From a virus, in the IMG/VR virus record IMGVR_UViG_3300027790_000002: a DNA stretch of 64,000 nucleotides. One strand, 5' to 3'. Shown piece by piece: positions 1-64,000 of the stretch. Both the position numbers and the translations under genes were made by a program. Each line of letters starts with the position of its first letter. The stretch's first letter is position 1. Below the pieces are notes generated by a model. It searched no databases. It was not told the origin of the DNA and saw only the letters and a program-made list of their open reading frames with translations.

Positions 1-186
1 CAGGACGAACTGGACCGCAAGGAAGCGAAACGGCTCGCGGCGGCGGAAGCCGACCGCAAGGACAAGGCCGCCCGCGAGGCGGCGGCGCAGGCGGCGGCGA
101 AAAACGACCCGGAACGCCTCGCGCAGCTTGAAAAGGAAGACGCGGAAAAGCGCGAAGCGTTCCGCAAAAAGAACAATAAAACCTAA
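1..186 (+). CDS. partial CDS (C-terminal fragment), Lys/Ala/Glu-rich coiled-coil-like tail ...EKREAFRKKNNKT*
   Basis: frame-1 open from window edge to TAA 184-186; 5' truncated so absent from ORF track. Confidence 0.35.
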   Translation, partial: QDELDRKEAKRLAAAEADRKDKAAREAAAQAAAKNDPERLAQLEKEDAEKREAFRKKNNKT

Positions 187-215
187 ATCCCAACCGAAAC
201 GGTGAAAGGCAGACC

Positions 216-764
216 ATGACCGAACAAGTAAAAATGACCATTACCGAAGCGCTTGCCGAAATCAAAACCATTGGCAAGCGCATCGCGAAAAAGCGCGATT
301 TCGTCACCAGCAATCTGGTGCTGCAGGGGGCGTTTCGCGACCCCATGGAGCGCGAGGGCGGGATGCGCAAAGCGGTGAAAGAAACGCTGCAGTCCATCGC
401 GGACCTTGAAAGCCGCGTCGTGAAAATTCGCAGCGCCATCACGCGGCAGAACGCCGCCACGCTGCTGACCATCGGCGGCGTGACCCAGACCATTGAACAA
501 TGGCTCATCTGGCGCCGGGAAATCTCCGAAGGTCAGGGCGCGTTCTGGCGCACCATGACCAAATCGATTGAGAACGTGCGGCAGGACGTGTCGCGCAAAG
601 GGTTCACCTTGGTGGATAAGGAAACGCCGCAGGAACCGCATGAGGTCACCTTCATGGTGTCGCCGCTGGAAGTGGCCAACATTGTGGACGCCCACGAATT
701 GACGCTTGGCGAACTGGACGGCAAGCTGTCGCTTCTGAACGCCACCACTTTTATTGAGTTTTAA
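216..764 (+). CDS. hypothetical phage protein (182 aa)
   Basis: ORF track; RBS-like GGTGAAAGG upstream; no recognisable domain. Confidence 0.5.
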   Translation: MTEQVKMTITEALAEIKTIGKRIAKKRDFVTSNLVLQGAFRDPMEREGGMRKAVKETLQSIADLESRVVKIRSAITRQNAATLLTIGGVTQTIEQWLIWRREISEGQGAFWRTMTKSIENVRQDVSRKGFTLVDKETPQEPHEVTFMVSPLEVANIVDAHELTLGELDGKLSLLNATTFIEF

Positions 765-806
765 CCGAATAGCTTGTGCAGCGAAGTGAGAGAAAGGACG
801 GACATT

Positions 807-883
807 GCATCATTAGCTCAGCAGGAAAGAGCACTTGATTTTTAATCAAGGGGTCGCCGGTTCAAACCCGGTGTGACGCACCA
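807..883 (+). tRNA. tRNA-Lys(UUU)-like
   Basis: hand fold: D arm GCTC/GAGC, anticodon stem CTTGA/TCAAG loop TTTTTAA, T arm GCCGG-TTCAAAC-CCGGT, 3' GTGACGC-A-CCA; one A-C mismatch in acceptor. Confidence 0.5.
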
Positions 884-1217
884 ACAGCTAAGAAGCTTAA
901 AGGTGAACGCTCAAAAGCTCAGTATAATGAACGATGAAAGGGCAACGATGACAAGTTTATCGAAAACCCATGGTGAACCTGACGCCGCCGGAAACGGCGA
1001 ACCGTGGCGCGCCGTCTTGCGCCGTCTCAGGGTCATGGCTGCTGCACAAGCGCCATTTTTGAAGGGCAGCGGGGAACTTGGCAGACACCCCACCCGGTGA
1101 TGGTCATAGCGACCTTTGAAAGAGAAACGGGAACCAACGGAGCCGACGTCAGGTAGGCGTTAATCTCCACGCAGGGGCCGGGGCCCCGGCCCCTGCGTTT
1201 CATGAAAGGGAAAGACA

Positions 1218-1499
1218 ATGCAAATCTGGAAATACAGCCTGAACCTCACCGAAGGGGCGCAGCGCGATTTTGAAATGCCCGAAGGCGCGTCGTTTCTGCA
1301 CGCCCACCGCCAGAACGGCGCCGTCGCGCTGTGGTTCATGGTGGACCCGCAGGCGGAAAAGGAAACCCGGTCGTTCGCCCTTATCGGCACCGGCCACAAT
1401 GTGCCGGACGAACTCGCGCCTTATTATCTGGGCACGACGCATTTTGAAGACTTGGGGCTGGTCCTGCACGTCTTTGAAACGACCGGCGCAGCAGGATAA
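1218..1499 (+). CDS. hypothetical phage protein (93 aa), directly precedes ASCH gene
   Basis: ORF track; strong SD AAAGGGAAAG; stop overlaps start of next gene (TAATG). Confidence 0.55.
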   Translation: MQIWKYSLNLTEGAQRDFEMPEGASFLHAHRQNGAVALWFMVDPQAEKETRSFALIGTGHNVPDELAPYYLGTTHFEDLGLVLHVFETTGAAG

Positions 1500-2071
1500 T
1501 GAAAAAAGCGCGCGGCATCATCATGTCGCCGGCCATGGCCAAAGCGGTGTGGGACGGGCGAAAGACCCAGACCCGCCGTCTGGCTTCAAGTAAATTCATG
1601 GCCAGCGTGAAACCGGGCGACGCCCTTTATGTGCGCGAACGCTTCCGGCTCGAGGTCCAGTTTGACGACCTGCCGCCCAACTATCTGCTGTCAACCGGCT
1701 ATAAATCGACGCCGGTCTGGTACGGCGCCGATGGCGAGCCGCCCTCGCGCAGCCCGTGGGACCGCCCTTACGGCAAGCTGCGCCCATCCATTCACATGCC
1801 GCGCTGGGCAGGGCGCATGATGCTGCACGTCACAGAAGTCCGCACCGAAATGCTTCATGCCATCACCGAAGCCGACGCGAAAGCCGAAGGCGCGCAGCGC
1901 GTGCCGGAAATTGGAAACTCCTACCGCGCCGGGTTTCGGGACATCTGGGACGGGCTGCATGGGGCGAAGCCGGACGCCTGCTGGACGGCGAACCCCGACG
2001 TCATCGCCCTGACCTTCCGCGTCGAGAAAATCACCAAGCAAAGCCTTACAGGAGGCCACCGTGAAAACTGA
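1499..2071 (+). CDS. ASCH-domain protein
   Basis: N-terminal IIMSPAMAKAVWDGRKTQTRR matches ASCH-family core motif. Confidence 0.7.
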   Translation: MKKARGIIMSPAMAKAVWDGRKTQTRRLASSKFMASVKPGDALYVRERFRLEVQFDDLPPNYLLSTGYKSTPVWYGADGEPPSRSPWDRPYGKLRPSIHMPRWAGRMMLHVTEVRTEMLHAITEADAKAEGAQRVPEIGNSYRAGFRDIWDGLHGAKPDACWTANPDVIALTFRVEKITKQSLTGGHREN

Positions 2072-2453
2072 ACCGGACAGCCAACTGCTGCCGCTGGCGG
2101 CCCAGATTGTCGCCGCCTATGTGGCGGGGCCAAACAAACTGCCGGCGGAGAAAATCGGCGACACACTCGCCATGGTGCATGAGGCGTTGCAGGGACTGGC
2201 GCAAGGCGCGCCGGTCGTCAACCGCGAGCCTGCCGTTCCCATCGCCAAGTCCGTGACACCCAACGCCATCATTTGCCTTGAAGACGGCAAGAAACTTAAA
2301 ATGCTGAAACGCTATCTGCGCACGCATTTCGATTTGAGCCCGGAAGAATACCGCCGGAAATGGGGGCTGCCGGCGGATTATCCGATGACGGCGCCGAGTT
2401 ACGCCGAACACAGGTCCAAGTTGGCGAAGCAAACCGGCTTGGGCAAACGATAG
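2061..2453 (+). CDS. mucR: Ros/MucR-family transcriptional regulator homolog, degenerate zinc finger (CLEDG...THF)
   Basis: GTG start with CAGGAGG SD; C-terminal IICLEDGKKLKMLKRYLRTHFDLSPEEYRRKWGLPADYPMTAPSYAEHRSKLAKQTGLGKR aligns with Ros/MucR DNA-binding domain; DIVAAYV N-terminal motif. Confidence 0.75.
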   Translation: MKTEPDSQLLPLAAQIVAAYVAGPNKLPAEKIGDTLAMVHEALQGLAQGAPVVNREPAVPIAKSVTPNAIICLEDGKKLKMLKRYLRTHFDLSPEEYRRKWGLPADYPMTAPSYAEHRSKLAKQTGLGKR

Positions 2454-2462
2454 GAGGCCGCC

Positions 2463-2645
2463 ATGCGTGTTGTTTCAAAAGTCTGGGACTGGGTGAAGGG
2501 CGCCGCCAGCGCCTTGGCCGCGACAGTCTGCAGGCCTTGTTCCATCTGCCGGGAAATCCACTGGAAAGCGCCGTGGTCGGCGCAGACCCGTTGCGGCTAT
2601 TGCGAGTTCGCGCTGCAGTCGCTGCGCGACGAAAACGGGGGCTGA
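2463..2645 (+). CDS. small Cys-rich (CxxC...CxxC) protein, hypothetical
   Basis: ORF track, SD GGAGG upstream. Confidence 0.35.
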   Translation: MRVVSKVWDWVKGAASALAATVCRPCSICREIHWKAPWSAQTRCGYCEFALQSLRDENGG

Positions 2646-2646
2646 T

Positions 2647-2838
2647 ATGAAATTGACGCGCATCCGAAATGTGGGCCGCTTTATAAACCCTGAAACCGGG
2701 CGCGCTGTAAACGTGAAGCGAGGCACGCGCGCTGGCCGCAACACCGACCATCTTTTCTATTTGCAAAGCGGGCGGCGCGTATATATCGGCGACGCGACCT
2801 TTAAGCTTTGGAAGCGTGGCGAGGAAACGAAAGCATGA
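2647..2838 (+). CDS. hypothetical small protein (63 aa)
   Basis: ORF track only. Confidence 0.3.
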   Translation: MKLTRIRNVGRFINPETGRAVNVKRGTRAGRNTDHLFYLQSGRRVYIGDATFKLWKRGEETKA

Positions 2839-3791
2839 CCGGCATTGAATGGACCGACAGGACTTGGAATCCGATAGCGGGGTGTTCCGTGTACGCCGCA
2901 GGCTGCACCAACTGCTACGCCATGCTGCTGGCCGGCACAAGATTGAAACACCATCCGCTTTATGAAGGGCTGACCGATGACACCAAGGCCGGCCCAGTGT
3001 TCAACGGCAAGCTGCGCGCCGCGCCCGACGGTCACCCGGTCTGGACATGGCCGCTGCGCACCCTCACACGCTTTGAGGCGCAGCACGGCCGGCGCCCGCG
3101 CGTCTTTGTCGGCGACATGTCGGATTTGTTTCACAAAGACCGCGACCCGCGCATTATTAGCAAGACTTTTGCGGTAATTGCGCGCGCTTCGCATATTGAC
3201 TTTCAAGTGCTGACAAAGCGCAGCGATGTTTTACTTGACTACATAACCGGGACGGCGGCGGCGGATCTCGCTCGGCAACTTTACAACCTCAACAAATTGA
3301 TTGAGAGCGGCGGCGCACAAGGGCGCGGACTAGATCAATGGCCGCTTCCGAACGTCTGGCTGGGCGTCAGCGTCGAAAATCAGGCCGCCGCCGAGGCGCG
3401 CATTCCGAATTTATTGGCGACGCCGGCGGCGCTGCGCTTCCTGTCGGTCGAACCGCTGCTGGAGTCCGTTGATTTGCAGCGCCTGAAAGTCGGGGAAGGC
3501 AAGGGCGCGGGACCGTTGGCGGGATACGATGTCCGGCTCAACTTAAACAGCCTGGCGGGCGCCGAAAGCATCAAGCTGCCGGCCATTGACTGGGTTATTG
3601 CCGGGCATGAAAGCGGCGCCAAGGCGCGGGCCGGGCAGGCGCAATGGGTCCGCGATGTCATGCTGCAATGCAAAGACGCCGGCACGCCGTTTTTCGCCAA
3701 ACAGCTGTGCATTCATGGCCGGAAAATGCCCATGACGGTGTGGCCGGAAGACTTGAAAGTGCGGCAGTTTCCACCATCGCCCATGCAGTAG
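2835..3791 (+). CDS. phage Gp37/Gp68 family protein (DUF5131)
   Basis: IEWTDRTWNPIAGCSVYAAGCTNCYAM is the family N-terminal Cys motif; start moved to ATG 2835 behind GAGGAAACGAAAGC. Confidence 0.75.
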   Translation: MTGIEWTDRTWNPIAGCSVYAAGCTNCYAMLLAGTRLKHHPLYEGLTDDTKAGPVFNGKLRAAPDGHPVWTWPLRTLTRFEAQHGRRPRVFVGDMSDLFHKDRDPRIISKTFAVIARASHIDFQVLTKRSDVLLDYITGTAAADLARQLYNLNKLIESGGAQGRGLDQWPLPNVWLGVSVENQAAAEARIPNLLATPAALRFLSVEPLLESVDLQRLKVGEGKGAGPLAGYDVRLNLNSLAGAESIKLPAIDWVIAGHESGAKARAGQAQWVRDVMLQCKDAGTPFFAKQLCIHGRKMPMTVWPEDLKVRQFPPSPMQ

Positions 3792-3796
3792 GCGGC

Positions 3797-4063
3797 ATGA
3801 ACGAACGCGCGGAAAAGATAAACCGGCTGGGCATGTCAATTGCGACATGGCTTAACGGACAGGACATCGACAATGGCGATGTGCCGGACGTTCTGGCGGT
3901 GCTTTATGTCAATTACCTGTTTCGCGTGTTTCGCGATGCCGGACCGGAAGCGGTCGCGGAAATAGACGCGCGTTTTAGAACCATTTGCGGCAACGGGTTA
4001 AAGGCCGCGCTTGAGGGCAGGCTACCGGTTGAACCGCTGCCGAAGCCGGGAAAGGGAAGCTGA
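3797..4063 (+). CDS. hypothetical protein (88 aa)
   Basis: internal ATG of ORF 3644..4063 after stop of previous gene; upstream part of that ORF overlaps DUF5131 gene out of frame. Confidence 0.4.
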   Translation: MNERAEKINRLGMSIATWLNGQDIDNGDVPDVLAVLYVNYLFRVFRDAGPEAVAEIDARFRTICGNGLKAALEGRLPVEPLPKPGKGS

Positions 4064-4066
4064 CCC

Positions 4067-4624
4067 ATGAGCGACGATTTGGCGGAAACCCTCAAACCCT
4101 TACAGCAGCTGCCGGACTTGGTGGGCCGGTTGCGCGACGACGGGCTGCCGGACATCTGCAGCGAGGCGGCCAACGAAATTGAGGAATTGCAGGGCTGCTT
4201 CGATATCCGCTGGAAAGCCGATATGCGCGCCATCAAGATGTGGCAGGCGGCGCACCCCGGTAGCGAAAACATCTGGCCGGACCATGCGGAAATGGTCCTG
4301 TGGCTCATGGAACAACTGACAGGCAAAGGAGAAAGCATGGCCTTCAAACCTCTTTACGACCAAGTGCTGGTGAAACTGGAACCGAACAAAAGGGTGACCG
4401 ACGGTGGCATCATCATTCCCGAAGGGGCGCAGGAACAGCCGCAGATTGCGGAAGTGCTGGCCGTCGGGCCGGGCGCACTCAACAGCAAGGGCGTGCGCGC
4501 CCCCATGTCCGTGGCGGTCGGGGACTGGGTTCTTATCAACAAATGGGCCGGCAACGAACTGACCGTGGACGGCGTAAAGGCGCATATTCTGCGCGAGTAT
4601 GACATCATGGGCGTAATCGACTAG
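4067..4624 (+). CDS. groES: GroES (Cpn10) co-chaperonin homolog; 95-aa GroES domain 4337..4624 with in-frame 90-aa N-terminal extension
   Basis: MAFKPLYDQVLVKLEPNKRVTDGGIIIPEGAQEQPQIAEVLAVGPG...VGDWVLINKWAGNELTVDGVKAHILREYDIMGVID aligns along full GroES; strong SD AAAGGAGAAAGC before internal ATG 4337. Confidence 0.75.
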   Translation: MSDDLAETLKPLQQLPDLVGRLRDDGLPDICSEAANEIEELQGCFDIRWKADMRAIKMWQAAHPGSENIWPDHAEMVLWLMEQLTGKGESMAFKPLYDQVLVKLEPNKRVTDGGIIIPEGAQEQPQIAEVLAVGPGALNSKGVRAPMSVAVGDWVLINKWAGNELTVDGVKAHILREYDIMGVID

Positions 4625-4647
4625 CCCGCAACAGAAGGAAAAAGAAC

Positions 4648-5703
4648 ATGAACAAAAACGTGCTGGGCCTGCCAGTGAAATGCGCAGTGACCGGGTTCAA
4701 GGGCACCGCCACTGAACGGGTCACCTATCTGAATGGCTGCATTCAGTACCGCGTGACACCGAAGGCGAAAAAGGGAAAGCCCTATCCCAGCGAAACCTTT
4801 ATTGACGAAGGCCAGCTGCAGGTGCGCAAGAGCGGCGCCGCCATAGCGCCGGTCCCGCTGGCGGTTCCCGCCGTATGCCTTCGGCTGGGCGAGGATTCCC
4901 GCGCCGGCGCGACCTTTGAACAGGCAAACGCCATCCGCACCCAGCTGGCCGCGCGGCGCGGCATGCACTGGGCGGCGATCGCTGACGACCTGACCGATGA
5001 AATGAACGCCGCGCGCCGGGCCGACAGCCGTTTGCGCCGCCAGCGCCGCAAACGCCAGCGCAAAGTGATGGCGCGCTCCGCTGTAGCTGCCAGCCGGATT
5101 GTCGGCGATGAAACGGCGCGGCTTTATGTGCGCGGCGACAGCATCACCCTGACCGGGCGGCGGTTCGGGTTTCGCATCCGGAAGGGCTCGCTTTGGGCTC
5201 ATGGCCACGGCGCCATGGAAATCGACCTGACCGACCCCGCCGGCGACCGGCTGTGCAGCCTTTGCGTTTACGCCGACAACGCCCCGTCGCTGGACCAGCT
5301 TTCAACGCTCGCCCTTTATGTGATGGCCGGCGATGAAGAGTCCTATATTGAGGCGGCCAATCTTTTTAATGTGGCCGCCGCCGCGTTTGCCTACCCACCG
5401 CTGCGCGAGCTCCAACCCCGCGAAATTGACCGGCTGGAACAGCGCGAGCGCGCCCTGCAGGCCATCGGCGACCCGCTCGATATGCGTTTGAGCCGCCAGC
5501 GCTGGCTGTCCTATCGGTCACGCCGGCGCCGCAACCTTGGCGCCGGTGAAATTCACCCGCCTTGGGCTCGGGTCGCTGTTGAAGACTTCTCCCGCGAACA
5601 TGTTGAGGATGTCACGCGGCTGGCGTTCCGCACGTTGCTGCCGGTCGCCCGGCATCTGGGCGAGGCCGGCCGCGAAAGCCAAGGCGCTATAGGAGTGTTT
5701 TAG
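4648..5703 (+). CDS. hypothetical protein (351 aa), Arg-rich central region
   Basis: ORF track; SD GAAGGAAAAAG. Confidence 0.45.
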   Translation: MNKNVLGLPVKCAVTGFKGTATERVTYLNGCIQYRVTPKAKKGKPYPSETFIDEGQLQVRKSGAAIAPVPLAVPAVCLRLGEDSRAGATFEQANAIRTQLAARRGMHWAAIADDLTDEMNAARRADSRLRRQRRKRQRKVMARSAVAASRIVGDETARLYVRGDSITLTGRRFGFRIRKGSLWAHGHGAMEIDLTDPAGDRLCSLCVYADNAPSLDQLSTLALYVMAGDEESYIEAANLFNVAAAAFAYPPLRELQPREIDRLEQRERALQAIGDPLDMRLSRQRWLSYRSRRRRNLGAGEIHPPWARVAVEDFSREHVEDVTRLAFRTLLPVARHLGEAGRESQGAIGVF

Positions 5704-5741
5704 TGGGGTTGCATCAAGTTCTGGCAAGGAAGGTTAACGGC

Positions 5742-5918
5742 ATGATTGACGCCCTCGCGGGCGCCTATGTGGTGGCGCTGGCGGACGCCATCGCCGACGA
5801 TATAGAAGACCGGGCGCGCGACCTGCCGCTGGCGGAGGAAGCCTACGCCAGAATCCATGCCGATGCCTGGCGGCTTGCCGGAAAGCGTGTCGCCAGCCAG
5901 AAGGCGCGACAGTCATGA
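5742..5918 (+). CDS. hypothetical small protein
   Basis: ATG 5742 preceded by AAGGAAGG; tail of ORF 5703..5918. Confidence 0.3.
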   Translation: MIDALAGAYVVALADAIADDIEDRARDLPLAEEAYARIHADAWRLAGKRVASQKARQS

Positions 5919-6091
5919 CCCGCCAGCAGGACATTCCGAGCCTTTTGGCCTTTGCGGCGCGCATTGTGGAGCGCTACGGCGAACGCTACCTGCCGATTTT
6001 CGACCGTCTGGACGCCGAAAATGAAGCGCAGGAATCACGGGCCGCCCGGCTGGAAAAAGCGAAAAAAATAGCGGCGGCGTCGAAAAAATGA
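5915..6091 (+). CDS. hypothetical small protein (58 aa)
   Basis: ATGA overlap with previous stop; below ORF-track cutoff. Confidence 0.3.
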   Translation: MTRQQDIPSLLAFAARIVERYGERYLPIFDRLDAENEAQESRAARLEKAKKIAAASKK

Positions 6092-6171
6092 CTTGACGCT
6101 GGGGGTTATATGTCCCATATTAGGGACATGGAACGGCGCAGGGCCGAACCGGAATTGGAGACAGACCAATG
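6091..6171 (+). promoter_or_regulatory. repeat cassette copy 1: TTGACG -35, 17-bp spacer, palindrome ATGTCCCatattaGGGACAT, conserved leader, GGAG SD, ATG
   Basis: near-identical to the 4 other copies; ends exactly at start codon 6169. Confidence 0.6.
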
Positions 6172-6297
6172 CAAAGCGACCTCATCAAACCCAGCCTTAA
6201 AACCGACTCCTTTGATGAAATGCTGCACAAGTGCGCCGCGCTTGAATTTCTCATAAAGTCCGCCAGATATTTTGTCGCGCAAGGTCTTACAGTTTAG
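6169..6297 (+). CDS. cassette-driven ORF 1 (42 aa), hypothetical
   Basis: ATG is last 3 nt of cassette copy 1. Confidence 0.35.
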   Translation: MQSDLIKPSLKTDSFDEMLHKCAALEFLIKSARYFVAQGLTV

Positions 6298-6320
6298 GTC
6301 GATTTTTTCAAAAAAACGAC

Positions 6321-6399
6321 TTGACCTTTTTGCGCGATTGTCCCACATTAGTGACATGGAACGGCGCAGGGCCGAACCGGAATTGGAGACAGACCAATG
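6321..6399 (+). promoter_or_regulatory. repeat cassette copy 2 (palindrome half-site variant GTGACAT)
   Basis: TTGACC -35 at 6321; same leader and SD; ATG 6397. Confidence 0.6.
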
Positions 6400-6597
6400 T
6401 ACGATTATACCACCATTTACATTAAAGAAGCCGGACGCACCACCGAAGTCATGCGCTACACTAAAGGCGACATGGAGGAAGTCTTCAATGAAGACGAACG
6501 CGCCCGCCTCGCGAAAGGCAAGGTGATTTGGCGCGGCAATTGCAGCTATGTGAGCGGCGACGCGCTCGCTGAAATCGCTTTTGCAGACGCGAAATAA
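6397..6597 (+). CDS. cassette-driven ORF 2 (66 aa), hypothetical
   Basis: ORF track; ATG fused to cassette copy 2. Confidence 0.45.
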   Translation: MYDYTTIYIKEAGRTTEVMRYTKGDMEEVFNEDERARLAKGKVIWRGNCSYVSGDALAEIAFADAK

Positions 6598-6607
6598 GGG
6601 GGCGGAC

Positions 6608-6793
6608 ATGGCTGTTAAACTGACCAAGAAAGTGGAAAAGCTGCTGACCGAAATTGCTGTAAAGCATTTCAATGTTGAAACGCTGGAAACCCGACGCAGC
6701 GACTCGCTTGATTTTTACGACTGCGCCGTGTGGTCCATGCGCGAAGCGCTGGCCGAAGCTTACGAAGCTGGGAAAAAGGCGGCGCAGAAATGA
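6608..6793 (+). CDS. hypothetical small protein (61 aa)
   Basis: ATG 6608 behind AAGGGGGCGGAC; internal start of ORF 6581..6793. Confidence 0.4.
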   Translation: MAVKLTKKVEKLLTEIAVKHFNVETLETRRSDSLDFYDCAVWSMREALAEAYEAGKKAAQK

Positions 6794-6862
6794 CCGCTTA
6801 TCCCCTCAAACGTCTGCTGGACCTTATCAGCAAAGCCATAGCGTCAATGAAAGGGAATTGAA

Positions 6863-7726
6863 ATGAAACGGTTAGAAAATCTTGGGTTTGCAGAAATCCA
6901 AACCGGGGGCGGCTGCACCGCCTTGGCCAAGCCATATTGCGGCGGTCATCTTCTGGTGACGAATAATGACGCCATGGCGCCGGAAAAAACAGACAGGCTT
7001 TTTGCCCTGTGGCGCGAAGACGAAAACGGCGAAGTGATCGAAAAAGAAACCGACGGTTTTTATTCAAGCGACAGGCTGTTTGCGCGCATCGCTTTTTATG
7101 AGAAAGCCGAAAAACTGGCGCGGGAGTTCGCCAAGGTGGTTGAAACCGCCGCCGACCTTGGCAATCTGGACGGCGTCAGTTTTCAGCAGATTTTGGAGCG
7201 CAACCGCGCGGACGCGCCGGGCGTGTGTTCGCTGCATGACGTTTGCGACGCCAACATGCTAATGCACGAAGCATGGATGAATCTATTTGCGCCAAAAGAG
7301 CCCGACGTTAGCAAAAATGCCGATTCCGAATTGTGGGACATCGCGTGGAGCGTCGCCAAACAAACCGACTTTTTCACAAAGGAGGAACCTGTAACGGGCG
7401 CGGACAATTCGCTGCCGCCGCGCTGCACTTATCCCGCCTGCAAGTGCATTGTATCGACCAGCACCAGCCAGCCCGTGCCGGTTTGTCCGCTGGGGCTGCC
7501 GAAAGGCTTAGAGGACAAAGCGCAGCAAGAATTTGACGCGGCGTGGGACGCCTTGGAAGAGCAAGGAAAATGCGACTCGCGCGGCGGCATGGAGTATCTA
7601 AGGGTGCTTGAAGAATGGGCCGGTTATTGCCGCCCGATGACGGTGGCGCAATTCATTGAAGCCAGCGCCAATATTCTGCCAGACGAAACGGTCACCGCCG
7701 CCGCCAAGCGTCTCGGCATTCACTAA
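6863..7726 (+). CDS. hypothetical protein (287 aa), Cys-containing
   Basis: ORF track; ATGAAAGGGAA start-associated motif 16 nt upstream. Confidence 0.5.
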   Translation: MKRLENLGFAEIQTGGGCTALAKPYCGGHLLVTNNDAMAPEKTDRLFALWREDENGEVIEKETDGFYSSDRLFARIAFYEKAEKLAREFAKVVETAADLGNLDGVSFQQILERNRADAPGVCSLHDVCDANMLMHEAWMNLFAPKEPDVSKNADSELWDIAWSVAKQTDFFTKEEPVTGADNSLPPRCTYPACKCIVSTSTSQPVPVCPLGLPKGLEDKAQQEFDAAWDALEEQGKCDSRGGMEYLRVLEEWAGYCRPMTVAQFIEASANILPDETVTAAAKRLGIH

Positions 7727-7740
7727 GAGAAAGGCAAATC

Positions 7741-7986
7741 ATGACGCCCAAACAGTTCACCGATTTTGGCGTGGCGCTATATGGCGAAACCAGCTGGAAA
7801 CAGCAGCTGGCGCTGGACCTCGCCATCAACCGCCGCACGGTCGGGCGCTACGCCAACGGCCAGTGGCCCATTCCAGAAGGCGTCGCCGCCGACCTTATCA
7901 ACCTTGCCGGGAAGCGCGCCGAAGCGCTCACAAGGCTGCTGGGCCGCGCGCAAAATAAAGTGAAAAAATCGACCATGGCCGCTTGA
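7741..7986 (+). CDS. putative HTH DNA-binding protein (81 aa)
   Basis: QQLALDLAINRRTVGRYANGQ resembles Cro/CI-type helix-turn-helix; SD GAGAAAGG. Confidence 0.4.
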   Translation: MTPKQFTDFGVALYGETSWKQQLALDLAINRRTVGRYANGQWPIPEGVAADLINLAGKRAEALTRLLGRAQNKVKKSTMAA

Positions 7987-8061
7987 CATTCCGGCGGCTA
8001 TGTCCCACATTAGGGACATGGAACGGCGCAGGGCCGAACCGAAATTGGAGACAGACCAATG
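7983..8061 (+). promoter_or_regulatory. repeat cassette copy 3
   Basis: TTGACA -35 at 7983; perfect palindrome ATGTCCCacattaGGGACAT; ATG 8059. Confidence 0.6.
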
Positions 8062-8355
8062 ACCCAGCAATTTGAAACCGGAAAAACCTACACCTGCCGC
8101 AGCGTCTGCGACGCAGACTGCGTGTGGACCTTCACCGTGGAGCGCCGCACGGCCAAAACCGTGCATTTCCGCAATCATGAAACCGGCAACGTCCACACCT
8201 GCCGCCCGGCGACGGTCGGCGGTGAGGAAGTCGCCAAGCCGCTGGGCAATTATTCCATGTGCCCGGTGCTGCGCGCCAGCAGCGAACGCGCGCCGACGGC
8301 GCAAGCCTTCAACAGCCAAGGCCGTGAACTCACGGTCACCATTCCCCAAGACTGA
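8059..8355 (+). CDS. cassette-driven ORF 3 (98 aa), Cys/His-rich
   Basis: ORF track; ATG fused to cassette copy 3; followed by 11-bp GC hairpin 8361-8389. Confidence 0.5.
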   Translation: MTQQFETGKTYTCRSVCDADCVWTFTVERRTAKTVHFRNHETGNVHTCRPATVGGEEVAKPLGNYSMCPVLRASSERAPTAQAFNSQGRELTVTIPQD

Positions 8356-8418
8356 AACCAGCGGCGCCGGGGATTGAGCCCGGCGCCGCCAGCTGCCTAA
8401 GCCATGAAAGGGTATCCC

Positions 8419-8940
8419 ATGACAGACCAACACAAACCTGAAATCACGCTAAAGTCAATCAAGCTGCATGAGGGGTTGAGCGAAGAAACCCCGGCATACA
8501 CCGCCACGCTGTGCGTGGACGGCAAGCCTTTTTGTCTGGTGTCGAACGCCGGGCACGGCGGCGGCGACGATTACCACCCGCTGAAAAACAGCAAGACGCC
8601 CCACAATGTCCTGTGGGACCAAATCAAGGCGCTGGACGAACGCATCGCCGACACCTATCCAAAGACTTCCTATGGCGAGGGCGACGAAAAGACAGAACTC
8701 GACGAAACGCTGGAATGCCTGTGCCACGGGCTGGCGTGGCGCGATGCGGACTTCAAACGCTTCAAGCGCATGCTGTCCCGCAAAATCGTCTTTATCAAAA
8801 ACGGCGGCGTGTTCACCATCAACCGGAAATGGGACTCGGCGCTGCTGCCTGCTTTTACGGAAAAGCACCCCACCGCCGAATTGCTCAACACCATGGCGCC
8901 GGACGCCGCCTTTGAAAAAGTGGCGGCGTTGGAATCATGA
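8419..8940 (+). CDS. hypothetical protein (~173 aa)
   Basis: ORF 8404..8940; start set to second ATG by analogy with ATGAAAGGG motif placement at three other genes. Confidence 0.45.
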   Translation: MTDQHKPEITLKSIKLHEGLSEETPAYTATLCVDGKPFCLVSNAGHGGGDDYHPLKNSKTPHNVLWDQIKALDERIADTYPKTSYGEGDEKTELDETLECLCHGLAWRDADFKRFKRMLSRKIVFIKNGGVFTINRKWDSALLPAFTEKHPTAELLNTMAPDAAFEKVAALES

Positions 8941-9188
8941 ACGTGCAAATTCACCTTGGCGGGGAAAACGGCGCCACACATACAGTCACTTACGATGACG
9001 GTCGAAAGCTGCACCTTGTTCCCTGCAACAGCCATGAACAGGCCCGCACTTTCGTTAAGGGCATAGAAGCCGGATACGCCGCCGCCTGCCTTCGGATTGC
9101 GGACGGAAAGCCAGACGTTTTTGATGCGACCAACGCCCAACGGAACGAAAAGGAACTTGAAGATGGGAACGAAAAACAACCCCGGTAA
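8937..9188 (+). CDS. hypothetical protein (83 aa)
   Basis: ATGA overlap with previous gene. Confidence 0.4.
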   Translation: MNVQIHLGGENGATHTVTYDDGRKLHLVPCNSHEQARTFVKGIEAGYAAACLRIADGKPDVFDATNAQRNEKELEDGNEKQPR

Positions 9189-9699
9189 ATTCGACTGCTA
9201 TCACGCGGCGGAGCCGGACGAACCAATGTTTGTTCTGCTGGCGCGCGACCCGCAGGCGCCAAACCTTGTGCGCGAATGGGCGAACCTTCGCCGCCTCTTG
9301 GACCTCAAAAACGAAGACGCGGCGAAGGTGGAGGAAGCGACCATGTGCGCCGACGCCATGGAGGCGTGGTTCAGGGAACACAGGCCCGACAAACTGAAAG
9401 AATGGAAAAACGAAATGCTGGCCGGGTTTTCCGACCGCAAACCGACCAGCGAATGGAACGAATACACTCATGAACTGACCGATGACGAGGGGCGTATCAA
9501 CGAACAGGCGCTGGTGACCGCCGTGCAGGTTTATGTGGCGCAGCAATATATGTGCCGCGCCAGCATCGCCGCCATTGCGCGCGTGTTCAACATCACGCCG
9601 GCGCTCGCCATCGCCGCCGTCAGGGGCCATTACCTTGGCTTTGTCGGCGGCGATGAAAGCGACCCGGTGAATTGCATTGCAGAATATGACGGAGAATAG
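9163..9699 (+). CDS. hypothetical protein (~178 aa)
   Basis: ORF 9097..9699; internal ATG 9163 behind AAGGAACTTGAAG. Confidence 0.4.
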   Translation: MGTKNNPGKFDCYHAAEPDEPMFVLLARDPQAPNLVREWANLRRLLDLKNEDAAKVEEATMCADAMEAWFREHRPDKLKEWKNEMLAGFSDRKPTSEWNEYTHELTDDEGRINEQALVTAVQVYVAQQYMCRASIAAIARVFNITPALAIAAVRGHYLGFVGGDESDPVNCIAEYDGE

Positions 9700-9702
9700 C
9701 CC

Positions 9703-9921
9703 ATGTTTCTGGTTATTGTGAACGGGCGCAAATGCGCGCTCGTGGAACGCCGCGAGACGGCGGACCAGTTGAAAGCCACCGCCGAAAAACTGGCGGCCCT
9801 GTTCAATGGCGCCGCGCCGGCGGTGGAGGTCGAAAACATGCCGCCGCTGGTGATGGGTGGCGGCGACGCCGCCGAACACCAAGCGCTCATGGCCATGATG
9901 ACCGCCCTACGCGACGGTTGA
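9703..9921 (+). CDS. hypothetical protein (72 aa)
   Basis: ORF track. Confidence 0.35.
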   Translation: MFLVIVNGRKCALVERRETADQLKATAEKLAALFNGAAPAVEVENMPPLVMGGGDAAEHQALMAMMTALRDG

Positions 9922-9974
9922 GAGCAGCCCCGAACCGGCCTAGCGTTTTGCTTTCACCATGAAAGGGAAACACT

Positions 9975-10607
9975 ATGGCCAATCTGTCTGTTTATGCCGG
10001 CGAGCCGGTTCAGCCCAGCCACCTTGCGGGCGACCTGCGTCATTTCAACATTACTCTTGAAGCCGCCAAGTCGTTTGGCATGCACATAGCCAAGGCCGCC
10101 GATGACCCGCGCAGTGTCGTCATGGTAGCTTTCCGCTACCCAAACGGTGACTCGCACACGGAGCGGCAAAAACCCTATTGCCTTGCCGGCGACCGCCCGA
10201 AAACAGCGGACGATGTGTCTGGCTGGTTCATTCAGACCGAAGCCGGCCATTTCGTCCCAACGCTTATTGAAGTGCCGGCGGGCAATCACCTTTATGAAAT
10301 CGATATTGCGTACACTGACGGAACTGGCGAAAGGGTCCGGGCGCAAATCAATGTCGGGCAAAGCAACTGGGTTTCGCCGCCTGCGGAAGATGAACCCATA
10401 CCTGCCTACTTCCCGCTGGACCTTCCGGTTTATATGTATGTGTCAGTGCATCCGACCGTGCGCGGCATTCCGGTGGACAAGGTGCAGGCGTTCTTGGAGG
10501 AATTGCGGACGCTTTACCGGGCATATGAATATGTGCCGCCGCAAACCACCGATGACGAAGGCGCAGACAATGACAACGGCGCCGACGCCGGCGACGGCAG
10601 CGCTTAA
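9975..10607 (+). CDS. hypothetical protein (210 aa), acidic C-terminus
   Basis: ORF track; ATGAAAGGGAA motif 16 nt upstream; GC hairpin 10624-10652 downstream. Confidence 0.45.
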   Translation: MANLSVYAGEPVQPSHLAGDLRHFNITLEAAKSFGMHIAKAADDPRSVVMVAFRYPNGDSHTERQKPYCLAGDRPKTADDVSGWFIQTEAGHFVPTLIEVPAGNHLYEIDIAYTDGTGERVRAQINVGQSNWVSPPAEDEPIPAYFPLDLPVYMYVSVHPTVRGIPVDKVQAFLEELRTLYRAYEYVPPQTTDDEGADNDNGADAGDGSA

Positions 10608-10719
10608 AACTTTGTTGACAAGCCAGGCGGCGCGGTTTAACCACGCCGCCTGAACGCTAGAGGCAATTATGTTTGCGCGCCTGGACATTCGAGAGATTGG
10701 CGAACCACACCCAGCAAGG

Positions 10720-10796
10720 CAGGGTGTGGCGCAGTCGGTCAGCGCGCTCGCCTCGGAAGCGAGAAGCCGCGGGTTCGAGTCCCGCCACCCTGACCA
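10720..10796 (+). tRNA. tRNA-Pro(CGG)
   Basis: acceptor CAGGGTG/CACCCTG, D GCGC/GCGC, anticodon stem CTCGC/GCGAG loop CTCGGAA, T GCGGG-TTCGAGT-CCCGC, A-CCA. Confidence 0.75.
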
Positions 10797-10833
10797 AATC
10801 CGAAAACAGACCACGACACGGCGCTAAATTTTA

Positions 10834-10911
10834 GCCGCCGTAGCTCAGTTGGTCAGAGCGCCGTCCTTGTAAGCCGGAAGTAGCGGGTTCGAATCCACGC
10901 CGGCGGCACCA
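10834..10911 (+). tRNA. tRNA-Thr(UGU), T stem with bulged A
   Basis: acceptor GCCGCCG/CGGCGGC, loop CTTGTAA, T loop TTCGAAT, A-CCA; one mismatch in anticodon stem. Confidence 0.6.
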
Positions 10912-10973
10912 AAATCCAGAAAGTCAGTACGATGAACAAGCGAAGGGAACACCGAGATATTAGCGCCTGACAA

Positions 10974-11049
10974 GGCGCGATGGTGTCATGGGTTAACATG
11001 GTTGACTGTCCATCAACAGCAACGGGTTCGAGTCCCGTTCGCGCCGCCA
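10974..11049 (+). tRNA. tRNA-Asp(GUC)
   Basis: acceptor GGCGCGA/TCGCGCC, anticodon stem GTTGA/TCAAC loop CTGTCCA, T ACGGG-TTCGAGT-CCCGT, G-CCA. Confidence 0.7.
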
Positions 11050-11064
11050 GTGCAGCAGGGCTTG

Positions 11065-11139
11065 CCCGGCGTAGCTCAGCGGTAGAGCGTCCGGCTGATA
11101 ACCGGAAGGGCGCGGGTTCAAATCCCGCCGCCGGCACCA
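11065..11139 (+). tRNA. tRNA-Ile(GAU)
   Basis: D GCTC-AGCGGTA-GAGC, anticodon stem TCCGG/CCGGA loop CTGATAA, T GCGGG-TTCAAAT-CCCGC, A-CCA; apparent C1-C72 mismatch. Confidence 0.65.
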
Positions 11140-11167
11140 GTTTTCGACAGCAACGCGCCTGAATTGT

Positions 11168-11242
11168 TGGCGCGTAGCTTAGTGGTAGAGCACTTGAATT
11201 TGACTCAAGGGGTCGGCGGTTCGAATCCTCCCGCGCCATCCA
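11168..11242 (+). tRNA. tRNA-Gln(UUG)
   Basis: U1-A72 first pair (GlnRS-type), anticodon stem CTTGA/TCAAG loop ATTTGAC, T loop TTCGAAT, T-CCA. Confidence 0.7.
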
Positions 11243-11308
11243 ACCCTTAAAGGTGAAAAAAATGAGACGACATCACGGGACTTTTCGAGAGCGCAGCGCG
11301 TAAACCGC

Positions 11309-11384
11309 GCAGCCTTCGTCTAGCGGTCTAGGATTCCGGCCTTTCAAGCCGGCGACGCCGGTTCAAATCCGGTAGGCTGCACCA
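11309..11384 (+). tRNA. tRNA-Glu(UUC)
   Basis: acceptor GCAGCCT/AGGCTGC, anticodon stem CCGGC/GCCGG loop CTTTCAA, T GCCGG-TTCAAAT-CCGGT, A-CCA. Confidence 0.75.
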
Positions 11385-11385
11385 T

Positions 11386-11462
11386 CCCGAAGTCGTCTAA
11401 CTGGTCAGGACGCTTGATTGTGGATCAGGAAATTACGGGTTCGAGTCCCTGCTTCGGGACCA
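11386..11462 (+). tRNA. tRNA-His(GUG), alphaproteobacterial type (A73, U at -1, no G-1)
   Basis: acceptor CCCGAAG/CTTCGGG, anticodon stem CTTGA/TCAGG loop TTGTGGA, T loop TTCGAGT, A-CCA. Confidence 0.65.
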
Positions 11463-11559
11463 AACAGAGAACGGTGTAAAAAATGTACGAAGTGTACGGA
11501 ACGTACAAACCGAAACGGAAACGGAACGCTTAGCGCAAGCCAGGCGGGCGTGCGCTTAT

Positions 11560-11637
11560 GGGCGCGCCGCCGTCTGGGAATGGCCACCGGCTTTTAACCG
11601 GTCACCTTGTCGGGTTCGAATCCCACCGCGCTCACCA
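11560..11637 (+). tRNA. tRNA-Lys(UUU)
   Basis: anticodon stem ACCGG/CCGGT loop CTTTTAA, T loop TTCGAAT with bulged C in 5' strand, 3' CGCGCTC-A-CCA. Confidence 0.6.
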
Positions 11638-11699
11638 CCTATTTGTTGGAGTCAACCAAATGGCTAAATTCAGGCGACGGCGACGCAACAGACTGAACT

Positions 11700-11775
11700 G
11701 TGCGCGTAGCTCAATGGACAGAGCCGCCGGCTTCTAACCGGCTCAATGCGGGTTCGACTCCTGCCGCGCACGCCA
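11700..11775 (+). tRNA. tRNA-Arg(UCU)
   Basis: acceptor GTGCGCG/CGCGCAC, D GCTC/GAGC, anticodon stem GCCGG/CCGGC loop CTTCTAA, T GCGGG-TTCGACT-CCTGC, G-CCA. Confidence 0.75.
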
Positions 11776-11778
11776 TGC

Positions 11779-11855
11779 AGCCCCGTGGCGCAATGGACTA
11801 GCGCAGCAGATTACGAATCTGAAGGTTCCGGGTTCGAGTCCCGGCGGGGCCGCCA
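11779..11855 (+). tRNA. tRNA-Arg(ACG)
   Basis: D GCGC-AATGGACTA-GCGC, loop TTACGAA, T CCGGG-TTCGAGT-CCCGG, 3' CGGGGCC-G-CCA; apparent A1-C72. Confidence 0.65.
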
Positions 11856-11862
11856 ATTTCAA

Positions 11863-11938
11863 GCGCGGCTACCTTAATGGACAGAGGGCCGGCTTCCGAA
11901 GCCGGAATGTCGGGGTTCGACTCCCCGGCCGCGCGCCA
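11863..11938 (+). tRNA. tRNA-Arg(CCG)
   Basis: acceptor GCGCGGC/GCCGCGC, anticodon stem CCGGC/GCCGG loop TTCCGAA, T CGGGG-TTCGACT-CCCCG, G-CCA. Confidence 0.75.
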
Positions 11939-11965
11939 TGTCATCATGGCATTTTCAGCGTCCTC

Positions 11966-12202
11966 TTATTTCGCGGCTTTCGGGCCGCAGGCTTTAGTGC
12001 GTTTCGCATCGTTCAGGGCCGCGTCAAGCGACAGCGCCGCGTTGCGAATGTGATCGTCGATCTCCGGCTCTGATAAATCGACGTTGCCGTTCAGGCCCCG
12101 AAGCTGTCGGGAATATTTTTCGATCCGGAGCAGCATTTTTTCAGCCGAAACATTCACTTGGCGGGTCCTTTCATTTAGCGTTCCGCCGGTCGATAGCGGC
12201 AA
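11966..12202 (-). CDS. hypothetical small protein (78 aa), last gene of minus-strand moron operon
   Basis: ORF track; ends ...KAAK* followed by conserved junction GAGGACGCTGAAAATG with no downstream ORF. Confidence 0.4.
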   Translation of the reverse strand: MPLSTGGTLNERTRQVNVSAEKMLLRIEKYSRQLRGLNGNVDLSEPEIDDHIRNAALSLDAALNDAKRTKACGPKAAK

Positions 12203-12401
12203 CCGCTTTCGCGATCCGCTTAACTAGGGAGTCACTGGCTTTGACGCGGGGGCATTTCATCGCCTCTGGCTTTTCGTTTCCAATAGGCCAGTATGCGACC
12301 TTATGAGCATCCCAAACCGGGAGCCGTCGCGAGACTGAAATAATGTGGCCGCCATGCTCAAAGCGGAGGTCGCCGCGCTTGCTCAATCCATAATCAGCCA
12401 T
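12171..12401 (-). CDS. hypothetical small protein (76 aa)
   Basis: ORF track; overlaps neighbours by a few codons. Confidence 0.4.
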   Translation of the reverse strand: MADYGLSKRGDLRFEHGGHIISVSRRLPVWDAHKVAYWPIGNEKPEAMKCPRVKASDSLVKRIAKAVAAIDRRNAK

Positions 12402-12669
12402 CGGCCGGTCCTCTTATTTCGGGTGGCGTCGGCGCGTTCATCCAATGTGTCGCAATCCCGTCGCCGCCGTCGTCTTCTGAATCGAATCTCACCGGCAAAA
12501 TGTTTCCATGGCGGTCAACCATGGCCTGACGATCTTCGTCGAACCAGCAATCAATGTAGCGCTCGCCGCGCAAATAATCTGCGCTAACGACGGCCCAGAC
12601 ATCAACCTTTTGTCGGTTTCTGGGGACGGTTGAAATCGGCTTCCATACGCTCACTTCGCGGGTCCTCAA
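12394..12669 (-). CDS. hypothetical small protein, DUF551-like (WKPIS...)
   Basis: ORF track; probable TTG/GTG start after GAGGAC SD. Confidence 0.4.
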   Translation of the reverse strand: MRTREVSVWKPISTVPRNRQKVDVWAVVSADYLRGERYIDCWFDEDRQAMVDRHGNILPVRFDSEDDGGDGIATHWMNAPTPPEIRGPADG

Positions 12670-12920
12670 AATACGTCGTCTTCGAGCGGTTCATATTCGG
12701 GAGGATCTGCCAAGATCGCCGCTTCGATCTTCGTCCATTCGTCGTCGGTGAGGCTTTCGCCTTCGGGCAGTCCGTAAACCGTTTTTTCAAATTCGATCTC
12801 GACCGGATCGCCGGGCATCCAGCAACCGCCCGCGAAGTAGTCTCCGCCGCCGCCATTTAGCCGATAGCAGACCATGACTTCTGTCCCGTCGGCGCGCGTA
12901 AAGTCATGATTGAATGACAT
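12666..12920 (-). CDS. hypothetical small protein (84 aa)
   Basis: ATG 12920 preceded by conserved TAATAAGAGGACGCTGAAAAATG junction. Confidence 0.45.
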   Translation of the reverse strand: MSFNHDFTRADGTEVMVCYRLNGGGGDYFAGGCWMPGDPVEIEFEKTVYGLPEGESLTDDEWTKIEAAILADPPEYEPLEDDVF

Positions 12921-12937
12921 TTTTCAGCGTCCTCTTA

Positions 12938-13234
12938 TTACGCGGCCTTGTCGGCCTGTTTTGGTTTCGCATCTGGAAACCAGCTTTCGAGATCGTCGAG
13001 CGCCCATTTCAGGCCGGTGATCTTACCGCTCACGCTGGATCGGCGAGCCGCGTCAAAGCTGCACTCTGGAATTTGATTCAGGGCTTGCGTCTGATTGTCG
13101 ATGAGGTTGCGCAGCCTGTCGCCAAGACGACCGGCGCGCTCGGCAATCTCGGCTTTGAACTGCGCCGTCACTGCCGCCTTCGCTTGGCGCTCGATGTCGC
13201 GCTCGCGGGGCGTATAGAGAGATTCATCAAGCAT
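12938..13234 (-). CDS. hypothetical small protein (98 aa)
   Basis: ATG 13234 preceded by TAAGGACGCTGAAAATG junction. Confidence 0.45.
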   Translation of the reverse strand: MLDESLYTPRERDIERQAKAAVTAQFKAEIAERAGRLGDRLRNLIDNQTQALNQIPECSFDAARRSSVSGKITGLKWALDDLESWFPDAKPKQADKAA

Positions 13235-13304
13235 TTTCAGCGTCCTTAGATTTGCAGCCGCGCGACGCGGCCGTCGGGGTGACGTTCATTTTATTGGTCC
13301 TTTC

Positions 13305-13884
13305 CTCACGCCTTCCGGCCGAGCTTTCGCGCGGCGGCCTTCCGGCTGATTGTTGCTTCCGAGACTTTCCACTTGCGCGCCATCTGCGGGATGCTGATCG
13401 CGTCGTCTTTCCAGTCCCGATCAAACTGCGCCCATGCGGCGCGATCAAGGTCGGCGAGGGCCTTCGGGCGCCCGCCGGGGTTTTTCTTGTGCTTCTCCGA
13501 GCCGCGCGCGTTCGCCGTCTGCGCCTGGCGCTTGTCGCGCGTCAGCGCCTTCGCAATCTTGGCATGGCTTTCGTCGGCGGTGAAATTCTCGGCCATATCA
13601 ATCACATAAACGCTGGCGCGCTGGTCCGTCACGGCGGCGAGAACGCTGAACAAGTCGCCCGCATTCGCCGCAAGGTGGAGCGGTGACAACACGCACAATT
13701 CGTCGCCGGGCCGCAGGATGGCGATCAGGTCGGCGCGTTCCGGGCGCGGGTCTTCGTCCGGGCGCGGTTTCCGCTTCCAGACCTTCTCCGCGATGATCTT
13801 GGCCGCGCCGACATCGGCGAGGGCTTCGCGCTGTTCCTCGACGGAAGCGCCCGCCTTGATCTTGGCCACATATCCAAATCGCAT
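13305..13884 (-). CDS. serine-recombinase (resolvase/invertase) family protein, N-terminal catalytic motif degenerate, C-terminal HTH
   Basis: MRFGY... start; GDELCVLSPLHL...DLFSVLAAV resembles resolvase core; ISIPQMARKWKVSEATISRKAAARKLG is the resolvase-type HTH; canonical RVST-xx-Q serine not evident. Confidence 0.5.
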
Positions 13885-14070
13885 AATTCACGCCTGCAAA
13901 ACTAGAACAGCTATTGACTTTTGACAAGAGGTTTTGATAAGAGGTTAAGAAGCGGGGTTTTGACGCTTATGCGCCGATTCCGCCGATGTCTTCAGGAACT
14001 ACCGCGCAGGGGTGCGCAAGCGCGGCGCCGCCCGCAAGGATAACCAAGGCGACACCCCACAGGAGGCAGG

Positions 14071-14280
14071 ATGTATCTCGAAGTTGACCATCTCCACACG
14101 AACCGCGAGGGCATGGGGTTTTGTTGTCCCCATTGCCTGCAAATGGGTTTTGATGGCCGCGCTGACAGTGACGAATGGCAAGAGGTCAAGTGCTCAGAAT
14201 GCGGTGAGCCTTTTGCAATTCGCGGCGTCGTCACCGTCGAAGGGCAGAGCGGTGTCATTAACGACCGCATAGAAGATTAG
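14071..14280 (+). CDS. small zinc-ribbon-like protein (CCPHC...CSEC)
   Basis: ORF track; SD AGGAGG. Confidence 0.35.
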   Translation: MYLEVDHLHTNREGMGFCCPHCLQMGFDGRADSDEWQEVKCSECGEPFAIRGVVTVEGQSGVINDRIED

Positions 14281-14389
14281 TCACGAGAGGCACCTTAAAG
14301 TCTTTTGTTGACGGCGCCGCGCTTTGGCCGTAGGTCGGCGCCATGACCCCAGCCGCTTCCCATAACCGATATCGCCGCCCGTAGGTTCC

Positions 14390-14476
14390 GGGCGAGTATG
14401 CAAGCGGTCGAAGCGAGCGGGCTGTAACCCCGCACATTGGAAACGTCGGGGGTTCGAATCCACCCCTCGCCCACCA
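14390..14476 (+). tRNA. tRNA-Tyr(GUA), class II (long variable arm)
   Basis: acceptor GGGCGAG/CTCGCCC, anticodon stem GCGGG/CCCGC loop CTGTAAC, T loop TTCGAAT (3' strand CC-A-CCC bulge), A-CCA; 87 nt. Confidence 0.65.
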
Positions 14477-14662
14477 TCTGCAAATTCAGGATATTTTATT
14501 CAAATCTTATTCACGGTTGACAGTGTCAACGGCGCGCGCCTAGATGGTCCTTGATTTGCACCGCCGCAGGAAGTCCGCCTGCGGAATGACACGGCCAACG
14601 GGAGTAAGGACACATGAAAAACGGTCTGAACATCGCGATATTATGGCGACTCTCGAATTTTG

Positions 14663-14739
14663 GCGCGTGTAGCTCAGTCGGTAGAGCCGCCTCCTCATAA
14701 GAGGTAGGGTCGCAAGTTCAAGTCTTGCCACGCGCACCA
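14663..14739 (+). tRNA. tRNA-Met(CAU), elongator or Ile2-type (no GGG/CCC in anticodon stem)
   Basis: acceptor GCGCGTG/CACGCGC, D GCTC/GAGC, loop CTCATAA, T GCAAG-TTCAAGT-CTTGC, A-CCA. Confidence 0.7.
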
Positions 14740-14741
14740 AT

Positions 14742-14816
14742 AGCGGTGTCCGTCTAATGGTAAGACAGCAGTCTCCAAAACTGAAAATGTGGGTTCGATT
14801 CCCGCCGCCGCTGCCA
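14742..14816 (+). tRNA. tRNA-Trp(CCA)
   Basis: loop CTCCAAA, T GTGGG-TTCGATT-CCCGC, 3' CGCCGCT-G-CCA. Confidence 0.65.
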
Positions 14817-14819
14817 AAT

Positions 14820-14900
14820 CCCCCCGTGGGCAAATTTTGGTAAAGTCACCGGTCTTAAAAACCGGCAGCGTTGCGGGTTCGAGTCCCGCCGGGGGGACCA
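14820..14900 (+). tRNA. tRNA-Leu(UAA)-like, atypical: class-II-type D arm but short (7 nt) variable loop
   Basis: acceptor CCCCCCG/CGGGGGG, D GGC-AAATTTTGGTAAA-GTC, anticodon stem CCGGT/ACCGG loop CTTAAAA, T GCGGG-TTCGAGT-CCCGC, A73-CCA; 81 nt. Confidence 0.55.
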
Positions 14901-14907
14901 ACCACAA

Positions 14908-14984
14908 GGGCTCGTAGCTCAGCCTGGGAGAGCAACGGTTTTGCACGCCGCAGGTCGTCAGTTCAAATCTGACCGGGTCCACCA
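14908..14984 (+). tRNA. tRNA-Ala(UGC)
   Basis: G3-U70 wobble identity pair present; GCTCAGCCTGGGAGAGC D arm; loop TTTGCAC; T GTCAG-TTCAAAT-CTGAC; A-CCA. Confidence 0.75.
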
Positions 14985-14989
14985 GCAAC

Positions 14990-15069
14990 GCCTCGCTGGG
15001 CAAATTTTGGTAAAGTCGTCTGATTTAGGATCAGAAGTTTTCCCGGTTCGAGTCCGGGGCGGGGCACCA
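14990..15069 (+). tRNA. tRNA-Leu(UAG)-like, atypical (same D arm as 14820 tRNA, 6-nt variable loop)
   Basis: D GGC-AAATTTTGGTAAA-GTC identical 22-nt to other Leu-like; anticodon stem TCTGA/TCAGA loop TTTAGGA; T CCCGG-TTCGAGT-CCGGG; A-CCA. Confidence 0.55.
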
Positions 15070-15145
15070 CAAAACAGCGCGGCAAGATCCCGCGCAATGA
15101 AAGGTTAGAACGATGCCAGACGATTCAAGTTCGTCCAGCGAGAAA

Positions 15146-15231
15146 GGAAGGGTGGCAGAGCGGTAATGCAGCGGCTTGCTAAGCCGTAGGGCCTCATGGT
15201 TCCGCCGGTTCGACTCCGGCCCCTTCCGCCA
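15146..15231 (+). tRNA. tRNA-Ser(GCU), class II
   Basis: acceptor GGAAGGG/CCCTTCC, loop TTGCTAA, long variable arm, T GCCGG-TTCGACT-CCGGC, G-CCA. Confidence 0.7.
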
Positions 15232-15235
15232 ATTT

Positions 15236-15321
15236 GGAGGGCGCCGCTCGATGGTAGGCAACCGGTCCCGAAAACCGGGGTGGCGTTCGCGTCAGTGGTT
15301 CGACTCCGCCGCCCTCCGCCA
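15236..15321 (+). tRNA. tRNA-Ser(CGA), class II, apparent C33
   Basis: acceptor GGAGGGC/GCCCTCC, anticodon stem CCGGT/ACCGG loop CCCGAAA (cf E. coli serU CTCGAAA), T loop TTCGACT, G-CCA. Confidence 0.6.
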
Positions 15322-15396
15322 AATTCAGAACCTTTTGAGGTCGGCTGGCCAACGGGCTGCAGACTGAAACGCCCGGGCCTTCCTCAAAGGGTTTGC

Positions 15397-15471
15397 CGCG
15401 CGGTAGCTCAGCGGTAGAGCGCCGGTTTGAAGGGCCGGGCGTCGTGGGTTCAATCCCCACCCGCGCAACCA
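15397..15471 (+). tRNA. tRNA-Phe(GAA)
   Basis: D GCTC-AGCGGTA-GAGC, loop TTGAAGG, T GTGGG-TTCAATC-CCCAC, 3' CCGCGCA-A-CCA; apparent C1-A72. Confidence 0.65.
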
Positions 15472-15514
15472 TGTTAATTTTCGCCCCCTCATTTGAGGGC
15501 GAAAAAATGAACAC

Positions 15515-15590
15515 AGGGGCGTAGCTCAGTGCGAAGAGCGGCTGTTTTACACACAGCGGGTCGCGGGTTCGATTCCTGCCGCCCCCACCA
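15515..15590 (+). tRNA. tRNA-Val(UAC)
   Basis: anticodon stem GCTGT/ACAGC loop TTTACAC, T GCGGG-TTCGATT-CCTGC, 3' CGCCCCC-A-CCA. Confidence 0.7.
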
Positions 15591-15595
15591 GTTTC

Positions 15596-15668
15596 GCGGG
15601 CTTCCTCCAGGTGAGGTAAGGGCCTTCCAAGCCCCCACGGTCGGGTTCGAGTCCCACAGTCCGCTCCA
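15596..15668 (+). tRNA. tRNA-Gly(UCC)
   Basis: U73 discriminator and TCCA end typical of Gly; loop CTTCCAA; T loop TTCGAGT with bulged C. Confidence 0.65.
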
Positions 15669-15673
15669 GTTTT

Positions 15674-15750
15674 TGGGATAGGGCCCCGCTGGTAGGGGCG
15701 CATGGCTGTTAACCATGTCGCTGCAGGTTCGAGTCCTGCTATCCCAGCCA
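15674..15750 (+). tRNA. tRNA-Asn(GUU)
   Basis: acceptor TGGGATA/TATCCCA, anticodon stem CATGG/CCATG loop CTGTTAA, T GCAGG-TTCGAGT-CCTGC, G-CCA. Confidence 0.7.
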
Positions 15751-15751
15751 G

Positions 15752-15825
15752 GCGCGGGTGTCCGAGTGGCAAGGAGCCGGATTGCAACCCCGGTTAGAGC
15801 GGTTCGATTCCGCTCCCGCGCTCCA
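15752..15825 (+). tRNA. tRNA-Cys(GCA)
   Basis: acceptor GCGCGGG/CCCGCGC, loop TTGCAAC, T AGCGG-TTCGATT-CCGCT, U73-CCA as in Cys. Confidence 0.7.
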
Positions 15826-15881
15826 AACATCTTTCCTCAGCCGCCGAACACCTGAATAAAAGCGGGCGCAAGGAGTCCGCC

Positions 15882-16061
15882 ATGCCCGCAGTCGATTACA
15901 TCGCAAACCAGCACGAGCCGCGCTACGCTCAGGCCATCCGCCATGCTTATGGGACATGGGGCAAGGTCATATCGGTGAACGCCAAAGGCAAGAACCTGTT
16001 AAAATTCGGGCGCACCATTGTGGCGGCGTGTTTGGCTGGACCAACGGGGCGTTGGCGCTGA
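15882..16061 (+). CDS. hypothetical small protein (59 aa)
   Basis: ATG behind AGGAGTCCGCC; below ORF-track cutoff. Confidence 0.3.
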   Translation: MPAVDYIANQHEPRYAQAIRHAYGTWGKVISVNAKGKNLLKFGRTIVAACLAGPTGRWR

Positions 16062-16065
16062 CGAT

Positions 16066-16515
16066 GCAATGACGCAGAAACCCTTGCTGGCGGCCTATCT
16101 CGCCGCCGCCGATTTTGAGCATGCTTTCAGGGCGTTGCTGCTGCAGCACGCACAGCACCTTTTCCCGAATATCAGCATCGTTATAACGCTGACGGTTTAC
16201 GCGATGGCCAACGGCGTAAAGACGCCGGCGGACCTCAAACGCTGGCGCGCCTGCACCGGCGCCAACGCCAATTATTCCTGTATGCAGTCCGTCAAAGCCG
16301 GCTTTATCACGATGTGCGACAACCCGGATGATGCCCGCTCAAAGCGGCTGATTTTGACCGAACAGGGGCATCTGCTGGCTGACCATTTGCGGGGCGTAAC
16401 GGACAAGCAATTCACGATGCTGGAAAAATTCACGCCGGCGATGGCGCATTTGCCTGACATCACCAAGCTGCTGCGGGAAATGGTCGATTACAAAATGCCG
16501 ATGGAATGGCGCTAG
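16066..16515 (+). CDS. putative MarR-like winged-helix regulator
   Basis: internal ATG of ORF 16018..16515; SKRLILTEQGHLLADHLRGVTDKQF resembles MarR wHTH. Confidence 0.4.
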   Translation, partial: AMTQKPLLAAYLAAADFEHAFRALLLQHAQHLFPNISIVITLTVYAMANGVKTPADLKRWRACTGANANYSCMQSVKAGFITMCDNPDDARSKRLILTEQGHLLADHLRGVTDKQFTMLEKFTPAMAHLPDITKLLREMVDYKMPMEWR

Positions 16516-17897
16516 TTAAACACGACGTCGCTGAACGGCAACGCGATTTTCTGCAGCTGGGCCGCCTTCCATTCCATGCTGACTCCACCGCCATATTGCG
16601 GCCGTTTGACCGCGTGGCCCATGAACTCCGCCCGTAATTCTGCGTCCAATCCTGCCTCCTTCATGCGGTCTTCAAAGGAATGGCGCAGCGAATAGACCAC
16701 ATGGGCGCCGGACGGCATGAGGCCGCGGTCACGCATTTCTGACAGCAGCAGGTCGGACAGTTCCTTTTCGTTTTCCCGCCAGGCGGGAAACCCTTGCGGG
16801 TTCCGGCGCATCGCCGCCAGCGATACGCCGACCAGCGGGACGCGGCGCGCCGAGCTCCGCGTCTTGATTTCCCGGCCTTCGCGCGGGCGAATGTCCAGAT
16901 AAGGGGCCCAACCGTCCGGTTTTTCGCCGCCGGCGTCCAGTTTTATGGCCTCACTGTTCAGATTGGCGACTTCGCCGGGCCGCGCGCCGGTTTCAATCAG
17001 AATTAACAGGATGTCGCGGGCCTGTGCGTCCATGCCGGCAAGCGCCCCGGGCGCAAGGATCCTGTCGCGAATCCATGCGGTCGGAAAGGGCGGGCGGCGC
17101 TGCTGCTGGCCGCCCTTGAATTTCAGCCCGTCAAACGGGTTGCCGCCGTCATAATCCGGCGCGGTCCATGCCATATATTCGCGGAACAGCTGGCGCATGT
17201 TGCCGAGATCCCGCGCCGCAGTCGCCGGTGTGATTTGCCCGGCGTCGATACGCGCTTGCAGCCAGCGGTGGAACTGGCGGCCGTCGGTGCGTGTGACCGC
17301 GCCCAGGCCTTTGTCCTCGCCTATCGCTTTCAGGAAATTGTTAACCGCCCGCGTCTTCACCTGCCGCCATTTGCGGTATTGTTTCGGGCTTTTTGAGCGG
17401 CGTTGCCCCGCCTCGATTTCTTCCAGATACAGCCGAAACGCCGACCGCACGCTATCGGAAAGCGCCGGCGCGCCGCCCAAGAGCGCCTCCACCATATCCG
17501 CTGGCGGCAGCCCGTCACGGGGGCTGGTGGCGTGGGCGCGCAGGGCGTCCAGCCGCGCCAGCAGCCCCTCGAGCGGGCCGGCGGCGATGTCTTCGGCGTC
17601 CTGATACTCAAACCCCAGCGCCAGCGCCCGCTGCGCCGCCGCCTCGCGCGAGGCCCGGGCGATTGCCGCAGGGCCTGCGTCCAGACCGGCCCAGTAGGCG
17701 TCGTCGGCGGCTTCCAGTTCGTCGCGCATGGTGCGGGCGCGCGTAACGTCGGCGGTGCCAAGCCCGCAGCGAATGAGCGGCGCGCGTTCGTCCAGCAGCG
17801 CCAGGCGCGCCGGCACGCGACGCCTGTAGAACCAGCGGCCTTTTCGGCGCTGCAAATATCGGTTGGGGTCCGTCATCACCGCCGGCGGCTTCGCCAT
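16512..17897 (-). CDS. int: tyrosine recombinase / phage integrase
   Basis: C-terminal VYSLRHSFEDRM...MGHAVK...Y matches R-HxxR-Y catalytic box; convergent with MarR-like gene. Confidence 0.85.
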   Translation of the reverse strand: MAKPPAVMTDPNRYLQRRKGRWFYRRRVPARLALLDERAPLIRCGLGTADVTRARTMRDELEAADDAYWAGLDAGPAAIARASREAAAQRALALGFEYQDAEDIAAGPLEGLLARLDALRAHATSPRDGLPPADMVEALLGGAPALSDSVRSAFRLYLEEIEAGQRRSKSPKQYRKWRQVKTRAVNNFLKAIGEDKGLGAVTRTDGRQFHRWLQARIDAGQITPATAARDLGNMRQLFREYMAWTAPDYDGGNPFDGLKFKGGQQQRRPPFPTAWIRDRILAPGALAGMDAQARDILLILIETGARPGEVANLNSEAIKLDAGGEKPDGWAPYLDIRPREGREIKTRSSARRVPLVGVSLAAMRRNPQGFPAWRENEKELSDLLLSEMRDRGLMPSGAHVVYSLRHSFEDRMKEAGLDAELRAEFMGHAVKRPQYGGGVSMEWKAAQLQKIALPFSDVVFN

Positions 17898-17970
17898 TCA
17901 TGAACCACCGCGAAGCCCGCAAAGACGCCGACCACGGCAATGAAAGCCAAGAGGATGCCTTCAACCGGAC

Positions 17971-18387
17971 TCATGCGGGCTCCACCGGCGTGATTTCCCG
18001 CAACAGGCGGCGCAACAGGGCGCCAGCGCCGCGGTCGTCTGGGTCTGACATTTCAAGCCGCCGGATTATTTCGATGGCCACCGATGTGGGCAGCACGGTG
18101 AGGTCCGCTTCGGCGCAGACGCTGTAAGGCGACGGCACGGCGCTGCGGGCGTTCATGCGCCTTTCTTCCTTGGTCTGCGCGCGCACCGCCACATCGATAG
18201 GCGCGGCGCACGCAATGAAATGGCCCAGCCCGTCCCGGGCTTTCCGGTGGCAGTGTTCGTCAAAATCGGATTGCGCCGCGTGCATCGCGCTGAATTGCTC
18301 AACATGCCGGCAGCGCCCCGACCGGACCACCTGCGCCAGCTGCTTGTCCGTCATCTGAAAGGCGTCGTTAACCGTGTAATTTTCCAT
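17971..18387 (-). CDS. hypothetical protein (~138 aa)
   Basis: C-terminal in-frame part of ORF 17971..18873 starting MENYTVNDAFQM; TAATG overlap with upstream ATPase gene; rest of that 300-aa ORF is low-complexity. Confidence 0.4.
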   Translation of the reverse strand: MENYTVNDAFQMTDKQLAQVVRSGRCRHVEQFSAMHAAQSDFDEHCHRKARDGLGHFIACAAPIDVAVRAQTKEERRMNARSAVPSPYSVCAEADLTVLPTSVAIEIIRRLEMSDPDDRGAGALLRRLLREITPVEPA

Positions 18388-20171
18388 TAAAACTGCTCCG
18401 CCAGCACTTCGGCCAGATAATAGAGGTCGCCGGTTTTCTCGATAAGGCCGTTGGCTTTCAGCCGCGACAGATACTGGCCGAAGGTGCCGCCGGTCGGTTC
18501 GAGCTCCACCGCCTTGGCGATGTCCTGCCGCGACAGCGACCCGGCCGGGTTGGCGAGAAACACGTCCAGCATGCGCGAGGGGCCCGCGCCCAGCGCCTGT
18601 TTCCATTTTTGAATGGGGTCGTCGGTGGCGATGGTCCCGGCTGGCAGGGCCGCCAGTCCAAGCGCGCTGGCGCGCCACAAATTGCCGTCCTGTTCCACAT
18701 AGCCGGCGGTTTTCAGGCGCGATTTGTATTGCCCCCATGTGCCGCCACTGCGTTTCAGGCCGGCAAGCGTCGCCCATTGCGCATCGGTGAACGCCGCCGG
18801 GTGGCGGTCCACCAGCACCTGCAGGGGCTTTCGTTCTGCGCCCAGCGGATTGCGCACACCGTCCGGTTGACAAACCGGGGCCTTTTTCTGATTTGGTTGC
18901 GACGCTTGGCGCGCAACCGGAGCGGGTGTTGGCGGCAAGCCTTTCGCCTCGCGCACTTCCTCCACCGCCAGCATGCGTGCCTGCAGGGCGTTTTCGTAAA
19001 TGCAGCCCAGCGTGACTTTGGCGTCCGCCAGCCCCTGCGACAGACCGTCCAGCACCTGCATGGCGCTTTTGGCGGCCTGCGCCTCGCTGTCCTGCAACTT
19101 CGCCAGCATCGCCTTTGCGCCGGCGTCATAGCCCTGTGCGTAACCCGCTGTTTTAGACGCCAGCCGCTGCGTTTCGATTTCGTCATTGGTGGCTTGCGCC
19201 ACTTCATTTTGCGCCAGCTTGCCTTCCAGTTCCCGAATGCGCGCCTGCAGCCGCTTGGGGTCGCTGGCTTCGGCTGCGGCCTCAATTTCCGGCAGGGCTT
19301 TTTGCATGGCGTCCACGAAGCCGGTGGCGTCCACCGGTTTCGCCGGCGCCGCGTCCGGGTCGCCGCGCATCACCCGGCGGTCCGGGTGCAGCGAGCGCTT
19401 GGCCTGAATTTCGACCAGCTCCGCCCTGTCCGTCTGACCCAGCCAGCAATAGGCCTGCCCGGTCGGCAGGGTGGAGAGTGTGCGCACCAAATCCTTGCCG
19501 CCAGCAACGCCGCCCACGTCCAGCCATTTGCTCAGGGCTTCCAGCGAGTTTTTGCCTTTCTGGCGGTGCAATATCAGATTGTCGCACAGTTCCAGCACGG
19601 CCTTGTTCACTTCGGCGGCGCGCTGGTTAATCAGGGTGAAGCCCAGCCGGTTATTGCCGCCCATCCGCGCCAGCTTTTCGATTTCCGCGTAGACGGCGCC
19701 GACGTCGCTGGTGACCCGCTGCGGGCAGAACTCAGCCGCTTCCTCGAGGAAGATGTGGCGCAGCCCGTGGGCCTTGTTCTCATGCAGCAGGACTTTGACG
19801 CAGTCCCGCACGATGCGTTTCCAGTCGGCTTTGGACAGGTCGATGTGGAAAAGGTCGATGACCAGCGAGACGCCTTCCGCCATGGCGGCGCGCACGATCG
19901 CCGGGGCTGTGGCCGGGGTCAGCGGCAAGTCCCCGTCGACGCCGCCGGCGACCACCACCGGGTAGCCGCGCGCGCCCCGCCCGCCGCCAGGCACACGCAG
20001 GAAGCGCCAGACCCCGACCGGGTCGAACGCGACAAACGGTATGCCGGCGTCGTAAAGCTGTTCGGCCAACAGCGTGGCGGTGTAGGTCTTGCCGCTGTCG
20101 CGAATGCCCAGCACGGCCGCGCCGCGGCTGCCATAATCAAGCGGGTCTATTTTCAGCGATCCCAGCTTCAT
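18387..20171 (-). CDS. P-loop NTPase (HerA/FtsK/DUF87-like) with two C-terminal winged-helix-like repeats
   Basis: Walker A GIRDSGKTYTA, Walker B-like IFLEEA; C-terminal tandem repeats LxGLKRSGGTWGQYKSRLKTAGYVEQDG / VELEPTGGTFGQYLSRLKANGLIEKTG; start set to MKLGSL (ATGA overlap with upstream gene). Confidence 0.55.
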   Translation of the reverse strand: MKLGSLKIDPLDYGSRGAAVLGIRDSGKTYTATLLAEQLYDAGIPFVAFDPVGVWRFLRVPGGGRGARGYPVVVAGGVDGDLPLTPATAPAIVRAAMAEGVSLVIDLFHIDLSKADWKRIVRDCVKVLLHENKAHGLRHIFLEEAAEFCPQRVTSDVGAVYAEIEKLARMGGNNRLGFTLINQRAAEVNKAVLELCDNLILHRQKGKNSLEALSKWLDVGGVAGGKDLVRTLSTLPTGQAYCWLGQTDRAELVEIQAKRSLHPDRRVMRGDPDAAPAKPVDATGFVDAMQKALPEIEAAAEASDPKRLQARIRELEGKLAQNEVAQATNDEIETQRLASKTAGYAQGYDAGAKAMLAKLQDSEAQAAKSAMQVLDGLSQGLADAKVTLGCIYENALQARMLAVEEVREAKGLPPTPAPVARQASQPNQKKAPVCQPDGVRNPLGAERKPLQVLVDRHPAAFTDAQWATLAGLKRSGGTWGQYKSRLKTAGYVEQDGNLWRASALGLAALPAGTIATDDPIQKWKQALGAGPSRMLDVFLANPAGSLSRQDIAKAVELEPTGGTFGQYLSRLKANGLIEKTGDLYYLAEVLAEQF

Positions 20172-20731
20172 AGCTTCGTTTCCTGCGTCGGCTGGGTTTC
20201 GTCGAAATGCCTTTGACAATCGGCCTGCGCCAATGCGATGTCTTCGCGTTCTTTACCGACCAACACCACATCTTTCCCCGGCGCTGTCGGCACAAATTGG
20301 CCGCGATAGCTTCGACCGCCCATTGATGAAATATCGCTGCGGGCCACAATCTCGTAGCGCCCACCCACGGGAAGATTGGCAAAAATGCCGTCCGCGTCCA
20401 TGACCCATGTCAGCTGGAAATTCGGCGGGTTCTTAATCAAGACCACGCCGGATTCAACCCGCAGCCCCAGCTTTTGCAGCAGTTGGTCGGCGTCGGAGTT
20501 GTAATCGTAAAGCGCGTCACTGGTGAAGCTGCCGTCGCCCGGCGCAGCAGGCGACCCGTCACGGTTAAGTTCGCCGGTGATTTCCAGCGCCGCCGCTTCC
20601 AAATCGTGCATGAGCCGGCAGTATTTCTCGGCAAGCGCCATGAGCCCAATCAGCTGCAGGCGTTCATTTTCCGTTATCGTTGTTCTTTTCGTCTTTTCCA
20701 TTGTCAGCCTTAATGTTTTCGGTGAGATCAT
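20168..20731 (-). CDS. hypothetical protein (187 aa)
   Basis: ORF track. Confidence 0.45.
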   Translation of the reverse strand: MISPKTLRLTMEKTKRTTITENERLQLIGLMALAEKYCRLMHDLEAAALEITGELNRDGSPAAPGDGSFTSDALYDYNSDADQLLQKLGLRVESGVVLIKNPPNFQLTWVMDADGIFANLPVGGRYEIVARSDISSMGGRSYRGQFVPTAPGKDVVLVGKEREDIALAQADCQRHFDETQPTQETKL

Positions 20732-20957
20732 GCGCCGCAGCCATTATCGCCATGATGGCGCCGCCTTCGGCGTTCGTCGCTTTGCACAGTGAAATGGCCC
20801 CCTCGACAGGGTTGGCGGTTTTAATGCGTACCATTTCGGCGCGCAGCATATCCTTGAAACCGCCGACAATGCGGTCATATTCCTTGCCCCATAACGCCCG
20901 CATGGCGTCGCGGACTTCCACCAGCCGCCGGGCGAGTTCAATGGCGCTGGCGGTCAT
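20664..20957 (-). CDS. hypothetical protein (~97 aa)
   Basis: internal ATG (MTASAIEL) with ATGA overlap to upstream gene. Confidence 0.35.
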   Translation of the reverse strand: MTASAIELARRLVEVRDAMRALWGKEYDRIVGGFKDMLRAEMVRIKTANPVEGAISLCKATNAEGGAIMAIMAAAHDLTENIKADNGKDEKNNDNGK

Positions 20958-21184
20958 GTGATGCTGACCTTGGCCGAAATAAGCGCCAGAATGAAAAACG
21001 CCCTGCCCCAGATATAGGCGCCGTTCCAACAGCAGATTGACGCCGGCGCGAACAGACCGCCGAAAATCAGCACCGCCACAAACGCCTTGGGCCAATTGTC
21101 CTGTTTCTTTTCAGCCATCGCTAAAAATCCAATCCATTCCGCCGCCACAAAATGGCGTTGCGGGTTTGAATACAGCCGCCGCAA
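20954..21184 (-). CDS. small membrane protein, two predicted TM helices
   Basis: hydrophobic stretches KAFVAVLIFGGLFAPASICCW and AYIWGRAFFILALISAKV; alternative start 21118. Confidence 0.35.
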   Translation of the reverse strand: MRRLYSNPQRHFVAAEWIGFLAMAEKKQDNWPKAFVAVLIFGGLFAPASICCWNGAYIWGRAFFILALISAKVSIT

Positions 21185-21238
21185 GATGCGCGAACTTGAC
21201 CTCGATTATGTCGCCGACAGCGGGCTGTTTTTGCGTTC

Positions 21239-21865
21239 TCATGCTTGCTGGCTTTCTGGTTTTTCCACCTCTAGGTCCAGACGCCCAGCCAGCACGGCGT
21301 CAATGACCTTGGCCATATCGCTGCCAGGCGCCGTTTCATTCGCGCGAATGTCAGTTATCAGCCAGCGACCCTCCGGCAGCGGATAGTGCATAACGTCTGG
21401 GCGCCCATATCCAAAGCTGCAGCTGACCGAGTTCTGGTTTATGTAAACCGTCGATTTCCAAGAAAAGACTGCATGCGGAAGGCCGGCGCGGTCCGCCGCA
21501 ATGGCAAGTGTTTGGCAGGGATTGTAATCGGTCGAAAGATAGCATTCCAAACTATATGTCGGTTCAAATCGCAGTTCTCGGTCGCCCCAAAATTCTGCGC
21601 GGTCTGCCTCGCTCATAGGCTCGCCTTCGTGGTCACGGCTATATTTCAAAATAGCGATTAGTTCGGTCCTGAATTTCTCCACCGCTGCCGGGAAATCCTC
21701 GACTTTTTCCAATGCGGCTTTCAGGTTCATGGCGGCCAGCCCTTCGGTCATAACACCCTGAATACTGTTGTCCCCATTGTCGTATTGCGTGCTTTGTATG
21801 GCACGCGCCCAGATTTCTGCGGCGCGTTCGATTAGGCGGTCATCAATCTGCTTTTTATCTCTCAT
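21239..21865 (-). CDS. hypothetical protein (208 aa)
   Basis: ORF track. Confidence 0.45.
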   Translation of the reverse strand: MRDKKQIDDRLIERAAEIWARAIQSTQYDNGDNSIQGVMTEGLAAMNLKAALEKVEDFPAAVEKFRTELIAILKYSRDHEGEPMSEADRAEFWGDRELRFEPTYSLECYLSTDYNPCQTLAIAADRAGLPHAVFSWKSTVYINQNSVSCSFGYGRPDVMHYPLPEGRWLITDIRANETAPGSDMAKVIDAVLAGRLDLEVEKPESQQA

Positions 21866-22377
21866 GGTCTTCCCTCATACGGTTGCGGTTCCAGTGACTT
21901 AGGCAAATAAAGCGGGTGGGCCGGGTGGCCTTTTTCCGACACGCGCAGGGCTTTAGGTTTCAGGTGGCCAATCCACCCCAGCACGGTTTTGTCTTGATCC
22001 ATAAAGGCGCCGTGGTTGCCCCATGCGCAAATGATGGCGCCTTTGACGCCGTAGGCTTCCCAGCCGTGAATGGCGTAGTCGGCGGCTTCCTCAATATAGC
22101 GGGCGTTTTCCGGGCCCACGGGATCCTGCGCGGCTTTCATGTCGGCGGGGCTGGTGGCGCGGAACGCAAAAAGATTGGTGACAATCAGCTCGCCGAAGCC
22201 CCACGCTTGCGCGTAACCGATGCACCGGCGAATGGTGGGGTCGTCTTGGCGCGCATCGGCGGTGGACGGGTTCAGCATGATGAAATTCACGCAGCCCGCC
22301 GACAGGCCCACATTGCGCTGCAGCCGGTAGCGATAGCGACCGCAGGACGATATGACGGCGTCATCGGCCAGCATCAA
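21862..22377 (-). CDS. DUF1643-family protein
   Basis: RYRYRLQR...VNFIMLNPSTAD...DDPTIRRC...NLFAFR...AWGNHG...HPLY matches the DUF1643 conserved blocks. Confidence 0.65.
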   Translation of the reverse strand: MMLADDAVISSCGRYRYRLQRNVGLSAGCVNFIMLNPSTADARQDDPTIRRCIGYAQAWGFGELIVTNLFAFRATSPADMKAAQDPVGPENARYIEEAADYAIHGWEAYGVKGAIICAWGNHGAFMDQDKTVLGWIGHLKPKALRVSEKGHPAHPLYLPKSLEPQPYEGRP

Positions 22378-22805
22378 GCCGCCGCCAGCCGGTAATTGAT
22401 TTCGTCCGTCAACCCGCGAACGTGGAACTGGTTGCGCACCACAATATTGTTTTCGGCGTCGTTAAGGGGTCTGTCCTTGGCGTCTGTTTCGGCGAAAACC
22501 CGCGAATTGATGTCGAGAAGTTCGGCGCGGCGCGCGTACAGCGCCTCCATGCTCATGCGCGCGCATTGATCGGCCCAGCCGCCGTAAACCGAATAATTGA
22601 CCGGGTGCGCCGCAGGCGCCGGCGCGGCTGGAAATCTGGCCTGCCCGTCAGAGTCGTGCCGGCGCATCCCGGCGTTCCGGTTAATCGACGCTGCAGCGCC
22701 AGTAATCGCAGCGCTGGAAGCGGCGCGCGCGGCGGTTGTCATGGCAAGGGCCGCAGCAGCCATGGGAATCACAATCATGGTTTTTTGTCCTTTGTTATGC
22801 CACAA
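22374..22805 (-). CDS. putative secreted protein (signal-peptide-like N-terminus)
   Basis: MIVIPMAAAALAMTTAARAASS hydrophobic leader. Confidence 0.4.
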   Translation of the reverse strand: MWHNKGQKTMIVIPMAAAALAMTTAARAASSAAITGAAASINRNAGMRRHDSDGQARFPAAPAPAAHPVNYSVYGGWADQCARMSMEALYARRAELLDINSRVFAETDAKDRPLNDAENNIVVRNQFHVRGLTDEINYRLAAA

Positions 22806-23128
22806 TACGGCGCTCGTTCAGCGATGGCCCGAAGCTTTGCCTCTTCGGCGGACAGCCATTCGGTAAGCCGCGACAGCTCCGCTTCAACAAAGGGCCGGGC
22901 CGCGTCCAGTGGTATGCTCATATGCGCCGCCGTTTGGTGAATCGCGCCCTGCTGAATCTTCAATTCAGCCCGGGCGTGGTCTCGATATTGGTTTTCAGCT
23001 GAAAGCGTATGCAAGGCGCCGACCAGCAGCGATTTTTGGTGGAGTTTCAACAGGTAGTCTTCGAGACGTTCCTGCAGCGCGAAAGCGTGTTTTTGTTCTT
23101 CGGTCTTGGGGGTATCGGTCACAGCCAC
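22775..23128 (-). CDS. hypothetical protein (117 aa)
   Basis: ORF track. Confidence 0.35.
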   Translation of the reverse strand: MAVTDTPKTEEQKHAFALQERLEDYLLKLHQKSLLVGALHTLSAENQYRDHARAELKIQQGAIHQTAAHMSIPLDAARPFVEAELSRLTEWLSAEEAKLRAIAERAPYCGITKDKKP

Positions 23129-23472
23129 GCCTCCGCTTCGCGGCGGTCGGCTTCGCGTTTAAGGGTGCGCGCCACCAGCGCCGAACAGGCCCCGTTCGCG
23201 ACTTGTTCGGCTTCCGGCCATTTCAGCTGGGCGTTGGCGCCGCGATGCACCCGGACCCGCCGCCCGGTGGGCAGGTGTTCGGCTTCGGTCGCTGTCACCA
23301 GCCAGTCGTCGGGTTCGGTCTTGATGCTTTCGACCATGCCCCGCACATAGGGGCTGTCGCATTTTTCCCCGGTGAGTTCCACCAAGCCGATAATGACGGC
23401 GAGGGCCACTGCGATAACAAACAGGATGCGCAGCATTACTGGCACTCCCCTTTTTCCTTGAGGTTTTCCCAA
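23119..23472 (-). CDS. membrane-anchored protein (N-terminal TM)
   Basis: MLRILFVIAVALAVIIGLV helix. Confidence 0.4.
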   Translation of the reverse strand: MGKPQGKRGVPVMLRILFVIAVALAVIIGLVELTGEKCDSPYVRGMVESIKTEPDDWLVTATEAEHLPTGRRVRVHRGANAQLKWPEAEQVANGACSALVARTLKREADRREAEAWL

Positions 23473-23795
23473 AGGGTCAGCTGCTGTTGCTTGCCGCTTT
23501 CCCGGGTGATTTCGATTAGCACTTCGTCGCCGGTGGCCGGGCGCTCGCCACGGCAGAAAGCTGTCAGCTGATAGCCGCAGCTATGCTTGCCGTCGGCGCC
23601 TAGACCGCAGCGGAAACAATAACCGTAATAGTGGCAGGCGACCGTGGTCTGGCCTTCGTTTCGCGAAATCTCCCGGCGCTCCACCACAGGGTCGCGCAGG
23701 CTCCAAAACAGGTATCCAATCGCCCAGGCTAACGCCGCGCCGGTGATAACCAGCAGCGCGATGCGGACATAACGGGCTTTACGGGCATGAGTCAT
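23436..23795 (-). CDS. membrane-anchored Cys-rich protein
   Basis: IALLVITGAALAWAIGYLFW helix then CHYYGYCFRCG..C. Confidence 0.4.
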   Translation of the reverse strand: MTHARKARYVRIALLVITGAALAWAIGYLFWSLRDPVVERREISRNEGQTTVACHYYGYCFRCGLGADGKHSCGYQLTAFCRGERPATGDEVLIEITRESGKQQQLTLWENLKEKGECQ

Positions 23796-24054
23796 GCGTT
23801 AACCCCTTGTGGCGACTTAGGCCATTCCGCTGTGGCACCGTTCGCCTTATTTGTCCATTGCGGAATTACGCGACTTTTGGCAGCTTGTTCCAAGAAACGG
23901 GTCAGGCCGCTTTCCTACCGGACGCACTAACCCTGCGTCCTGCGGTTTCTTTCCACAGCGCGTCGCACCGTCAAGTCAAGGGGTTTCCGGCGCATGACTC
24001 ACCGGTTGAAAGCATGGCGGTGTCGCCTTCAAAACGCAAAGGAGTGTCCCATTT

Positions 24055-24283
24055 CATGCTGATTTCAGGTCTCATCGCCGCCGCCGCCGTCGGCGCAAAC
24101 GCCGCTACCGGACACCCCTTGCCGGCTCTTATGCTAGCCGCCGCCATCGGCCTGGGCGTCGCTTCATGGGGTGAAGGCGTGAGGGCGGCCCCTATCGAAC
24201 AATGCCGCATGTGCGGCGATTGGCACTGGAAACAGACCGGCCCGCAATGCGGCTGCGGTCGATTTGAGGAAGACACGGAATGA
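24055..24283 (+). CDS. small membrane / Cys-cluster protein (75 aa)
   Basis: ATG behind AAAGGAG; tail of ORF 23807..24283. Confidence 0.35.
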
Positions 24284-25071
24284 TTTCACCGCACCTTTTT
24301 TTCGCCCCTTTCGCTTTCATCCTTTCGGCCTGCAGCCGCGCGCCGGCGGCCGAAGACATGCCACAGGCCGCGCAGGCGCAGCAGGAGGAAGACATGGACG
24401 CCGCCGAATATACGGACGAAGAATACGAAGCCCTGCTGGCCGGGTTTGAAAAGGACGCCAACGCGCAGGGATACATGGAACTGCTAAAGCAGGATGGGTT
24501 ATACGCCGACTTTGTCGCCGACCATCGCGCCGACGTGGAAGGCTTCGCCTATTCGTTTCAGCGGCACGGGGATTTTGTCGCCATCTTTCTCGAGCGCCGC
24601 GGCAAAAAGTTTTCCACCACGCTGAACCTTGGAAAGACGCGCGCCATAACCCTGCACGATGGCGAGCCGGCAGACATGGAGGGGAAAATCAAATTTAGCG
24701 TGGTCCAGCGGGACTTGCGCAACGATTTCTATTTTAGGGACAGCTGGAACGGCCCGGCGCCGGAACGGCTGCCGCGCCCACGGCCCAGCGTTGTCTATCA
24801 AGTTAAAATGTTCACGCCCCACCGACAGGAAGAATCGGCAAACCGCCTTATGCACATCGACTCCGGGGAGTCTGGGCTTACCTTTTACAATAATGAATAT
24901 TACCAGCGCGAGCCTTGGGAAAAGTCGGTGGTCGGCGCCGCCCGGCGACCGACCGACGACCACATTGATTTTGAGGGGGTCGGCGCAACACTCTGGACGC
25001 CGCAGGGCGTCGGGCCGAAGGTGTTGGCGGCGCTGCAGCGAGAGATTGCACAGGGCTGGGAAAAAGACTGA
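24280..25071 (+). CDS. putative lipoprotein (263 aa)
   Basis: N-terminal FAFILSAC lipobox-like signal. Confidence 0.5.
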   Translation: MISPHLFFAPFAFILSACSRAPAAEDMPQAAQAQQEEDMDAAEYTDEEYEALLAGFEKDANAQGYMELLKQDGLYADFVADHRADVEGFAYSFQRHGDFVAIFLERRGKKFSTTLNLGKTRAITLHDGEPADMEGKIKFSVVQRDLRNDFYFRDSWNGPAPERLPRPRPSVVYQVKMFTPHRQEESANRLMHIDSGESGLTFYNNEYYQREPWEKSVVGAARRPTDDHIDFEGVGATLWTPQGVGPKVLAALQREIAQGWEKD

Positions 25072-25085
25072 ACGCGAGGCAACCA

Positions 25086-25376
25086 TGACCACCAGACGGC
25101 AATTCCTCTTGGGCGCGGCGGCTGTAGCGATCGCGCCGGCCAAGATGCAGAACCCGATTCCGATTTCTGACGAGGTCCATGTCATTGGCGCCGACTGGGT
25201 CACCACCAAAAGCTTTTCAGCGTTTAGCGTGCGGGCGCGCCGGTCTGATGGCTTCTGGGTGGAAATCAGGCGGTTCGATGTCAGCGAAGTCCCGCGGCGC
25301 TTTAGCGTGCCGGCGGACCTGATCGGCGATGTGCAGACATTTCGCATGCTCCCGAACGGGCGCAAAAGCTCTTAAA
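25086..25376 (+). CDS. small Tat-signal protein (96 aa)
   Basis: MTTRRQFLLGAAAVAIAPA twin-arginine motif; is the in-frame tail of ORF 24659..25375. Confidence 0.45.
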
Positions 25377-25411
25377 AACGCCTGAACGCGTCTAATTGCT
25401 CCCGTGCGGGA

Positions 25412-25790
25412 ACTGAAAACGGGGCGCGCCGAAGCGCCGCCCCGTCCCGGTCTTCTGTTGCCAGGCGACCAAACCCCGTGAAATTACGCCGCGAGGCGCT
25501 GTTCCACAAAATTGCCGTTATCGTTGGCAGTTCTTAAAGTCGGCTTATACGCGGCCAACCGGCGTTCTCAGCTTTCGTTTCACCGTCTGTCGAACCCAAA
25601 TCGGCCCCATCAAGAACGCATCCCAAGGCGGGTTTGGCGCAGGGCATTTTCAACCCATCCACCCGCGGGGCAGGACCGACAAGCGGCGCCGCCACCCCAG
25701 ATGCGCTCTTGGTGGAGCCGGCGGGAATTGAACCCGCGTCCAGTCCAGCTACGCCAAAGCGTCAGCGAGCGCGGCGGAAGGGTAGCATCG
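25412..25790 (-). ncRNA. ssrA: tmRNA (ssrA), two-piece circularly permuted alphaproteobacterial type; tag ANDNGNFVEQRLAA
   Basis: minus strand GGACGCGGGTTCAATTCCCGCCGGCTCCACCA (25738-25707) nearly identical to the E. coli tmRNA 3' T-arm/acceptor, but no 5' acceptor partner upstream; downstream at 25528-25484 reads GCC AAC GAT AAC GGC AAT TTT GTG GAA CAG CGC CTC GCG GCG TAA; ~380 nt precursor size fits two-piece ssrA. Confidence 0.7.
25419..25459. terminator. GC-rich hairpin, candidate bidirectional intrinsic terminator
   Basis: ACGGGGCG...CGCCCCGT stem followed by TCTTCTGTT on plus and GTTTT on minus; sits between Tat-protein gene and tmRNA 3' end. Confidence 0.5.
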
Positions 25791-25831
25791 AATTTTTCAC
25801 GAAAAAAGGTCTGTTTTCGTGAAATTCGGAC

Positions 25832-25910
25832 TTGACCTTTCCGGCTAAATGTCCCACATTAGGGACATGGAACGGCGCAGGGCCGAACCGAAATTGGAGA
25901 CAGACCAATG
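25832..25910 (+). promoter_or_regulatory. repeat cassette copy 4
   Basis: TTGACC -35, perfect palindrome, ATG 25908; divergent from tmRNA gene. Confidence 0.6.
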
Positions 25911-26138
25911 ACAGACATCGCCAAAATCAGCGCTATTGGCCGCAGCACGAAAAAAGAAAAAGACGGCACCTACACCTACCGCGTTTATGCGGTGATAGAG
26001 GGCCAGCCGACAGAGACGCTGGCCATGTGCAAAGATCTGCCGACCCGCGCCATGGCGACTGACCGCGCCAAAAAATGGACCCTTTACTATCGCCGCCAGC
26101 GCACGGCGACGCTGAACAAAACCCGGCGCGGGGCATAG
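25908..26138 (+). CDS. cassette-driven ORF 4 (76 aa), basic protein
   Basis: ORF track. Confidence 0.45.
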   Translation: MTDIAKISAIGRSTKKEKDGTYTYRVYAVIEGQPTETLAMCKDLPTRAMATDRAKKWTLYYRRQRTATLNKTRRGA

Positions 26139-26168
26139 GGCCGCGCGAAACTTGGCAAGGAGGCCACA

Positions 26169-26366
26169 ATGACCACGGAAACCAAAACTGCACCGACCTC
26201 GCATCGCGGCCCCTGCGCAGTCCCCTGCGAATGCGGCGGGACAATGCGCGGGGAAGGCGAAATCGCCACGGGCGAACCTTTGCCGCATTATACACCGGAG
26301 CCGGGCGAAGTGCTGCGGTTTCATTGGTTGGAATGCGACAAATGCGGCGGCGTTCAGGTTTCGTAA
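26169..26366 (+). CDS. small zinc-ribbon-like protein (65 aa)
   Basis: SD AAGGAGG; CxC...CxxC. Confidence 0.4.
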   Translation: MTTETKTAPTSHRGPCAVPCECGGTMRGEGEIATGEPLPHYTPEPGEVLRFHWLECDKCGGVQVS

Positions 26367-26377
26367 GGAGGCGGGCA

Positions 26378-26548
26378 TGCGCAGAATTGACATATTCAAA
26401 CGGCTGGCGGGCGGTGCCGATGGCGAACGCCTCGCCACGGTGGAAGCGCGCACCCAGCGCGAGGCCAAGATCGCCGTTGCGCAAAAACTGCAAAACGAAG
26501 GCAAGGGCTATGGGCCCAGTGATCTGAACGCGCGCTGGGCTTGTTAAT
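26378..26548 (+). CDS. hypothetical small protein (56 aa)
   Basis: SD TAAGGAGG; below ORF-track cutoff. Confidence 0.3.
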
Positions 26549-26722
26549 TTTTTTGACCGAAAATGAGGGGAAAAATCAAAGGCTTATCCCCATGCGGAAT
26601 TGAACGGGAATAATTTGGGGAATATTTTGTGCGGGAAAGTTAGCGATTGCACGGTTCGGCAAATCGCCATTTAGTGGCGGGGCGTTCGGGGATTGGTCGT
26701 TTCCGAACTGCCATACGGCCTT

Positions 26723-27247
26723 TCAATGAGAAACCCCAGCCCTGCCCGGTGCTGGGGTTTTTTCTTCAAGCGGTAATTCAGGGCCCGACGCCGCCAGCAG
26801 GTCCGCGCACCATTTGCATATACGCTCGGCGCAGCGGTTCGTTTGGCCATCCCATTCCCCGGGATAGTCTTGCCCGTCGCCGCGGCCCTCGCTGTGGAAA
26901 CTCATCTGGCCGGCGCTAATATCCACATACAGCACGTCGGCGTGGTAGTTTCTCTTGGGGTCTTTTTTCCATCCCCAGACAATCCCCAGCGCTTCCCCAT
27001 GCTGTTGCAGGATCTTGCACAGGTTTTCCATGGCCCAGTTTTTGCGGCCATAGGCCATGCCTTTGAAGGATCCGCGCCCGGGCGCGCGGCCCCGATATTG
27101 CTTGGCGCGCTCGCTTGATTTCTGGGCCCGGAACAGATTGACCGCAACCGCGCCGGCTGGGCCCAGCGCTTCCAGCCGGTCATAAAGCGCCTTGGTCTGG
27201 GCGCCGTCGCTGCCCATGTAAACGCGGTAAATCTCAGCCAAGTTCAC
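26723..27247 (-). CDS. hypothetical protein (174 aa)
   Basis: ORF track; C-terminus runs through terminator hairpin so 3' end uncertain. Confidence 0.4.
   Translation of the reverse strand: MNLAEIYRVYMGSDGAQTKALYDRLEALGPAGAVAVNLFRAQKSSERAKQYRGRAPGRGSFKGMAYGRKNWAMENLCKILQQHGEALGIVWGWKKDPKRNYHADVLYVDISAGQMSFHSEGRGDGQDYPGEWDGQTNRCAERICKWCADLLAASGPELPLEEKTPAPGRAGVSH
26734..26766 (+). terminator. rho-independent terminator
   Basis: CCCCAGC-N10-GCTGGGG hairpin followed by TTTTTTCTT. Confidence 0.6.
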
Positions 27248-27414
27248 GGCGGTTGCCCCTGCATAAATGCGCGGCGGGCGCTAGGCGCGCACATGGCTAA
27301 AGTGCTGCGGTTGAGCGTCCCCGGCGGCCGACAGGCCCGCCGCGACCCGAACCAAGGGCTATGCCGCAAGGTCCAGAAGCCTTAGCAAAACCTGTTCGGG
27401 GTGTGGGTAAAGAG

Positions 27415-27491
27415 TGGGTGCGGGAGGGGGATTTGAACCCCCGACCTCTTGGTTATGAGCCAAGCGCGCTACCGGACTGCGCCATCCACGC
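27415..27491 (-). tRNA. tRNA-Met(CAU)-like
   Basis: minus strand: D GCGC-AGTCCGGTA-GCGC, anticodon stem CTTGG/CCAAG loop CTCATAA, T GGGGG-TTCAAAT-CCCCC, 3' TCCCGCA-C-CCA; acceptor needs one bulged U. Confidence 0.55.
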
Positions 27492-27634
27492 ATCAACGGC
27501 GCCGGGCATGGCAGACCGGGTGCGCAATGTCAAGTTTGCGAAAAGCGCCGAACGCGCTTAGCGGTCGATTGTCCGGCGTGACATTGTAGCGTAGCGGTCG
27601 GCGGGCGTTGCTTATCATCGCCGACCCGCTGCAC

Positions 27635-27979
27635 TTAATCCGAAAAGAAACCGGGCGGCCACGGCGGCAGGCCGACAACCTTGCCGGCATAGGAATGGGT
27701 GCAGTCGCTGCAAAATCGCAGTTGACCGTCCTGCAGAAAATAATGGCAGCAATAGGGTAGTGCTTTGCCATCTGGACCAAGTTTCCACTCACCGGTCCAT
27801 TTGCCGTTTTCCACCACAATCTGTTTACCGGTGATTTTGACGCTGGGCGCGAATGTCGGCTTGTCTCGATCGCCGTTGAATTTCCAGCGGTCGCCTATCC
27901 AATGCGGCTCAACGCAGGCCGGGCACCAATGCGTGTATCCGTCGGTGGCGCGGCGCAGATATGGACCGAAAGCGCCCAC
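27635..27979 (-). CDS. Cys-rich hypothetical protein (114 aa)
   Basis: ORF track; overlapping ORF 27493..27819 judged less likely. Confidence 0.4.
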   Translation of the reverse strand: MGAFGPYLRRATDGYTHWCPACVEPHWIGDRWKFNGDRDKPTFAPSVKITGKQIVVENGKWTGEWKLGPDGKALPYCCHYFLQDGQLRFCSDCTHSYAGKVVGLPPWPPGFFSD

Positions 27980-28221
27980 TACGCGAAGCGGATAATCAGC
28001 GCCGCAATGATAATTGCCGCCGCCAGCTTCATGCAGGCATAGTTAAATTCAAGCTGCTTTTTCGTCATAGCTCGCCCCATTCTCGCGGGGGAATGTAGAG
28101 CGCGCCAAGTATACTTGAAAATAGTAGGCCCCCGCCTTAGCAACCGGGTCATGAATCCGGTCCCAGACAGGGGCCATTTCGCTTACAGTATAAGTGTGTC
28201 TGCCGAAGCTTTGCGCAGACG

Positions 28222-28524
28222 CTAAACCGGGTTCGTCGGCGGGTCAACATCCACGCAGGCGAATAGCCAGCGGTTATTGTTTCGGCGGATTGTTTCGTAT
28301 TGGTCCGGGTAATTCTTTTGCAAATCGTCCCAGAATTTTGCCCATTCCGCGCCGCCGCGATCGCCTGGCGCATTCACCGGCTCATAAAGCGTGCAGAATG
28401 TGGACGGGGCGAGCTCCACCGCCGGCGGCGATGCTTTCGGAAACCATTCAAAGTGACTACAGGCGGCCAGCGTCAGGGTCGCTGTCAGCAATATCGTCAG
28501 CCTTTTGAGCGCGGGCGATTTCAT
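28222..28524 (-). CDS. putative o-spanin (outer-membrane lipoprotein) of lysis cassette
   Basis: signal LTATLTLAAC lipobox; overlaps upstream i-spanin-like gene. Confidence 0.45.
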   Translation of the reverse strand: MKSPALKRLTILLTATLTLAACSHFEWFPKASPPAVELAPSTFCTLYEPVNAPGDRGGAEWAKFWDDLQKNYPDQYETIRRNNNRWLFACVDVDPPTNPV

Positions 28525-28657
28525 CGGCGGTCGCCTTTCCCAGCTGTTTGATTCGGTCCGTCGCCAAGGTAAAGCGCGCGGCGTTGTTTTCAGCGCGCGC
28601 TTTCATGAAAAGCTGGGCGAGACTTAAAATCGCGCCCAGCAGGGACATCCACGTCAC
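28457..28657 (-). CDS. putative i-spanin (N-terminal TM + coiled coil)
   Basis: MTWMSLLGAILSLAQLF helix; overlapping arrangement with lipoprotein gene as in Rz/Rz1. Confidence 0.4.
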   Translation of the reverse strand: MTWMSLLGAILSLAQLFMKARAENNAARFTLATDRIKQLGKATADEIARAQKADDIADSDPDAGRL

Positions 28658-28669
28658 GGACGGCGCGCC

Positions 28670-28924
28670 TTATGCCGGGTCGTCGCTGGCGGGTGTGTCG
28701 GTAGCGGTATCGTCGCCGAAGCCTTCAACGAAGGCGTCGACCACTTCCACAAGATCGTCGTCGAAAGTCGGGTCGGTGCCAGCCACGGCGTCATTCAGTT
28801 TGCCGCGCAGCTTCGTGCCGAGTTCCTTGGCTTTGGTTTTCCCGAGCCCCTTAAGCGTGCCGACCAGAATGTCGATAACTTCATCCATTTTTGCTTTCTC
28901 CTTGCAAGGTAGCGAATGAGGCAA
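28670..28924 (-). CDS. hypothetical acidic protein (84 aa)
   Basis: ORF track. Confidence 0.35.
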   Translation of the reverse strand: MPHSLPCKEKAKMDEVIDILVGTLKGLGKTKAKELGTKLRGKLNDAVAGTDPTFDDDLVEVVDAFVEGFGDDTATDTPASDDPA

Positions 28925-28961
28925 GGAGTCTGCGTCGGTTCAAGGCGTCTTGATTTAGCGG

Positions 28962-29270
28962 CTAGGGATTGGTCCGCATGTGCAATGGCTTGAACGCCTG
29001 CGTCGTCGGGTTCTCGCTCGCCCGGCCGCCCCGTATGGCCAGTCCGTCATCGACATGCCAAACGATGACATTCAGCACCGCAAGGATGAATACGGCGCTG
29101 GCCAGCGCGGGTTCTGTCTCAACCACCAGAATGACCATGGCGAGAAAAACCAGCATGCGCACCAAGTGCAGCAACTTTATCGCAAAGCACCGTTCGTTGT
29201 GCCGCACCCGCATGTGCTTCCATGCTGCGAAAACATAAGCCAGTGCGATAATTGCGCCCAGAATTTCCAT
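28962..29270 (-). CDS. holin-like membrane protein (3 predicted TM)
   Basis: hydrophobic segments ILGAIIALAYVFAAW, MLVFLAMVILVV, VFILAVLNVIVW; adjacent to endolysin. Confidence 0.45.
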   Translation of the reverse strand: MEILGAIIALAYVFAAWKHMRVRHNERCFAIKLLHLVRMLVFLAMVILVVETEPALASAVFILAVLNVIVWHVDDGLAIRGGRASENPTTQAFKPLHMRTNP

Positions 29271-29272
29271 AT

Positions 29273-29722
29273 TTACCTCCGGCGTTTTCTGCCGAAAAAA
29301 TGCCCGCCAAACTGAATGGCCACGCGCATGAAAATACCGATAAGCAAGCCGCCGCCAATGTGGGCGCCGACTGCTGTTCTGTAATTTCCGTCCATGCCTT
29401 TCGCTTCCAGTTGAGCAAGGGCCGTGTCGCCAATTGGCCCGCCAAACGCCACCCCCAGCACAAACGCCAACACCACAGTAATAAGAAAATCCCGCGCGGC
29501 GCCGGTGCCGGTTGTTTGCCTGTCATAAAGCATGCCGATAACCCCAGCGAGGCCGGACGCCACAAGCAGGATTAAAGTTGCGTCATGGTCAACATGCGCC
29601 GCCGCGCCGGCGGCGCTTGCCGCTGCTGCAGATGCCAACAGGGAGATTTTTGTTAACATTTCGGCCCCGCCGTTTTTATTGCGCTCGAAAGCATGAGCGC
29701 CCCCTAGCGTTTGATTTGGCAC
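29273..29722 (-). CDS. multi-TM membrane protein, possible second holin/antiholin
   Basis: several Gly/Ala-rich hydrophobic helices; likely start MLTKISLL. Confidence 0.4.
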   Translation of the reverse strand: MPNQTLGGAHAFERNKNGGAEMLTKISLLASAAAASAAGAAAHVDHDATLILLVASGLAGVIGMLYDRQTTGTGAARDFLITVVLAFVLGVAFGGPIGDTALAQLEAKGMDGNYRTAVGAHIGGGLLIGIFMRVAIQFGGHFFGRKRRR

Positions 29723-30237
29723 ATGACACGCGAAAAAAGCGGCTGTTCGGGCGCAGGTCTTACATTTGACTCATGGTGCGGTTTAGCATGGTCGTCGTTA
29801 ACCGGCGTTAAGAACAAAGCTCGCTCTGCGGCACGTCGCCTGGTCAGGCCCAAAACCTCGCGCAAAACGCCAGCGACAGTGGCCTTGTTCCACCACGTCA
29901 GCGCATCGGCGGCGCCGGCGCGGTCGCCGCGGTTCAACCGTTTCAACGCGGTGGATGTTCGCAACCCGCCGGTGTTGAACTCAAACGACACCAGCGCGTC
30001 AAATTCGTTTTGGTTCATCGGGACCGCGACCGCGTTTTCGACGGTGTCTTCGCGGGCCACAAGATCCTGCCGCAGCAGGTCTTCGGCGTCGCGCTCGCTT
30101 ATCATCATGCCGGGGCGAACATCGGGGCCTGTGTGGCCGTATCCGATTGTCCAAATCCCGGCAATGTCTTGGTAGGCGGTGAGCTCCAACCCTTCATAGG
30201 TCTTGATTAGTTCAATGCCGTTTTCTGATGTGCGCAT
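29704..30237 (-). CDS. endolysin, GH24 (T4/lambda-type) lysozyme
   Basis: IELIKTYEGLELTAYQDIAGIWTIGYGHT is the GH24 catalytic E-D-T region. Confidence 0.85.
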   Translation of the reverse strand: MRTSENGIELIKTYEGLELTAYQDIAGIWTIGYGHTGPDVRPGMMISERDAEDLLRQDLVAREDTVENAVAVPMNQNEFDALVSFEFNTGGLRTSTALKRLNRGDRAGAADALTWWNKATVAGVLREVLGLTRRRAAERALFLTPVNDDHAKPHHESNVRPAPEQPLFSRVMCQIKR

Positions 30238-30240
30238 CGC

Positions 30241-32370
30241 CTACTCCCGTGGGTTCGTAAGCGTCGCCTTAATCTGCCAAAGGTTCGTGCCTGACCTTGT
30301 GGTGGAAAATTCGAGATCGTCAGAGTTGGCTTGCCAGTCACAAGAAAACGCGCCTTGTGACGCATAACTGTTGAACCCGAAAATATAGGTGCCACTTAAA
30401 ACTGAAACCTGTTCAGTGCAGAAATCGGTGGACGAACCCCGCAAGGCTTCGAGCGTCCACACGCCGTCCGCCCATCCATCCATGCCGGCCAAGCCAGCAG
30501 ACGTGAAAGTCGCGGAAGGAACCGAAATATAAGTGTCGCCGGCAGGGTCGGACGTCAGCCTGCCGCCATTATAGGTGATGCGATAGTCACCGGCCGCCGG
30601 CAGCGCGTCTGATAGAGGCACGTTTCTGACAACAACAGTGCCGTCCTGATTTACTTTCAGGTGTTCCGTGCCGTTGATGCTGAAATCGACAAAGATAGAA
30701 CCGCCCGAAGGGTCGCTGCCCGACGTGGTGCGGGCGTCAAAACGCAGTCCCTTGCCGTTCGCGTCCGGCGACAGACCGCGAATAAAGTTGCCGCTGGTGC
30801 TGGACTCAATCTGCGCGTATTGCTCCGGCACGTTGCGGCGGAATACAGTGATGGTGTCGCCGCCGACCCGCAATTCGTCGCCGTCAAAATCGATATAGCT
30901 GTTGGCGATTTCGCCGGAATAATCCGTGTTGACCGTATAGAAGCTGTTAAACAACGCCTTAACTGCGGTTTGCGACGCGGTGTCGTCATAGATGCCAACA
31001 TCGACGTTCACGAAGTCATTGTCGGTGATGACGTTGCGCAGCGCGTTGAAAGTTTCCTCGTTTGCGCCGCCCGAGTCGAACGTCCAGTTAGCTATTGTAA
31101 CGCCACGCGTTGTTCCCTGTGCATAAGTGCGTTGTTCGCAAACATTGTCGGAAACATGAACTCGCGTTGTTCCCAACAGGTTGATGCAGGGCCATACTCC
31201 CGCTTCGCCGTTCACGTCATGAATCTGGTTTCCTGCGACCAAGGTTGCGGCGGTAATGGCGCGAAGCTCAATAGCGCGCGTCAGCATTCTATAACATTTG
31301 TTATCGACGACCTGCATTTCTGGCGGCGGTTTAATCTGCACACCGGCAGAAGCCGCTTCTACGCCTTTAATGCAGGTATGCCCGTCGAGCGCCACGTTGT
31401 CGGCAATGGTGTATTCCTTGCCCTGACGGCGCACGCTGATGGCGCCGGAATTGTACTGAAAGATGTTTCCAGAAATGACGGTACTTCCGCCGTCATCAGT
31501 ACCGGAAGCGCCGCCACCGCCAGTCGCATAAATGCCCTCATCGTCACAGCCAAGGAAAACGCTGTTGGTGACGCGAGTTTTGTAGTTGTCGGAAAGACCA
31601 AGGCAGGTGTCGCCGAAACCGTCCGTGTAATCAGTGCCCGCATCAAATCGCAGATTATCGATAAGAACTTCACCCCAGCGCTGCACGCTAAGGCCGGACC
31701 CTTGATTGGTGCCAATGCCATCCCATTCGAACTCGGTCATGTCGAAACCGGCGCCGCCATTGCCGCGAATGCTTAGCTTATGGTCGCGGGTCGCGCCGTC
31801 CAGACGCAAGATTTCAGCGCCCGTATCAGTGATGCCTTTGAAAGTCGCACCGGCGGTTAGTTCAATGCAGAGGTCGCCGTCGAAGACGATATCCAGCGCA
31901 GAGCCGACGCCGACCAGATAAGTTTTTTCGGTGGCGAATGCACATGCCTGTAATTCTTTCGACGCTAGCAGCCAGTCCTCAATGATTGCGGCGTCGTCTG
32001 TCGGCGTGATGTCGTCGCCGTCGCCGGCGGCGCCGCACCAGTCGATGTCGATTTCATTCAGGATTTCGTAAGCTTCGCGAACGAACCCGTCATCGCCGCC
32101 CGCAGGGTCGGCGATGTAAACGCAGGCCGCAGTGTCTGCCGTTTTCAGCGCGGAAATATCGGCGCGGTATTTGAACGCGCCGCCCAGTTCAGAGTCGTTA
32201 ATGAAAATCGTGTTGCTTTCGGAAAACGCATCGAAGTTGGTCAGCGCCTCCACGTCGGCGACGCTGTCAAAAGTGATTGTTTGCGTCGAAAGAACCTGCG
32301 CATGAGACTGCCCGGCGATCATCGCCGCCGATGCGAACAGGGAAAACAGAAAGAGTTTAAGCGCTTTCAT
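30241..32370 (-). CDS. secreted right-handed beta-helix (pectate-lyase-fold) protein; possible tailspike/depolymerase
   Basis: cleavable-looking signal MKALKLFLFSLFASAAMIAGQSHA; repeated NxxxGxxI/V beta-helix rungs. Confidence 0.5.
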   Translation of the reverse strand: MKALKLFLFSLFASAAMIAGQSHAQVLSTQTITFDSVADVEALTNFDAFSESNTIFINDSELGGAFKYRADISALKTADTAACVYIADPAGGDDGFVREAYEILNEIDIDWCGAAGDGDDITPTDDAAIIEDWLLASKELQACAFATEKTYLVGVGSALDIVFDGDLCIELTAGATFKGITDTGAEILRLDGATRDHKLSIRGNGGAGFDMTEFEWDGIGTNQGSGLSVQRWGEVLIDNLRFDAGTDYTDGFGDTCLGLSDNYKTRVTNSVFLGCDDEGIYATGGGGASGTDDGGSTVISGNIFQYNSGAISVRRQGKEYTIADNVALDGHTCIKGVEAASAGVQIKPPPEMQVVDNKCYRMLTRAIELRAITAATLVAGNQIHDVNGEAGVWPCINLLGTTRVHVSDNVCEQRTYAQGTTRGVTIANWTFDSGGANEETFNALRNVITDNDFVNVDVGIYDDTASQTAVKALFNSFYTVNTDYSGEIANSYIDFDGDELRVGGDTITVFRRNVPEQYAQIESSTSGNFIRGLSPDANGKGLRFDARTTSGSDPSGGSIFVDFSINGTEHLKVNQDGTVVVRNVPLSDALPAAGDYRITYNGGRLTSDPAGDTYISVPSATFTSAGLAGMDGWADGVWTLEALRGSSTDFCTEQVSVLSGTYIFGFNSYASQGAFSCDWQANSDDLEFSTTRSGTNLWQIKATLTNPRE

Positions 32371-32377
32371 GGGTCAC

Positions 32378-34117
32378 CTATGCCGGAATGATGTCGTTAA
32401 AGCCTGACTGGTCGTCTTCCGGGCGCCAGCGGCTGTTGGTTGCAGACCCCAGGGCCCTGTAGTGGCGGTCAATGGGTGGATTTACGGCGTGATTTTTTAC
32501 CTTGACAATCTTGCCCTCATATTTCCCGGCGGTGTTAATGGCGTTGGCGATTGCTTCCAGCGCGACGACGGTGGTTTCCGGCGGCGCCGCAGACAGGGCG
32601 CCGCCTGCAGGGAAATTCACGCCGTTGCGGTTCTGCAGAACAAGCGTCGGATTGGTCGCGGTGAGCGTTAAAGGATTTCCGCCAAGGTTGATTTTTGCGC
32701 CGTCATGCAAAACCTGCACGTCCGCATCGCCGCGTATCAGCAACACCGGGTCGTTTTCCGCGAGCGTGACATCGTCAATGGCGCCGCCGCCGTTCACGAT
32801 AATGACCGGGCGCTTGAAGGCGTCAACGACATATGCGCCTGACCCGCCTGTGGCTACGGTCGCCGTGGTGAGTGCGACGCCCAGCAGGAAGCGCCCCGCT
32901 TCCGACCACGCCGCGCCGCCGGCGTGAAAATCCGGCTTAATGATAAATTGGCCGTCATGCGTCGCGCTGGACCCGGAACTCCAATAATACCAGAATGGCG
33001 TCACGTCGCCGGCGGCGTCGCGGCCCAGCACCAGCGCGCGTTCGTTATCGTCCCAGCCGTCCGGCGTCAGGGCCTGTACGCCGGCGAGATTGGCAACCAT
33101 GGCGCGGAACAAATCGGTGTCGGCAAAGATCGCTTCGACAAGCCCGCGGTCGCCATCGTTCAGCCACCACCGATTGTCGGCGGTGACGCGCGCAAAAGCG
33201 CCGGCGGGAATGACGCCCTTCGTCGCCTTCACTGGGGGAACGACAGGTTTTAGCAATTGGACTTGGTCGTCATCGTCGCCGTAGCTGCGGGCCCGCATAA
33301 AGGGCACTTCACCGACTTGCCTATCACGCATGATAGCCAGCAAATCCGTGTAGGCTTTGCCGTCATTGCCGCGCAGGGCCTGCAGGCCCATCCATGCGTC
33401 CTCTGCGCCGACCGCGCCCTTGGCCAGTGCGTGCAGCTTCGCGTAGGCGTCGCCACCCGCGTCGGCGAATATCCCGAAACTTTCCCTGATAAACTGGGCC
33501 TGAACTTCCAAATCCTGACGAATGAGCCGCCCGGGCAGCGTTACAAGCTGGTGATAGTTCACGCCGTCTGGCGATGTGGAATCGCCGGCGGCATATTGAA
33601 AAAGCCCGCCAGCGCCGGTCCCGGCCGTGTCGCCGCCGCCATTCGCGATGTAAAGCGAATCAACAGCAAAGACGAACGCCTCGTCTTCAAGTTCGCCCAG
33701 CTGCTGTATCGCTTTGACGGTCGGGAAAAAGACCGACGCGCGCACGCTGTCTGCGTTGCCGAAACTGCCGTCGCGCAACACGATTGGTGTAGACCGCGAA
33801 TCAATGACCGAGCCGCCAATGACGGCGCCCACGGTGCTAATCGCGGATTGCGTGTTCAGCGGGCCATATTCGCCCGAGCGCGCATTGCTGTCGACTACCT
33901 CAACCTCGGTTAGCTGACCGCCGCCGGCAAGCTGATACCAGGCGCGATGCCAGACAGCGTCGTTTGCCGCATCTCGCACATGCAGCAGGACTTCGTCCGG
34001 GTTCGCCTTAATCTGGTAAGGTTCGCGATATGGGGGGACCGCGACCAGGCTGCTTAGGTCGCCGTTCGCGGCGCGCGTGGCGCTGAATTTTACGAAATCG
34101 ACTAGACCGTCAGCCAT
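32378..34117 (-). CDS. tail fiber / host-specificity-like protein (579 aa)
   Basis: position distal to tape measure; Gly-rich repeats. Confidence 0.4.
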   Translation of the reverse strand: MADGLVDFVKFSATRAANGDLSSLVAVPPYREPYQIKANPDEVLLHVRDAANDAVWHRAWYQLAGGGQLTEVEVVDSNARSGEYGPLNTQSAISTVGAVIGGSVIDSRSTPIVLRDGSFGNADSVRASVFFPTVKAIQQLGELEDEAFVFAVDSLYIANGGGDTAGTGAGGLFQYAAGDSTSPDGVNYHQLVTLPGRLIRQDLEVQAQFIRESFGIFADAGGDAYAKLHALAKGAVGAEDAWMGLQALRGNDGKAYTDLLAIMRDRQVGEVPFMRARSYGDDDDQVQLLKPVVPPVKATKGVIPAGAFARVTADNRWWLNDGDRGLVEAIFADTDLFRAMVANLAGVQALTPDGWDDNERALVLGRDAAGDVTPFWYYWSSGSSATHDGQFIIKPDFHAGGAAWSEAGRFLLGVALTTATVATGGSGAYVVDAFKRPVIIVNGGGAIDDVTLAENDPVLLIRGDADVQVLHDGAKINLGGNPLTLTATNPTLVLQNRNGVNFPAGGALSAAPPETTVVALEAIANAINTAGKYEGKIVKVKNHAVNPPIDRHYRALGSATNSRWRPEDDQSGFNDIIPA

Positions 34118-34180
34118 CGCGGAACCTCAAAAAGCGGTAGTTTTCCGCAACACAATGCCCGTAATCACGGCTGCTTGATT

Positions 34181-34999
34181 TTAGAACCCGAGCCAGTCTT
34201 CGCGCAGAGAAAACGCCCACTGGTTGGCGTTAAAGCGCCCCCGCGAGAAGTCCCCAAGTTCCCTGAACCGGCCAATAAAACCGGTGTGCGGCACGGACAG
34301 GCGCGGGAAGTAAATGACCTGGTGTTCGTCGGAAACGAATTGCTGAATGGTTTCCAGCGTCGGCCGTTCGCTGTCGCGTATTACGGTGAAGTCCGGGCGC
34401 CATTCCCGAATCCGGTGCTTTAGTTCGTCCCTGTCCCAACGGAACGGCACGCCCCATTTATGGTTGTAAAGGAACTGGTGGATGGGTCCGGCCCATACGC
34501 GGCCAATGTCGAAAACATCGGAAGGCGCCGCAGGCGGGGCTGCAAGCGTTACGGTCATATCCAGCCGGACCACCGGTGTGGCCACCTCAATTGGCAGGGT
34601 TGGCGGACAATGAAAGCCTAACTGCGGGTCGATATTCGACGCATAAGTCTGGTCGAACAGGTCGCCAGCGGTTAGCGCGTCGCTGCCGAGCCGCCAGCGC
34701 ACGGTGTCAGTGGGCGAAATGGCCGGCGTGAAGTCGATATCGCGCGCGTCATCGCGCCGTTCTGGAATGACAAAGGCCAGCACCGCGTTTGAAAAGTCGC
34801 GGGCTGTGCTGAAAATGGCGGTGAGCGTGGCGGCGCCGCCGGTGGAGGCCAAATCATTGGCGCGCCAGGCAAGGCCCATTTCTGGGACAACGACGTCGGT
34901 TACGGGCATGAGCGCGGCCTCTGCGGTCGCTGTAATCGCAACCCCGGGCTGGTCCATATAGTTAATGCCGCCAATTGCGGCTCTGAATGTCGCTGCCAT
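34181..34999 (-). CDS. tail protein (272 aa)
   Basis: position in tail module. Confidence 0.4.
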   Translation of the reverse strand: MAATFRAAIGGINYMDQPGVAITATAEAALMPVTDVVVPEMGLAWRANDLASTGGAATLTAIFSTARDFSNAVLAFVIPERRDDARDIDFTPAISPTDTVRWRLGSDALTAGDLFDQTYASNIDPQLGFHCPPTLPIEVATPVVRLDMTVTLAAPPAAPSDVFDIGRVWAGPIHQFLYNHKWGVPFRWDRDELKHRIREWRPDFTVIRDSERPTLETIQQFVSDEHQVIYFPRLSVPHTGFIGRFRELGDFSRGRFNANQWAFSLREDWLGF

Positions 35000-35007
35000 G
35001 TTCCGAC

Positions 35008-36696
35008 CTAAATCCTGTTTGCCGACCCGATGACGCGCAGCAATCCCTGTTCGTTGTCGCGCTCGCTAATTTCTTCAATGATGAATGGCGGGCCGCCAGC
35101 GCCGTACCGGTTGGCGGTGAAAGAGACGATGTCGCCTAAATCGTAATCTGCCGCAAAGCGCCCGGCATCCACCGTGAAGATGTCGCGTTCGACACCGTCC
35201 ATTTCGACGGCGGCGCGGCCACGCTGTTCGGCCAATGACTGTTGGGTTAGCAGGCTGTAAATCGGAACGGCGGGGCGCGCGCTTGGGAAAAAGGCCGCCG
35301 CCAGACCGTTGCCAATGGTGATGTACTGGCCGGCGCTCAGATACTGGTCGCGGTTCGGCGCCACTTCCGAAACCTCATCGTCTGACATCACGGTCCAGTT
35401 CGTTTTGTACCAGACGGTCTGCTCGGAAATCGGCGAATTTTCGTTGTGTTCTTTGCGTATGTCTTCGCTTTTCACCAGAATCGGCGCGGGCGCGGAATAG
35501 TTTTCTGGCGCGGCGTATGTGGTGAAACCGTATAGACCGCTGCGGCGGCGGCCGTAAAAGGCGGAAGCGGATTCCGCAATCAGGTCCAGAACATCGGCGC
35601 AGCTTGGCGTGCTGGTTCCCGTTGCATAATTCGCCTCATAGTTCGGCATTTGATAGGTGCCGGACCGGTCAAACTCACCCGCCGGCAGCCGCGCGCGCAC
35701 CCGCAGAATATACTCGGCCATAAGCGGCAGCGTGTTGATATAGACGCCGTTCCAGACATAACCGTTGGCGTCGAAAGTGACACGGCCCACCGGGTCCGCC
35801 CACAGGCGGAAAAGACCCAGCGCATTACAGGTCACGGCCTCGCCCGTGCCGAGCGAATAAGACACCAGCGCGTTCAAGTCTGGCACATCCGCCACAATCG
35901 TATATGGCAGCGCGCGGTCGCGAATTTCAGTGATGCCGAGAAGCGGCCCGAGTCCGGCCTGCCAGACACGGAACGCTTTCAAAATCAGGCGCGGCGTGAC
36001 ATTGAACGCCGGGCCGAAAACATCCGGCACGGGCAGTCCCGCCAGTTCCGGGTCGCCGCCAAGGCCGCCGCGGCCATCGTAATAGTCGAGAGCAAGCGAC
36101 CCATCGACAATGGAAACGTCGCCCTGCAATTCGAGCCGGACGCGGTCGCGGGTGCCTTCAAACGAAAAGCCGCGCACCGAAAGCCGCGTCCTGAAACTGT
36201 CAAGATAAGAACGGCGCGGACCGTGGCGAATAAGGGTCGGCAGGCCGTCGGCGGAGCGCGACGCCGCCAGATAGTCCAGTTTGCCGTCCCTGTTCGCCAG
36301 TTCCACATAACCCGTAGTTGTCTGCACCTGCCGCCGCCCGCCGCGCAGCGACGCGGTTCTGGTCACATTCAGCGCGGACAACAGGCGGGGCCGATACGAC
36401 ACATTTGTGATGCGCGGGTCGTCGGGTTTGGAAATCCATGTGTGGTCGGAGAACCGAAGCGTTTCCACAGCGCCAAGCGCGATGCCGCCAGGCGGCAAAT
36501 CGGCCAGCACCGGGTCGGCCAGAATTTGAATAGGCGCCTCGATGTCCGCAGCCGAGCCCTTATTGCGCACGTCGATATCGGCCAGAAACACGCCGTCGCG
36601 ACCCGACCGCACAAATTCAGAGTATGGCGTGCCAACCGTCGGCGGCGGGCCGTCGGCGAATACCGGTTCGCCCAGAATGCCAATACCCGGACCCAT
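35008..36696 (-). CDS. distal tail / baseplate-hub-like protein (562 aa)
   Basis: immediately downstream of tape measure with ATGA overlap. Confidence 0.45.
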   Translation of the reverse strand: MGPGIGILGEPVFADGPPPTVGTPYSEFVRSGRDGVFLADIDVRNKGSAADIEAPIQILADPVLADLPPGGIALGAVETLRFSDHTWISKPDDPRITNVSYRPRLLSALNVTRTASLRGGRRQVQTTTGYVELANRDGKLDYLAASRSADGLPTLIRHGPRRSYLDSFRTRLSVRGFSFEGTRDRVRLELQGDVSIVDGSLALDYYDGRGGLGGDPELAGLPVPDVFGPAFNVTPRLILKAFRVWQAGLGPLLGITEIRDRALPYTIVADVPDLNALVSYSLGTGEAVTCNALGLFRLWADPVGRVTFDANGYVWNGVYINTLPLMAEYILRVRARLPAGEFDRSGTYQMPNYEANYATGTSTPSCADVLDLIAESASAFYGRRRSGLYGFTTYAAPENYSAPAPILVKSEDIRKEHNENSPISEQTVWYKTNWTVMSDDEVSEVAPNRDQYLSAGQYITIGNGLAAAFFPSARPAVPIYSLLTQQSLAEQRGRAAVEMDGVERDIFTVDAGRFAADYDLGDIVSFTANRYGAGGPPFIIEEISERDNEQGLLRVIGSANRI

Positions 36697-39600
36697 TACA
36701 CAGCCTGCGATTCTTGCTGCTGGAAGTATTTATCGAAGCGACGGCGCAGCAGCGTGATTTCAGTTTCCATGCGGGTGGTCGCGCGCGCCTGGTCGCGTAT
36801 AGCTTCCGACAGCACGGAAATCTGGGTCGATTGTGCGGAACGGTTGTCGTTGGCGATTTGCTGGACCGCCAGCGCCGTGGACGCCTGCTGGTCGTTTGTC
36901 AGGTCCGGCGTCGAAATTGACGGCGCCGGGGCGCGCAACAGCGTTTCAATCTGCGCCTGCTGGCGCAGTTCTGTCTCCCGCTGAATGGCCGCCATGAGCG
37001 CCGACACATCGCCGCCGGCAAGGTCGCTGGTGTTGCCGGTGTTGAAATTAAACAGACGCGCCAGCGCGTTTGCATTGCTTTCCAGCTGCGCTTCCTGCAG
37101 CGCGACCAGTTCGGTGGTCAGGGCTTTGACCAGTTCGTTGCCCTCGCCCAGCAGGGCGTTTTGGTCGCGCAGATAGTCGAGCGCCGGCGCTTGGTTGTCG
37201 AGCGCGGCGAGGATGTTTTGCAGCGTTCCTTCGGACGCTTCGGCCGCCGCAGCGCGGGCGTTCGCGGCCTCTTCAAAACTCAGGCCTGCAGCCTTAGCCG
37301 CTTCTAGGCCGCTGGTGATGTTTTCAAAAATCGGTGCGAATTGCGAGCCTGTGCCCAGCACTTCGCTGGCAAGCTGAATGGTGTCCTCACCAAGCTGGCC
37401 AAGGCGGCGCCCGGCTTCGGTATCGCCGCCAAGAAACGCCTGCAGGGTGCTTTGGAACTCGCCTTGCGCGGCCCGCAATTGCTCAGCCGGCGTTTCCGGC
37501 GAAAAGCGGCGGCGAATGCTGTCGAGCGATGCGCCTATGCCTTCGCGGATTTGCCTAAATTCTTCGGCTGCCTCGCGTTCAGCCGCCGCGTGTTCGGCAA
37601 TGGCGTCGATATCGGATTGCAGAGCCTGGCTAAGTTCAAAACCAACCACGGCAATACGGCCGCCGAAATCTTCGATAAGGCCCAGCGCGTCGCCAAGCTT
37701 CACCTTGTCATCGTCAGACAGGCCCGTGAGGAAATTTCTGCGTTCCGCATTGTTGAGGCGTTCGACCCCCGCGACATTCGCGCCCAGCGTTTGCGCGGTT
37801 TGCACGCGCAACTGCTGTTGTTCCAACAAGGCATTAAACTGCGCCAGCGCCGGGTTTGTCGCCTGCAGCAGCTGCTGGGCGACTTGCGTGTTGAAATCCC
37901 CGGCCAGCTGTTGGCGAGCATCCTCCACCTGCCGGACCAACAGCGTGGGGTCGGCGCCAAGTTCCGCGATTTGGTCGGCGTAGCGCTGCAGGGCTTCGGC
38001 AGCGGCGGCCAACGCTTCCGGCGTGCCGGTCGCGGCCTCCACAAAGGCTTTCCATTCCGCCGTGTTGAGCGCTACGGCTTTCGAGAGCCGGTCCTGTTCG
38101 TCGGCGGCGTCCTTGCTGACCGCACGCACCTGTTCAAAGCGGTCGCCCTGCGCCTGAATTAAGTCGAGCGCCGCCGCCACCTGCGGTTTTTCGAGTTCCA
38201 GCAATTGGCGGTCTAGGCTTTTATCGAGCTCAGACGCCAGCGACTGGCGCGCGCTTTCGAGCGAAGCCGCCAACGCGCCGGCGCTTACACCGAACTCGCC
38301 AGATTTGTCGCTCAACGCTTGCAAGGCTTCGGCGGCGGCCTTGAAGGCTTCCGGCGATTCGCTGGCTTCCTGTACGAATTGCTGCCATTCGGCGCTGTTC
38401 AGTTCCGACACGGCGGCAAGCCGAGCCTGCGCGGCGGCTTCGTTGCTGTCGCCGGCGGCTTTCAGGGCCGCGTTGATGTCTTTCGCGTCCTGCAGCCGGG
38501 CGGTCTGCTGTTTTACCAACTCTTGCGCCGCCGCTTCGAGCGGCGAGGTCAGTTCCAGCAGCTGGCGTTCGATGCTGCGGTCAAACGCGCTGCCAACAGC
38601 TTGAATTGCTTTGCGTTCCTGCGCAGCCAAGCCTGACAGCGAACCTGTCAGCTGGCCTGCGCCGGCGCGCGCGCGGTCGAAAGCGTCGGCGACCGTGTCC
38701 AGCGCCTGGCGGAACTCAGAAACAGGCGCCGCGTCAAAGTCCAGCACTGATTTGAGGCTGCCGAGCGTTTCGACGATGTCTTCAATAGGCGCGTCGGCGG
38801 CGGCCAGCGCCTGCGCCAACGCGGCAAGGTCTTTGTTGCCGCCTTTGATGTCCGCGCCGGTAAGCGCCAGCTTGATGCCAGCCTCCACTGCGGCGGCGGC
38901 GCCGGCTTCGGTGTTCTCAAAGTTCTGGCGATTGGCGATCGTTCCGCCCACGCCTTGGTTGCCGATTTGGATGCCATCGCGGCTGCCGGCGGCCACGTTG
39001 ATAAGGTCATCGCGAAACGCCGTGGACGCCCTGTTGCGTAATTCGCCGCCGATAATGTCCAGAACGCTGCCGACGCCGGACGAAATATTTTCGCCCACGG
39101 CCTTGGAGATTTCCAGATTTTGCAGGGATTCCGCCGACTGGTCTTTGGTCCCGGTGCCAAGAACGCGCCCCGTAGTCGGGTCGATGACAATCTGCCCGAC
39201 CTTGTTTGACGGTTTCCCACCAACCAGTGCGCCAAAAAGCTTGCCGAGCGTGGAGCCAACCACACTGCCCAGCACCGTGCCGACGCCCGGAATAATCGAC
39301 CCAAGCGTGCCGCCGATGGTCCCGCCGATGGTCGAGCCCGTGTTGCCCTTGTTTCCAAAGCCCAGCAGGCTGCCCAGCAGATTGACGCCCTGCGACACAG
39401 CAAAGCCGGTGCCCGCGCCGGCAAAACCTTTACCCACCAGCGCCTGACCTTGGCCGCCAAGGCCGAAGGTTTTCCCGACATTAACGCCAAGATTGGCAAG
39501 GCTGCGCTGGAAGCCTTGAAATGTCTGTTTAATGGCGCCGAGCGGTCCGACCAGCCCTGCTGCCGTCGCTGCAGCATTGGACCCGCCCGCCGGCAGGGCG

Positions 39601-42600
39601 ACGCCGCCAGCGCTGAACGGGCTGCCGCCCAGTATCACCTGCCCAGCTGCGGCGGCGGCATTCGACGTGATGTTGCCGCCGCTCGAAAGCGGTCCTGCAA
39701 CGCCGGAAACGCCCAAGGAGGCCAGTTGCGAAAGGGGCGAGCCACCGACGACGCCCGCCGGCGAGCCGCCGCTCAACAGGCTATAGAAGAAATTGCGGGC
39801 GACATTCGCGAGGACATTGTCGAACGCCCGGCGAAATTCGTCCTTGATAATGTCGATGGCGGAACGGCCCTCATCGGTGAAGCTGTGCCACACATCCACA
39901 AAGACGTCCGCGAAGTCGCCCGCCATGCGCTGGCGTTCCCGGTCGAGATCCCGCGCCGCGTCTTCGGCGGCCTGTTTCGCGGCATCGGCGGTTTTTTTCT
40001 CCGCCTCATAACGCGCCTCGGCGGCGCGCTGGCCGGCTTCGAGCGCCAGCGCTTCCTTGGCTTTCGCGGTCGCGGTTTCTTCGGCCAGCAGCGGATACTG
40101 GCGCTGAATGTCCAGAATTTTCGACGCCAGCCGCAGCTGTTCCTCGCTGATATTTGCCGCGTCCAGCAGGGTTTGCTGGTCTTTCAGTTCCGCGTTCAGC
40201 TTCGACAGCTGCCCGGCGGCCGTTTCGCTTTCTTTGCCGACCAAGCCTATTTTGTTCAGGAAGGCTTCAAAGCTCGCCTCGGCGCCCCTTTGCGCCGCAC
40301 GGTCCAGACTGTCGAACTGGTTGATAAGCTTTTGAAATTCGCCCCGGGCTTCCTCCAAGCTGAAGTCGCCGGCTTCCTCAATCCGTTCTTGCAAGCCCTC
40401 GAGGCGCGCCTTGAATTTGTTGATTTCGTCGCTGTTGTCGAAACTCTGGCGCACATGGTCGGCGAAACCGGTCATGGCTTCGCGGGCCGATTTTATTTTC
40501 TCGTTAACTTGGTCGAACGCCCCGGCGATGCCGCTGCGGCCGGTCAGTATGCGCTTGGCTTCCTCGACTTCCTCTTTAGAGAGCCCGACGAAGCTGCCGA
40601 ACTGTTCGGCGAATCGCTCGCGGTTGGCCCGCTGAACGCGCGCCACTTCGCGCTCGGCGGCAAGGCGCGTCGCCTCCGCCTGCAGTTGCGCCTCACGGTG
40701 AACAGAGGCGCCGACGCCGCCAAAACCGGTCGTGCCGCCAAATGAGGTCGCACCGCGTGCAGCCGCTTCGTTTTCAAGGCGGCGAAGTTCGGTCAATTCG
40801 GCAGCGGCGTTTTTCCGCAACCGTTCCAGAATATCGTTGTAGTTGCGCTCGAAGCGTTCCAGCGCTTCCTTGGACTTGTCCAGGCCGTCCTGCAGGCCTT
40901 CTGGAATTTTTGTGCCGGCATCGTCAAAGGCGTCCTGCAAAGCCCTGTCAAAGCTGCGGATTTTGGCCTTTGTCCCGTCCAGTTGGTCGCCGAACAGAAT
41001 AAGGCTGCCGACAATCGCGGCGATGGTGAACCCGATGGGATTGGCGGCGACCACCGCCGTAAGCACGCGCCAGGCTGCGGTGAGGCCGGTTACCTGCGCT
41101 GTCGCCTTGGCGAGCGACAATGCCGAAACGCCCACCAGCGCCAGCCCTGCGGCTCTGGTGGTTCGCGCAAGGCCCGCCATCTGTGCGGACATCGCCGCGA
41201 CGCCGGTGGTGGCGCTCGCGACATTCGCGCCGGTCAACAACGCCGACGCTGCAGCTGCGCCGCGGGTCGCCGCCCCGACTTTTGTCCAGGCGCTGGCGAG
41301 ATTGGCGACCGTCGCAATCTTGGTGGCGAGCGAAAAGCCCACATAAATGACCAGCGCTTTGGTCGCCGCTTCCGTGGCTGTGGTAATCGTGCCCCAATTG
41401 TCAGCCAACGCCTTGAGTGCGCCGCCGATGCCTTGGCCGATGGACTTCGCCGTTTCGCGGAAATCCTCGCTGCGGAAGGCGGCGGCCACATCGCGCATAA
41501 CGGTTTCCAGACCGTCTAGCGCGCCCGTTTGGCCAACCTGAATGAACAAGTCCTCGAGCGCGGACCGCGCCTCGCGGGCGGCCCCGGCAAGGTTGTCCGT
41601 CATCACGCCGGCGATGCGGTCGGCGGCGCCTTCGGCGTTTTCAAGTTCCCCTGTCAGCTGGCGGACCTTGCCCACATTGCTGATCAGCACTTGGAACGCG
41701 GGGCCGCCGCGTTGGCCAAATTCTTCAATGGCTTCGGAAACGCCAATGGTCTGGCCAGCCAGTTGGTCCAGAACGGTAATCAAGCCGTCGCTTTCGAGCG
41801 ACAGGCCGCCCAAGCGCTTTTCAAACTCTTTTGACGGCGCCGCCAGCCCGGTGAGAACACGGCGCAAACCGGTGCCGGCCAGTTCAGCCTGCAGGCCCGC
41901 GTCGGACAGGGCGCCGATAGCGGCGGTCGACACTTCAATTGACTGGCCGAGCCCCGACGCGATCGGAGCCACAAACTTCATGGCCTCGCCCAGCTGTTCC
42001 ACGTTGGTGTTGGCGCTGGCGGCCGCTTCCGCCAGCACATCCGCAACGCGGTTCGATTCTCCCGCAGCTTCGTTGAAGCCGGACAGAATGTTGGAGGTGA
42101 TGTCTGCGGCGCGGCCAAGATCCAGCGCGCCAGCGGCGGCCAGTTTCAGGTTGCCGTCAATCGCCGCCAGCACTTCGTTGGTGTCGAAACCGGCGCGGGC
42201 AAGGAACTCCATGCCGCTGGCCGCTTCGCGCGCCGTAAATCGGGTGTTGGCGCCGAGTTCTCGCGCCTTTTCGTTCAGGCTGTCGAATTGCGCACCAACG
42301 GCGCCAGTGATGGCCGCTACGCCGGACATTTGCTCTTGGAAGCCGGCGGCGACGCGCACCGCGTCCTGCGTGATAAAGGCGACACCCAGCGAGGCGCCAA
42401 CCGCAGCGGCGGTGCGCGCCAGGCGCTGCAGGGATCCTGTCAGGCTGTTGGTTGAGGCGGTCGCGCCCATGTTGGCGCTTTTCAGACGATCAACCCGTTG
42501 CGCTAACAGCGCCTTGGTCTTCGCAACATCCTTGTCCGTGCGCAGCCCCTTGCGCTGGGCTTCGTCCAGCCTCAGCACGTCGCGTTCATAATTCTGGACC

Positions 42601-42866
42601 GCCCGCTTCAACGGGTCGGCGCGGCGTTCGATCGCCTCCACGGATTTGCGCAGCGTGGTGCTGCCGCGCTGCGTTTTCTGGGACAGCCTTTCAACAGCGC
42701 CGGCGGCTTCCTTTAAGCTTTCGCTAAAGCTGTCGCCCAGCTTTTCGGTGGCTTTTTCCGTGCGTTTTTGTTCGGCCTGAATTTTCTTCAGGTCGCTAAT
42801 CGCCTCATCGGCGCCGCGCGAGGTATCCGCATCAATGCGGATTGAGCCAATAAGGTTTAAGTCCAT
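36696..42866 (-). CDS. tail tape measure protein (2056 aa)
   Basis: giant Ala/Leu/Gln-rich coiled-coil ORF with Gly-rich hydrophobic central block; between tail chaperone and distal tail genes. Confidence 0.85.
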   Translation of the reverse strand: MDLNLIGSIRIDADTSRGADEAISDLKKIQAEQKRTEKATEKLGDSFSESLKEAAGAVERLSQKTQRGSTTLRKSVEAIERRADPLKRAVQNYERDVLRLDEAQRKGLRTDKDVAKTKALLAQRVDRLKSANMGATASTNSLTGSLQRLARTAAAVGASLGVAFITQDAVRVAAGFQEQMSGVAAITGAVGAQFDSLNEKARELGANTRFTAREAASGMEFLARAGFDTNEVLAAIDGNLKLAAAGALDLGRAADITSNILSGFNEAAGESNRVADVLAEAAASANTNVEQLGEAMKFVAPIASGLGQSIEVSTAAIGALSDAGLQAELAGTGLRRVLTGLAAPSKEFEKRLGGLSLESDGLITVLDQLAGQTIGVSEAIEEFGQRGGPAFQVLISNVGKVRQLTGELENAEGAADRIAGVMTDNLAGAAREARSALEDLFIQVGQTGALDGLETVMRDVAAAFRSEDFRETAKSIGQGIGGALKALADNWGTITTATEAATKALVIYVGFSLATKIATVANLASAWTKVGAATRGAAAASALLTGANVASATTGVAAMSAQMAGLARTTRAAGLALVGVSALSLAKATAQVTGLTAAWRVLTAVVAANPIGFTIAAIVGSLILFGDQLDGTKAKIRSFDRALQDAFDDAGTKIPEGLQDGLDKSKEALERFERNYNDILERLRKNAAAELTELRRLENEAAARGATSFGGTTGFGGVGASVHREAQLQAEATRLAAEREVARVQRANRERFAEQFGSFVGLSKEEVEEAKRILTGRSGIAGAFDQVNEKIKSAREAMTGFADHVRQSFDNSDEINKFKARLEGLQERIEEAGDFSLEEARGEFQKLINQFDSLDRAAQRGAEASFEAFLNKIGLVGKESETAAGQLSKLNAELKDQQTLLDAANISEEQLRLASKILDIQRQYPLLAEETATAKAKEALALEAGQRAAEARYEAEKKTADAAKQAAEDAARDLDRERQRMAGDFADVFVDVWHSFTDEGRSAIDIIKDEFRRAFDNVLANVARNFFYSLLSGGSPAGVVGGSPLSQLASLGVSGVAGPLSSGGNITSNAAAAAGQVILGGSPFSAGGVALPAGGSNAAATAAGLVGPLGAIKQTFQGFQRSLANLGVNVGKTFGLGGQGQALVGKGFAGAGTGFAVSQGVNLLGSLLGFGNKGNTGSTIGGTIGGTLGSIIPGVGTVLGSVVGSTLGKLFGALVGGKPSNKVGQIVIDPTTGRVLGTGTKDQSAESLQNLEISKAVGENISSGVGSVLDIIGGELRNRASTAFRDDLINVAAGSRDGIQIGNQGVGGTIANRQNFENTEAGAAAAVEAGIKLALTGADIKGGNKDLAALAQALAAADAPIEDIVETLGSLKSVLDFDAAPVSEFRQALDTVADAFDRARAGAGQLTGSLSGLAAQERKAIQAVGSAFDRSIERQLLELTSPLEAAAQELVKQQTARLQDAKDINAALKAAGDSNEAAAQARLAAVSELNSAEWQQFVQEASESPEAFKAAAEALQALSDKSGEFGVSAGALAASLESARQSLASELDKSLDRQLLELEKPQVAAALDLIQAQGDRFEQVRAVSKDAADEQDRLSKAVALNTAEWKAFVEAATGTPEALAAAAEALQRYADQIAELGADPTLLVRQVEDARQQLAGDFNTQVAQQLLQATNPALAQFNALLEQQQLRVQTAQTLGANVAGVERLNNAERRNFLTGLSDDDKVKLGDALGLIEDFGGRIAVVGFELSQALQSDIDAIAEHAAAEREAAEEFRQIREGIGASLDSIRRRFSPETPAEQLRAAQGEFQSTLQAFLGGDTEAGRRLGQLGEDTIQLASEVLGTGSQFAPIFENITSGLEAAKAAGLSFEEAANARAAAAEASEGTLQNILAALDNQAPALDYLRDQNALLGEGNELVKALTTELVALQEAQLESNANALARLFNFNTGNTSDLAGGDVSALMAAIQRETELRQQAQIETLLRAPAPSISTPDLTNDQQASTALAVQQIANDNRSAQSTQISVLSEAIRDQARATTRMETEITLLRRRFDKYFQQQESQAV

Positions 42867-42892
42867 GGGTCGGGCTTCGCTTGCTGCGCGAA

Positions 42893-43201
42893 TTATTGCC
42901 CTTTACCCTTGCGCTTGAGCCGTGCTTCCTCTTTTCGCGCGTAGTCTTCGCGGTATATTCCGCAAAGGGTTTCACAGCACTGCGCGAACAGGTCGAACAT
43001 TTCAGGGCTGCGCCAGCGCAGCCGCCTGTAATAATAATGCCAGATAGTCTCTTCCTCGATAGCTTCGGCCACCGAAGTGCCAAAACCAATTTCGTAGTGG
43101 CGCTTGCGATGCAGCCGCAAATAGCCGTCCGCAATCCACTGCAAATCTGGCCGCAAAGTCGGCGGGGGGCTGTCGGTGTCCCACAGCCCCTCCGCTATCA
43201 A
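42893..43201 (-). CDS. hypothetical protein, possible tail assembly chaperone frameshift partner
   Basis: position between chaperone-like gene and tape measure. Confidence 0.3.
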   Translation of the reverse strand: MIAEGLWDTDSPPPTLRPDLQWIADGYLRLHRKRHYEIGFGTSVAEAIEEETIWHYYYRRLRWRSPEMFDLFAQCCETLCGIYREDYARKEEARLKRKGKGQ

Positions 43202-43227
43202 TTCGCGAATAAAGGAAGACGCGCCGT

Positions 43228-43662
43228 CTAGTTCAGCGCGATACCATTCAACAAGTTTTTTTCCGCTTCTTCGTCGTAAGTCGCTTTGATTTTGTTCACT
43301 TTGGTGATTGCGTTGTAGATGGCAGTCACAAAGCTTTCAAAGCGCGGATCGTCGATAATTTTAGCGGCAGTTTCGGGAGAATACGGCACCAGATTGCCGC
43401 CGATTTTCAGATTTTCCCAGCCCAGCAGCGCTGCCTTGGCCTTTTCCAGCGTTTCGTAATCTTCGCGGTCGCTTCGGTATTGCGGGTCCGACATGTAGGC
43501 CGGCTCTCGCTCGCGTGTCAGCTTGGCGTTCAGTTCGCGCAGTGTAGACGCAGAAGCGCCAAGCACCAGCAGTTTGAGGTCGCCGGTTTTGTCGTTAATG
43601 TTTTCGATCCAAGCGCCGTTTTCCTGCGCAGTCGGGTCAACAGAAACGTCGAAAAGTTCCAT
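43228..43662 (-). CDS. tail assembly chaperone-like protein
   Basis: acidic 144-aa protein between major tail and tape measure genes. Confidence 0.4.
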   Translation of the reverse strand: MELFDVSVDPTAQENGAWIENINDKTGDLKLLVLGASASTLRELNAKLTREREPAYMSDPQYRSDREDYETLEKAKAALLGWENLKIGGNLVPYSPETAAKIIDDPRFESFVTAIYNAITKVNKIKATYDEEAEKNLLNGIALN

Positions 43663-43743
43663 AAGATAAGTCTCCGCCTTGAATTGAAAACCAAAAATGG
43701 CTCAATTCAAGGCGGCTTGACTTAACGCTACCGCAAGAAAAAT

Positions 43744-45252
43744 CTAGCAGAGGTTCGGCCAACCTTCCGCCCAGCGGAAACGGTGAACGGCGAAGAAATT
43801 CACCAGATTGCCGGCGGCGATTCCGGCGTCGTCAGCGGTCGCTTTCGAGCCGAAATTCAGCGTGATGTTCTGGCCGATGCCCGGCAGATTGATGTCGTTC
43901 TGCAGGAACTGCTGGCGCGGCGCTTCAAAAACATAGGCGCCAGTGCCGGCCTGCATTACGCGGGCAAAGTCGAGTTTGGTTGCGTTCGCAAAGGGCGCAT
44001 AAATCGTGTCATCACGGAAATGCGCCTCGCCGTTCAGACGGAACACCTGCGTGGACCGGTCCATGGCGTCGAAACCAAAGCAGCCCTCAATGTCGATGGG
44101 GACCAGCGTCGGCGAGATTTCCATTTGCGACGAACGCACGGCCATGTTCTTGGTCTTGTAGACCCCGTCAGCATACAGGCGCTGACCGGCAAGACCGGCT
44201 ACCATCGCCGGATATAGCGGCGGCGAAATCGGGCCGCCCGCCTGGGCGGAAATGTCCGTGGCGTTGTCTTCAAAGTCGAGCCCGTCGAGCTCAACAGTCA
44301 TGATGAAATCGCCGCGGGCCTGACCGGCCAGCTGCAGGCGCGAGGTGTACATGCCTTGGTGCCCGCGCCAAAAAAAGTCCGAATCGCGCCGGATCTTCGC
44401 AAGCCAATACATCGTGAGCGGATTGTTGGCCGGCAGGCAGACTTCCGACATGAACAGGTAAATGGTTTTTGTGGCGCCGGCGTCGTCAGCCCAGCCAACA
44501 GGCGTGCGGTCCGGGGAAATCACACCATTGGCAAGATCACTGTCCGGTCCAATGCGGATGGCGTCATTGACCGCCGCTGTCGCAAATTTGCTGACCGTGG
44601 CGTCGCCGCCCACTTTCAGCCACTGGCCGACATACATGCCGGCGGCCTCAAAATCGAAATTGGCGGTGGAAACGATGTCGCCGCCAGAAATGGCGAAGTC
44701 GCCGGCGGCGCCGTAAACGCCGACCTTTTCAAGCGCAGCGCCGACCGGGGGCGTTGCTTCGTCAACCAAGCCGTTCTGCGTCACCAGCGACGTAGCGCCT
44801 GTCGTTGCCTGCGCAAGTTTCAGACCGTTATTGCCCGCATTAGTAAAGCCCACAGCGCGCACAAGGTCATATTGCGCGAAGTCGGCGGCCTCATCCGTCA
44901 CCGTGTAGGTGTCGGTGGCTGCGGCGACGCCGGTAATCATCTGCGTGCCGCCGCCATATGCGTTTGTGCGGCGTGTCAGTTCGATGAACCGGCCAAACAT
45001 GGCCGACTCAATCATGCTGTCGTAAACATACGGGCGGAATTTGCGGACGAACTGCAGCCCGGTGTCTTTGGCGACTTGGTCTTCTTCGGTGTCAAAGAAG
45101 TCGTCGCGCGCTTCGCCGGACGGCGAAAACTGATAGGTCGCCGTCGGGTCTGCCGACTGGAACGGGAACTTGGTTAACGGCGCTGTCGCGGCAAGCGTTT
45201 TGGGGCTTGACTCGATGCCGTAGAAAATCGCGGAACCGTCAACTGCTGCCAT
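43744..45252 (-). CDS. major tail protein (502 aa)
   Basis: position; size suggests tube protein with C-terminal extension. Confidence 0.45.
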   Translation of the reverse strand: MAAVDGSAIFYGIESSPKTLAATAPLTKFPFQSADPTATYQFSPSGEARDDFFDTEEDQVAKDTGLQFVRKFRPYVYDSMIESAMFGRFIELTRRTNAYGGGTQMITGVAAATDTYTVTDEAADFAQYDLVRAVGFTNAGNNGLKLAQATTGATSLVTQNGLVDEATPPVGAALEKVGVYGAAGDFAISGGDIVSTANFDFEAAGMYVGQWLKVGGDATVSKFATAAVNDAIRIGPDSDLANGVISPDRTPVGWADDAGATKTIYLFMSEVCLPANNPLTMYWLAKIRRDSDFFWRGHQGMYTSRLQLAGQARGDFIMTVELDGLDFEDNATDISAQAGGPISPPLYPAMVAGLAGQRLYADGVYKTKNMAVRSSQMEISPTLVPIDIEGCFGFDAMDRSTQVFRLNGEAHFRDDTIYAPFANATKLDFARVMQAGTGAYVFEAPRQQFLQNDINLPGIGQNITLNFGSKATADDAGIAAGNLVNFFAVHRFRWAEGWPNLC

Positions 45253-45264
45253 GATCGCATCTCC

Positions 45265-45705
45265 TTACCGGTTCGCAAATTCATATCTGTATTCAATAGA
45301 CCTTGAGATGCCGCGAAACAGGCCATCGCCTTCCGCATCAACGAATGGCGCAAGCCCGCCCATAAAATAGACGTTATCGATTTGCCTGCCTATGAAGAGA
45401 TTGGCGACCACTGACATGATGCCGCGCGCCACTTGCATATTTTTTGTTTTTGCAATGAAGACATGAATCTGAAATGCGCCCATGCCGTCCCAAGCGTTGT
45501 TTCCGAAATTGCCATATTCGTCCTTGTTCAGACTATGCCCCGGAAACTCCACCTCCACAAAATTGGTCGATGCGGTACGCGGCTGGCGAACATTCGCCGG
45601 GTCGTCCAAATCCCTGAATGTCGCCGTGCCCACGGAAAGCTCGTCAATAAGCACCTGCTTAACGCGGCTGGGGACATAGTCTTCGTCGTATGTTTCAAGC
45701 GTCAT
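45265..45705 (-). CDS. tail-completion / neck protein (146 aa)
   Basis: position in head-tail joining block. Confidence 0.35.
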   Translation of the reverse strand: MTLETYDEDYVPSRVKQVLIDELSVGTATFRDLDDPANVRQPRTASTNFVEVEFPGHSLNKDEYGNFGNNAWDGMGAFQIHVFIAKTKNMQVARGIMSVVANLFIGRQIDNVYFMGGLAPFVDAEGDGLFRGISRSIEYRYEFANR

Positions 45706-46367
45706 TTCGGGTCCGCCGTAATGGTGGGCCAGCGGCGTATGCGATTGATAGCCACTTGCCCTTTGTGTCTTGTTCCATGGTCCAGAATGAGCGCCTCCAG
45801 TCCGGGCACCGTTTCGTAACTGAACTGCAAATAAAATAGATTGCTGTACCGCTTTTTGATTTGCGGCAGCACCAGCGCCTCAAGCCAGCCGTTCGGGCGC
45901 GACTTGGAAAGCCCTGCAGCGATTTTCCGGGCATACGGCACGGTGTTGACCCAGCTTATTGGCGAAACCCCGTCATATTCGGTCGCCAGCGGGTTTACGC
46001 GCTTGCCATTGACAATGACCGCCCAGCTTTCCGCGTAGGTCATTGTGGGGTCTTTGTCGTTGGCGCCGCTCCGCGGGCTTACCATTTTCAGCAGCTGCGA
46101 CGTCCATTGGATAATGTCGCTGCCAAACTCAAAGTCCAGCACGGCATGGTTTTCCATGTCACGCACGGCTTTGCCAACGATTCCGTCAACGCTCAGCGTT
46201 TCGCCTGGCGCATAGCCCAGCACCTGCCGGTTCTGTTCGCGGGCGCGGTCGAAAATCTGGTCGGCGGCGACTTCCAAGAGATCCCGCTCATATTCTGTGA
46301 CCGTGGCGATCGCCAACGTGATTTGTTCGTCAAAAGCCTTGAATTTTGCGGAGCGGCGACCGGCCAT
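45702..46367 (-). CDS. head-tail joining protein (221 aa)
   Basis: position; 4-nt overlaps. Confidence 0.35.
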   Translation of the reverse strand: MAGRRSAKFKAFDEQITLAIATVTEYERDLLEVAADQIFDRAREQNRQVLGYAPGETLSVDGIVGKAVRDMENHAVLDFEFGSDIIQWTSQLLKMVSPRSGANDKDPTMTYAESWAVIVNGKRVNPLATEYDGVSPISWVNTVPYARKIAAGLSKSRPNGWLEALVLPQIKKRYSNLFYLQFSYETVPGLEALILDHGTRHKGQVAINRIRRWPTITADPK

Positions 46368-46369
46368 GG

Positions 46370-46813
46370 CTACACCCGCGAATAAGGTGCGCCCTGCCAG
46401 ACCAGCTCGTAACGCACGGGCAAGCCTTCATGGTAAGCCGGCACGGCGTGTTCAATAATCCCGCTGAACTCCGGGCAATCAAAGGTGTCGTATCGCTGCG
46501 GCCCCTGCGGATCCAGAAACCCGACCTCGGCCCAGTCGAGCGCGGAAATAAACATTTTGCCAATGATGGCCTGGTCAGCGGCCGCGACGATTTCCGTTCC
46601 CTCAATTGGCGGGATATACGCTTTGACCGCGCGCGACGGCTCGCCAGCCCGCGCATAGGTGACGTTGCCGCCGCGTTTTTGCACCCAGCGTTTAGCCTGC
46701 TTGTGCCATTTGCTGGTGTATGTCGGCGCCGCGATAATGGCGACGCTGGCGAAGTCTCCGTCCAGATCGCCGCCAAAGATGTAATCGTCGTATGGCGAAG
46801 CTCCCAGCAACAT
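46370..46813 (-). CDS. head-tail joining protein (147 aa)
   Basis: position. Confidence 0.35.
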   Translation of the reverse strand: MLLGASPYDDYIFGGDLDGDFASVAIIAAPTYTSKWHKQAKRWVQKRGGNVTYARAGEPSRAVKAYIPPIEGTEIVAAADQAIIGKMFISALDWAEVGFLDPQGPQRYDTFDCPEFSGIIEHAVPAYHEGLPVRYELVWQGAPYSRV

Positions 46814-47508
46814 TAGATTAGCCTCACATGTTCGCTAAGATAGCTGACCGCTTCGGCAGGTATGCCGCCATAGCGGCTGGTGTCAGACCAGCGCTTCGAT
46901 AGGGTGCCCAAATCGTCGGCAGTGTCGGTTTCCGCAATTAGGCCGAACTCCTCGCGCGACTGGCTGCCGTAAAGCTGCTGTGCAATGATAATGACGCCGC
47001 GCGCAATATCGGTCGGCATCGCCGGACCGGTCGGCGGTGAGGCTTCCGCCGCCTGCACGGGCGACACATAACCGGCGGCCATAGTGACTTCGATAACCGC
47101 GCCGGCGCGCCAATAGCGTTCGGTGGCCGTTGGCAAATAACTGATAATGCCGATGGGCTGAATAAACAGGTCGGCCAAATCGACGGCGACGCCGTCCACC
47201 GTTACGCCCGTAACCTCCACCGGCGACAGCGACAGGTAAAGTTCTTTGTAGCGCGGCGCGTAAGGGTCCGCTTGGATAATGATTTGCTCAACAACGGTTT
47301 GTCTGGCGAAGGTCGCGGGTGCGGCCTCCACCGTTCTGACATCGCAGTATTTTGAAGCTATGTCCGACGCCTGCAGCAGCAGTTCGTTCAAATCATCGGT
47401 GGTGACCGAAGAAAGGGACTCCGCCTTACTTGCCTTTGCCGCCGTTACCAGTTGGCGGTTTGGGTGACTTGTCGTCGGCGCCAGTCTTAATTGCCGTCTT
47501 ATCAGCAT
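46813..47508 (-). CDS. head-tail connector-like protein (231 aa)
   Basis: position. Confidence 0.35.
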   Translation of the reverse strand: MLIRRQLRLAPTTSHPNRQLVTAAKASKAESLSSVTTDDLNELLLQASDIASKYCDVRTVEAAPATFARQTVVEQIIIQADPYAPRYKELYLSLSPVEVTGVTVDGVAVDLADLFIQPIGIISYLPTATERYWRAGAVIEVTMAAGYVSPVQAAEASPPTGPAMPTDIARGVIIIAQQLYGSQSREEFGLIAETDTADDLGTLSKRWSDTSRYGGIPAEAVSYLSEHVRLI

Positions 47509-47734
47509 CGTCCGCCTTCGCTTCCGCAGGTTCTGTGACGGCTGCGGCCTTCACTTCTGCGTCGCGTTCTGACGCCAGAACCGCCTTGCCGCGAACAATC
47601 CAAAAGTTTGCGCTGGCTTCCGGCAGTTCAACGGCCTTTGTTTCATCCGCCTTGTACGTTTTGACAATTTCGCGGTTATCGTCTTCGACGTGGGCGTCAA
47701 AGAGGAAATAAACGCTGACCTTTTTTTCTGCCAT
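47426..47734 (-). CDS. hypothetical structural protein (102 aa), Lys/Ala-rich tail
   Basis: ORF track. Confidence 0.3.
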   Translation of the reverse strand: MAEKKVSVYFLFDAHVEDDNREIVKTYKADETKAVELPEASANFWIVRGKAVLASERDAEVKAAAVTEPAEAKADDADKTAIKTGADDKSPKPPTGNGGKGK

Positions 47735-47773
47735 GTTTCCCTCGCAATAAGCGGTAAAAAATCAGCCGCCGGA

Positions 47774-48208
47774 TTAAGGGCGCACCGACACGGTTTGCAC
47801 GACAGTCGCTTTGTTGCGCGAAACGCCCGGGATAACCTCAAACGGTTCGTAGCCCAGAAGCAATGCGGAAAGAAGCGTGGCGCCGCCAGCTGCATCGACC
47901 ATGCGGATGTGCGTCTTGCCTTGCGGAATGGCGCGCTGGCGCAGTTCGATAGTCGCCTGCTTGCTGGACGCGCTCGCCTGCGCAATCGTCACAAGCGCAT
48001 GGTCCGTAATGTCAACCGGATTGTCGCCGGCGACGTTGTCCGCAGCCTGCAGTTTGAAATCGACATCGCCGCCCGCGCCTGCGCCAGTCATGAGAATGGC
48101 CAAGAACTTGGCGTGGTCCTTTGCGGCAACCCATGCGCCGTTGCCGCCAGTGCCGGACGCCGGGTCAAGAGCGTCCAAAATGGAGATGTTTTCCAGTGGC
48201 ATGTGCAT
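47774..48208 (-). CDS. head decoration/accessory capsid protein candidate (144 aa)
   Basis: immediately downstream of major capsid gene. Confidence 0.35.
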   Translation of the reverse strand: MHMPLENISILDALDPASGTGGNGAWVAAKDHAKFLAILMTGAGAGGDVDFKLQAADNVAGDNPVDITDHALVTIAQASASSKQATIELRQRAIPQGKTHIRMVDAAGGATLLSALLLGYEPFEVIPGVSRNKATVVQTVSVRP

Positions 48209-48265
48209 AGTCTTGGCTCCTCTTGACCAAGCGCGCCGCGCCTAATGGCGCGGCAGGCTTAAAAA

Positions 48266-49813
48266 TTACGCACGCTGCGCGACTGCGGCGGCGAAGCTGC
48301 GCGCCGTCGCGCTGTTTGGTTCGGTAATCGGCTGGCCCCATTTCGGGCGGCCGCCGACGTAAATGATGAAGCGGAATACGCCTTTGTCCTGCAGGAACTG
48401 GGCGTGAATGGAGAAATCCGACCGCAGGTTTTCGCCAAACACAATCAGGTATTTGGAGAAGTCGATAGCGGCAAGGTCGCCCACATCGCCGAGCGCTTTT
48501 GCGTGCGGCGTGTAGATGACTTCACGGCCTTTGAGGACCATGTGCGGCGCAGTCGCCATGGAATTGCCCGGCAGATAAATCGGGCGGTTGTCGGCGCCGA
48601 CCATTTCTTCGAGTTCCGGCTCCACGTCGGAGTTCGCAACCCACTTGAATGCCGGATTGGTGCGGCATTGCGCATGCACAAGGTTGTGCGCGCCGTTCAC
48701 GTTCTTGCGCACCACAGTCGCGGCCGTCTGACCGGATTCCTTGGCGCGAATCGCGAGAGCGCCGGAACGGTAAATGCCAAGCGGCTTGCCGATGCCGTCG
48801 CCATCAAGAATGACGCGGTTCAGTTCTTCGGCAATGTTGGCCGGAGCGCTGGTGCGGATAAGCTGTTCCATTTGCGACGAATTGCGCAGCACTTCATGAG
48901 TCGCGCGCACCGCAATGGCGTATTTGTGAAGGTCCGTTTGCATTTTGGTGAGGTTCGGCTGCGATAGCGGAATCGTGTCGCCCTCATCCAACCATGTGCC
49001 TGTCACGCCGTCGGTATTTTTCCATGGCTCGTCTTCGTCCAAGAACCAGACATAACGGTCCGATTTGGAGTCCCAGCGCGAGCAAAGGCCAACAAGATTG
49101 GCCGAACCGTCAACCTTTTTCTTGATGTCATTTGCGATGTCAGGCGGAATCGGGAAAGCGCCGTCTTCACCAAACGACGCATTGGCGTCCATGCGCTTTT
49201 GCATCTGCAGGAGGCAGTTGCGGAGTTTGTCGGACTGGAAACCGCCGGCGGCTGCGCGCACATCTTCCATGAAGTGCGAACCGCTGTTGAAACCGAGCAT
49301 GCCCGGCGCGATGCGCAGCGGTTGAACGTCAGTACGCTGACGCGATGAACGGCGGTCGCTGTTGGTCGGCGGGCTGCGGCGCGACGCGCGGCGCTGGCGG
49401 GCCGTCTGCACCGGTTCGTCGTCATCGTCGATGGTATCGTCATCGTCGGACGGTTCCGGGTCGCTCAGACGCGCGTTCGGTTCGGAGTCGGCGCGAAGCT
49501 GGTCAATGTGTTCCTGCCGGCGCTCAATGTCGCGGGTCAGGCGCTTAATTTCAGCTTGGTTTTCCTTGACGGTTTTGTCTTCGTCATCGCTTGCGTCGCG
49601 CTTTTCGTCGTCAATCTTGGCGAAAATCGTGGCGTTTTCTTCGGTAAGATGCGCGATGTCTTCGCGCATTTCCCGAATGCGAGTTTCCTGCCCCGCGATT
49701 TCTTCGCTGTCGGTTTCGGCATCGCCCTCCATTCGGACAATGGCGCCGAGGGCAACCAGCGACGCAAAGTGCGCCTCAAGGTTTGCAAAAACATTAAGTT
49801 TACGCTTTGTCAT
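48266..49813 (-). CDS. major capsid protein, HK97 fold, with N-terminal coiled-coil scaffold/delta domain
   Basis: N-terminal 170 aa charged coiled coil, C-terminal region typical HK97-family; follows prohead protease. Confidence 0.8.
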   Translation of the reverse strand: MTKRKLNVFANLEAHFASLVALGAIVRMEGDAETDSEEIAGQETRIREMREDIAHLTEENATIFAKIDDEKRDASDDEDKTVKENQAEIKRLTRDIERRQEHIDQLRADSEPNARLSDPEPSDDDDTIDDDDEPVQTARQRRASRRSPPTNSDRRSSRQRTDVQPLRIAPGMLGFNSGSHFMEDVRAAAGGFQSDKLRNCLLQMQKRMDANASFGEDGAFPIPPDIANDIKKKVDGSANLVGLCSRWDSKSDRYVWFLDEDEPWKNTDGVTGTWLDEGDTIPLSQPNLTKMQTDLHKYAIAVRATHEVLRNSSQMEQLIRTSAPANIAEELNRVILDGDGIGKPLGIYRSGALAIRAKESGQTAATVVRKNVNGAHNLVHAQCRTNPAFKWVANSDVEPELEEMVGADNRPIYLPGNSMATAPHMVLKGREVIYTPHAKALGDVGDLAAIDFSKYLIVFGENLRSDFSIHAQFLQDKGVFRFIIYVGGRPKWGQPITEPNSATARSFAAAVAQRA

Positions 49814-49878
49814 TGAAACCGCTCCTCTGGCGCGTCGTCTTCTGCGCCAAGGGTTAGAGCGGTTTCCGAACCCTTGAA

Positions 49879-50649
49879 CTAAAGCGCCGCAGTTTTCAGG
49901 TCCAGGATTTCCTGCTGCCTGCGAAGGTTCGACAATTTCGGTCTTTCAGGGTCATGCGGCCGCATCATTTGCGCCGCACGTTGCTGGTGCATCTGGCGCA
50001 AATCGTCAAAGTCCGCGACGCGGTAGCGTTCGTTTTCGGCCTTGATTTCATCGTCTTTGTTGAGGCGACCTGTGGCGAATCCCTTGCTGATAGCCTGCGA
50101 CGCCGACATTTCAGTTTCGGCGGTCAGCATTGACAGGATTTCCTTTGCGCTCAGCTTTTTCGCCTGCTGGCGGTAAAGCTCAACAAAGTCGTCGGTCATG
50201 CTTTTGAGGTCTTCCGCGACCTTGTAGAAAATATCGTCGTTGCCGGCGGCGACGGCCCACGGCTTATGAATAAACAGCCTTGAAGCGGTGCCCATCAAGA
50301 TTTCATCGCCAGCCATAGCAACCACCGACGCAGCCGAGCCGGCCAGCCCATGCACTTCCGTGCGCACATGCGCGTCGTGCTGCACCAGCAAATTGTAGAT
50401 GGCCGCCCCGTCGAAAGCGCTACCGCCCGGCGAATTGATTTTCACCACAATTTCGTCGATGTCGCCGGCGGAGGCCAGTTGCGGTGCAAATCTCGCAACA
50501 TCGAACCCAAGCCAGTCGATGAAATCAAAGATGTGAACGACCAGCTGCTTGCCGGACTTTTTCATGTGCGGCGCTGTGGATGACGAGGCTTGGTCCGCCT
50601 TCGTCTTCCTCATCTGACGGTTCGGAACTTGGATTTGCTGTTTCGCCAT
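49879..50649 (-). CDS. prohead protease, ClpP/S14 family
   Basis: INSPGGSAFDGAAIYNLL...VHGLAGSAASVVAMAGDEILM matches ClpP-type Ser-His region. Confidence 0.8.
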   Translation of the reverse strand: MAKQQIQVPNRQMRKTKADQASSSTAPHMKKSGKQLVVHIFDFIDWLGFDVARFAPQLASAGDIDEIVVKINSPGGSAFDGAAIYNLLVQHDAHVRTEVHGLAGSAASVVAMAGDEILMGTASRLFIHKPWAVAAGNDDIFYKVAEDLKSMTDDFVELYRQQAKKLSAKEILSMLTAETEMSASQAISKGFATGRLNKDDEIKAENERYRVADFDDLRQMHQQRAAQMMRPHDPERPKLSNLRRQQEILDLKTAAL

Positions 50650-51976
50650 TTTCTTCTCCGACTTTTTCCCATGTGGTCATGCCCTGCTGCACGACGAATT
50701 TCTTACCAAAGCCGCCTGGTTGCGGATCTTCACCGCGGCGGGTGCGGGCCTCATCCGGGCAGCTCTGGCCACTGTGAATGCGCATGCTTTCCGCTTCCGC
50801 GACCGACTTGGCGTCGCCTTCGCGCAGCCAATCAAGGTCAAATCTGCATTCAAGGCTAGATTGAGCCCCCAGCACCTTGTAATTCAATTCTTCACGGATC
50901 CTTTGGGCCCACGGCGTGACCGCGTCCCGCACAAACTCGATGCCTTGGTGTTCGATGTTGTTGTTGGTCGAACGCAGCAGGTGCTGAACCTTGTGAGGCG
51001 GCACGCGGAAAAACCGGCAGATTTCCTCAATTAAGTGCTGTTCGGTTTGGATAAACTGGGCTTTGTCAGGCTCGATTCCCATCGGTTTGTAATCAAACTG
51101 GTCCGGCATCACATAGGTGCCATGGGCGCGACGGGCGCCGGCGAATTGGCCGCGCAAGGCCCCGGCGTATTTTTCCGCGTTCTCAAGGCCGATGCGTTCT
51201 TTCGGGAGGAAAACGCCGCCAAAATTGGTGCCGTTCCGGTAGAACGCCGAGCCGAAATCCCTTGTGGCGACCGCCCGGCTCAGAACGTCCCGGGCGAACT
51301 CAACCACGCTGCAGGTGTTTTCACCGTCTAGGGCAAAACCCCGAATAAAGAACATGTCCTCGTGGTGAATATAGGCGTCTTCACTGGTGTAGTTATGGAC
51401 GCGAAACCACAGCTCTTTTGTTTCCGGGTGCCGTTCGCGGCAGATGCGGTCGTAGTGAATTGGATAAAGCGCAACAGCGCGGCCGCGCCCATCCCGCACA
51501 ATTTCGGCAAAGCCGCCCTTACCCAAAAGGGCGTTGACGCAAATCGTCATGATGAAATCAAAAGCGGTTTGCTCAGGGTTCGGGCGATCATTCAGCAGCT
51601 TGTGGTAACGCCCGAAAAGCTGGACCTTGTTCTTTTCTTCGTCGCGCGTGAACACCTGCAGATTGCTGGCGGCGATCGCTTCCGAAATCGCCATGATGCA
51701 AGCCCAGACCGTGGAAAGGGAAAGCGCCACATATTCGTCGACATAGACGTCGTCATCCGCCGGAAATCCCCAAAACAGGCTGCCCCGCGGCTGCGCCGGG
51801 TTTATCTGGCGATTGCCGGCGCCGGCGAAGGTGAACCGCATTTGCGGGTCGGGCAAGGCAAACGACACGCTGGCGGGCGCAACGGCATAGGGCTGCGAAT
51901 AGGCCGGCGCGGGTTCCGGCGTCGGGGCTGGCGTCATGAACGCTTGGAAGCGTTGAAGCAATGTCGGTCCGGCCAT
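50525..51976 (-). CDS. portal protein (HK97-type)
   Basis: size and position between TerL and protease; overlaps protease gene start. Confidence 0.7.
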   Translation of the reverse strand: MAGPTLLQRFQAFMTPAPTPEPAPAYSQPYAVAPASVSFALPDPQMRFTFAGAGNRQINPAQPRGSLFWGFPADDDVYVDEYVALSLSTVWACIMAISEAIAASNLQVFTRDEEKNKVQLFGRYHKLLNDRPNPEQTAFDFIMTICVNALLGKGGFAEIVRDGRGRAVALYPIHYDRICRERHPETKELWFRVHNYTSEDAYIHHEDMFFIRGFALDGENTCSVVEFARDVLSRAVATRDFGSAFYRNGTNFGGVFLPKERIGLENAEKYAGALRGQFAGARRAHGTYVMPDQFDYKPMGIEPDKAQFIQTEQHLIEEICRFFRVPPHKVQHLLRSTNNNIEHQGIEFVRDAVTPWAQRIREELNYKVLGAQSSLECRFDLDWLREGDAKSVAEAESMRIHSGQSCPDEARTRRGEDPQPGGFGKKFVVQQGMTTWEKVGEENGETANPSSEPSDEEDEGGPSLVIHSAAHEKVRQAAGRSHL

Positions 51977-51977
51977 G

Positions 51978-53690
51978 TTAAACCTTCACTATTCCGGGCT
52001 CGAACGGCAGGGGCGCCACCTGCATGCGCCCATACGCCATTAACATAGCCACGGGCCCGTCGATTTTGTTCTCATAAACGCCGTTTGCTTTCGCAGGGTA
52101 GTCCAAGTCATCACGGGTTGTTGTCTTGCGCACCACGTTTGAAATCATCCACGTCATGACCTGGTTGTCATCATGAGTGACTTTGCCCTCCACGACTAGC
52201 CCGTCGCAGGTTTTCATGGGCTCGCTCATGTAAGCCGCCTTGTTCGGAAACTCCGCAAGCAGCGGCATGAGCTCCGGGTTCAGCTGCACCAGCTGCACAA
52301 ATGCAATCGAGTGGGATTTATCGAACGCGACTTCGCGGACTTGGTGAATTTTCCGCCAGCGTTTTATATCGTCCACCACTTCCTGCACATCAACCATGGC
52401 CCCGTCTGTCAGGTGGATATGACCGCTTTCCGCCCACACGGCCATATCGGAGTCAAGGTCATAAAGGTCGTCCAGCGTCCGCTTGGGCAAATAGAATTTA
52501 GGGATAATATGAAAGCCGCCATTTGGCTTGGGAAACAGGCGCAAGGCGACAGTGAGGTCGCGCCAGCCCGAAAGGTCAACGCCAATATAACATTCATTGC
52601 CGTGCCAGTATTCCTCGGCGCGTTCCGCTTCCGGCGCCGCTGATTTAATCCATGCCTCCACATCAAAATAGGATTCTTCGGAACCCTGCCAGATATTCAA
52701 GTGTTTGATTTTGAACCGGGACGCTTTACGAACCGACGCCACGGCGGCCTGCTGGTCTGACTGCAGCTGCGCTTTTGGAAAAATCGACCCATAGCCCGGA
52801 TTTGCTTTGGCGAGCGATTCCTCTGTTTTCCAGTCGTCACCATCGTCGATGGTGAAAATCATGATGAACCAGTCTGGCCGTTTCAACACGCCCAGCAGCG
52901 CCTTTTCGGCGTCTTTCACATAGCGATAGCACGGCCCCTCAATGTTTATGCCGGCAGTCGTTGTCACCAGAATTAGCGGCTGCATGCGCGAAATCATGCC
53001 GGTTTTCATGGTGTCAAACTGGGCGTCGGTAGCGTGTTCATGGTATTCGTCGCAGCAATATAGATGCGGGTCGCCGCCGTCTTCCGGGTTCCCAATAAGC
53101 TTTTCCATTTTCGACATTGTCGCTTCGACGGAAATGTTTTCCGCCTCCACCTTCACATGGAAGTGGTCTTTTATGTGCGGGTTGAGAGCCAGCATTCGCT
53201 TGGCCGCTTTGAAAATGTAGTTGGCCTGGCGCTCGTTTCGCCCGCCGCAATAGACCTCTGCGGCGTCTTCGCCGTCAGCCAGCAACGCATAAAGAGCGAG
53301 CGCCGCAGCAAATTCGGACTTGCCGTTCTTTCTTGGAACAAACAAAAGGGCTTCGCGATAGCGGCGAAACCCTGACTCTTTGCTGACCCAACCGAAAAGG
53401 TTGATGACGACGAAAGTTTGCCACGGCTGCAGCACCAGCTTTGGCCGTTCATGTCTTTTGAATTTGCCTTTGACTTTCGTCAGCGGCATTTGTTCAATGA
53501 AAAACGCCGCCTTTTCCGCCGCTTCCAAGTCCAGTTCGTATGGGAAGTCCGGGTCGGAAATCTTCTCGATGTCATCAAGGAAACGCTGACACTGCAGCTT
53601 TATCCAGCGGCTGGCTGGTATTTCCCCGTCAACTACGCCCAGCGCGTAATAAGCAGCCTCCTCATAATATTGACGCTGTGCTGCCGCCAT
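51978..53690 (-). CDS. terL: terminase large subunit
   Basis: ATPase N-domain then CCDEYHEH...ILVTTTAG nuclease-type motifs. Confidence 0.85.
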   Translation of the reverse strand: MAAAQRQYYEEAAYYALGVVDGEIPASRWIKLQCQRFLDDIEKISDPDFPYELDLEAAEKAAFFIEQMPLTKVKGKFKRHERPKLVLQPWQTFVVINLFGWVSKESGFRRYREALLFVPRKNGKSEFAAALALYALLADGEDAAEVYCGGRNERQANYIFKAAKRMLALNPHIKDHFHVKVEAENISVEATMSKMEKLIGNPEDGGDPHLYCCDEYHEHATDAQFDTMKTGMISRMQPLILVTTTAGINIEGPCYRYVKDAEKALLGVLKRPDWFIMIFTIDDGDDWKTEESLAKANPGYGSIFPKAQLQSDQQAAVASVRKASRFKIKHLNIWQGSEESYFDVEAWIKSAAPEAERAEEYWHGNECYIGVDLSGWRDLTVALRLFPKPNGGFHIIPKFYLPKRTLDDLYDLDSDMAVWAESGHIHLTDGAMVDVQEVVDDIKRWRKIHQVREVAFDKSHSIAFVQLVQLNPELMPLLAEFPNKAAYMSEPMKTCDGLVVEGKVTHDDNQVMTWMISNVVRKTTTRDDLDYPAKANGVYENKIDGPVAMLMAYGRMQVAPLPFEPGIVKV

Positions 53691-53693
53691 TCA

Positions 53694-54200
53694 TTAAGCC
53701 GCTCCATCATTCGGGAACAGGTCAGAAAACGGATTGACGTTGTCGCCGCCGTTGCCGGCGGAAATCCGGCTGCGCGAACTGGGCGTGCCGCCAAACTCAG
53801 TGGCCAGCGATTTGTAAAGTTCCATGGCCTTGTTCGCTGTTCCCACCAGCGGGCTTTGGATTTTGTTGCCGTTGGTGGTGCCGACCATAAGGCCGTAATG
53901 GTTCTGGTCTTTTTCGCGATACTTCAAAAGCGCCGCCTCGGCATCCTGCCAGCGACCGTATGCCGTGCAAAGCGCGCTGAACGCCCCGCCGTCGATTTCG
54001 GTCAAAATCTGCAGCTTTGAAAGCTTTGGCGCGAGTAAATTCCAATGCGCCAAGGCGCGCGGGTGGTTCGCGACCGATTCCGCAGCTTCCGGCAGAACAA
54101 GGTCGGGCTTAGGCTCGTTTTCGTTTGTCGGCCTTTTGCCTGGATTGCCGCGCACTAGCTTTAGATGGCTGGGCAGCGGCTTTCGTCCGGGTGTCGCCAT
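53694..54200 (-). CDS. terS: terminase small subunit (P27 family)
   Basis: N-terminal GRKPLPSHLKLVRGNPGKRP matches P27-family signature. Confidence 0.7.
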   Translation of the reverse strand: MATPGRKPLPSHLKLVRGNPGKRPTNENEPKPDLVLPEAAESVANHPRALAHWNLLAPKLSKLQILTEIDGGAFSALCTAYGRWQDAEAALLKYREKDQNHYGLMVGTTNGNKIQSPLVGTANKAMELYKSLATEFGGTPSSRSRISAGNGGDNVNPFSDLFPNDGAA

Positions 54201-55527
54201 TTTCTGCTAACTCCTGACTGTCTGCGGATCCTGCGCCCTCTTCAATCTTGGCAGTTCCTTCCGCTTTCTTGAAATCAATTTCATTGTAGCGCTTGCCATC
54301 TGATTCGCGGATAGCGTCTTTGCCGGTATGGTCTTGCCAGCGGCGAATAGCGACATCGACGAATTTTGGCGAAAGTTCGCACACAAACGCCCGGCGGCCT
54401 GTCCGTTCACACGCAATAATCGTCGAACCGCTGCCGCCGAAAGGGTCGCATACCGTCGCGGCGAAGTCGTTTACGTTAATGATTTTCTCGAGTAGCGCGA
54501 CCGGTTTTTCTGTTGGGTGGTTTTTGTTGCCGCTGCGCTGTTCGGTAATCACATTGCCTTGCGCGCTTTTCGGGTCAAACGGCTGCTTTACCTTTGTGGC
54601 CGCCATCACCAATTCGTGCTGCATGCGCCAGCCGCGGCCCATGCCCGGCGTGCCCTTATTCCAGACCACCATATTGCGGACGCCGTAGCCGCAACTTTCG
54701 ACGCTTTCAAAAAGGTGATTCCACATGCGCCAGTCGGTGAATATGTAAACGCCGCCGGCTTTGAACCGCTGCAGAATGCGCTCAATCAGTGTTTGGTAGC
54801 CCTTGCTGGAAAGCGTGTCGTTCGCGATTGTCTCATCGCCGCGCGTGCCAATTGAGCCGCTGCCCTTTCCAGCTTCCTGAAAGCCGCCGGAACAGTAGGG
54901 CGGGTCCGTAAGCATGATGTGCGGCCCTTCGCCGGCCAGCAGTTTTTTAACCACCGCCTCGTCGGTGCTGTCGCCGCAGGCGAGGCGGTGGTCGCCTAAA
55001 ATCCAAATGTCGCCTGGCTGGCTGGTCGGGTAAACTGGCGGCGCCGGCACTTCGTCCGGGTCCGTCTTTCCTTTTTCATCTTCGCCGGCAAGGTAGCCTT
55101 TCAGTTCGTTATCGCCGAAGCCGATAAGCGGCAACTCGAAATCCAGCGCCTGCAATTCCTGCAGTTCGAGCGCCAGCATTTCTTCATTCCAGCCGGCGTT
55201 TAGCGCCAACTGGTTGTCGGCAATGATAAACGCCCGGCACTGGGCGTCGGTCCAACCTTCCGCAATGGTTACGGGTACTTTGTCGATTCCAAGGTAACGC
55301 AGCGCCATAACCCGGCCATGCCCGGCGATGATGGTATTATCCGGCTTAATCAAAACGGTGCCGACAAAGCCCCATTCTTTGAACCCGGCCGCCAGTTGGG
55401 CGATTTGCGCGTCGTCATGGGTGCGCGCATTTCGCGCGTATGGCAGCAGTTCGTTGATAGCGCGCCATTCCTTGGCGTCGGTCAAAAACTGAATGGTGGC
55501 CGGTGTGCGTAGCTGTTTCTTAGTCAT
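54109..55527 (-). CDS. ParB-like nuclease domain fused to DNA methyltransferase (DPPY, N6A/N4C class)
   Basis: ParB box TIIAGHGRVMALRYLG; MTase motifs IMLTDPPY and DPFGGSGST; start set to MTKKQL to reduce overlap with terS. Confidence 0.8.
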   Translation of the reverse strand: MTKKQLRTPATIQFLTDAKEWRAINELLPYARNARTHDDAQIAQLAAGFKEWGFVGTVLIKPDNTIIAGHGRVMALRYLGIDKVPVTIAEGWTDAQCRAFIIADNQLALNAGWNEEMLALELQELQALDFELPLIGFGDNELKGYLAGEDEKGKTDPDEVPAPPVYPTSQPGDIWILGDHRLACGDSTDEAVVKKLLAGEGPHIMLTDPPYCSGGFQEAGKGSGSIGTRGDETIANDTLSSKGYQTLIERILQRFKAGGVYIFTDWRMWNHLFESVESCGYGVRNMVVWNKGTPGMGRGWRMQHELVMAATKVKQPFDPKSAQGNVITEQRSGNKNHPTEKPVALLEKIINVNDFAATVCDPFGGSGSTIIACERTGRRAFVCELSPKFVDVAIRRWQDHTGKDAIRESDGKRYNEIDFKKAEGTAKIEEGAGSADSQELAENGDTRTKAAAQPSKASARQSRQKADKRKRA

Positions 55528-55751
55528 GTAGGGCCCTCCGGGGCTGTGGTTGGCGACCCACGGCGACGGCGGGCGCCCGACCCCCGGCCCGGCCCGACCC
55601 CCGGTCGTTAATTTGCGCAATTAAAAGTTTGTGACCCCTGCGCGGTCCCCCCCCTAGGCGGTGAGGATTTGACCCCACCCCCACCGTTGCGCGTAGGCCA
55701 CACTGTCTCGAAATGGACACGGTTGGGACGCGCCCCACGCTGCCGCAGGGG

Positions 55752-56159
55752 TCAGCGGGGCGACGGCGGGGTGCGCACGGGGTTGCCGAAGCCGCCCTCG
55801 TACTTGGCAGCAATCTTGCTGTTGCAGCGCCGACTGGCCGGGCGCCAGTTGGTGACATCCCAGAAAAGCCGCAGGGCTTCCGCCAGCGTCTTGGCGAGCC
55901 GCGGCGCTTTGAAGTGGTGGACCATGTTCGCACGCTGGCCACAGCCGCAAAAACACAGCTCATTGCCCGGGATAGCGAGGAAGGCCGCGCCTTCGTCTTT
56001 CCAGCGCTTGCTGCGGTACTGGGCGCGCAGCGGGTCATTCCTGCGCCGGCGGTCGGCTGCCTGTTTGTCCGCTTTGCGTTTTCTGTCGCGTTCGCTTTTG
56101 ATGCCGTGCGGAAAGGGATTGTGACGGCGCGGCAGCTCGCCCATGTCATGCCGCCCCAT
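55752..56159 (-). CDS. HNH endonuclease
   Basis: CFCGCGQ...HH...N...RRCN Cys/His box; classic position next to terminase. Confidence 0.75.
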   Translation of the reverse strand: MGRHDMGELPRRHNPFPHGIKSERDRKRKADKQAADRRRRNDPLRAQYRSKRWKDEGAAFLAIPGNELCFCGCGQRANMVHHFKAPRLAKTLAEALRLFWDVTNWRPASRRCNSKIAAKYEGGFGNPVRTPPSPR

Positions 56160-56445
56160 CCTCGCCCGCGCTGTCTTGCTGCGGCGGGGCTGGCGGGCGT
56201 TTGCACGGGGCGGGCCGCCACAGGTCCACGCCCGATTGCTTCATCACCTGCACCATGCCCTTGGAGCGAAGCATGGACAGCACGCGGTCGACGCCTTCCG
56301 GCTGGGCGGCCAGCGCCTTGGCGATGTTCTTTGACGGCGTCCAGTGGTTCTTGTTCAGGAAGGCGTACACGGCGGCCTCATTGCCTGAAAGGCTGGCGAC
56401 CAGTTCGGCGCGTTCCTCAACCGTCTGCAGGTTTGCCCCGGTCAT
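56146..56445 (-). CDS. winged-helix-like small protein
   Basis: ORF track. Confidence 0.35.
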   Translation of the reverse strand: MTGANLQTVEERAELVASLSGNEAAVYAFLNKNHWTPSKNIAKALAAQPEGVDRVLSMLRSKGMVQVMKQSGVDLWRPAPCKRPPAPPQQDSAGEDGAA

Positions 56446-57332
56446 GCGGCCCTCGCTTCCTGAAATTCGTCCCAGAGCGCTTGCGCCGCTTCCTCAAGGC
56501 CGTTGAACAGCCGGTCCCAGTGTTGCTCTTCACGCCAGTCGGTCACGCGCTGCGCAATGCGGCTGACCGCGCTCGATTCCAGACCGAACGGCGCGGCGCA
56601 GCGTGGCTGCGAAATGCCGAGGCCAATGTGCAGGACGTACAGCGCCGCCGACCGGGCATCGCGAGCGATAACGCGCGCTTGCCCCTTCATGTTGTCGGCG
56701 TCCCACATGTCGGCGAAGTTCGCGCCGAATGAGCCGCCCACCATACAGGCCACAGCCACAACGGCAGGCTCTGCAGACGGGGCCACAGCGCGGGCCCTTG
56801 CATCCCCAAACAGCAGGTCAAAGCGCTGCCTGGCTGTCTCAATAAGGGTTTCCTCGTCATCGACAGCGCCCCCCGTATTGGCCACACGCTCATGCACAGC
56901 GCCCCCTGACGCCAGCTTACGCCGCAGGGTGCTGGCGTCGCTGCGCCGCATTTCGGGGTTGATTTCGCCGCTTTCCACACAGGCGTCGAACTGGTCCAGC
57001 GTAAGGCTGGTCAGCTGCACAAGCGTGCTGTAGGCGTTCGGCAGGCTGGGCAGCAATTCCGCAACGTGTTGCGGATTTCCCAAGCGTTCATGGCTGGCAA
57101 TCGCCATCATGTTTTGCGCGCTGCGCTCGCTGAACCGCAAAACGCCCTGATCGAAAAGGCGGCCCCACTCGCCATGGGGCAGGGCCTTTTTCGCTTCCAG
57201 CAAGTGCCGGCCCGTTTCGATGACGGCAAGAACGGAACAGCCATAACAGTGGTTTATGGCCTTGGCCCATTCGTTGCCGTCCGACGGGTCTTTGACCACA
57301 GGCACGGCGTCCTGCAACACAACTGCCGTCAT
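56442..57332 (-). CDS. DUF3102-family phage protein
   Basis: N-terminal region matches DUF3102-type helical domain. Confidence 0.45.
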   Translation of the reverse strand: MTAVVLQDAVPVVKDPSDGNEWAKAINHCYGCSVLAVIETGRHLLEAKKALPHGEWGRLFDQGVLRFSERSAQNMMAIASHERLGNPQHVAELLPSLPNAYSTLVQLTSLTLDQFDACVESGEINPEMRRSDASTLRRKLASGGAVHERVANTGGAVDDEETLIETARQRFDLLFGDARARAVAPSAEPAVVAVACMVGGSFGANFADMWDADNMKGQARVIARDARSAALYVLHIGLGISQPRCAAPFGLESSAVSRIAQRVTDWREEQHWDRLFNGLEEAAQALWDEFQEARAA

Positions 57333-57336
57333 GGGG

Positions 57337-57684
57337 CTATTCGGCGGCGATGGTGACCGGCGCCACGCCAGCCCCGGCGACTACTGCCGACAGCGCGCCT
57401 TGGCGCGTGCGGCGAATGGTGACCGCGATAACGACTTCGCGTTTTTCCGCAACCGCTTTGGCGGCTTCGGCGTCAACAGCGGCGATGGCTTCGTTGATTT
57501 TCTTGCGCGCCGACGTGCTGAATTTTCCGAAAAGGTCGCCCTCTTGGGTCAACACATCGGAAGCCGCCGGCGTGTCGGCGGGCGCTGTTTCCGTCGGCAC
57601 GGTTTCTGCTGCGGTTTCCTGCGCCGGCGTGTCGGCGGCGTCGCCGATGTCACTGTTGCGCGTCGAAAAGCGGTCCTTAGCCAT
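57337..57684 (-). CDS. hypothetical protein (start likely MAKDRF)
   Basis: C-terminal half of ORF 57337..57906. Confidence 0.35.
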   Translation of the reverse strand: MAKDRFSTRNSDIGDAADTPAQETAAETVPTETAPADTPAASDVLTQEGDLFGKFSTSARKKINEAIAAVDAEAAKAVAEKREVVIAVTIRRTRQGALSAVVAGAGVAPVTIAAE

Positions 57685-58306
57685 GCGGGTCTCCCGTTGT
57701 TTCGTTTTCCAAATCAAGGTGCGCCAATTCAAGCCGCCTTGACTCAAGGGCCCCGTGGTCGAGCGCTGGCCGCGCCGGGTCGAAAATATCAGGCGCATGT
57801 GCCCGCGCGAGCTCGCGCAGGTTTTCGATATTGGCAAACGCCTGCCAGTCATAAGTGAGGGTTTTTGTGTGTCGTTTCCCTTTCGATATGAGGCATGAAA
57901 CGACATTGCGGTCCGGCAGTCGCTGGGCGCAGGCCCAAACGCCGACCTGCGTGGTTATCGGCACGGCTTGCGGCATCCACAGCACAGGCCGCCCATGCAC
58001 TACATTGAAGGCGAGCGCCACGCGGCCTGCGTAAAACAGCAGCTGCAGAATCAGCAAAGCGCTATCGACCGGCGCCGCCATGCGGCGGGCCAACATGCCG
58101 GCGGTGATGCCGGGCGAGCGGCCGAGCATGCCAAGCGCTGTTTTGTTGATGGGCAGGTCCACATGCGCCAGACCAAGCCGCTGCAGCTTGCTGCGCAGCG
58201 CGCCGTCGGTCATGGCCCACAGCGCGCCGTCGGCGTTCTGCACTTCGGCGGGATCTCCGCAGTAGCGCTCGAAATAGTCGGACAGAGTGCGGGCGTTCCA
58301 ACTCAC
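57677..58306 (-). CDS. hypothetical protein (209 aa)
   Basis: ORF track. Confidence 0.4.
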   Translation of the reverse strand: MSWNARTLSDYFERYCGDPAEVQNADGALWAMTDGALRSKLQRLGLAHVDLPINKTALGMLGRSPGITAGMLARRMAAPVDSALLILQLLFYAGRVALAFNVVHGRPVLWMPQAVPITTQVGVWACAQRLPDRNVVSCLISKGKRHTKTLTYDWQAFANIENLRELARAHAPDIFDPARPALDHGALESRRLELAHLDLENETTGDPHG

Positions 58307-58389
58307 CGGCTCTTAACCTCGCTTAACGCAAGGTTAAAATCGCCTGTGTCGCCGCAATGGTCAATCGGGGGCCAAAGCCCCCGCTTTCC

Positions 58390-58702
58390 TTACAGGTGGG
58401 TGTCCAGCCCCGTAACTTCGGTAAAGATGCGCTGCAGGTCTTCGGCGTAGGCGCCAGCGGTTTCGTTCAGTTTGTGCATGCCAAAATTGGCGCCGCGTCC
58501 CAGTTTCCAGAACTCCACCGTGTAAGTGTCGTCACCGCGCAGCGCAATAACGCAGTGGGTGGCCTTCGCCTTGTTGCGGCGCACCTGAAAACTCAGGCCG
58601 TCGCCGCGATTAACGAAACTGTGCGAACCGGTCATGGCGGTGAATTTGTTGCCGCCAAGCTGCTGCAGTATGGTGCGGGCGATTTGTGTGTCGTTGCTCA
58701 TT
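58390..58702 (-). CDS. hypothetical protein (104 aa)
   Basis: ATG 58702 behind GAGGGGGGGG SD; the longer ORF 58390..59058 runs antisense through the repeat cassette. Confidence 0.4.
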
Positions 58703-58714
58703 TTCGCCCCCCCC

Positions 58715-58942
58715 TCAATATGCGTGAAATTCGTTGAAATAGACGCCAATCGGGCTGCCGCTCGAAGGGCGTTCACTGCGGATAGCGTCCACATGCACAT
58801 GATAGCGCTCGCCATCTTCGTCCACAAATTCAACCAGCCCGTTTTTGTCCACGTTCGTGACAGTTCCCTCAACCGTAGGGAACATGGCGCCGTAGTTGGC
58901 ATAGAGTTTGAAGCCGCAAAGTTCTTTAGGGTTGGCAAGCAT
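58715..58942 (-). CDS. cassette-driven ORF 5 (75 aa)
   Basis: ATG fused to minus-strand cassette copy 5. Confidence 0.45.
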   Translation of the reverse strand: MLANPKELCGFKLYANYGAMFPTVEGTVTNVDKNGLVEFVDEDGERYHVHVDAIRSERPSSGSPIGVYFNEFHAY

Positions 58943-59019
58943 TGGTCTGTCTCCAATTCCGGTTCGGCCCTGCGCCGTTCCATGTCCCTAATGTGGGACA
59001 TTTGCCGGGAATTGTCAAG
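58940..59019 (-). promoter_or_regulatory. repeat cassette copy 5 (minus strand)
   Basis: reverse complement gives TTGACA-N17-palindrome-leader-GGAG-ATG identical to plus-strand copies. Confidence 0.6.
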
Positions 59020-59635
59020 CGCCAATTTCGATTTTTTCATCGAATTTGGTGGCCTCATTTCCCCAGCTATCCCAGCCCGGACGCGACTGCCGGCTGAACA
59101 GGTCGGCGCGGCGCATGGCCGTGGGCGGCGTCAGGCGTTCCGCCACCGCATAGGCTTCGTCCGGCTTGCGGCTGTGTTCGCGCGCTGGCGCGGTGATGAC
59201 GCTGCGCACATTCGCCGGCGACGGCGTCGGCGGGTTGCCGACCACGCCGATAAGGAAAGGCTCGTTGCTGCTGCGCAGCCAGTAGCCGGTGCCAAAAAAC
59301 GGCTTGCCGGTCGCCGTCGTCTTCACCCATGTGCCGGCGGTCACAAAGCGAAAGCCCCAGGCGTCCATGACCTCAAACGCTTCGCGCAGCATTGGATTGG
59401 TGGCCCATAGGAACAGGACGCAATCGCGCCCGGCCAGCTGGTTGACAGGCAGCGCCTTGATGTCTTCCAGCGGCATGCAGTCATATTTGGCGCTGGCGTT
59501 CTTGAGTTCGCCCTTTTTCGACCAGTTGTCGAACTTCCACGCCGGGTCGGCCATTATCATGCCGTATTGCATCATGGGCATGGAACCGAACGGCCACTCG
59601 TCACGCACCGTTTGCCACCGCCGCGAAATCCACAA
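59015..59635 (-). CDS. MT-A70-family N6-adenine DNA methyltransferase
   Basis: IMADPAWKF (DPPW motif), LFLWAT, C-terminal EHSRKP. Confidence 0.8.
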   Translation of the reverse strand: MWISRRWQTVRDEWPFGSMPMMQYGMIMADPAWKFDNWSKKGELKNASAKYDCMPLEDIKALPVNQLAGRDCVLFLWATNPMLREAFEVMDAWGFRFVTAGTWVKTTATGKPFFGTGYWLRSSNEPFLIGVVGNPPTPSPANVRSVITAPAREHSRKPDEAYAVAERLTPPTAMRRADLFSRQSRPGWDSWGNEATKFDEKIEIGA

Positions 59636-60068
59636 CGCTGTCCTTGCGCCGTATCGGCAGCGTCATGCGAATTTGAAACCTGTATTCCGCCTCTTCATAT
59701 TCCGGTATTGTGACGATAGGCGCGTCGTCAAACCGCTGCTGGCGCCATTCGGCGACAATAAGCGGGTGCGCAATAATGCTGGCCTTTGGCGTTTTCGGGC
59801 ACAGCAACAGCGCCGCCGGCACGCGCGGCTTTTCCTGTGCGCCATACCGTTTCAGCAGCTTTTTGTGCAGGCGCTTTGACCGGTAAGGCGATGGCTTGAA
59901 ATAATACCCGCCGCTGACGGTGGCGTGCGGACTCTCAACAACCGGAATGCCGGCGAAACGGGCCATCGGCGCGCCCATGTTCCACGGCGGGTCTGTCAGC
60001 ATCGGGTTGGTCATGGCTTCGCCTTTCGTTGGCTTCAAGTTCTCGCCTGATTTCCGGGTGCATGCCAA
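59601..60068 (-). CDS. DPPW-motif protein, possible second/truncated methyltransferase
   Basis: MLTDPPWNMG; overlaps both neighbours, start uncertain. Confidence 0.3.
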   Translation of the reverse strand: MACTRKSGENLKPTKGEAMTNPMLTDPPWNMGAPMARFAGIPVVESPHATVSGGYYFKPSPYRSKRLHKKLLKRYGAQEKPRVPAALLLCPKTPKASIIAHPLIVAEWRQQRFDDAPIVTIPEYEEAEYRFQIRMTLPIRRKDSVVDFAAVANGA

Positions 60069-60270
60069 GCAAGGCGACGACGATTTGGCCCGCCGTCATC
60101 TGGCCGCTGCGTAGCATGTCGAGAATTTCGCCGGCGCTGTATTTCACCGGCGCGTAATTCAGGCACTGCCGGACTTCATGGGGCAGTTGGTCGAACGCCT
60201 TAACGTCCCGATCGGTGTTGATGCGAAGGTCGCGCCCCTCCACATAATCGCCGCCGTTGTAACGCGTCAT
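59935..60270 (-). CDS. hypothetical protein (conflicts with 59601..60068 over 134 nt)
   Basis: ORF track; N-terminal two thirds look protein-like, C-terminus low complexity. Confidence 0.3.
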   Translation of the reverse strand: MTRYNGGDYVEGRDLRINTDRDVKAFDQLPHEVRQCLNYAPVKYSAGEILDMLRSGQMTAGQIVVALLGMHPEIRRELEANERRSHDQPDADRPAVEHGRADGPFRRHSGC

Positions 60271-61982
60271 GTGGCCCTCGCCAGATACATTTCCGCCAGT
60301 TTCTTGATGCGCGACTCGTCCCGCGTGACCGGCGCCAGCGACTTGCCCGGGTCCACAATGCCGCGCGCCTGGTCTGTCTTCACGCCCAGCAGTTCAATCA
60401 TGGCCGGGTCGCTGCCGCCGTCGGCATGCAAAACGTGCATGGTGACAGCTTTCTCTTGTCCCCAGCGCCGCAAACGGCCCGCCAACTGTTTATGAACCTG
60501 CGGCGACCAGTCGAGTTCGCCCAGCACAAGGTCGCTGCAGACATGCTGCAGCTTGTCCAGACCGGCGCCGGACCGCAGCGATATGAGCATCACCCGCGAT
60601 GACCCTTCCACAAAGGCGCGCTTGCTCTTGCGCTTGCGGCCGGGGCTTTCGCTGCCGGAATACATCACCGGGTCGTACCGCGCCAGGCGCGCCATGAGGA
60701 TGTCGTACACGTCGCGGTGCCAGACGCCCACCAGCACCTTTTCCGTTTCCTGCAGCAGCATTTCGACATAGGCGGCCACATGGCGGGCTTTGGCGACGCC
60801 GGTCACCTGCCGCAGCTTCATGTCGAGTTCGCGCGCGGCCTGTCCGCGTTCGGTGAAGCTGCCGCGCAGCACCTGCTGGGCGAGCGCCACCATGAGCGTG
60901 CGGGCGTCTTCCTCCACATCGGCGTCGTAGGGAATTTCGACCGGCAGCGTGTTGAGCGGCGGCATTTCCTTGCCGACTTCCTCATCGTCTTCGGTGCGCC
61001 GCAGCGTCAGGTTCTGGTCAGCGAGATACGCGCCCAGCGCGTCCGGGTCATTCACCGTCTTGCCGCCAATGTCGCACCATTCAATGGCGAACTCTTCCCA
61101 GCTGCCAAGCGCGCCGGGCTCTATGAAATTCATGACGTTCCACATTTCCGCGCCGTAATTGTAAACCGGCGTGGCGGTCAGCCCCATGCGGAACTCGGCC
61201 AGGTTGGCGAACATCGACCCGGCCTGCCCTTTGTTTGTCCCTCGCCCGTGCCGGTATTCCTGCACTTCGTCCATTATGAAGCTGCGGAACATGCCGGTCG
61301 CAGCCACATCGACCCAGCCGGCAATATTTGAATATCTGAATATGTAGATGTCCGCTTCCGGCAGGTCATACGGCTTGGTGCCCTTGATGACGTGCGCGCG
61401 CAAATGCGTGAACGGCTCCACATATTCCTCAACCCACTGTTCGGCCAAGTGCGCCTGCACCACCACCGCCGCCGGCAGCGGCGCGCCTTTCGATGTCAGG
61501 GCCGCGAGCGCGGAAATCGTCTTGCCCAGCCCCACGTCGTCCAGCAGCAGCAGCCTGCCATAGCAAAGCCCAAGCGAGGCCGCGCGCTGCTGAAAGCGCC
61601 ACGGGGCCTCGCCTTCCCTGAAACCGTGATGGCCCGTCGGCTTCCAGTCCGGCAGCAGGATGCGGCCGGCTTCGGCCTGCAGGCGGTGCATGGCGGCCTC
61701 GCCTTCGGACAGCCGGCGCAGATAGTCCGGAGCGGCGCGAAGCGGGAACCGCTGCATGAACCAGTTGAGGTCGGCGCACATGTCCCGGGTGTCGGACACG
61801 CACAAGAGGCCGCCGAGGCCCTGTGCGATGCGTGGAAACATGCGCTTGAACTTGATGGCGGCGTGGGGCTCCAAGTCTTCAATGCCCCACATGCGGGCGT
61901 TTTCATCGTACAGCAGCTTGCCGTAGGTCCGGCTTAAATCCCCGCCGCCCGCTCCATGATTGCCCGCTTCAAACGGCGCCAT
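60267..61982 (-). CDS. SNF2-family DNA helicase
   Basis: motif I LLLDDVGLGKT, motif II FIMDEVQEY, helicase-C block GAGLDKLQHVCSDLVLGELDWSPQ. Confidence 0.85.
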   Translation of the reverse strand: MAPFEAGNHGAGGGDLSRTYGKLLYDENARMWGIEDLEPHAAIKFKRMFPRIAQGLGGLLCVSDTRDMCADLNWFMQRFPLRAAPDYLRRLSEGEAAMHRLQAEAGRILLPDWKPTGHHGFREGEAPWRFQQRAASLGLCYGRLLLLDDVGLGKTISALAALTSKGAPLPAAVVVQAHLAEQWVEEYVEPFTHLRAHVIKGTKPYDLPEADIYIFRYSNIAGWVDVAATGMFRSFIMDEVQEYRHGRGTNKGQAGSMFANLAEFRMGLTATPVYNYGAEMWNVMNFIEPGALGSWEEFAIEWCDIGGKTVNDPDALGAYLADQNLTLRRTEDDEEVGKEMPPLNTLPVEIPYDADVEEDARTLMVALAQQVLRGSFTERGQAARELDMKLRQVTGVAKARHVAAYVEMLLQETEKVLVGVWHRDVYDILMARLARYDPVMYSGSESPGRKRKSKRAFVEGSSRVMLISLRSGAGLDKLQHVCSDLVLGELDWSPQVHKQLAGRLRRWGQEKAVTMHVLHADGGSDPAMIELLGVKTDQARGIVDPGKSLAPVTRDESRIKKLAEMYLARAT

Positions 61983-62188
61983 AACCGGTATGTCCCCTTA
62001 CAGCCCTTGCCATAACGCCGACCGCGCCGGCGCGCCCTGTGATATGCGCGGCGCATGCGCTTGGGCGCCAAGGCCCAGTGCATGCCGCAAATCCATTCAT
62101 CGTCGCCGGACGCAAGGCGCCCGGCCCCTATGGTGCGCCGGCAGAACGGCACGCAGCAATTCACGCGCTGTTCGCCGGCGCTGTCCAT
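61934..62188 (-). CDS. small Cys-rich basic protein (84 aa)
   Basis: ORF track; CCVPFC...CGMHW. Confidence 0.35.
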   Translation of the reverse strand: MDSAGEQRVNCCVPFCRRTIGAGRLASGDDEWICGMHWALAPKRMRRAYHRARRRGRRYGKGCKGTYRLWRRLKRAIMERAAGI

Positions 62189-62197
62189 GGGGTGAAG

Positions 62198-63061
62198 TTA
62201 CTGCCCTGTGGGTATCTGCATGAAGGGCACGGCGGCGCCGGGCACCTGCGTGGTGGGCAGCTTGCCGTCCCACTTCTCCGCCGCCACCAGCGCGACCAAG
62301 TCGGGATTGTCGCGCAGGGCCTGACCGCGCGCTTCAATCGCCGCCGCTTCGGCTTCCCCGGCGAGGCGCACGCGCTCCGCTTCGGCCTGCGCCTGCACGA
62401 CCTTGATGTCAGCCTGCAGCTTTTCGCGTTCAAGGTTCTGCTGGACCTTTTCAACCTCCACCTGCGCTTTCATCCGGTCTTCCACGGATTGTTCGTAGGC
62501 GTCGGAAAAAGCGATGTCCTGCACTTGCACGCTTTCGATAAGCACGGGGCCGGTAATGCTCCTTATAAGTTCGTCCAAATCAGCGTTGAACTTCGCGCGT
62601 TCCTGAATGGCGGTGACCGCATTGTATTGGCCAAAAATGGTTTTAAGCCCTTCAAGCGCCTTTGGTGTCACCACCGAGTCCGCGTAACCTTCGACATCCT
62701 TGTATTCGCCATAAAGCATGATGACAGACGCTTGGTCGGACAATGCCTTAAAGCAGATTTTCATTTGCAGCATGGCGGGCTGCTGGTCTTTGGAATACGC
62801 CTGCAGCGAGTTTTTCCCGTCCCATTCCTTGCATTTGACGCGCACGGATACGCTGCGCGCGCTTTCCATGAACGGCACTTTCCAGTGAAGGCCGGGGCCG
62901 GTTACTTCCTTGGCCGCGCCCCATTCAAGAACTACGGCGCGCTCGCCTTCGTCCACGGTGTAGAACGACCCGAATATGGTCATGGCCCCGACTATCAGGA
63001 CCACGCCGGCGGCGATGCTAGCTATCAGCTTTGTCGGTGTCATCGTCTTTGGTTTCTCCAT
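62198..63061 (-). CDS. SPFH / band-7 (prohibitin/HflC-like) protein with N-terminal TM anchor
   Basis: LIASIAAGVVLIVGAMTIF helix; YTVDEGERAVVLEWG band-7 start; long Ala/Glu/Gln coiled coil at C-terminus. Confidence 0.8.
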   Translation of the reverse strand: MEKPKTMTPTKLIASIAAGVVLIVGAMTIFGSFYTVDEGERAVVLEWGAAKEVTGPGLHWKVPFMESARSVSVRVKCKEWDGKNSLQAYSKDQQPAMLQMKICFKALSDQASVIMLYGEYKDVEGYADSVVTPKALEGLKTIFGQYNAVTAIQERAKFNADLDELIRSITGPVLIESVQVQDIAFSDAYEQSVEDRMKAQVEVEKVQQNLEREKLQADIKVVQAQAEAERVRLAGEAEAAAIEARGQALRDNPDLVALVAAEKWDGKLPTTQVPGAAVPFMQIPTGQ

Positions 63062-63163
63062 TAGGCGGCAATTGCAGCCGCACGTTGCTGATTAGATAAA
63101 ACACACTGAACGCCAGCAGGCTCAGCAACACCGACCCGCCGACCAACGCCAGAATTTTCATGA
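63062..63163 (-). CDS. 33-aa single-TM peptide upstream of SPFH gene
   Basis: MKILALVGGSVLLSLLAFSVFYLISNVRLQLPP; TAATG overlap with SPFH start. Confidence 0.3.
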
Positions 63164-63173
63164 CAAGACTCCC

Positions 63174-63545
63174 TTATTCCTGCTTACGCTCGCGCTGCCC
63201 CAGACTGCCGGCCTGCCGCAGCGCGATTTCTTCGGCAAACTTAAGCCGCGCCCGCAACGACTGCGCGTCGGGGGCGATGCCGCAGCGCGTCAATTCTTCA
63301 TATAGGCGCTCGGCTTCCTCGTTTCCAATGACCGGAAACAGAGCCTCGTCATCGGTCAGCAGCGGCGACACGGCCTCATATTCTGGCAACACTTCGCCAG
63401 GCTGCAGAGTCATTAACTGGCGCGAGCCGTGGCGGTCCTTGCGGTAAATGACCAGCTGTAGCCGGCAAGTGTCGAACGCCACACGCCGGAACGGGAAAAT
63501 CACCAGCTTGGCGCTGGCGTCGTCAAATTGCACAGCGTCCGTCAT
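63174..63545 (-). CDS. hypothetical protein (123 aa)
   Basis: ORF track. Confidence 0.4.
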   Translation of the reverse strand: MTDAVQFDDASAKLVIFPFRRVAFDTCRLQLVIYRKDRHGSRQLMTLQPGEVLPEYEAVSPLLTDDEALFPVIGNEEAERLYEELTRCGIAPDAQSLRARLKFAEEIALRQAGSLGQRERKQE

Positions 63546-63560
63546 AACGGTTTCCTTTCA

Positions 63561-63956
63561 TCAAAAGCCATAAGAGCGCAGGCGCCGGGCGTCGGCTTCC
63601 AGCCGCACGCAATAACCGTGCGTTTTCAGATCTCGCTGCCAGTAAAGGGCATACCCGCACAGGCGCTGATTGCCGTCTTTCTGTTCGGTCCAGCCGTTTT
63701 CACGGGCCCACGCCGTGCGGTCCGCTAGTTGCTTTTTTCTCAGGCCGAGGTTTCCCGGCATGTCAGCAAGCTTGCCATTGTCGCCATATTGCGTCGCAAC
63801 GTCGGCGGCCAGCACGTCGATATGTTCGCATTCCGTGACATATTCAAAGGCGGCGCAGCGCACGCCGGCGCAGACCCGTTCAGGGGCGATGCCGTAAGGG
63901 CACAGTTCACACGCCTTGTTGTTGATAATCTGAATGGGTTTGCAAAGTCTGTTCAT
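63561..63956 (-). CDS. Cys-rich hypothetical protein (131 aa)
   Basis: ORF track. Confidence 0.4.
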   Translation of the reverse strand: MNRLCKPIQIINNKACELCPYGIAPERVCAGVRCAAFEYVTECEHIDVLAADVATQYGDNGKLADMPGNLGLRKKQLADRTAWARENGWTEQKDGNQRLCGYALYWQRDLKTHGYCVRLEADARRLRSYGF

Positions 63957-64000
63957 AGATGCGCCAGTCCCGGTGAAACATAATAAAGCGGCGTGCCGTC
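63953..64000 (-). CDS. partial CDS (C-terminal end ...YYVSPGLAHL*), start beyond window
   Basis: open minus-strand frame to window edge. Confidence 0.3.
   Translation of the reverse strand, partial: DGTPLYYVSPGLAHL

Follow-up and report, generated by a model that had tools for sequence, protein, structure and literature searches.

Two type I leucine tRNA genes within the tRNA array of a temperate siphophage-like element

The window analysed here is a 64,000-nucleotide stretch of the IMG/VR virus record IMGVR_UViG_3300027790_000002, itself lying within a metagenome contig of 73.9 kb (ENA ERZ27250866 k141_2343337). It encodes a large terminase, a portal, a major head protein, a minor tail protein, a helicase and an integrase, and among the tail genes an ORF of 2056 aa probably encodes the tape measure; from these genes we take the whole to be a temperate siphophage-like element of ~74 kb. 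An identical terminase is present on seven contigs of the collection. No near-identical DNA was found in cultured phages, and the terminase is at most about 40% identical to those of cultured phages, the nearest being Pseudomonas and Moraxella phages.

Most tRNA genes of the window are gathered in two sub-arrays on the + strand (Table 1). At its default setting ARAGORN predicts one tmRNA and 25 tRNA genes across the window, and the two sub-arrays account for 23 of the latter, every one with an encoded CCA. A low-scoring tRNA-Gly is recovered only at a relaxed threshold, and Rfam gives a weak tRNA-Sec-like match (21.9 bits) at the same site. Once it is counted, the array comprises 24 tRNA genes in 5.1 kb (10720-15825) and covers all 20 amino acids. 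It has the size and density of a tRNA array unit as defined by Tran et al. (2016; PMC4758250), with 20 or more tRNA genes and a density of at least two per kb.

Table 1. Coordinates of tRNA, tmRNA and associated features in the window.
Feature	Coordinates	Strand	Remarks
Host-like regulator/chaperone ORFs	2061-2453; 4067-4624; 21862-22377	+; +; -	
tRNA sub-array 1	10720..11938	+	11 genes: Pro, Thr, Asp, Ile, Gln, Glu, His, Lys, three Arg
Serine-recombinase-like small ORF	13306-13884	-	Resolvase N-terminal domain, E 3e-7; between the sub-arrays
tRNA sub-array 2	14390..15825	+	12 genes + (Gly): Tyr, Met/Ile2-like, Trp, Leu, Ala, Leu, Ser, Ser, Phe, Val, (Gly), Asn, Cys
CAU tRNA called Met	14663-14739	+	Probably tRNA-Ile2
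tRNA-Leu(UAA), type I	14820..14900	+	81 nt including encoded CCA (ARAGORN); parse: CCCCCCG UG GGC-A AAUUUUGGUAA A-GUC A CCGGU CUUAAAA ACCGG CAGCGUU GCGGG UUCGAGU CCCGC CGGGGGG A CCA
21-nt block TGGGCAAATTTTGGTAAAGTC	14827..14847	+	U8-G9 and D arm of tRNA-Leu(UAA); exact-match search of the window
tRNA-Leu(UAG), type I	14990..15069	+	80 nt including encoded CCA (ARAGORN); parse: GCCUCGC UG GGC-A AAUUUUGGUAA A-GUC G UCUGA UUUAGGA UCAGA AGUUUU CCCGG UUCGAGU CCGGG GCGGGGC A CCA
21-nt block TGGGCAAATTTTGGTAAAGTC	14997..15017	+	U8-G9 and D arm of tRNA-Leu(UAG); identical to the block in tRNA-Leu(UAA)
tRNA-Gly(tcc), low-scoring	15596-15668	+	ARAGORN relaxed threshold only; fills the sole gap in sub-array 2
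Tyrosine-type integrase	16512-17897		Directly downstream of the array
Permuted tmRNA, alphaproteobacterial type	25393-25811	-	Rfam alpha_tmRNA, 78 bits; tag ANDNGNFVEQRLAA
Isolated CAU tRNA with C73	27415-27492	-	Near the tmRNA

Isotypes were scored with profile HMMs that we built from ~2,100 anticodon-labelled tRNAs of viral loci (these are not the tRNAscan-SE models), after masking the anticodon and cutting out the variable region of each input sequence. The CAU tRNA of sub-array 2 that is called Met scores 40.8 with the Ile profile vs 29.4 with Met, and is probably a tRNA-Ile2 read through lysidine. The isolated CAU tRNA near the tmRNA scores 42.3 with Pro vs 33.1 with Met and is 91% identical to the terminal tRNA of an array on a Dehalococcoidia-binned MAG contig (L291). 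The integrase downstream of the array is uninformative about the array, since none of 52 related prophage loci has a tRNA array, and the 210-aa ORF upstream of the array has no relatives in viral contigs.

The host is probably an alphaproteobacterium, as judged from the alpha_tmRNA match, a Ros/MucR homologue, homologues of GcrA and GapR, and a G+C content of ~59%. The Ros/MucR gene is accompanied in the window by two other host-like genes, one for a 185-aa protein with a Cpn10 domain at its C-terminus and one for a DUF1643 protein, and the GcrA and GapR homologues lie just upstream of the window in the source contig (L295); the host-like regulators and chaperone are consistent with an alphaproteobacterial host. 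Similar tmRNAs adjoin tRNA arrays in Erythrobacter phage vB_EliS-L02 (L293 5309-5717) and in the Dehalococcoidia-binned contig (L291 597-1009; tag ANDNDAFVEYALAA).

The only leucine tRNAs of this otherwise full set are two genes in sub-array 2, with anticodons UAA and UAG, which a first-pass annotation of the DNA had picked out as having the D arm of a bacterial tRNA-Leu and the variable loop of a class I tRNA. ARAGORN and Rfam agree on both, with Infernal scores against the tRNA model (RF00005) of 53.9 bits for tRNA-Leu(UAA) and 48.3 bits for tRNA-Leu(UAG), above the gathering score of 29, and with matches to model positions 1-71 of 71. The cloverleaves are complete, with seven acceptor pairs, 5-bp anticodon and T stems, a T loop of UUCGAGU and, as had been noticed, A73. 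The D stem is likewise the predicted 3 bp (G10-C25, G11.U24 and C12-G23), followed by an A13.A22 mismatch. Position 26 is A in tRNA-Leu(UAA) and G in tRNA-Leu(UAG), and position 37 is A and G, respectively. The variable loops are CAGCGUU (7 nt) and AGUUUU (6 nt), each ending in U48, and neither ARAGORN nor Rfam assigns a long arm.

The D arms of the two genes are identical, as the first-pass annotation stated, within a shared block that measures 21 nt and not the 22 nt it had counted, and which occurs exactly twice in the window. The D loop carries two extra U residues ahead of G18G19, and the stretch from position 8 to position 26 is 22 nt in both genes vs 18-21 nt in the window's remaining tRNAs. 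Long arms are retained by the array's Ser (86 nt) and Tyr (87 nt) genes, with variable regions of 15-16 nt, showing that the short loops are specific to leucine and no quirk of the gene caller. Minimum free energy folding returns a rod for both genes and not a cloverleaf, with a gap of 4.1-4.5 kcal/mol; we discarded this as evidence, because the minimum free energy fold is a cloverleaf in only one of the 25 window tRNAs and the energy gaps of the array's other tRNAs are similar.

The long variable arm had been described as universal in bacterial tRNA-Leu, which does not hold. Fan et al. (2019, NAR; PMC6614811) report that the LeuRS of Streptomyces coelicolor leucylates that organism's own short-loop (type I) tRNA-Leu(CAA) in vitro, and a search for similar genes, as the first-pass annotation had proposed, shows short tRNA-Leu genes to be annotated in cultured phages and common in viral contigs and tRNA arrays. 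In Mycobacterium phage Myrna, tRNA-Leu genes are annotated at 76 and 74 nt and another at 83 nt, Streptomyces phage NootNoot has a tRNA-Leu(caa) of 77 nt, and Erythrobacter phage vB_EliS-L02 carries 31 tRNAs and a permuted tmRNA, including a short tRNA-Leu(CAG) and a short tRNA-Leu(UAA). When IMG/VR was scanned with a pattern for short-loop genes resembling tRNA-Leu(UAR), at least 120 matches were obtained, and ARAGORN, run on the loci listed, identifies at least 184 well-paired short-arm Leu genes in at least 112 viral contigs among them, including genes with CAA, GAG and AAG anticodons that lie outside the pattern's selection. Among the matches listed, the Ser and Tyr tRNAs of the same loci are long-armed, and a long-arm tRNA-Leu is also present in the fetched stretches of 23 of the 112 contigs.

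A second IMG/VR scan that allowed either arm length gave 17 short-arm and 103 long-arm genes among the 120 matches listed, so that ~14% are short-armed in what is a rough sample; some of the long-arm matches may be host genes at prophage borders. Type I tRNA-Leu is almost confined to phages and mobile arrays, and the supposed uniqueness of the two window genes reflects a textbook generalisation that fails for these elements. The literature searched, with few subscription journals among it, contains no description of phage type I tRNA-Leu that we could find, nor a paper discussing short-arm tRNA-Leu in tRNA arrays, and as late as 2023 a review describes the long arm as universal except in animal mitochondria (PMC9976931). 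Short-arm tRNA-Leu is thus a known but under-reported kind of tRNA, of which the two window genes are a further example.

Within this kind, the window genes belong to a distinct subfamily with the signature UGGRCAAA(N2-4)GGYAAAGUC in the D arm, a variable loop AGUUNU and A73; its variable loops are 6-7 nt long and end in U48. The exact 21-nt block has no match in IMG/VR or GTDB genomes and recurs in a single metagenome contig (L278; AT-rich, with 40% G+C, and otherwise unrelated), in a short tRNA-Leu(UAG) whose D arm equals that of the window's tRNA-Leu(UAG) and whose variable loop is AGUUAU. A relaxed motif finds several viral contigs, Myrna gene 81 and phage L02. Scanning 185,579 species genomes for the signature gave 14 loci of 35-75% G+C, distributed over Actinomycetota, Bacteroidota, Pseudomonadota, Armatimonadota, Cyanobacteriota and a Dehalococcoidia MAG, and all but one of the 14 lie inside tRNA arrays of 4-34 genes.

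In an alignment of 22 distinct members, from genomes spanning 35-75% GC, A73 is invariant, and the D arm, U48 and the T loop show little or no variation. The acceptor, anticodon and T stems covary; over the stems, 99.3% of cells are paired, and compensatory changes are seen in 16 of 20 pairs. None of 500 shuffles reaches the observed covariation score, and pairing falls to 32-52% when the partners are slid. The two window genes are part of a widely spread lineage of type I tRNA-Leu in phages and mobile tRNA arrays.

Among the members of the subfamily, the window's tRNA-Leu(UAA) alone has a UAA anticodon, and it departs from the others in its 7-nt loop. Its anticodon arm and A26 are identical to those of a tRNA-Leu(UAA) in a Pseudomonadota MAG (L283 5153-5229) belonging to a second short-arm subfamily; the D arm, on the other hand, matches exactly that of its neighbour 170 bp away. 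The gene may be a chimera generated by gene conversion or recombination with the neighbouring tRNA-Leu(UAG).

In L278 (1395-1745) four tRNA-Leu genes lie in a row, two long-armed and two short-armed, and in an Armatimonadota MAG (L284 19-629) there are seven in a row, with long and short arms mixed. A type I tRNA-Leu adjoins a tRNA-Ala in the window (14820-14984) as well as in the chromosomal arrays of actinobacteria L279 (3773-3928), L281 (3853-4016) and L290 (6971-7127), and in phage T5 Leu(UAG) adjoins Ala(UGC). The Leu/Ala adjacency, common to the window and to Micromonospora and Verrucosispora arrays, suggests a movement of array segments among widely differing hosts.

With the anticodon masked, both genes score as leucine tRNAs. 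For tRNA-Leu(UAA) the short-arm Leu profile gives 42.9 and the long-arm Leu profile 36.7, with Glu the best non-Leu profile at 30.6; for tRNA-Leu(UAG) the corresponding scores are 29.1 and 22.7, with Gln the best of the others at 18.4. The triad A14/A15/U48 is present in 179 of 214 type I Leu genes (84%) and 155 of 164 type II Leu genes (95%) from viral and array loci, where A15/U48 occurs in 476 of 1602 other class I tRNAs (~30%). The anticodon loops agree with this assignment. An A36-A37-A38 run after a UAA anticodon is the context of UUR readers, and G36-G37 in a UAG tRNA is the m1G37 context of CUN readers; tRNA-Leu(UAA) and tRNA-Leu(UAG) fit the first and the second, respectively. Both genes also contain the complete E. 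coli leucine identity set, with A73, U8-A14, the A15-U48 Levitt pair, G18G19 and A20a; as given by Giege and Eriani, that set consists of A73, A14, the A15-U48 Levitt pair, G18G19 and A20a (PMC9976931).

Other synthetases are poor candidates for charging these tRNAs. AlaRS identity resides in G3-U70, which is absent from both parses, and SerRS requires a long arm. Most synthetases apart from LeuRS, SerRS and AlaRS read the anticodon (PMC11028032), and with neither G3-U70 nor a long arm present LeuRS is the only plausible charger. The anticodon and the long arm are dispensable for E. coli LeuRS, and a minimal armless tRNA-Leu is still charged (PMC9976931). The position of G18G19 matters for this enzyme, and the two extra U residues ahead of it in the window genes are a point against their charging. 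However, the S. coelicolor type I tRNA-Leu(CAA) is not charged by the LeuRS of E. coli or of S. purpurogeneiscleroticus, and it is the leucine-specific domain of LeuRS that decides acceptance (PMC6614811). The failure of these two enzymes indicates that not every bacterial LeuRS accepts type I tRNA-Leu, and the likely proteobacterial host of the window would count against taking LeuRS charging of the two tRNAs as certain. The result of Fan et al. does not simply carry over in either direction, as the tRNA they tested, judged by its loop (ACAGC, with C48), probably belongs to another subfamily. Charging by LeuRS is the main uncertainty in the interpretation that we favour.

Leucine codons make up 8.8% of the codons in the predicted ORFs of the window, with shares of 49% for CUG, 17% each for CUU and UUG, 11% for CUC, 4% for CUA and 3% for UUA. 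With standard U34 wobble the two tRNAs match 73% of these codons, and with expanded U34 reading they could cover all six. The first-pass annotation had asked whether codon usage demands the two genes. We considered a supply of rare codons and rejected it, the genes being part of a full 20-amino-acid set and matched to most leucine codons; with CUG at 49% and UUA at 3%, they are not a rare-codon supplement. The annotation had also offered suppressor tRNAs and decoys. Suppressor anticodons are CUA, UUA or UCA, complementary to the stop codons, whereas UAA and UAG, written 5′ to 3′, pair with UUR and CUN codons, which excludes the suppressor reading; the decoy reading found no support. Its third suggestion, functional minimalist leucine tRNAs, is supported by the Leu-like body, the identity set and the conserved, covarying subfamily.

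We consider it likely that the two genes encode functional phage leucine tRNAs of type I, forming the leucine part of the 24-gene array, a conclusion drawn from sequence comparison, which shows their gene structure, conservation, covariation and identity elements. For expression, modification, charging and decoding we infer the following. The tRNAs would be transcribed with the rest of the array on the same strand and processed by host enzymes, with the CCA end already encoded in the sequence. The conserved positions suggest an L-shaped core held by U8-A14, the A15-U48 Levitt pair and the contact of G18G19 with the T loop, in which the variable loop of 6-7 nt and the long D loop would stand in for the missing arm. 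Host LeuRS would then charge both tRNAs through A73 and the D/T-loop core with no need for the arm, as the literature on LeuRS suggests. tRNA-Leu(UAA) would read UUA and UUG, and tRNA-Leu(UAG) would read CUA and CUG and, with U34 modified or not, probably also CUU and CUC, so that the pair may serve all six leucine codons.

An addition to this explanation, which accepts the leucine assignment, is that the missing arm is an adaptation in its own right, letting the tRNAs escape RNases of host defence or toxin systems that recognise or cut the long arm or class II shape, so that leucine codons are still translated once host tRNA-Leu has been destroyed. There is a precedent in Septu and retron-Eco7, which cut the variable arm of class II tRNA-Tyr, whereas the tRNA-Tyr of T5 has another variable loop and is resistant by virtue of it (PMC13096335), and phage tRNAs and tRNA arrays have been discussed as anti-defence devices (PMC10264068; PMC12803027). 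The near restriction of type I tRNA-Leu to phages and mobile arrays, and the presence of a long-arm Leu gene in only 23 of the 112 short-arm contigs (fetched stretches, among the matches listed), would fit. However, the literature searched yields no nuclease that targets the tRNA-Leu arm, the Ser and Tyr tRNAs of the same arrays keep their long arms, both types of tRNA-Leu lie side by side in L278, L284, L291 and L293, and nothing in the window links the two genes to a defence system. We regard arm escape as unlikely.

Considerably less probable is that the tRNAs are not leucylated at all, acting as uncharged decoys or regulators, or being charged by another synthetase with partial recoding of leucine codons. 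The failure of E. coli-type LeuRS on one type I tRNA-Leu (PMC6614811) and the unusual length of the D loop speak for this, but the leucine identity elements are conserved across hundreds of such genes, the anticodon-loop contexts at A37 and G37 match UUR and CUN readers, and loss of charging would leave an otherwise complete set with no tRNA for leucine; the features demanded by SerRS and AlaRS are wanting too, and most of the other synthetases apart from LeuRS read the anticodon (PMC11028032). That the genes are decaying type II tRNA-Leu pseudogenes with the arm deleted is barely credible, for although loops of 7 and 6 nt are longer than the normal 4-5 nt and could be what a deletion left behind, each of the four stems pairs perfectly, the CCA end and T loop are intact, and 22 distinct genes of unrelated genomes repeat the architecture and the AGUUNU loop with compensatory changes in their stems.

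Returning to functional type I leucine tRNAs, a broader proposal is that the fixed core of D loop and variable loop (UGGRCAAA..GGYAAAGUC with AGUUNU) functionally replaces the class II arm in a lineage that spreads horizontally and whose lack of an arm is favoured by selection. We hold this to be improbable. An arm-less tRNA-Leu could go unnoticed by host RNases or by other factors that bind class II tRNAs through recognition of their shape or, alternatively, could be a substrate for LeuRS enzymes across many phyla and act as a leucine adaptor with a broad host range. It would also follow that LeuRS enzymes of Proteobacteria other than that of E. coli accept type I tRNA-Leu, contrary to the only published test. 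More generally, a sizeable minority of the tRNA-Leu genes of phages and mobile arrays, across many phyla, are short-armed with a conserved core signature, raising the questions of which bacterial LeuRS charge them and why mobile elements favour the design. As the literature searched yielded no paper on the subfamily, and the 2023 review calls the arm universal, the pattern may deserve a short study of its own. In annotation, a short tRNA-Leu found in a phage should not be discarded as an artefact.

The two tRNAs can be compared with several known systems. Conventional type II tRNA-Leu, as in E. coli and T5, shares with them A73, U8-A14, A15-U48, G18G19-U20-A20a, the 3-bp D stem with a purine 13-22 mismatch and the m1G37/A37 contexts, and differs by having a long variable arm (11-17 nt), which they lack. 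Phage T5 was considered as an experimental anchor and set aside, its tRNA-Leu(UAG) being of type II and 85 nt long. Animal mitochondrial tRNA-Leu resembles the window genes in having no long arm and in resting its identity on A73 and A14 (PMC9976931), but is organellar, often degenerate and unrelated in sequence, and is not charged by ScoLeuRS (PMC6614811).

The S. coelicolor type I tRNA-Leu(CAA) is, like the window genes, of bacterial type with a short variable loop. It needs at least five loop nucleotides including nt 48, and U8-A14 is important (PMC6614811); the window loops have 7 and 6 nt, U48 included. Its loop is ACAGC with C48, in contrast to CAGCGUU and AGUUUU with U48, and, compared by loop alone, it resembles a second subfamily seen in arrays of actinobacteria (ACAGT, TCAGC) and not that of the window. 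It is chromosomal whereas the window genes are phage-borne, A73 is not an identity element in that system (PMC6614811), and its leucylation has been assayed, the window tRNAs being known here from their genes.

The tRNA array units described by Tran et al. (2016; PMC4758250) and Morgado and Vicente (2018; PMC5966550) are also carried on mobile elements and have tRNAs that differ from the chromosomal copies; unlike the units compared, the window array sits in a 74 kb temperate siphophage-like genome. The closest parallels are in cultured phages. The short Leu genes of L02, Myrna and NootNoot all lie in phage tRNA arrays, as in the window, and in L02 a permuted tmRNA adjoins the array. These phages are otherwise unrelated to the window, with no DNA match; their anticodons are CAG or CAA as opposed to UAA and UAG, and the window D loop has one or two U more than theirs. 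The L02 and Myrna genes share with the window genes the D-arm motif UGGGCAAA..GGYAAAGUC, a 6-nt loop AGUUYU and A73, and the tRNA-Leu(CAG) of L02 is near-identical, with the same T arm as in the window and a D arm that is one U shorter.

Follow-up and report, generated by a model that had tools for sequence, protein, structure and literature searches.

A circularly permuted tmRNA gene carried by a compact, tRNA-rich phage genome

We describe a divergent ssrA gene of the circularly permuted, two-piece kind on the minus strand of a 64-kb stretch of viral DNA (the window, which is the whole stretch that was analyzed), which belongs to a genome assembling into a circle of 73,746 bp. Taking the parts of the reading jointly, we consider it about 80% probable that the gene is phage-borne, structurally intact, and circularly permuted, and that it acts in ribosome rescue as proposed in the Discussion. 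The evidence consists of the match to tmRNA models, the pairing of its helices, the phage-only content of the circle, and the conservation of structure in comparison with bacterial homologues.

Results

A permuted tmRNA gene with a complete tag frame

ARAGORN called a permuted tmRNA (tmRNA*) at 25393-25806 on the minus strand with the tag ANDNGNFVEQRLAA, and two Rfam models matched the same strand over their full lengths. RF04321 (tmRNA_permuted) scored 95.5 bits (E = 2.9e-17, model positions 1-213 of 213, at 25484-25772), and RF01849 (alpha_tmRNA) scored 78 bits (E = 1.8e-19, model positions 1-355 of 355, at 25443-25811). Both matches lie above the gathering scores of the models (47 and 50, respectively), and the detection is far above chance level. 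An earlier sequence-only reading had proposed a circularly permuted tmRNA of alphaproteobacterial type with this tag, a proposal that both kinds of search upheld, ARAGORN by returning the same tag in a permuted gene and the alpha_tmRNA model by scoring 78 against its gathering score of 50. The coordinates given in that reading, 25412-25790, pointed to the right locus but were slightly tight, as the leader and terminator extend the gene to about 25811-25412 (minus strand). The parts of the gene are as follows.

25393..25811, minus strand: whole permuted ssrA unit, made up of leader, acceptor piece, intervening segment, coding piece, and terminator (ARAGORN and Rfam)
25710..25772, minus strand: acceptor piece, with the P2 5′ strands, T-arm, 3′ acceptor strand CGGCTCC, discriminator A, and encoded CCA (Rfam alignment and base-by-base pair check)
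25609..25709, minus strand: intervening segment of 101 nt, folding into a long hairpin that stacks on the acceptor stem (MFE fold)
25602..25608, minus strand: 5′ acceptor strand GGGGCCG, with which the coding piece begins, pairing 7/7 with CGGCTCC at 25720-25714
25589..25601, minus strand: D-loop analogue AUUUGGGUUCGAC, with GGGTTCGAC invariant in the 23-sequence alignment
25538..25565, minus strand: candidate pseudoknot PK1, H-type, drawn from one sequence with its pairs checked
25484..25528, minus strand: tag frame with resume codon GCC, 14 codons giving ANDNGNFVEQRLAA, and stop UAA (ARAGORN, Rfam alignment, and translation)
25453..25465, minus strand: 3′ motif CCUGGCAACAGAA, aligned to the alpha_tmRNA consensus
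25416..25445, minus strand: G+C-rich terminal hairpin with a UUCG loop, followed by UUUU (MFE fold and pair check)

The acceptor piece ends with GGACGCGGGTTCAATTCCCGCCGGCTCCACCA at 25741-25710 (minus strand), of which 25712-25710 is the encoded CCA. Its T-arm pairs at five of five positions (GCGGG/CCCGC, stem 25737-25733 with 25725-25721, loop TTCAATT) and is invariant or compensated across the 23-sequence alignment. The acceptor strands stand in permuted order, with the 3′ strand and CCA first and the 5′ GGGG later, at 25608; the missing upstream partner that had been noticed in the acceptor piece was found downstream, as GGGGCCG at 25608-25602 (minus strand). The acceptor stem has a G·U (G·T in the DNA) at pair 3, and ACCA follows the 3′ strand. 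A G·U at the third acceptor pair is the identity element for AlaRS.

Removal of the 101-nt intervening segment from the precursor would be expected, and its basal helix shows covariation (columns 100-107 with 194-201) when the gene is aligned to its bacterial homologues. The region of the D-loop analogue touches SmpB and the T-loop in known tmRNAs. The long-range P2 helices connect the 5′ portion of the acceptor piece with the stretch that follows the D-loop analogue, and of their modelled pairs 14 of 16 are canonical in the Rfam RF04321 alignment.

The tag frame had been placed downstream of the CCA, running from GCC to LAA and TAA, and it is present there at 25528-25484 (minus strand), with the codons GCC AAC GAT AAC ... 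CTC GCG GCG TAA. The context of the resume codon is plausible, with an A at -4 of GCC and the candidate pseudoknot ending about 10 nt upstream. This PK1, which is drawn from a single sequence and is without covariation support, would consist of a 4-bp S1 (ACGC/GCGU) and a 7-bp S2 (GGUUGGC/GCCGACU, including two G·U pairs); the Rfam model annotates a short hairpin alone in this region. Beyond the stop codon, CCUGGCAACAGAA corresponds to a motif conserved in the 3′ regions of alphaproteobacterial tmRNAs, which reads CCUAGCAACAGAA in the bacterial homologues.

Elements at the two edges of the gene

The terminal hairpin is an 11-bp stem with one bulge at 25445-25419, with UUUU on the tmRNA strand, and is a candidate intrinsic terminator or 3′ hairpin. 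A homologous UUCG hairpin and T-run are placed in the same way in bacterial permuted ssrA genes. The element sits between the tmRNA and convergent plus-strand genes ending at 25375, so it could serve both sides. It had been called a bidirectional terminator, which agrees with the hairpin and UUUU on the tmRNA strand but less well with the plus strand, where there is no good T-run; a simple terminator scan did not list the hairpin. Bidirectional action is plausible from the arrangement of the genes. The ORF that converges on the terminator (25085-25375, plus strand) gives a weak match to a twin-arginine signal (E = 3.8e-4, under the Pfam cut-off).

The tmRNA is a lone minus-strand unit, with a convergent plus-strand operon at 24056-25375 on one side and a divergent plus-strand cassette at 25908-26547 on the other. 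Two elements lie at its 5′ edge.

25795..25824, no strand assigned: A+T-rich inverted repeat CACGAAAA...TTTTCGTG (self-inverted match)
25821..25912, plus strand: promoter-like cassette facing away from the tmRNA and feeding the ORF at 25908-26138, one of five copies

The inverted repeat may be a leader hairpin or an operator. A scan of 24800-26600 recognized no sigma-70 promoter upstream of the tmRNA, and an Rfam scan gave no credible riboswitch or other RNA family beside it.

In the promoter-like cassette, CTTGAC is followed after about 17 nt by the palindrome TGTCCCACATTAGGGACA, and then by a conserved 5′ UTR, GGAG, and ATG. Its five copies (6104-6172, 6339-6399, 7961-8063, and 25821-25912 on the plus strand; 59039-58940 on the minus strand) are 90-100% identical, and each runs as far as the start codon of a short ORF (42-98 aa). 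This arrangement resembles a repeated promoter-operator-leader unit, possibly with one shared repressor. A Logan contig breaks within the cassette repeat.

The gene lies on a circle of phage-like genes

Each of two ENA contigs, ERZ27250866:k141_2343337 and ERZ27250943:k141_2827878, measures 73,887 bp, with a breakpoint of its own, and the first and last 141 nt of each map to one interval in window numbering, the two junctions being at about 23979-24119 and 69518-69658. A terminal overlap of 141 nt is the k-mer overlap that a circular assembly should leave, and subtracting it (73,887 - 141) gives the size of the circle, in which 9,746 nt join window position 64000 to position 1 at 100% identity. 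A JGI contig of 73,816 bp shows a third breakpoint. Exact window proteins are present on at least six public contigs, although the assemblies may share samples or come from related ones, and their 100% identity is not an independent sign of conservation. The main genome features to which we refer are listed here.

30-54 kb, minus strand: structural and lysis module, with TerL, portal, major capsid, minor tail, a 2056-aa tape measure, and lysozyme
16512-17897: tyrosine integrase
807-883, 10720-11938, 14390-15825, and 27415-27492: tRNA loci, most of the genes in two arrays (10.7-11.9 and 14.4-15.8 kb)

The annotated genes of the circle are all phage-like (TerL, portal, capsid, tape measure, lysozyme, integrase, methylases, RusA, replication initiator, and GcrA/GapR/MucR-like proteins), and among them no housekeeping or host gene occurs anywhere on the 73,746 bp. 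Other genes in the window encode DUF1643, DUF5131, GroES-like, methyltransferase, and SNF2 helicase proteins, and the 9.7 kb beyond the window hold two more methylases, RusA, a replication initiator, and GcrA- and GapR-like proteins. The GroES (Cpn10) homologue at 4067-4624 (plus strand) carries about 90 additional residues at its N terminus that match no family. Four DNA methyltransferases were found, a ParB-N6/N4 fusion, an MT-A70, a C5, and a D12-class N6 enzyme (54109-55620 and 59015-59635, minus strand; L017 5824-7503 and 7500-8327), which presumably serve in anti-restriction, CcrM-like host mimicry, or both.

The sequence-only reading had offered two origins for the gene. Either the phage encodes its own tmRNA, or this is a chromosomal host ssrA that served as an integration landmark, with prophage or tandem island DNA on either side. 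Integrases commonly target ssrA (PMC4383910, PMC10865867) and this phage has a tyrosine integrase. However, the circle closes without host genes, and the integrase is 7.5 kb from the tmRNA with about ten genes between them. The G+C content of the window is uniform at about 60%, and in the coding piece the identity to the closest bacterial ssrA of the sample is only about 62-65%. The window also holds no att-like duplicate or fragment of the tmRNA gene, as the other att site would need, and the repeats touching the region in our att search were only the 52-100-bp promoter cassette and a generic T-arm similarity to phage tRNAs. A prophage att site in host ssrA would be marked by flanking host DNA and by a displaced copy of the 3′ part of the gene; with no host gene on the circle and no such copy in the window, the landmark reading is extremely unlikely. 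Since the circle closes with phage-like genes only, the tmRNA is phage cargo and not an ssrA at a prophage junction, in keeping with the first of the two origins.

The same genome carries 25 tRNA genes for 19 amino acids in 73.7 kb (ARAGORN). There are two copies each of tRNA-Lys(UUU) and tRNA-Met(CAU) and three of tRNA-Arg, whereas the whole circle yielded no tRNA-Gly. Between the two arrays lie a block of small ORFs and a resolvase-like gene (13306-13884, minus strand). About 700 bp separate the end of the second array from the integrase gene, and attP may therefore be located in or near this array.

The phage looks temperate, with its integrase and five promoter cassettes bearing a palindromic operator. 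Its host is probably alphaproteobacterial, as homologues of Ros/MucR, GcrA, and GapR, which are global and cell-cycle regulators of Alphaproteobacteria, point to such a host. The Ros/MucR homologue is at 2061-2453 (plus strand) in the window, and those of GcrA and GapR are outside it (L015 413-610 and 1811-2071; L017 2369-2629 and 3830-4027). The presence of these three homologues points to a possible takeover of host cell-cycle control.

SmpB was absent from the precomputed Pfam tables, the scanned ORFs, and a six-frame search of the phage. The query for the six-frame search was E. coli SmpB, which found SmpB at 41-44% identity in two bacterial loci used as controls.

Structure is conserved at a distance from bacterial permuted ssrA genes

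By pattern, we sampled at least 120 bacterial and at least 79 metagenomic or viral permuted genes. None among the permuted genes listed exceeds about 65% identity to the phage gene in the coding piece, and the closest bacterial type among the matches listed is a Microvirga-like group with the tag ANDNVDMGAVRLAA, at about 62-65%; as the sampling was capped and limited to the pattern, a closer bacterial gene may exist. The genes with this tag came from a pattern search of metagenomes; several are on contigs of 140-820 kb, and one contig of the group is annotated Microvirga sp. (Hyphomicrobiales). The middle of the phage tag, GNFVEQR, matches no tag among the sampled genes. The ssrA genes of the ANDNVDMGAVRLAA group fall into length classes of about 345 and about 405 nt (for example L275 2320-2662 and L283 8635-9039, within L262-L337), which differ only in the intervening segment, of about 40 versus about 100 nt.

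An alignment of 23 sequences, comprising the phage gene and 22 bacterial or metagenomic permuted ssrA genes, has a common architecture of tRNA-like domain, GGGUUCGAC, tag start and end, the CCU(G/A)GCAACAGAA motif, and the UUCG hairpin with T-run. RNAalifold recovered the T-arm, the acceptor stem, the basal helix of the intervening segment, and P2, with two-sided changes in 30 of its 63 predicted pairs. At acceptor pair 5 the phage gene differs from the bacterial group in both bases, with G-C in place of C-G (columns 90 and 211).

The T-arm/acceptor region of the phage gene is identical to Microvirga-type ssrA at 31 of 32 positions, a likeness that could also be read as a sign that the tmRNA is tied to lysogeny, either by holding attP for a host ssrA or by replacing a host ssrA destroyed on integration. 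The temperate look of the phage fits such a role, and tRNA-dependent lysogeny exists for tRNAs, having been demonstrated for mycobacteriophages (PMC10865867). However, the identity is limited to the constrained T-arm, where exact matches to the sampled bacterial tmRNAs reach 23 nt at most, compared with typical cores of 30-45 bp (PMC10865867). The acceptor difference is compensated within the phage gene, and a crossover there would mismatch the acceptor stems; in addition, the tmRNA is not beside the integrase. We consider a lysogenic role very unlikely. The same low probability applies to its fuller form, a tmRNA-dependent lysogeny in which host ssrA would be disrupted or recombined on integration, after which trans-translation with the phage tag would come from the prophage copy. 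If this were true, protein quality control in the lysogen would run on a phage-encoded tag.

Relatives of the phage and of its tmRNA among viral sequences

Our own scan of IMG/VR found at least 119 contigs with permuted tmRNA genes having an 80-110-nt spacer, part of which may be host genes at prophage edges. Among these, the best coding-piece identity to the phage gene is 63-66%, and only the tRNA-like domain is similar. Odd tags, either ESYALLHL or 28-30 residues long, were called on viral contigs L049, L058, L106, L054, L078, and L118, and they may be ARAGORN frame errors or genuinely unusual phage tags. In deposited phages, the tmRNA matches a 32-nt T-arm stretch in a Bordetella phage and nothing longer, and the 12-kb region around it has no match there; the exact 30-mer of the tag region is absent from IMG/VR.

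A TerL probe found no relatives in GTDB genomes or IMG/VR, and thus pointed to no prophage copy or host; the 263-aa neighbour had none in an IMG/VR search. The nearest relatives, at 44-58% identity overall (TerL 58%, on FSSH01000399.1 of GCA_900149775.1; tail protein 44-46%), are available as stretches that end before the region equivalent to the tmRNA. Relatives of the lysozyme or of the 174-aa neighbour (33-58% identity) occur at 23 IMG/VR loci, none of which has a tRNA or tmRNA within 8-10 kb. As these loci are without RNA genes nearby, the tmRNA is accessory and could be dispensable, and the pattern suggests that the tRNA and tmRNA genes are lineage-specific cargo.

The absence of the gene from contigs sharing its neighbours would also fit a non-functional passenger, a captured ssrA copy that has lost its expression or processing, as would the lack of a promoter in the sigma-70 scan and the atypical 5′ leader hairpin. 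However, the helices and motifs that we checked are intact although the nearest bacterial genes are about 35% divergent, and the acceptor stem carries a compensatory change, whereas decay should break pairs or the 45-nt frame. Helices and frame left unbroken at such divergence argue against a decaying passenger, which we regard as scarcely credible.

Discussion

The features described above are best accounted for by an intact phage ssrA gene taking part in ribosome rescue. The steps of the proposed mechanism are drawn from the two-piece tmRNA of Caulobacter and from general knowledge of trans-translation. The gene would be transcribed as one precursor ending at the UUCG hairpin. Host RNase P would cut 5′ of GGGG, tRNA-processing enzymes would trim the acceptor piece to the encoded CCA, and the 101-nt intervening hairpin would be discarded. 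The resulting acceptor piece (~60-100 nt) and coding piece (~200 nt) would be held together by the acceptor stem and P2. Host AlaRS would then alanylate the molecule via the G3·U pair, and host SmpB and EF-Tu would bring the charged tmRNA to ribosomes stalled on broken mRNAs. Translation would resume at GCC and add the ANDNGNFVEQRLAA tag, whose conserved ANDN start and LAA end should send the product to proteolysis of the host SspB/ClpXP type. Since the phage is without SmpB, it would need host SmpB, AlaRS, RNase P, and EF-Tu. The likely benefit is that the tRNA set and the tmRNA together sustain ribosome recycling as infection raises mRNA breakage and translational load.

The dependence on host SmpB also bears on an anti-host role, in which the phage tmRNA would compete for SmpB and stalled ribosomes or alter the targets of tagging. 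With no phage SmpB found, the tmRNA must compete for the host protein, and the middle of its tag has no counterpart in those of the sampled genes. A tmRNA-like RNA of mycobacteriophage DS6A that has no CDS inhibited E. coli tmRNA, as reported in PMC11915505, and counter-tagging or selective tagging has been proposed for Lacusarx and Melnitz (PMC5648845, PMC9004378). If this role were true, phage proteins could be shielded from tagging, or tmRNA-dependent host responses could be blunted. However, the tag frame is complete, and an ANDN start with an LAA end makes an ordinary degradation tag, not a disabled or decoy one; sequence does not separate competition from simple supplementation. We consider an anti-host role unlikely and retain ribosome rescue as the preferred reading.

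A phage-encoded two-piece tmRNA is an already documented kind of gene, and the main value of this case lies in correct annotation, as the locus should be labelled a phage ssrA and not a prophage boundary or a host marker. It is also mildly unusual to find a near-complete tRNA set and a tmRNA in a small siphophage that bears an integrase, since published cases are mostly phages of more than 130 kb, while here 25 tRNAs and the tmRNA are carried in 73.7 kb. A complete circular genome with GcrA, GapR, and MucR homologues would make a compact system for the study of phage tmRNA function, if the host is found. In addition, the two length classes of the ANDNVDMGAVRLAA group offer a natural series for spacer tolerance in the processing of permuted tmRNAs.

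Comparison with known systems

The closest known system is the alphaproteobacterial two-piece tmRNA (RF01849/RF04321), which is functional in Caulobacter according to Keiler, Shapiro and Williams (2000), as cited in PMC9004378. The phage gene has the same order of acceptor piece, CCA, intervening segment, and coding piece, and it shares the G3·U stem, P2, a tag of the form ANDN...LAA, the CCUGGCAACAGAA motif, and the terminal hairpin. Although the alpha_tmRNA consensus has a reduced T-loop and D-loop, the phage gene has a canonical UUCAAUU T-loop and GGGUUCGAC. The 5′ leader hairpin of alpha_tmRNA is largely unmatched in the phage gene, which also has about 40 nt fewer than the consensus after the stop codon, a short spacing that occurs as well in bacterial genes of Rhodospirillales and Hyphomicrobiales. 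The general permuted model scores the phage gene higher than the alpha model (95.5 versus 78 bits), the reverse of the average in PMC11915505. The bacterial ANDNVDMGAVRLAA group is similar in its 14-residue tag ending in RLAA, its GGGUUCGAC, its UUCG terminator hairpin, and the subclass with an intervening segment of about 100 nt, but it differs in being chromosomal and in its P2/PK1 region and 5′ leader.

Several precedents exist for phage tmRNAs, two-piece ones among them (PMC9004378, PMC11915505, PMC5648845, PMC13459779, PMC7162821). The sequence-only reading had called them rare, which is fair at 402 of 18,146 phage genomes (about 2%), yet they are well documented, with 133 unique structures, of which ARAGORN assigns 53 as two-piece (PMC9004378); the tmRNA database holds 79 unique phage sequences (PMC11915505). 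Methylophilales phage Melnitz has a two-piece tmRNA of alphaproteobacterial type (PMC9004378) with a riboswitch upstream, unlike the locus studied here, where the Rfam scan gave none. Sphingobium phage Lacusarx has 24 tRNAs and a tmRNA in 130 kb (PMC5648845), and phiCbK-like Caulobacter phages such as Shash/Senya have a tmRNA, an integrase, and GcrA-like genes (PMC13459779). Huge phages carry tmRNAs (PMC7162821), and mycobacteriophages are among the known carriers as well. Some huge phages carry SmpB, whereas none was found in the phage studied here, and the genomes of the phages named here range from 130 kb to more than 200 kb, compared with 73.7 kb in this case. What our phage shares with Melnitz, Lacusarx, the phiCbK-like phages, the huge phages, and the mycobacteriophages is that its tmRNA is carried as cargo together with tRNA genes.
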